Source: a virus | Lineage: Duplodnaviria; Heunggongvirae; Uroviricota; Caudoviricetes | DNA length: 10,911 nt | Virus record (IMG/VR): IMGVR_UViG_2541047120_000012 | Reading direction: 5' to 3' (one strand) | In this document: positions 1-10,911 of the stretch, piece by piece | Numbering within the stretch: the stretch's first letter is position 1 | Layout of the letters: each line of letters begins with the position of its first letter | Notes under the pieces: model-generated | Database searches by the model: none | The model's input: only the letters and a program-made list of their open reading frames with translations | What the model was told of the DNA's origin: nothing | Position numbers and translations under genes: made by a program

Positions 1-6269: not shown

Positions 6270-9092
6270 ATGACGGCAGAGTACATCAGGGACTGGCAAC
6301 AACCGCGCCACGCAGTGGGGCGTGAAGGAACGGGGATCCCCGCTCCTGAATCCGCGCTTTCCTCCTGGCTGGATGCCTACCGGGTAGAGAACGAGCGCCG
6401 CCAAGAAATGGCTGATGCGGCGTTCTCCGCAACGCCGCTGGGCAACCTGATTAATAAAAGCCTGGACGCACAGGAAAAACAGGACAAAACCATCACACTG
6501 GCAGGAGACGCCAGAAAACAGGCACGCGGTGCGGTGGATGAAGCCATGGCCTCGCTGCGCCTGCTGCCGTCCTATCTGCGCGATCCGCTTATTCGCCACC
6601 TCTCCTTCCTGCGCAAAAAACAGGAAGCCGATCGTCAGAAAGGCAAAAAGAGCTGGCAGGCTGAACGCTACGCGCGCGGAAACCTGCGCAAAATATTCGA
6701 ACGTCTGGAGCGCACCGATCACCGCTGGCTGACACAGGGTTATCGCTCCCTTGCCGGACGCGAACGCCTGGACGATTTGCTTTACCTGCCGCAGCTCAAC
6801 AAACACCAGATACAGACGCTGGCCACCATGACGGCGGCGATGTTCAGCAGCACCTTCGAAAAACTCTGCGATGGCTTTGGCGCGACCGATGGCGAACTGA
6901 CCATGGATGTAACGCTGAAGGCGTATCAGATGCTGGCCCGCATGGCGTTACACCTGCACGCCATGCCTCCACATTATGACGCACTGACAACAGACAAAGA
7001 CCGGAGGAACGAACCGGACACGGAGCTGCTGCCGGGCGCAATCCTTCGCCTGACCTGTGCGGAATGGTGGAAACGCAAACTGTGGCTGTTACGTTGCGAG
7101 TGGAGAGAAGAACAACTCCGCGCCGCCTGTCTGGTTTCCAGAAAAACATCGCCCTATCTGAGCCAGGACGCGTTAAGCGAGTTTCGCGCACAGCGCGAGA
7201 AAACACGCGATTTCCTGAAAAGTTTCATGCTGGAAAACGAAGACGGGTTCACGATTGATCTCGAGACAGTGTATTACGCGGGAGTAAGTAACCCGGTTCA
7301 CCGTAAGGCAGAAATGATGGCCACCATGAAGGGGCTGGAACTTCTGGCCGAAGCCCGTGGCGACAAAGCGGTGTTTCTGACTGTCACCTGCCCGTCAAAA
7401 TACCACGCTACAACAGAGAACGGTCATCCGAATCCCAAATGGAACGGGGCCACCATGCGCGACTCCAGCGATTACCTGGTTAACACGTTTTTTGCGGCGG
7501 TCCGCAAGAAACTGAACCGCGACGGCCTGCGCTGGTATGGCATCCGCACGGTGGAGCCTCACCATGACGGCACCGTGCACTGGCATATGATGGTCTTTGC
7601 TCATCCGGAAGAAATCGACACCATTGTGTCCCACACCCGCGATATTGCCATTCAGGAAGATCGTCACGAGCTGGGCGATGATATTACTCCGCGCTTTAAG
7701 GCGGAGTATGTCGACGGCTCAAAAGGCACGCCAACCAGCTACATCGCCACCTACATCGGAAAAAACCTGGACAGCCGCGCCGTGGATGGCATCGACCCGA
7801 AAACAGGCAAACCACGCGTTGACCACGAAACCGGAAAATCAATGACCGAGAGCGTGGAACGCGCCATTGGCTGGGCGCGCCTTCACCGGGTCCGCCAGTT
7901 CCAGTTCTTTGGCATCCCCTCCCGTCAGGTGTGGCGTGAACTGCGTCGCCTTGCCAGCCAGATGGCACGCAACCCGGAAGGCCCGCAACGGCTGAAGGAT
8001 GACGCAATGGATGCGGTTCTTGCTGCCGCTGATGCCGGATGTTTTACCACCTACATTGAGAAACAGGGAGGCGTACTTGTTCCACGCAAGGACTACCTGA
8101 TTCGCACCGCCTACGACCTCGCAGATGAGCTGAACGATTACGGCGAACAGAGCGTACAGATTTACGGGATCTGGTCACCACTCATCGGGGAATCCTCCCG
8201 TGTGTGCACGCACCCGGATAACTGGAAGCTGGTAAGACGTAAACCGGGAGTAGAAGACAGCGCCCGCGAAAATGGTTTTGACCTTCAGGGCGGCCCTGCC
8301 GCCCCTTGGACTCGTGGCAATAACTGTCCCCGTGTACAGGAAACGGACAACAACGGGACAGAACAGCCGGAAGAACGGCCAGCACCGTGGCCGCAGCTTC
8401 CTGACGGCGTTGACGTGAACGAATGGATGCGCTCACTGAAACGGCACGAACGCCGGGCGCTGATGCGTTCGCTTCGTGACAAACAGGCAAAAAACAGCAG
8501 TGATGAAATGCAGAGCTGGACACAGAGCCGCAAACAGCAGCGGCCTTTGCCTGATAACCACGAATTACTCGCTAAAGAATGGCGGGAGTCTGCTGAATCT
8601 CTCGGCCTGCATATCGGTGAACAACAGATGCAGCACCTGTTACGGGGCGGCAGTCTGTACGTTGACGGCAGCATCATTGCACCGCAGGGATTTGAAATTG
8701 TACGCAAACCGGATACCCGCCCGGACAGCCGAATCACGCAGCTCTGGCAGCGCCTGAGCCGTAATCATGGCGTAAGCAGCACGGAGATCCGCCATAACCC
8801 GGTCGCCAGCTATCTGGCACAGCTGGGGGCATCAGACCCTGAAGCCGCCGCACGCCTGGCATCCACACTTCAGCAGGACCAGAACACCATGAAAACACCC
8901 GTTACCGTGCTTTCTGACATGCTGCGCGCCATCCGCGACGCAGAGCACGCACAGAGAATCAGTGAAACCACTGAACGCGCCAGCCGCAAAGCAGACCTGC
9001 TGCGGGGTGGCCTGACCAGTGGAAACAAAAAACAGACAGAAACGGGACTCACAAATCCCGTAAATGAGCAAAAAACGCGCCGCGATATATGA
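6270..9092 (+). CDS. Phage P2 GpA-like rolling-circle replication initiation endonuclease (HUH superfamily), 940 aa
   Basis: HUH motif VHWHMMVF (His437/His439, nt 7578-7586) and two-tyrosine active site SYIATYIGK (Tyr491/Tyr495/Lys498, nt 7740-7763), matching the phiX174 A / P2 A YxxxYxxK arrangement. Gene order repressor, cox, small genes, A is that of P2/186. Confidence 0.8.
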   Translation: MTAEYIRDWQQPRHAVGREGTGIPAPESALSSWLDAYRVENERRQEMADAAFSATPLGNLINKSLDAQEKQDKTITLAGDARKQARGAVDEAMASLRLLPSYLRDPLIRHLSFLRKKQEADRQKGKKSWQAERYARGNLRKIFERLERTDHRWLTQGYRSLAGRERLDDLLYLPQLNKHQIQTLATMTAAMFSSTFEKLCDGFGATDGELTMDVTLKAYQMLARMALHLHAMPPHYDALTTDKDRRNEPDTELLPGAILRLTCAEWWKRKLWLLRCEWREEQLRAACLVSRKTSPYLSQDALSEFRAQREKTRDFLKSFMLENEDGFTIDLETVYYAGVSNPVHRKAEMMATMKGLELLAEARGDKAVFLTVTCPSKYHATTENGHPNPKWNGATMRDSSDYLVNTFFAAVRKKLNRDGLRWYGIRTVEPHHDGTVHWHMMVFAHPEEIDTIVSHTRDIAIQEDRHELGDDITPRFKAEYVDGSKGTPTSYIATYIGKNLDSRAVDGIDPKTGKPRVDHETGKSMTESVERAIGWARLHRVRQFQFFGIPSRQVWRELRRLASQMARNPEGPQRLKDDAMDAVLAAADAGCFTTYIEKQGGVLVPRKDYLIRTAYDLADELNDYGEQSVQIYGIWSPLIGESSRVCTHPDNWKLVRRKPGVEDSARENGFDLQGGPAAPWTRGNNCPRVQETDNNGTEQPEERPAPWPQLPDGVDVNEWMRSLKRHERRALMRSLRDKQAKNSSDEMQSWTQSRKQQRPLPDNHELLAKEWRESAESLGLHIGEQQMQHLLRGGSLYVDGSIIAPQGFEIVRKPDTRPDSRITQLWQRLSRNHGVSSTEIRHNPVASYLAQLGASDPEAAARLASTLQQDQNTMKTPVTVLSDMLRAIRDAEHAQRISETTERASRKADLLRGGLTSGNKKQTETGLTNPVNEQKTRRDI

Positions 9093-9140
9093 AGCGCGCA
9101 CAAAACAGGCAAAAGCGGGATTTAAAAATCCTGTAACCGA
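9031..9140. repeat. Two 37-bp direct repeats (9031-9067 and 9104-9140), each with an internal palindrome (CGGGA...TCCCG; GGATTT-AA-AAATCC); candidate parC-like centromere/operator
   Basis: Aligned by eye: AACAG(A/G)CA(G/A)AA(A/G)CGGGA-N5-AAATCC(C/T)GTAA. The first repeat is inside the 3' end of the GpA gene, the second in the 76-bp gap before parM. Confidence 0.4.
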
Positions 9141-9168
9141 TTAATTAATCAACATAAGGAAAAGCGAC

Positions 9169-10128
9169 ATGAAAATTTGTATCGACGACGGCTCCACCAA
9201 CATCAAGCTGGCATGGACTGAGAACGGCGAACGCCGCAACGCCATCAGCCCGAACAGCTTCAAGTCGGAATGGTCTGCGCCATTCGGTGGCACGCAGCCC
9301 GCGAACTACATGCTTGATGGCGTGCGCTATGGTTTTGATCCGGTCAGCGATCGCTTTGTCCAGACGACCGACACGCAATACCAGTACAGCGATGTGAATG
9401 TAATTGCCATTCATCACGCGCTGGTCAAATCAGGCATCACACCACAGGAAGTGGATGTGGTTGTCACCCTGCCACTGAGCGAGTATTTCGATACAAACGC
9501 ACAGCCGGACATGGCCAACATCAACCGCAAAAAAGCGAACGTCATGCGCCCGGTGGAGTACCAGAACGGCGAAGCATTCACTATCCGTAACGTACGGGTT
9601 ATGCCTGAATCCATTCCTGCTGGCTTTAAGGCACTGGCTGACATGAGTCCGTTTGAATCCCTGCTGATTGTGGATTTGGGCGGAACCACGCTGGATGTGG
9701 CAAAGGTTCAGGGGCAACTGGCAGGTATCAGCCAGGTGTTTTGCGATCCACACGTAGGCGTTTCTCTGATGGCCGATGCCGTACTGTCGGTGATGGCCAC
9801 TAACGGTATGCGCACCAGTCACCACATCGCCAATACCATTATCGAACATCGCCATGATGAAGCCTGGCTGCGCCAGCACATCCACAATGACGCGCATTAC
9901 GCCAGCCTGATGGCGGTTATTCGTGAAAAGGAAGAAACACTGAAACAACGCGTGATCCGCGCGCTGGCGGTTTTTTCGGGTTACGGGCGGGTGATGGTTG
10001 TCGGTGGCGGGGCGGAGATTGTGGCAACCGCTATCCGCGAAGCCTGCGGAGTTAATGCGACTTTCATCGCGGACGGGGTGCCACAGTTTGCTCTGGTTAA
10101 TGGGTTGTACGCAATGAACAAGGAGTAA
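9169..10128 (+). CDS. parM: Actin-like plasmid segregation ATPase ParM (StbA family), 319 aa
   Basis: N-terminus [35 protein letters not shown] closely parallels plasmid R1 ParM ([21 protein letters not shown]...ISPNSFKREW), as does [15 protein letters not shown]; later glycine-rich motifs (DLGGTT, VVGGGA). Confidence 0.85.
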   Translation: [319 protein letters not shown]

Positions 10129-10132
10129 ACCA

Positions 10133-10447
10133 ATGACGACACCAACCAGACGGATAAGTTTCTATCTGAAGCCCGCCGCCGTCAAGAGTGAACAGGAGGC
10201 GTGCAATTACCTCGATAGCCTGCCAGCCTCCGAACGCAGCCGCGCGCAACGCGCGGCCTTTCTGGCTGGGCTAGCACTCATAAAGCGCAACCCAGCATTT
10301 GCCTACTGGATGGCCGAATGGCCAGAGGACAACCTCCCCTTCAATACCGTTAGCATCAAGGAAACATACCAGGCTAATCAGCCTAGCGGAGTTGAATGCA
10401 ATTTTTATAAAATAAAAAAGAATATTCAGACCTTATTCCCAGAATAA
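10133..10447 (+). CDS. parR: ParR-like (StbB) centromere-binding adaptor, 104 aa
   Basis: RRISFYLKP...YLDSLPASERSRAQRAAFLAGLALIKRNP parallels R1 ParR (RRTIAFKLNP...LDSIPQGERSRLNRAALTAGLALYRQDP) as recalled. Immediately downstream of parM with RBS AAGGAG. Confidence 0.75.
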   Translation: MTTPTRRISFYLKPAAVKSEQEACNYLDSLPASERSRAQRAAFLAGLALIKRNPAFAYWMAEWPEDNLPFNTVSIKETYQANQPSGVECNFYKIKKNIQTLFPE

Positions 10448-10468
10448 TCTGATAATTGTATGTGAACT

Positions 10469-10911
<443 letters not shown>

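Follow-up and report, generated by a model that had tools for sequence, protein, structure and literature searches.

Known partition systems and the phage locus

Type II partition systems (ParMRC) are a textbook plasmid mechanism whose centromeres are described as direct-repeat arrays. The centromere of the R1 type II system, parC (Dam & Gerdes 1994, known here through its citation in PMC5016525), consists of two clusters of five tandem 11-bp A/C-rich direct iterons (lag-11 z = 4.9) with the par promoter between them. Characterized ParR proteins are reported as direct-repeat binders, and for par1 of plasmid pB171 a pair of short repeats ahead of parM is reportedly all that is needed (PMC9426499). 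On a normally integrated element, the srpMRC system of SXT/R391 ICEs provides a ParM-type partition that stabilizes the transient excised circle (PMC4489591). Prophage CGP3 of Corynebacterium glutamicum encodes AlpAC/alpS, an actin-like filament and a DNA-binding adaptor with specific DNA sites, a system implicated in phage DNA transport and replication after induction (PMC5539076).

The DNA analyzed here (the window, 10,911 nt) represents the early region of a prophage that is P88-like (Xuanwuvirus, P2-like), with the gene order gpA, parM, parR (Table 1). P2-like prophages with this system occur in ∼24% of complete Escherichia coli genomes, including O157:H7, ST131, and UTI89, and the element is chromosomal at 1442 of the 1444 places where it was found in them. 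The gene names GpA and parM proposed by the first-pass annotation, which was made from the letters alone, are correct by their Pfam matches.

The window ParM matches the R1 ParM structure (1MWK, E = 7e-93) and is 47% identical to NR1/R1 ParM over 318 aa. ParR starts 5 nt past the parM stop and falls in PF10784, the ribbon-helix-helix family that contains R1 and pB171 ParR; its best solved-structure match is pB171 ParR/StbB (2JD3, E = 0.012, residues 6–58), and its N-terminal domain is ∼40% identical to NR1 StbB (residues 1–63). Its N-terminal beta-strand reads TRRISFYLKP and its C-terminal tail KKNIQTLFPE. The tail motif, (K/R)(K/N)N-x3-LFP(E/D), is kept from P88-like ParR to that of pOXA-48 and aligns with KKNAMKLIN of R1; a KKN-type tail is present in both systems. 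Judged by homology, ParM and ParR are true members of the R1 family, and the locus combines a ParM ATPase, an adjoining downstream ParR, and a repeated cis site upstream of parM, as in type II (R1-type ParMRC) systems.

The arrangement shares the R1/NR1 order of cis site, parM, and parR, and a similar context around the parM Shine-Dalgarno sequence, CATAAGGA. The R1 site is also two-part, with its halves an integral number of helical turns apart (94 bp, ∼9 turns, against 73 bp, ∼7 turns, in the window). In place of iterons, however, the window has two palindromes (lag-11 and lag-10 z = 0.7 and −1.3), and no promoter is evident between them. The ParR beta-strand residues expected to face DNA also differ (RRTIAFKLNP in R1, TRRISFYLKP here), as does the host replicon, a plasmid for R1 and an integrating phage here. 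The first-pass annotation had anticipated an architecture unlike R1 parC, and the missing 10/11-bp periodicity bears this out.

Among the other systems, pB171 supplies a precedent for a low site number, since two repeats reportedly suffice there, although its sites are two 10-bp direct repeats whereas the window has a pair of 20-bp inverted repeats with a spacing of 73 bp. Of plasmid-borne parM genes, that of IncL/M pOXA-48 is the closest in DNA sequence (∼67% identical); its ParR belongs to the same Pfam family, and its upstream repeats are split into two groups, again with a 73-bp spacing, on either side of a promoter-like TTTACA...TAATAAT. The pOXA-48 repeats are nevertheless 10-bp direct GTATTTTTCT iterons (lag-10 z = 4.7), and its ParR beta-strand reads NRKCSFYIYP; we found no experimental characterization of the region upstream of pOXA-48 parMR. 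Dyad-symmetric sites of this size are familiar from Arc, Mnt, and CopG, which bind a ∼20-bp operator as a dimer of dimers, with a half-site contacted by each beta-ribbon, and which are pure repressors without a motor-coupling tail.

By analogy, srpMRC offers the best functional parallel for a prophage ParMRC, although SrpR has no detectable ParR homology whereas the window ParR is in PF10784, the carriers are an ICE and a phage, and the repeats differ in sequence and geometry. AlpAC/alpS is prophage-encoded like the window system, but its actin-like protein and adaptor belong to different families and its host is Gram-positive.

Table 1. Positions of genes, repeats, and candidate sites in the 10,911-nt window.
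Feature	Position	Strand	Description
gpA, replication endonuclease	6270–9092	+	ORF; PF05840, E = 2e-131
gpA stop codon (TGA)	9090–9092	+	Falls between the repeat copies
Direct repeat copy 1 (38 nt)	9026–9063		CAAAAAACAGACAGAAACGGGACTCACAAATCCCGTAA; A-rich left flank and palindrome 1
Palindrome 1, candidate ParR site 1	9042–9061		ACGGGACTCACAAATCCCGT; 1 mismatch to consensus; −127 from parM ATG
Inter-site spacer	9064–9098		Holds gpA stop codon and GC-rich/ATATAT element
Direct repeat copy 2 (38 nt)	9099–9136		CACAAAACAGGCAAAAGCGGGATTTAAAAATCCTGTAA; in the 76-nt gpA–parM gap
Palindrome 2, candidate ParR site 2	9115–9134		GCGGGATTTAAAAATCCTGT; 2 mismatches to consensus; −54 from parM ATG
ATTAATCAA box, then parM Shine-Dalgarno AAGGA	9140–9160	+	ATTAATTAATCAACATAAGGA
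parM, actin-like partition ATPase	9169–10128	+	319 aa; PF06406 (StbA_N), E = 1.8e-82; PF21523 (ParM C-terminal domain), E = 3.5e-69
parR, ribbon-helix-helix adaptor	10133–10447	+	104 aa; PF10784, E = 7.7e-29; predicted centromere-binding

Repeats and palindromes upstream of parM

A repeat search of the window returned a single family, two 38-nt direct copies that are identical at 30 of 38 positions (79%) and start 73 bp apart. This score is the best for any 38-nt direct repeat at lags of 38–150 in the 10.9-kb window, and shuffled sequences (n = 300) never exceeded 26. The pair of palindrome-containing repeats described by the first-pass annotation, 37 bp long between 9031 and 9140, is thus real with slightly different limits, and its placement of one copy in the GpA coding sequence and the other in the gap before parM is correct. 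Copy 1 sits within the last 22 codons of gpA, which come from cassette DNA (repeat 1 and spacer), and forms the left edge of a mobile parC-parM-parR cassette.

Each repeat contains one 20-bp palindrome with the consensus ACGGGATT-N4-AATCCCGT. The consensus pattern occurs nowhere else in the window (chance expectation 0.03), two matches were found in none of 200 shuffles, and in a complete 34.4-kb P88-like genome the motif is present at these two places only. The window carries a degenerate allele of palindrome 2, with CCT for CCC in the core, where most relatives have the perfect ACGGGATTTCAGAATCCCGT. The long repeat taken as a unit by the first-pass annotation therefore holds in part: the repeat exists, but what is conserved as the functional unit is the 20-bp palindrome and its GGG...CCC core, not the whole 37 or 38 bp.

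We considered whether the A-rich flanks conceal 11-bp iterons of the R1 type; because the autocorrelation has no 10/11-bp periodicity, we do not claim iterons here. An Ogr-type late-promoter dyad (TGT-N12-ACA) was absent on inspection by eye.

A promoter scan found no sigma-70 promoter scoring at least 9/12 in, between, or near the repeats, nor at 9140–9160. The best candidate, read by eye, is TTTAAA-17-ATTAAT (8/12), which overlaps site 2. The ATTAATCAA box, kept in the window, P88, Plesiomonas, and Hafnia, is possibly the −10 region of a parM promoter; alternatively, parMR may be transcribed by read-through from the early operon.

Conservation across relatives

Column-wise conservation within the P88-like clade (∼97% identity everywhere) is too uniform to single out the sites, and the IMG/VR locus set was selected by the palindrome motif itself. 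We therefore relied on loci retrieved independently of the motif and on distant lineages. Relative to the parM ATG, the sites lie at −127 and −54 in 81 of 86 P88-like loci and in every motif-independent locus. A ParM scan of species-representative genomes returned three loci only, all at least 97% identical, and so did not increase the diversity.

Two IMG/VR loci with different upstream genes locate the boundary of the conserved segment. The gpA upstream of one (L052) is just 31% identical and is followed by an additional ORF, and the other (L072) has a 145-aa zinc-finger-like ORF between; in both, homology with the window sets in with the opening bases of repeat 1 and continues through parMR. 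On this comparison, the repeats are part of the parMR cassette rather than of gpA. Moreover, the frame in which the upstream ORF passes through repeat 1 varies (frame 2 in 64 unique sequences, frame 0 in ∼9, and frame 1 in 3), as does the place where it stops, which argues that repeat conservation is not due to coding. As DNA, the repeats are thus conserved beyond coding constraint, whatever the reading frame, which was the comparison of relatives proposed with the first-pass annotation.

P2-like prophages of Plesiomonas (L134) and Hafnia (L132) extend the pattern to ParM proteins 62% identical to that of the window, with ParR beta-strands TRRISFYLNP or TRRVSFYLKP. Their flanks have diverged, but a GGG-N10-CCC pair is retained, 72 bp apart at −131/−59 in Plesiomonas and 73 bp apart at −128/−55 in Hafnia; the fraction of shuffles giving such a pair is at most 5e-5.

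On the protein side, the beta-strand PTRRISFYLKP is invariant in all P88-like ParR alleles, while the remainder of ParR falls to ∼50% identity. This strand is the DNA-reading element of ribbon-helix-helix proteins, and its invariance fits a constant site sequence. No covariation between ParR allele and palindrome variant was seen in E. coli, where each of the two ParR N-terminal types is found alongside every common variant; given the invariant strand, this absence is uninformative, neither contrary nor supportive.

Five IMG/VR motif matches (L046, L057, L117, L121, and L124) occur without gpA or parM, and all are single copies. By our own estimate, some chance matches are expected for a 16-base pattern in a collection this large.

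A candidate two-palindrome ParR site and competing explanations

We consider it likely that the two repeats are the ParR-docking cis site, a parC-like centromere, of the ParM/ParR cassette in P88-like P2-family prophages. This reading, raised by the first-pass annotation as a centromere or ParR operator, is favored by all computational tests run: an R1-type parMR adjoins the repeats, and the repeats travel with it. The same cis site probably also serves as an operator, to judge from its position.

In the mechanism that we propose, ParR, a ribbon-helix-helix dimer, would probably occupy each 20-bp palindrome, whose core is GGGA-N8-TCCC, as a dimer of dimers, as at other ribbon-helix-helix operators. 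The 73-bp spacing, ∼7 helical turns, would place both sites on the same face of the DNA, where ParR could pair them or form a small partition complex by looping the DNA. Through the conserved ParR C-terminal tails (KKNIQxLFPE), this complex would hold on to ParM filament ends, and the filaments may then push apart sister phage genomes that are circular, excised, or replicating. Since site 2 lies 20–54 bp upstream of the parM start region, ParR bound there probably also regulates parMR expression. ParR binding and its stoichiometry, the looping, the centromere activity, the autoregulation, and the life-cycle stage at which the system would act are all inferences.

Several observations count against a centromere. 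There are two sites only, which may be too few for a ParM-capturing ring like that of R1; no sigma-70 promoter of at least 9/12 lies here, while R1 parC contains the par promoter; and the sites are inverted repeats, while characterized ParR proteins reportedly bind direct ones. The E. coli sites look like minus-strand terminators, and site 2 of the window is degenerate. Finally, with the element so predominantly chromosomal, the need for partition is not obvious.

More tentatively, the locus may represent an undescribed kind of type II centromere, with two dyad-symmetric ParR sites seven turns apart in the 3′ end of a replication-initiator gene and a ParMRC system segregating an excised or replicating phage circle.

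It is unlikely that the sites are a transcriptional operator only, bound by ParR or another regulator and serving parMR or the last part of the early operon, with no centromere and a domesticated or decaying cassette. Such a role would suit the presence of two sites only, the nearly always chromosomal location of the cassette, and the position of site 2, which adjoins the parM ribosome-binding region and overlaps the sole weak −35/−10 candidate. However, across more than 1300 E. coli genomes ParM and ParR, with the predicted ParM-binding tail motif, are intact with conservation of at least 94%, and distant P2-like lineages keep them as well, which points to selection on the whole machine. In every characterized type II system, moreover, one and the same DNA is both operator and centromere (PMC5016525).

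We regard as quite improbable that the repeats are two tandem minus-strand intrinsic terminators or RNA hairpins, stopping antisense or convergent transcription into gpA or ending a cis-antisense RNA over the parM start. The minus strand of E. coli-type copies does have an 8-bp stem, a 4-nt loop, and a T-rich tract; a terminator scan flagged 9061–9042, and the copy 1 hairpin (−10.2 kcal/mol) is more stable than shuffled sequences (z = −3.1). Copy 2 of the window, however, folds no better than shuffles (z = +0.7), and the Plesiomonas and Hafnia sites keep GGG...CCC without a significant hairpin (z = 1.6, 0.0, −0.9, and −1.6) or T-runs. Substitutions in the sites are not compensatory, a scan found no minus-strand promoter-like site downstream in parM, an Rfam search of 8800–9400 gave no match, and no minus-strand gene here needs terminating.

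The first-pass annotation had offered a replication-regulatory or ori-adjacent site as its alternative, and a role within the origin of phage replication, or as accessory or regulatory sites for GpA, had to be weighed because P2-family origins lie in gene A, as repeat 1 does in gpA. We now find this very improbable. The P2 nick site lies 427 nt before the A stop codon, and its DNA homolog in the window, at 8290–8327, is ∼700 bp upstream of the repeats; 30 of its 38 bases are identical, against 30% identity at the protein level. The repeats are unchanged behind the 31%-identical gpA and behind ORFs other than gpA, and the palindrome is unlike the P2 nick sequence GCGCCTC/GGAGTCCTGTCAATAAC.

A chance or historical duplication without function deserves hardly any credence: the low divergence of the E. 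coli clade makes in-clade conservation alone non-discriminating, but the shuffle tests, the fixed position and spacing despite diverged flanks, and the independence from reading frame all speak against it.

At this locus an integrating P2-like phage, present in roughly one in four complete E. coli genomes, major pathogen lineages among them, carries a machine closely related to that of R1, with a candidate centromere reduced to two palindromes. If ParR binds the palindromes, R1-family ParR can read inverted repeats, the range of ParR–DNA recognition geometries widens, and a minimal centromere of ∼110 bp, simple to engineer, would be at hand. The reason for which a phage that integrates retains a plasmid segregation machine could then also be tested directly; it might be an episomal carrier state, segregation of the excised circle as in SXT/R391, or organization of replicating genomes after induction. 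If the reading is true, these phages may have a plasmid-like carrier state or an ordered segregation of their genomes during induction. If ParR does not bind, the cis site of the cassette is still to be found.

As a side observation, the palindrome half-site, CAAATCCC, is similar to CAAAACCC, the core of the R1 iteron, and the sequence AAACCCAAAAAC in the spacer of the Hafnia locus is as in R1.

The repeat pair and its setting

A repeat search recovered two 38-nt direct repeats upstream of parM, with 79% identity (30/38 matches) and a start-to-start spacing of 73 bp (table). The first-pass annotation, which read the pair as fitting a parC-like centromere or ParR operator, had described it, internal inverted repeats included, correctly to within a few bases. 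Given where gpA ends and parM starts, copy 1 lies in gpA and copy 2 in the gap, as had been proposed, with the gpA stop codon between them. At lags of 38–150, no other 38-nt direct repeat in the window scores as high; the top score in 300 window shuffles was 26, compared with 30 observed. Each copy carries a dyad, and the dyad pattern has no third match anywhere in the window (chance expectation 0.03).

Features of the repeat region and its surroundings in the window
Feature	Position	Strand	Length	Sequence	Remark
Direct repeat copy 1	9026-9063		38 nt	CAAAAAACAGACAGAAACGGGACTCACAAATCCCGTAA	inside gpA
Direct repeat copy 2	9099-9136		38 nt	CACAAAACAGGCAAAAGCGGGATTTAAAAATCCTGTAA	in gpA-parM gap
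Site 1 (dyad in copy 1)	9042-9061			ACGGGATT-N4-AATCCCGT	1 mismatch
Site 2 (dyad in copy 2)	9115-9134			ACGGGATT-N4-AATCCCGT	2 mismatches
gpA	6270-9092	+
parM	9169-10128	+
parR	10133-10447	+	104 aa
P2 nick region homologue	8290-8327			GCGGCCCTGCCGCCCCTTGGACTCGTGGCAATAACTGT	in gpA
Run before repeat 1	9023-9032			AAACAAAAAAC	A-run length variable
IS transposase fragments	10467-10911	-
Immunity and integration region	383-2450	-

We consider it likely that the repeats are the cis-acting site of the ParM/ParR cassette, a parC-like centromere and probably its operator too; comparative evidence (cassette boundary, position, and deep conservation) supports this reading. A cis site upstream of parM was already expected; what sets this candidate type II centromere/operator apart is its palindromic two-site architecture. 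Its unusual geometry, overlap with the 3' end of a replication gene, and very wide spread in integrated E. coli prophages are notable.

The window comes from a P88-like phage (Xuanwuvirus, Peduoviridae, P2-like), whose early region it is, and shares 96–98% identity with 14 phage records. Pfam searches assigned the gpA product to Phage_GPA replication endonucleases and found both ParM domains in the product of the adjoining parM, which is 47% identical to NR1/R1 ParM and hit R1 ParM structures with an E value of 7e-93. The next ORF is parR (PF10784, E 7.7e-29); its product aligns with the ribbon-helix-helix domain of pB171 ParR/StbB (2JD3), is ∼40% identical to the N-terminal domain of NR1 StbB/ParR, and ends in a tail, KKNIQTLFPE, alignable with the C-termini of R1 and pOXA-48 ParR. 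These matches to R1, NR1, and pB171 proteins identify an R1-family ParM/ParR pair. R1-type systems have their centromere, parC, immediately ahead of parM (PMC5016525); a literature search found no description of a P88 centromere.

Cassette boundary and conservation among relatives

Scanning IMG/VR with the exact motif returned 120 loci, nearly all P88-like. In two of these, L052 and L072, similarity to the window sets in with the opening bases of repeat 1 (∼9027) and extends across both repeats, parM, and parR, which places the left edge of a mobile cassette at repeat 1. Upstream, L052 has a 773-aa P2-type GpA, 31% identical to that of the window, and a further ORF after gpA, and L072 has a 145-aa zinc-finger-like ORF (CxxC...CxxC; 394-831) between gpA and parM, the last codons of which come from repeat 1. 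The final ∼22 codons of the window gpA thus come from cassette DNA.

The first-pass annotation had looked to conservation exceeding coding constraint, and this is what relatives display: the DNA of repeat 1 is kept while the upstream ORF crosses it in three frames (64, ∼9, and 3 unique sequences), with a stop that differs among relatives and in some falls only past repeat 2. Repeat 1 is thus conserved as DNA and not as the peptide encoded. Directly before it, the A-run varies by 1–2 nt among relatives, shifting the gpA frame to give at least five GpA C-termini, some through repeat 2; either true slippage or faulty assembly could explain this variation.

Counted from the parM ATG, the palindrome starts are at −127 and −54 in 81 of 86 P88-like loci, and the same placement recurs in loci retrieved by ParM or overall DNA similarity, without the motif. 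The 8-bp arms are perfect in most relatives (ACGGGATTCACAAATCCCGT and ACGGGATTTCAGAATCCCGT); those of the window, an O157:H7 allele, are slightly degenerate. Distant ParM homologues lie directly after gpA in P2-like prophages of Hafnia and Plesiomonas (62% identical) and of Serratia and Enterobacter (54–58%). In the first two, the DNA upstream of parM has diverged from P88 but retains a pair of GGG-N10-CCC dyads, 72 bp apart at −131/−59 in Plesiomonas and 73 bp apart at −128/−55 in Hafnia, and the ParR beta-strand (TRRISFYLNP and TRRVSFYLKP, respectively) is essentially that of P88. Such a pair occurs in at most 5e-5 of shuffles of these 200-bp regions. In the Serratia/Enterobacter clade, the beta-strand (NRKISFYLKP) differs from that of P88 and so does the upstream arrangement: a 14–20-nt inverted repeat (TGGGAACAATATAGAAAAAT / ATTTTTCTGTTTCGTTCCCA) with 26–28 nt between arms (L135 3880-3940; L139 2883-2950), and a TTTAAACGGC palindrome near −45. 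This would be a third candidate parC layout within the same phage family.

P88-like ParR is strongly mosaic, with two N-terminal types, a hypervariable linker, and identity down to ∼50%, in cassettes that hardly differ elsewhere (ParM identity at least 94%); the parR DNA similarity between the window and P88 breaks at ∼10278. Neither the beta-strand PTRRISFYLKP nor the C-terminal NIxxLFPE tail varies, a pattern that fits a DNA target and a ParM partner that have both stayed the same. Diversifying selection may underlie the mosaicism, or an effect of the incompatibility type.

Architecture and alternative readings

NR1/R1 parC comprises 2 × 5 A/C-rich 11-bp iterons (lag-11 autocorrelation z = 4.9), and the pOXA-48 upstream region 10-bp GTATTTTTCT iterons (z = 4.7). 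This 10/11-bp signal is absent from the upstream regions of the window, P88, Plesiomonas, and Hafnia, so the earlier claim of a different architecture holds: in place of iteron arrays there are two long units, each with a dyad. The window, R1, and pOXA-48 have in common a two-part layout, its halves spaced by whole helical turns (73, 94, and 73 bp, respectively). In IncL/M pOXA-48-type plasmids (L002/L003 2360-2472), two iteron groups surround TTTACA-N16-TAATAAT upstream of parM; judged by its sequence, the region is an R1-like parC that shares the 73-bp spacing of the phage sites.

Every characterised ParR is reported to bind direct repeats, and two 10-bp repeats suffice for pB171 ParR (PMC9426499); on this account, precedents exist for few sites and for some inverted ones. 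We found no precedent for a purely palindromic two-site parC with an R1-family ParR. Likenesses exist between the Hafnia inter-site spacer (GGAAACCCAAAAACGAACAATAAACGAAC...; L132 3873-3935) and the A/C-rich iteron array of R1 (CAAAACCCAAAAACAACCC...; L128 665-727), and between the phage half-site CAAATCCC and the core of the R1 iteron, CAAAACCC. Autocorrelation lends them no statistical support; they may hint that palindromic and iteron-type centromeres share an ancestor.

The sites may, less probably, act as operator only, against which stands the placement of operator and centromere on the same DNA in type II systems. That they are minus-strand terminators is improbable: E. coli-type copies do resemble a hairpin plus T-run on that strand, but window copy 2 folds no better than its shuffles do, GGG...CCC is retained in Plesiomonas and Hafnia without a significant hairpin or T-run, substitutions are non-compensatory, and no minus-strand feature here needs termination. 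A part in the replication origin, raised earlier as an ori-adjacent or replication-regulatory site, is more improbable still, since P2 is nicked 427 nt ahead of the gene A stop codon, the window homologue of that site precedes the repeats by ∼700 bp, and the repeats do not depend on the type of gpA. That homologue matches P2 (GCGGCATCGCCGCGCCTCGGAGTCCTGTCAATAACTGT) at 30/38 positions despite only 30% identity between the GpA proteins, and is probably the origin of P88-like phages. Chance is just as remote, given the shuffle tests in the window and the fixed position and conservation in distant relatives.

Partition, expression, and spread

As a centromere, each 20-bp palindrome would be bound by a ParR dimer of dimers, and the two complexes, on the same DNA face, would pair or loop. 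The C-terminal ParR tails would capture ParM filament ends, and the filaments would push circular phage genomes apart; ParR at site 2 could also modulate parMR expression. No sigma-70 promoter scoring at least 9/12 was found near the repeats, so parMR may be expressed largely by early-operon read-through, after derepression. The top candidate there (TTTAAA-17-ATTAAT, below 9/12) overlaps site 2, and the ATTAATCAA box is conserved across lineages. The best analogies for a partition need in an integrating phage are srpMRC of SXT/R391 ICEs, which stabilises the excised circle (PMC4489591), and AlpAC of prophage CGP3 (PMC5539076).

Of 5426 complete E. coli genomes, 1304 carry the cassette with its putative parC; 1442 of its 1444 places are chromosomal, and several O157:H7 chromosomes match the window at 100% identity. 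One circular 34.4-kb 'plasmid' deposit (NZ_CP148288.1) is a whole P88-like genome with integrase and could be an episomal form or an induced circle as assembled; P88 has been listed as a possible phage-plasmid from gene content alone (PMC7969092).

The immunity and integration region differs between the window and P88; in the window it holds ORFs for an integrase N-terminal domain (204 aa), DUF2511, a 133-aa HTH repressor-like protein, and a 215-aa product that matches nothing in Pfam. At the other end, IS transposase fragments start 20 nt past the parR stop, their rve integrase core divided between two frames, so the region downstream of parR is IS-interrupted in this O157:H7-type prophage.

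Follow-up and report, generated by a model that had tools for sequence, protein, structure and literature searches.

The 940-aa open reading frame (ORF) at positions 6270..9092 of the window (the whole stretch of 10,911 nucleotides analysed here) is a real gene and encodes gpA, the replication initiator of a P88-like (Xuanwuvirus, Peduoviridae) P2-family prophage remnant. Overall, the data probably describe an intact P88-like gene A with an internal origin and a separately assorting, five-part tail, the end of which is written by the neighbouring cargo.

Gene A and its setting

The following features define the gene and its downstream neighbours:
6270..9092, + strand: gene A, ORF with an ATG start, encoding the HUH endonuclease gpA (940 aa), which initiates rolling-circle replication
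6270..6569, + strand: N-terminal module, aa 1-100, variable and exchanged separately from the core
6804..7778, + strand: Phage_GPA catalytic domain, aa 179-503 (PF05840, alignments)
7578-7586, + strand: HUH motif H437-W438-H439 (alignments)
7740-7754, + strand: active-site tyrosines Y491 and Y495 (alignment with P2 A)
9169-10128, + strand: parM (Pfam StbA_N and ParM C-terminal domains)
10133-10447, + strand: parR/stbB (Pfam Plasmid_stab_B)

In phiX174 gpA and other rolling-circle HUH Reps, an HUH motif is combined with two tyrosines and the origin lies within the initiator's own gene; these proteins are much smaller than the window protein, and the similarity is limited to the catalytic motifs. 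Assignment of the ORF to the GpA/HUH family, made in the initial annotation, is borne out by profiles and by alignment of its motifs with P2 A. Pfam PF05840 (Phage_GPA) matches aa 179-503 across the complete profile (positions 1-321 of 321; E 2.4e-131; 438 bits versus a cutoff of 31.4), and the PHROG 91 profile ('nicking at origin of replication'; 852 positions) aligns along its full length to aa 3-940 (E 1.4e-274). On the side of phiX174 gpA and the other HUH Reps, PF23343 gives a sub-threshold match (24.7 bits versus a cutoff of 27.8). The RefSeq name for the 940-aa protein is 'replication endonuclease' (WP_000123463.1). VHWHMMVF begins at aa 436 and YIATYIGK at aa 491, which agrees with the spacing of about 55 residues given originally. 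In alignments of 12 and of 24 sequences, with P2 and 186 among them, H437/W438/H439 and Y491/Y495 do not vary. The two tyrosines (YIATY, Y-x-x-x-Y spacing) pair with Y450/Y454 of P2 A (GYIAKY), named as active-site residues in PMC3986222, which cites Odegrip & Haggard-Ljungquist 2001. A whole-protein sequence search of solved structures gave nothing meaningful (E about 0.7), and AF2 models the full-length protein poorly (mean pLDDT 58), with aa 596-710 predicted to be disordered (pLDDT <50).

The closest relatives are P88/Xuanwuvirus gpA proteins of 940-946 aa (P88_4B11 VUD40214.1, PhiR44_2 XSB42701.1; 89-98% identity), the 940-aa A protein of P88_4B11 being 98% identical to the window protein. 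P88-type phages share the window's gene order (small ORF, A, parM, parR) as well as its origin core and tail. Unlike them, the window copy lies inside a defective, IS-truncated prophage. The N-terminal 100 residues differ in PhiR44_2 and in the most abundant cluster (P0021): aa 1-100 are only 23-28% identical to those of PhiR44_2, P0021 and P0022, versus 94-97% for the core, and the module edge shows as a rise in DNA identity from ~50% to >90% around 6570-6630.

The locus is CP-933T/Sp13 next to yecA in E. coli O157:H7, a P88-like prophage remnant. Its integrase is truncated by IS1203/IS3 copies and its late genes are broken, but gene A itself is intact. Judged from the window ORFs and the RefSeq and P88_4B11 annotation, gene A lies in an early-operon setting, 3' of a repressor/cox-type switch and small early genes and 5' of the gpA-gpQ hotspot; in intact relatives the cargo is followed by portal and terminase. 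P2 gene A is likewise in an early operon followed by a cargo hotspot, which in P2 holds tin/old and in the window parMR. The parM-parR pair (9169..10447) is a type II (ParMRC) partition cassette in this hotspot, where about one in four E. coli P2-like phages has a partition system (PMC9122126).

The protein exceeds P2 gpA (761 aa; P2 CDS L001 1354-3639) by 179 residues, matching the earlier estimate of about 180. It is 'unusually long', as first described, relative to P2 and 186, but not otherwise: gpA proteins of the same length class form clusters of 16,881, 3,025 and 707 member sequences, and matches covering at least 80% of positions 7800-8800 were found in 1,356 of the 5,426 complete E. 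coli genomes searched (about a quarter). The P88-type gpA is an ordinary and very common initiator.

A candidate origin within gene A

Three nested features were placed in the 3' part of the gene:
8288..8330, + strand: candidate origin of replication within gene A (homology to the P2/186 origin)
8288-8304, + strand: origin hairpin GGGCGGC-cct-GCCGCCC (structure kept in relatives)
8305-8326, + strand: origin core CTTGGACTCGTGGCAATAACTG, right after the hairpin (homology to 186/P2)

P2 ori is located within gene A (PMC3986222). The same had been suggested for the window, and a candidate nick-site search indeed found a homologue of the P2/186 core at 8305-8326. The origin region encodes aa ~674-687 (..GPAAPWTRGNNCP), of which N684-N685-C686 are invariant in both the 12- and the 24-sequence alignments. 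In P2 the origin occupies the same relative place in the gene, encodes ..NNC, and consists of a hairpin and CTYGGA..CAATAACTG. The phage 186 record has a rep_origin annotated at the homologous spot; that annotation is 'by similarity with P2', and the nick position predicted here follows it. The predicted nick region of gpA is the origin at 8288-8330, CTTGGACTCG.. included.

Over the 22-base core, P2 differs from 186 at one base and the window at five; compared with P2, the window core also differs at five positions. The motif occurs once in the window and was matched in 0 of 200 shuffles. A hairpin is present in P2, 186 and SopEPhi with differing sequence, i.e. its structure is conserved and its sequence is not. 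The 30-bp block 8301-8330 is identical across five lineages. Fels-2/SopEPhi/Cartapus-type gpA proteins (about 750-805 aa) show 42% identity to the window protein over aa 9-796, and the 30-bp origin core is identical. At the sequence level, a cognate origin was found in the 3' part of gene A, and it can be placed to within about 40 bp. By homology to P2 A, the HUH/double-tyrosine nuclease of gpA would nick one strand at this origin within its own coding sequence, become covalently attached via a tyrosine, and prime rolling-circle replication.

Parts of the tail and the surplus over P2 A

Downstream of the origin, the protein contains the following parts:
8415..8525, + strand: basic helix aa 716-752 (W..SL..ERRAL..LR), in every P2-family A protein compared
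8550..8885, + strand: C-terminal domain aa ~761-872 (profile search, alignment, AF2, dN/dS)
8901..9008, + strand: long final helix, aa 878-913, specific to the A proteins of P88-like phages and Hafnia
8980..9092, + strand: cassette-supplied ORF end, aa ~904-940 and stop (similarity breaks, frames)

The characterised rolling-circle initiator P2 gpA is collinear with the window protein (31% identity over aa 77-744) and lacks its aa 20-76 insert and aa ~816-940. In the alignment, the surplus over P2 A amounts to about +35 aa at the N-terminus, about +20 in the middle/linker and about +120 at the C-terminus. Three things account for the 179 extra residues: an N-terminal module of another kind, short insertions in the linkers, and about 120 residues at the C-terminus; the last make up about two thirds and sit past the P2/Fels-2-type ends (aa ~816-940). 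The post-origin tail measures 83 aa in 186, about 140 in P2 and about 255 in the window. One could see the extra length as the usual variation between lineages, distributed over the whole protein rather than added as a discrete piece, given that about one third of the surplus lies outside the C-terminus, that every P2-family A protein compared has some post-origin tail, and that PHROG 91 matches from end to end. However, the concentration of about 120 of the 179 residues at aa ~816-940, including a distinct conserved subdomain (aa 816-872), makes this explanation quite unlikely.

The tail had initially been described as rich in charged and low-complexity sequence. We found neither: charged residues make up 0.287 of the last 300 aa and 0.286 of the first 640, and mean Shannon entropy is 3.58 versus 3.62. 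Polar residues (Q/N/S/T/G/P) are more frequent in the tail (0.39 versus 0.28).

The basic helix is modelled by AF2 as helices H716-722 and H725-752. The 186 A protein (694 aa), of the same family and with an annotated intragenic origin, also continues with a basic ERRxL helix, but its 83-aa tail has no counterpart of the aa 761-913 domain. Residues 761-815 form an alpha/beta unit of two helices and a three-stranded sheet ('LLRGGSL..DG'). This unit is common to Fels-2-type A and possibly to P2 A as well; the P2 C-terminus matches it weakly (hhalign of tail profiles, E 0.046), and the same comparison with the 186 tail gave no match. Fels-2/SopEPhi/Cartapus-type proteins have the basic helix and the first half of the C-terminal domain in common with the window protein (Cartapus gpA, E 1e-5) and end soon past 'LLRGGS', without aa 816-940 and without a par cassette. 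Residues 816-872 form a helical 'WQRLxxNHGV..IRxNPV..Y' subdomain present only in some long gpA lineages and absent from P2, 186, Cartapus and SopEPhi; for aa 816-913 as a whole, no counterpart was found in P2 and 186 at the sequence level.

A profile of the C-terminal domain had 21 matches among 1.84 billion representatives, all of them gpA C-termini or fragments. A genome-contig scan with the tail profile found only 4 loci, of which two, on contigs labelled Vagococcus and Planococcaceae, are probably contamination, and a word-index homology search with aa 800-940 returned close fragments only. Fold and sequence searches of the tail matched no known partner-binding or regulatory domain, and a comparison with P2 orf91, made with a fusion in mind, revealed no similarity. 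The AF2 model of the tail has a mean pLDDT of 78, but its pTM is low (0.37). The dN/dS of aa ~761-872 is 0.12-0.19, similar to the core. Since it is under purifying selection, aa 761-872 must be a genuine domain of the protein; its predicted role is most likely to assist the initiator by binding DNA or a host factor. The terminal helix (aa 878-913) is under weaker constraint (dN/dS 0.23-0.65).

A frameshift or lost stop during prophage decay, fusing gene A to downstream sequence, might also produce a long tail. The prophage is IS-riddled, with a truncated integrase and broken late genes, and the last codons do read through into another cassette. Yet a 940-946-aa ORF is also found in the complete phage records P88, P88_4B11, PhiR44_2, 520873 and Shae_phiSM, aa 761-870 have a dN/dS of 0.12-0.19, and read-through fits the final ~22-37 codons only. 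Phage P88 was obtained via prophage induction (PMC5285337). The complete records together with purifying selection refute a decay artefact for aa 687-903, and as an account of the long tail we consider it extremely improbable. Our reading remains that of an intact gene with a composite tail. The proposal of a single added C-terminal domain thus stands for the conserved subdomain at aa ~761-872 but not for the surplus as a whole, which is composite and ends in par read-through.

The ORF end, the par cassette and apparent exchange at the origin

One further feature overlaps the end of gene A:
9026-9063 and 9099-9136, + strand: two 38-nt direct repeats, candidate parC / ParR operator before parM (repeat/palindrome search)

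The last ~22-37 codons of gene A come from the downstream cargo, here the parC region of the ParMRC cassette. Similarity to variants with other cargo (L018, L020) ends at ~8978. In L016, an unrelated 155-aa zinc-ribbon ORF shares the terminal ..KKQTKTGFTNPVNEQKTRRDI and stop, and DNA similarity begins at ~9022, from where on the DNA is par cassette. A 1-nt deletion in L007 puts the ORF end in another reading frame (..NKNRQKRDSQIP and stop), and the par-linked end is read in differing frames in L007 and Hafnia. As the initial annotation had noticed, the gene overlaps the first parC-like repeat: the copy at 9026-9063 falls within the last 22 codons. Each repeat holds the palindrome AACGGGAyTyAnAAATCCyGTAA (2 matches, 0 expected), and DNA conservation is higher in the repeats than in the upstream coding sequence (Hafnia, Salmonella). 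The final 23 codons have a dN/dS of 1.35 at a dS of 0.07, with very few sites. The ORF end is constrained as DNA (the parC repeat) and not as protein. A sigma-70 promoter scan of 8900-9250 found no site. The annotated gpA lengths of 910, 916, 925, 940 and 946 aa largely reflect the abutting cargo cassette and not functional domains; single-base frameshifts in an A-run also add to the differences.

Proximity to par raises the alternative that the tail is a discrete domain coupling the initiator to ParMRC (e.g. by binding ParR, ParM or parC), as one unit for a plasmid-like phage life. ParM lies about 80 nt downstream in all 14 phage records with the tail (aa 800-940), and phage D6 has the only other ParM matches in the phage collection. 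Tail and par also occur together in a 186/Fels-2-type backbone (L007) and in Hafnia (L010), and the gene A ORF overlaps the first parC-like repeat. Against this, the tail up to aa ~903 occurs beside unrelated cargo, and in the absence of par genes, in P0012 (910 aa, 162 index blocks) and in P0005, which has 916 aa. In P0145 the domain at aa 761-872 is likewise found without par. In L016, par follows another ORF, and the A tail is of another type. Finally, the par-linked stretch differs in frame between L007 and Hafnia. With tail lacking par and par lacking tail both on record, an obligate functional link is rejected, and we regard coupling as unlikely. Position alone explains the linkage: whatever lies between the origin and cos is passed on as a single arm.

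Shuffling was assessed from DNA identity profiles, nucleotide alignment, a 66-homologue table, a tail alignment and the contexts L007, L008 and L010. The same nuclease core is joined to at least four different tails, directly after ..GNNCP, and the window's tail is joined to two different cores; P0100 and P0101 are natural chimeras of a Fels-2/SopEPhi/Cartapus-type core with the window's tail. Partial matches in E. coli genomes stop at window positions 8330-8332, with isolated 50-nt islands at 8286-8335, and the 30-bp origin core is a conserved island among otherwise diverged A genes. The post-origin part (aa ~687-940) assorts separately from the nuclease core, with junctions that fall exactly at the origin core.

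We tentatively suggest that the origin in gene A might be the fixed left-hand junction of a P2-family 'cargo arm', a possibility to which we give somewhat less than even weight. Crossover there would swap everything from the origin to cos, including the A tail, cos itself and the cargo (ParMRC or defence systems, for example), between phages that differ in nuclease core, either by short-homology recombination or by initiator cleavage-joining that terminates on the origin of a co-resident phage. No description of the origin as a cargo-arm junction was found in the literature searched, and its apparent use as a site of recombination adds a small new point. If true, the C-terminal quarter of the initiator belongs to a mobile hotspot, and the cargo cassette writes its extreme end.

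Overall, the apparent oddity of the long initiator mostly disappears: it is the gpA normally carried by one of the most common types of E. coli P2-family prophage. Were the intact initiator derepressed, it and its origin could cause the locus of this defective prophage to be nicked or over-replicated within the chromosome. The gpA-gpQ hotspot, already known for its defence and other cargo, seems to start within gpA, at the origin, which bears on how its boundary is defined and on views of how cargo moves between P2-like phages.

A widespread gpA-type initiator

Gene A was recognised rightly in the initial annotation as encoding a gpA-type HUH initiator.

6270-9092, + strand: gene A ORF, ATG start, 940 aa

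The protein matches Pfam PF05840 (Phage_GPA) at aa 179-503 (E 2.4e-131), PHROG 91 ('nicking at origin of replication') spans it end to end (aa 3-940) and PHROG 6857 matches aa 252-940. Both noted motifs are present, VHWHMMVF (from aa 436) and YIATYIGK (from aa 491), and neither the HUH histidines nor the two tyrosines vary in alignments with P2, 186, SopEPhi and many database homologues. By BLASTP, aa 77-744 are collinear with P2 A 42-687 (31% identity), and YIATY aligns with P2 A Y450 and Y454, the published active-site residues (PMC3986222).

P2 A has 761 aa (CDS 1354-3639 of the P2 record, L001), so the window ORF is 179 aa longer, as had been estimated (about 180 aa). The description 'unusually long', however, holds against P2 and 186 but not in general. 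The gpA clusters of 16,881, 3,025 and 707 member sequences comprise proteins of 946, 941 and 940 aa, respectively, and window positions 7800-8800 are found at ≥80% coverage in 1,356 of 5,426 complete E. coli genomes. Hence, gene A exceeds its P2 and 186 counterparts in length, yet is not unusual; its product is an already known, very common initiator. The window is 99.7-99.9% identical to E. coli O157:H7 strain chromosomes, where gene A is annotated as WP_000123463.1 'replication endonuclease'. The Xuanwuvirus phages P88 and P88_4B11, and relatives including PhiR44_2, are complete phages with a 940-946-aa gene A (89-98% identity), after which parM and parR follow as in the window. Copies 90-97% identical also occur in two Firmicutes-labelled assemblies (L011, a Vagococcus sp. 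WN89Y contig, and L014, a Planococcaceae MAG contig), and these probably reflect contamination or mis-binning.

The prophage remnant carrying the window adjoins tyrP/yecA and is truncated and interrupted by IS3-family elements. Its other features include:

1-420 and 10467-10911: IS3-family (IS1203/IS629-like) transposase fragments at the two window ends
383-997, - strand: prophage integrase, cut by the left IS to its N-terminal 204 aa
1003-1350, - strand: DUF2511 lipoprotein-like ORF
1380-2030, - strand: 216-aa ORF
2046-2450, - strand: HTH repressor-like gene
5341-5415, + strand: isrK (Rfam gathering-level match, 63 bits)
5451-5538, + strand: C4 antisense RNA (Rfam gathering-level match, 78.5 bits)

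In strain 1613, the late region past the right IS is broken up by more IS copies. The DUF2511 and 216-aa ORFs, flanked by the truncated integrase and the HTH gene, lie in a low-GC stretch (36-42%), and 1003-2450 looks like a second cargo site beside int; PADLOC returned only weak HTH-type matches. The two RNA matches lie just upstream of a 76-aa 'derepression protein' ORF (5595-5825). This region looks like a P1/P7 immI-like c4-ant module in a P2-family early region, and a 205-aa ORF (5284-5901) placed across the RNA genes in some annotations is probably spurious.

Candidate origin within gene A

The P2 origin sits within gene A (PMC3986222), and the same had been proposed here. The GenBank record of phage 186 also places a rep_origin ('located by similarity with P2') within gene A. 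At this site 186 reads GCGCCCTCTCGGAGTTCTGTCAATAACTG, a 22-mer that P2 carries with one mismatch. The window has a homologue of this sequence, preceded by a hairpin:

8288-8304: hairpin GGGCGGC-cct-GCCGCCC, directly upstream of the origin core
8305-8326, + strand: candidate origin core CTTGGACTCGTGGCAATAACTG, 5 mismatches to the 186 22-mer

The window 22-mer is identical in SopEPhi, P88_4B11 and PhiR44_2, and a degenerate pattern that covers the three versions matches the window at a single site and none of 200 shuffles. Every phage compared has a short G+C hairpin right before the core, with a sequence that differs between phages (GCGGC-atc-GCCGC in P2, GGGCGC-ttct-GCGCCC in 186, GGCGC-ta-GCGCC in SopEPhi). 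Such retention of the hairpin despite changed sequence is expected if it serves as a structural element in an HUH origin. The core codes for ..APWTRGNNC.., with N684, N685 and C686 invariant in alignments. The candidate origin lies at aa ~680 of 940, and the tail following it has ~255 aa in the window protein, ~140 in P2 and ~83 in 186.

Composition of the C-terminal surplus

Alignment with P2 and 186 showed that the surplus over P2 A is partly spread, with ~35 aa in the N-terminal region, ~20 across middle and linker together and ~120 past the P2 end; about two thirds is therefore C-terminal. This C-terminal surplus is not one domain. The tail reads as five parts:

aa 716-752: (i) basic helix ERRAL..LR, common to all aligned A proteins, 186 A among them
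aa 761-815: (ii) two helices with a three-stranded sheet, at a pLDDT of about 77-88
aa 816-872: (iii) helical subdomain WQRLxxNHGV..IRxNPV..Y..L
aa 878-913: (iv) long helix, only in P88-like and Hafnia proteins
final ~22-37 codons: (v) cassette-derived end

Part (ii) carries a LLRGGSL..DG motif common to Fels-2/Cartapus-type A proteins (E 1e-5) and bears only a weak likeness to the P2 C-terminus (hhalign E 0.046); no counterpart was found in 186 A. For part (iii), a profile search across 1.84 billion representative proteins gave only 21 matches, all gpA C-termini or fragments. Comparison of the window with Salmonella, Hafnia and two E. coli variants gave dN/dS of 0.09-0.14 for the core, 0.12-0.19 for aa 761-870 and 0.23-0.65 for aa 871-917. 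Parts (ii) and (iii) thus form a genuine protein domain under constraint, which is looser in part (iv). Of the discrete C-terminal extension originally proposed, a conserved accessory domain stands, but the rest is a lineage-specific helix and read-through into the par cassette. Nor are the last 300 aa charged and low-complexity as described: their charged fraction is 0.287 versus 0.286 in the first 640, with equal sequence entropy; they are more polar and have fewer hydrophobic residues. In the full-length AlphaFold model, pLDDT is below 50 at aa 596-710.

As initially noted, the gene overlaps the first of two parC-like repeats:

9026-9063: 38-nt direct repeat, copy 1, within the last 22 codons of gene A
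9099-9136: 38-nt direct repeat, copy 2, between the gene A stop codon and parM
9169-10447: ParM/ParR (StbA/StbB) type II partition cassette, in an integrating P2-like prophage

Both repeat copies include the palindrome AACGGGAyTyAnAAATCCyGTAA, which fits a candidate ParR operator or parC. A consensus scan of 8900-9250 found no sigma-70 promoter. In a degraded relative (L016), an unrelated 155-aa zinc-ribbon ORF precedes parM with the same ending, ..KKQTKTGFTNPVNEQKTRRDI*, and DNA similarity to the window starts about 9022. This ORF (L016 4810-5277; CxxC...CxxC motifs) separates a different A tail from parM and shares only the last ~22 codons with gene A; 151-aa homologues follow an 879-aa A variant in two loci (L021, L022) without par genes. 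A single-base deletion in an A-run shifts the frame in L007, where the protein ends ..NKNRQKRDSQIP*, and the Hafnia protein end differs too, with the palindromes kept as DNA. Collinearity with the window ends at about nt 8978 (aa ~903) in two variants (P0012, 910 aa; P0005, 916 aa), which then enter unrelated cargo (three reverse-strand genes in one; an AAA ATPase plus an S8 peptidase in the other). For aa 918-940 versus Salmonella, dN/dS is 1.35, with dS only 0.07 and few sites. Taken together, varying ends, conservation of the DNA and this ratio indicate that the ORF end is supplied by the downstream cassette and is under constraint as DNA rather than as protein.

The interval from gpA to gpQ is a known cargo and defence hotspot, where roughly one in four E. 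coli P2-like phages has a partition system (PMC9122126), and PMC7969092 names P88 as a possible phage-plasmid. ParM lies about 80 nt downstream in 14/14 phage records with the window tail. The association is nevertheless positional, not obligatory, since P0012, P0005 and P0145 (an 841-aa gpA among the 21 profile matches, from a P2-like prophage) lack par genes and L016 has par behind an unrelated ORF.

Mosaicism and the junction at the origin

DNA and protein comparisons show that the gpA tail assorts INDEPENDENTLY; its junction falls at the candidate origin. L007, whose early region and nuclease core are of the 186/Fels-2 type, is ~50% identical to the window until ~8300 and 95-100% identical from 8310 through parM, whereas L008 is ~97% identical until ~8309 and unrelated beyond. 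Both switches fall inside block GCCCCTTGGACTCGTGGCAATAACTGTCCC (8301-8330), identical in five lineages. Among 66 full-length homologues the protein comprises three modules (aa 1-100, 120-680 and 690-end); one core (..GGPAAPWTRGNNCP) is joined to four or more different tails, and the window tail occurs behind two distinct cores. Partial matches to 7800-8800 among E. coli genomes end at window 8330-8332, and diverged A genes match only a 50-nt island, 8286-8335.

The first ~100 aa form a second mosaic module (6270-6630; junction about nt 6570-6630), with 23-28% identity to PhiR44_2 and the most abundant E. coli cluster and 94-97% over the remainder. A small upstream ORF (5898-6263) may co-vary with this module, by analogy with 186 orf84 and A translation.

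No description of the origin as the start of the variable arm turned up in the searched hotspot papers. If two cos-delimited genomes crossed over once at the origin island, tail, cargo and cos would be swapped together, whether by ordinary short-homology recombination or through the initiator's own cleavage-joining activity. Overall, these data suggest that the variable arm of P2-like phages begins within gpA, at the origin, and we regard the origin as junction as a modest lead.

Follow-up and report, generated by a model that had tools for sequence, protein, structure and literature searches.

Why does a plasmid-style ParM/ParR partition module lie directly downstream of a P2-type replication initiator, and does this pairing mean that the phage can persist as a plasmid? 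We analysed a stretch of 10,911 nucleotides (hereafter, the window), for which the original prediction had placed such a module at positions 9169–10447 and had suggested that the ancestral element could be maintained outside the chromosome. The coordinates and identities of the module were borne out; the suggestion about maintenance fared differently.

Identity and integrity of parM and parR

The genes and elements that define the locus are as follows.

1–423, plus strand: second copy of an IS3-family element, in inverted orientation, interrupting the prophage integrase
424–997, minus strand: N-terminal fragment of int, the prophage integrase cut by the IS3-family copy
6270–9092, plus strand: gpA, P2-type rolling-circle replication initiator (940 amino acids; PF05840, E 2.4e-131, residues 179–503), annotated as a replication endonuclease
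9169–10128, plus strand: parM, 319 amino acids, predicted actin-fold ATPase filament motor (Pfam, phmmer, alignment, dN/dS)
10133–10447, plus strand: parR, 104 amino acids, predicted ribbon-helix-helix centromere-binding adaptor (PF10784, 2jd3, phrog_2515)
10480–10911, minus strand: IS3-family element, replacing everything 3′ of parR (variable cargo, cos and head genes)

ParM gave full-length matches to the Pfam families PF06406 (StbA_N; E 1.8e-82) and PF21523 (E 3.5e-69) and also matched the 'partition protein' family phrog_691. The expected similarity to the R1 parMRC system was confirmed by phmmer with R1 ParM (PDB 1mwk; E 7e-93, residues 2–316), to which the window ParM is 47% identical in a MAFFT alignment. 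When checked by alignment, the actin-fold ATPase motifs proved intact rather than lost: phosphate-1, catalytic Glu, phosphate-2 and adenosine (GGGA) motifs are complete, and they are invariant when ParM is aligned with R100 ParM and four phage homologues.

ParR matched PF10784 (Plasmid_stab_B, ParR/StbB; E 7.7e-29) and, across its full length, phrog_2515. A weak match linked residues 6–58 to the pB171 ParR structure 2jd3 (E 0.012), and an RRISFYLKP strand lies at the N terminus, where we infer a ribbon-helix-helix DNA-binding fold. The C-terminal KKNIQTLFPE aligns with KKNAMKLIN at the C terminus of R100 ParR, and the motif K-K-N-x-x-x-L-F-P is kept in all phage ParRs that we aligned. We take the C-terminal peptide of R1 ParR to be the part that binds ParM, as in the ParM–ParR peptide structure (4a62 was among the PDB matches).

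The parR gene starts 4 nt after the parM stop codon, has its own AAGGAG and is complete, the IS element leaving it uncut. Both genes are already annotated in RefSeq and in phage P88, as ParM and partition protein, which excludes a chance resemblance. Judged by these sequence features, parM and parR form a real, intact plasmid-style (type II, ParM/ParR) DNA-segregation pair.

Prophage context

The source replicon turned out to be the E. coli O157:H7 chromosome, the window being 99.9% identical to that of strain TR01. GpA, the N-terminal integrase fragment and an HTH repressor were all found in the window; the integrase is intact in strain TR01, and beyond the IS element the source chromosome carries P2 tail genes (tail sheath, tube, E, T, U and D). 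Because this replicon also holds P2-type late genes and an integrase, the region is not simply a plasmid backbone. A 4.9-kb segment (5291–10187) shares 96.8% identity with the inducible phage P88 (genus Xuanwuvirus, Peduoviridae), and the catalytic domain of GpA is 94–99% identical to those of P88-like phages and 34% identical to that of P2 A. From these matches we identify the window as the IS-damaged early region of a decayed, ordinary integrating P2-family (P88-like) prophage. In O157:H7, the remnant lies between yecA and the tRNA Leu-Cys-Gly cluster and is presumably the one known as Sp13/CP-933T.

In P2, gene A is followed by the orf91/tin/old slot. The module sits in this slot, as originally proposed, with gene A on one side and the cos-adjacent portal and terminase genes on the other; it is separated from gpA by 76 bp and transcribed in the same direction. 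In P88, parMR likewise lies between gpA and the portal gene, with four small ORFs preceding the portal and terminase genes. The O157 prophage cannot form particles, because its head genes were lost to the IS elements, and its cassette, though intact, is therefore most likely carried along without being used. The window itself is thus an ordinary case, a known and annotated module in a decayed prophage.

Distribution and conservation of the cassette

P2-type E. coli prophages of the common P88-like family carry this cassette as a regular feature that existing annotations already record. We found parM in 1,303 of 5,426 complete E. coli genomes, so that about a quarter of them carry the cassette in P88-like prophages. 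At a coverage of at least 80%, gpA was present in 1,320 E. coli genomes and parM in 1,279, a co-occurrence of approximately 97%.

Scans with ParM of genome contigs (three near-identical loci only) and with the Hafnia ParM of viral contigs (no loci), and an alignment-based scan (E. coli-type loci only), did not reach beyond close relatives; diverged homologues came from a search for contigs encoding related proteins. The ParMs of Hafnia, Plesiomonas, Serratia and Enterobacter are 54–63% identical to the window ParM. All such homologues that we checked occupy the slot between gpA and the portal or terminase genes of P2-like prophages, and each is followed by a PF10784 ParR. In a neighbour-joining tree, ParMs of at least 54% identity formed one clade, apart from plasmid ParMs including that of R1, and the two ParMs at approximately 50% identity that we checked were in plasmid or ICE contexts. 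The cassette keeps this slot across lineages whose core genes are only 30–55% identical, and ParM differs less between these phages than do GpA, portal and TerL, suggesting slow evolution or exchange as a unit. By these sequence comparisons, parMR belongs to the fixed and selected gene content of P88-like (Xuanwuvirus) phages and of related temperate phages of the P2 family.

These data bear on two alternative readings of the cassette. The inability of the O157 prophage to form particles might suggest that the cassette is a relic, inert and without function for the lineage. At the level of the clade, this reading is already contradicted: parM dN/dS is 0.01–0.17 among P88-like copies, and the cassette is under strong purifying selection in P88-like phages. 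The near-constant company of gpA and the persistence of the slot across such divergent cores point the same way, and we give the relic hardly any credence.

Alternatively, parMR could be an accessory, moron-type gene pair whose ParR or parC would keep resident plasmids or superinfecting relatives from partitioning properly, causing incompatibility or exclusion. Defence cargo is usual in the tin/old slot, the genes after parR do vary in relatives (HicAB, a KAP NTPase, small ORFs), and there are at least two parR alleles, the O157 and P88 ParRs being 53% identical overall. However, what varies in the slot is not parMR, which is its conserved part; ParR shares only 31% identity with R100 ParR; no R100 parC iterons occur in the upstream DNA; and no promoter for expression in the lysogen is visible. 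Nor does any PADLOC model match ParM or ParR. An interference role of this kind seems very improbable to us.

PADLOC, having no matches for either protein, also led us to reject a reading of the pair as a defence system.

A candidate centromere upstream of parM

Three further features precede parM.

9026–9063, no strand assigned: candidate parC repeat copy 1, a 38-nt direct repeat inside the 3′ end of gpA, with an A-rich CAnAAAC stretch and the dyad CGGGACTCACAAATCCCG (9043–9060)
9099–9136, no strand assigned: candidate parC repeat copy 2, 38 nt, in the 76-bp gpA–parM spacer, with the dyad CGGGATTTAAAAATCCTG (9116–9133)
9140–9160, plus strand: ATTAAT block (9140–9145) and parM ribosome-binding site AAGGA (9156–9160)

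The two repeats are 79% identical at a spacing of 73, and copy 1 is overlapped by the last codons of gpA. Within the window, the dyad pattern CGGGA-N8-TCCYG occurs only in these two copies, 73 bp apart, and repeats and dyads are near-unique in the P88 genome. Loci from E. coli, Hafnia and Plesiomonas all have 38-nt repeats with dyads 72–73 bp apart and comparably far from the ATG, and the GGG/CCC dyad blocks do not vary between the E. coli, Salmonella, Hafnia and Plesiomonas loci; Serratia and Enterobacter loci have a different, inverted-repeat layout. Among 95 distinct E. coli-type sequences, the commonest dyad substitutions (9124 and 9126) are central, and the arms are largely constant except for a minority C/T at 9132. 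That the most frequent changes lie in the dyad centres is as expected for half-site recognition. We therefore propose the two conserved dyads as a candidate centromere (parC).

An iteron array of the R1 style was not found either upstream or downstream of parMR. Periodicity of A-tracts (AA) at 10–11.5 bp was marginal in E. coli-type loci (P = 0.06–0.08; R100 control, P = 0.012) and absent in the Hafnia and Plesiomonas loci. That there are two candidate sites against the approximately ten iterons of R1, with marginal A-tract periodicity, counts against the role that we favour below, as does the divergent layout of the Serratia and Enterobacter loci.

The invariant ATTAAT, 24 nt 5′ of the parM ATG in the five-lineage alignment, may be a weak −10 element, a role that is tentative because a consensus scan showed no sigma-70 promoter on either strand in 8700–10470. 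A scan for plus-strand terminators between gpA and parM likewise gave none. It is only the absence of such consensus signals that suggests co-transcription of parMR with gene A.

As an alternative, the dyads could work as intrinsic terminators of the minus strand or belong to an antisense or structured RNA, in which case parC would be elsewhere or absent. Indeed, the scan read 9061–9042 as a terminator-like hairpin on the minus strand with a T-rich run behind it, and the plus-strand A-rich tracts of both repeats are T-runs on the minus strand. Yet the region from 8700 to 10470 holds no promoter-like site on either strand to feed a terminator, only 4 bp per dyad can pair in Plesiomonas, the RNAalifold covariation term is positive and hence unfavourable (+1.68), giving no covariation support, and the site has no Rfam match. 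The E. coli-type variants, whose most frequent changes lie in the dyad centres, also speak against this reading. A terminator or RNA function is accordingly rather improbable, and a ParR-binding site remains our candidate.

Phage-plasmid or integrating phage

The suggestion that such an element is a phage-plasmid has been published before. P88 was classed as a putative phage-plasmid, with episomal and integrative states proposed, because of these partition genes (Pfeifer et al. 2021, PMC7969092). On this reading, P88-like phages would be facultative phage-plasmids, capable of stable low-copy plasmid lysogeny besides integration, with parMRC and hok/gef as the maintenance system of the episomal state. 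Beyond the published proposal, several observations favour this. A circular 'plasmid' record of 34,461 bp from strain Z1323PEC0009 is a whole P88-like genome; both it and P88 carry a hok/gef toxin gene; a Plesiomonas relative forms its own 32-kb contig; and the P2-like KS14 is a proven plasmid prophage (PMC3091744).

Set against this, 1,441 of the 1,443 places of parM in the 5,426 complete E. coli genomes are chromosomal and two are on plasmids, and a tyrosine integrase is kept in every relative whose left end was seen. The phage of the 34,461-bp record is integrated in a sister isolate, and the record could equally be excised phage DNA. When we scanned the ten proteins of the window, gpA (PF05840) was the only replication gene and no plasmid-type replicon was detected; KS14, by contrast, has RepB and ParA in place of A (PMC3091744). 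A search for the P2 ori nick sequence, with a query that may be wrong, gave no match at up to three mismatches and is uninformative.

Expression of the P2 early operon activates the late genes. A quiet plasmid state driven by gpA is therefore hard to picture. The original idea of a plasmid built from a P2-type replicon does not hold for this decayed integrating P88-like phage, and extrachromosomal maintenance as a phage-plasmid is not supported, given gpA alone, the retained integrase and the predominance of chromosomal places. We regard stable plasmid lysogeny as unlikely. The other possibility raised at the outset, a filament that serves intracellular organisation, fits the evidence better.

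A proposed role for the cassette

The explanation that best covers the data as a whole, and that we hold to be somewhat the likelier outcome, has the cassette moving or segregating phage circles, excised or replicating, for as long as the early operon is expressed. In this model, parMR would be read with gene A from the presumed repressor-controlled early operon and would therefore be silent in the quiescent lysogen. Expression would begin once the phage has infected or been induced and its genome exists as an extrachromosomal circle. ParR dimers would bind the two dyad-containing repeats 5′ of parM, which would serve as parC and possibly also as an operator, and filaments of ATP-bound ParM would take hold of the ParR–DNA complexes through the C-terminal peptide of ParR, driving phage circles away from each other. 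As a result, replicating monomer circles might be spread or positioned, or each daughter cell might be assured of a transient episome before the phage integrates or lyses the cell.

The identities of the genes, their intact motifs, the purifying selection, the constant gpA-adjacent position in five diverged lineages and the conserved dyads were observed directly; we infer co-transcription with gene A, ParR–dyad binding, ParM filament formation and the biological role. Our literature searches, including those for CP-933T, Xuanwuvirus and Peduoviridae with ParM, found no functional experiments on the module. A rolling-circle phage with many copies has no obvious need for partition, a consideration that weighs against the model.

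More speculatively, and with clearly less confidence, a P2-family clade spanning at least five Enterobacterales genera may have its own actin spindle, which either positions or disperses monomeric replication circles for packaging during lytic growth or permits an episomal carrier state driven by rolling-circle replication, using a minimal two-dyad centromere that lies partly inside the initiator gene, unlike the R1 array. If circle positioning or stabilisation of a transient episome proved true, the principle of the CGP3 AlpAC and SXT srpMRC systems would extend to the well-studied P2 family and would gain a genetically tractable E. coli model.

Comparison with known systems

The closest counterparts are P88, a complete inducible P2-like phage (PMC5285337), and other Xuanwuvirus members, which carry this module at the identical place behind gpA and share its upstream repeats. 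Their ParMs are 98.7–99.1% identical to the window ParM in most records and 95–97.5% in two. The O157 copy differs from that of P88 in its parR allele and in the shortening of the remnant by IS elements.

R1 and R100 ParMRC (stbAB) resemble the window in the actin-fold ParM, a ParR of the same Pfam family with its ribbon-helix-helix N terminus (predicted here) and C-terminal motif, the order parM–parR and a cis site upstream, for which the window has a candidate. Their site, however, is an array of ten 11-bp A/C-rich iterons flanking the promoter, whereas the window has two 38-nt dyad repeats, one of them in the gpA coding sequence; the host replicon here is an integrating phage, and its ParM belongs to a separate, phage-only clade.

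Burkholderia phage KS14 and P1-type phage-plasmids such as D6 also join P2-like or other myovirus virion modules to partition genes, and the D6 StbA/ParM is 48% identical to the window ParM. Both differ in having a plasmid replicon instead of gpA (RepB in KS14), and KS14 relies on plasmid maintenance rather than integration and on ParA rather than ParM (PMC3091744).

The srpMRC locus of SXT/R391 ICEs is, like parMR, a type II partition locus in a normally integrated element; it is expressed only with the excision and transfer operon and stabilises the transient circular form (PMC4489591). SrpM is distant from R1 ParM, SrpR lacks ParR homology, and the element is conjugative rather than a phage (PMC4489591). 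AlpAC of the Corynebacterium glutamicum prophage CGP3 similarly combines an actin-like protein with a DNA-binding adaptor on an integrated prophage, and once the prophage is induced, its viral DNA is not replicated and transported efficiently unless AlpAC is present (PMC4446434, PMC5539076), although it belongs to another actin-like family, comes from another host phylum and has no detectable ParR-family similarity. Together, srpMRC and AlpAC provide precedents for partition cassettes that act on the excised form of integrating elements.

A ParM/ParR pair downstream of a P2-type initiator

The open reading frame map of the window places parM and parR directly downstream of gpA, on the same strand:

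6270-9092, + strand: gpA, 940 aa, P2-type replication initiator (PF05840, E 2.4e-131)
9169-10128, + strand: parM, 319 aa (PF06406, E 1.8e-82; PF21523, E 3.5e-69; both domains end to end)
10133-10447, + strand: parR, 104 aa, ParR/StbB family (PF10784, E 7.7e-29)

In a search against solved structures, ParM residues 2-316 aligned with R1 ParM (E 7e-93), bearing out the likeness to plasmid R1 claimed in the original prediction, and ParR weakly matched pB171 ParR (2jd3; E 0.012). Together with the Pfam matches, these alignments confirm the predicted pair. The prediction also hung on actin-fold ATPase motifs. When ParM was aligned by MAFFT to its R100 counterpart and four phage homologues, every one of these was invariant: phosphate-1 (IDDGST-IK), PESIPAG, which contains the catalytic Glu, phosphate-2 (DLGGTTLD) and adenosine (GGGA). 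ParR retains the N-terminal strand RRISFYLKP, and its C-terminal KKNIQTLFPE aligns with KKNAMKLIN of R100 ParR; we take the R1 peptide at this position to be the one that docks on ParM. Only 4 nt separate the parM stop from the parR start, and parR is left uncut by the insertion sequence (IS) that begins near 10480. Judged by sequence, the module is a member of the ParM/ParR (type II) family. As for GpA, PF05840 ends at residue 503, the C-terminal ~430 aa (residues ~504-940, window 7779-9092) have no Pfam match, and length among relatives ranges from 785 to 940 aa.

The source prophage and phage P88

Many E. coli O157:H7 chromosomes contain the parMR stretch (9100-10500) at 100% identity, which answers the question of whether the source replicon is chromosome or plasmid. 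In strain TR01 (99.9% identity to window 423-10911), the element is flanked by yecA and a tRNA Leu-Cys-Gly cluster and runs int, two small cargo genes, repressor, early genes, gpA, parM, parR and an IS3-family element. Beyond this IS lie the P2 late genes that the prediction had said should be sought, namely tail genes (G-like assembly protein, U, T, E, FII, FI and a D fragment), followed by more IS elements. This order identifies a P2-like prophage from which the head and lysis genes are gone, presumably the remnant Sp13/CP-933T.

Inverted IS3-family copies (1-423 and 10480-10911) bracket the early region in the window; the left copy breaks the integrase at position 423, which is intact in TR01, and the right copy took the place of everything that lay between parR and the tail genes. 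The cargo genes between int and the repressor (1003-1350 and 1380-2030, − strand) encode a DUF2511 protein and a 216-aa protein (phrog_5825) with a weak membrane-protein moron match. The repressor has 134 aa compared with 93 aa for the C protein of P88, making the immunity region mosaic. Rfam matches to isrK (63 bits, E 7e-12) and C4 antisense RNA (78.5 bits, E 2e-14), at 5341-5415 and 5451-5538 (+), lie directly upstream of ORF 5595-5825, which encodes a 76-aa 'derepression protein', an arrangement that resembles a P1 immI-type, RNA-controlled antirepressor unit within a P2-like early region.

Escherichia phage P88, of the genus Xuanwuvirus, is a complete, mitomycin-inducible P2-like phage (PMC5285337). 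It is 96.8% identical to window 5291-10187. Its parM and parR come after gpA and are succeeded by four small ORFs and then the portal and terminase genes. We take this to be the P2 position of orf91, tin and old, in agreement with the predicted placement in the variable slot after gene A.

Phage ParMs form a clade of their own

In a large protein database, ParM identity falls from at least 92% within the E. coli clade to 62% in Hafnia and Plesiomonas, 58% in Serratia and 54% in Enterobacter. Inspection of these four loci placed every ParM within a P2-like prophage, between gpA and portal/terminase, with a PF10784 ParR of 116-134 aa next downstream. Two chromosomal homologues at ~50% identity have plasmid or ICE contexts (Rep3 with ParAB; TraG and TraU). 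Neighbour-joining analysis of 108 ParMs grouped the 17 that are at least 54% identical in one clade, separate from plasmid ParMs including R1; its members with checked context are all phage-borne.

Pairwise protein identity among five phage lineages
ParM: 52-74%
GpA: 29-55%
Portal: 30-49% (one pair 86%)
TerL: 35-53% (one pair 80%)

ParM is thus conserved relative to GpA, portal and TerL, so the cassette is either very old and slowly evolving or exchanged as a unit. It would accordingly be ancient in this part of Peduoviridae or have been swapped between P2-like phages at a constant position; on both views, it is phage-adapted and not a recent plasmid capture.

Distribution, selection and plasmid lysogeny

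Of 5426 complete E. coli genomes, 1303 contain parM DNA, at 1441 chromosomal and 2 plasmid places. At 80% coverage or more, 1320 genomes have P88-type gpA and 1279 have parM, so the two almost always travel together. Among phage records, ParM at 95% identity or more appears in 14, the next best being phage-plasmid D6 (48%); these are the only ones of 382 GpA-encoding records with a P88-type ParM. Phage-type ParM is on only six plasmid records, every other plasmid ParM being at most 53% identical. On the IncC KPC conjugative plasmid pC-Ec2-KPC (227,878 bp), gpA-parM-parR sits in a rearranged, IS26-bounded P88-like prophage. A record titled Vagococcus sp. (NZ_JBQPOM010000071.1) carries an E. coli-type P88-like locus (ParM 97% identical) and is probably contamination or a mislabelled assembly.

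Pairwise dN/dS for parM in seven P88-like copies (0.01-0.17) indicates strong purifying selection. At the clade level, selection and linkage contradict the idea that the cassette is an inert relic, to which we give almost no credence; the O157 copy is probably a relic now, because its prophage cannot make particles. It is also very unlikely that parMR is an accessory function aimed at competitors, as PADLOC lends no support and parMR is the conserved, not the variable, part of the slot. parR itself has at least two alleles, the O157 and P88 types (window 10187-10447; P88 record L002, 9874-10131), which have the first 18 codons and the terminal LFPE in common but are only 53% identical overall; across them, parM and the upstream dyads remain 97-99% identical. 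In many E. coli genomes, the match to the query stops at parR codon 18.

A true phage-plasmid state, proposed for P88 by Pfeifer et al. 2021 (PMC7969092), would find support in NZ_CP148288.1 (L011), a 34,461-bp circular 'plasmid' (pZ1323PEC0009-2) that is a complete P88-like genome from int to ogr. A hok/gef-family toxin gene, a second plasmid-style maintenance feature of these phages, lies near ogr both there (1291-1431) and in P88 (L002, 34928-35068), and a proven case of a plasmid prophage exists in the P2-like phage KS14. However, KS14 has RepB and ParA in place of A, whereas no plasmid-type replicon was found here among the ten window proteins scanned; the same phage as L011 (99.9% identical) is integrated in the chromosome of sister strain Z1323HEC0067; the integrase is kept; and the census is overwhelmingly chromosomal. 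We therefore regard plasmid lysogeny as unlikely, and the original suggestion of a phage-plasmid, or a plasmid built from a P2-type replicon, is not supported by the census and the retained integrase.

A candidate parC and expression of the module

The parC of R100 consists of A/C-rich 11-bp iterons flanking the promoter on both sides. No such iterons were found upstream of phage parM, where the gpA-parM spacer is just 76 bp. Repeat analysis of 8700-10470 gave as its best result a 38-nt direct repeat (79% identical, spacing 73), each copy ending in a dyad:

9026-9063: copy 1, inside the last codons of gpA, ending in CGGGACTCACAAATCCCG (9043-9060)
9099-9136: copy 2, ending in CGGGATTTAAAAATCCTG (9116-9133)

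The pattern CGGGA-N8-TCCYG has no further occurrence in the window, and the whole 35.8-kb P88 genome has the two homologous sites plus one other. In MAFFT-aligned upstream regions from E. coli, Salmonella, Hafnia and Plesiomonas, two GGG...CCC blocks are invariant; counted from the sequences, they lie 72-73 bp apart, at about -53 to -60 and -126 to -132 relative to the ATG. An ATTAAT block immediately upstream of the ribosome-binding site is invariant too. Serratia and Enterobacter instead have a ~20-bp inverted repeat starting with the shared CAAAAAYGGGAAC. Among 95 distinct E. coli-type sequences, the dyad centres change most often and the arms are largely constant; a helical-periodicity test was marginal. 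We infer that the two dyads are a candidate parC/operator, with fewer sites than characterised type II centromeres. That they are terminators or antisense RNA elements seems improbable; RNAalifold gave no covariation support for a dyad RNA structure (term +1.68), and the dyad region has no Rfam match.

Consensus scans detected neither a sigma-70 promoter on either strand of 8700-10470 nor a plus-strand terminator in the gpA-parM interval, so that read-through from the early operon is the simplest reading. If this holds, parMR would be silent under the repressor and expressed after infection or induction.

Comparison with known systems

The module is already known as an object: RefSeq and phage records annotate ParM and a partition protein, its PHROG families are named 'partition protein', and parMR is given as the ground for including P88 in a list of putative phage-plasmids (Pfeifer et al. 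2021, PMC7969092). We found no functional test of P88-type parMR in the literature. Added here are a separate phage ParM clade in the same slot of at least five diverged P2-like lineages, strongly purifying selection on parM and a concrete two-dyad parC candidate.

Although a family member, the module does not clearly share the centromere and promoter features of type II systems. On balance, we favour a functional parMR(C) cassette whose target is the circular, extrachromosomal form of the phage genome during early-operon expression. Read from that operon by read-through, parMR would position or separate replicating phage circles or, alternatively, bring a transient episome into both daughter cells. 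This reading is supported by two precedents: srpMRC, which stabilises excised SXT/R391 and comes on only together with the excision operon (PMC4489591), and AlpAC of prophage CGP3, which is required for efficient viral replication (PMC4446434, PMC5539076).
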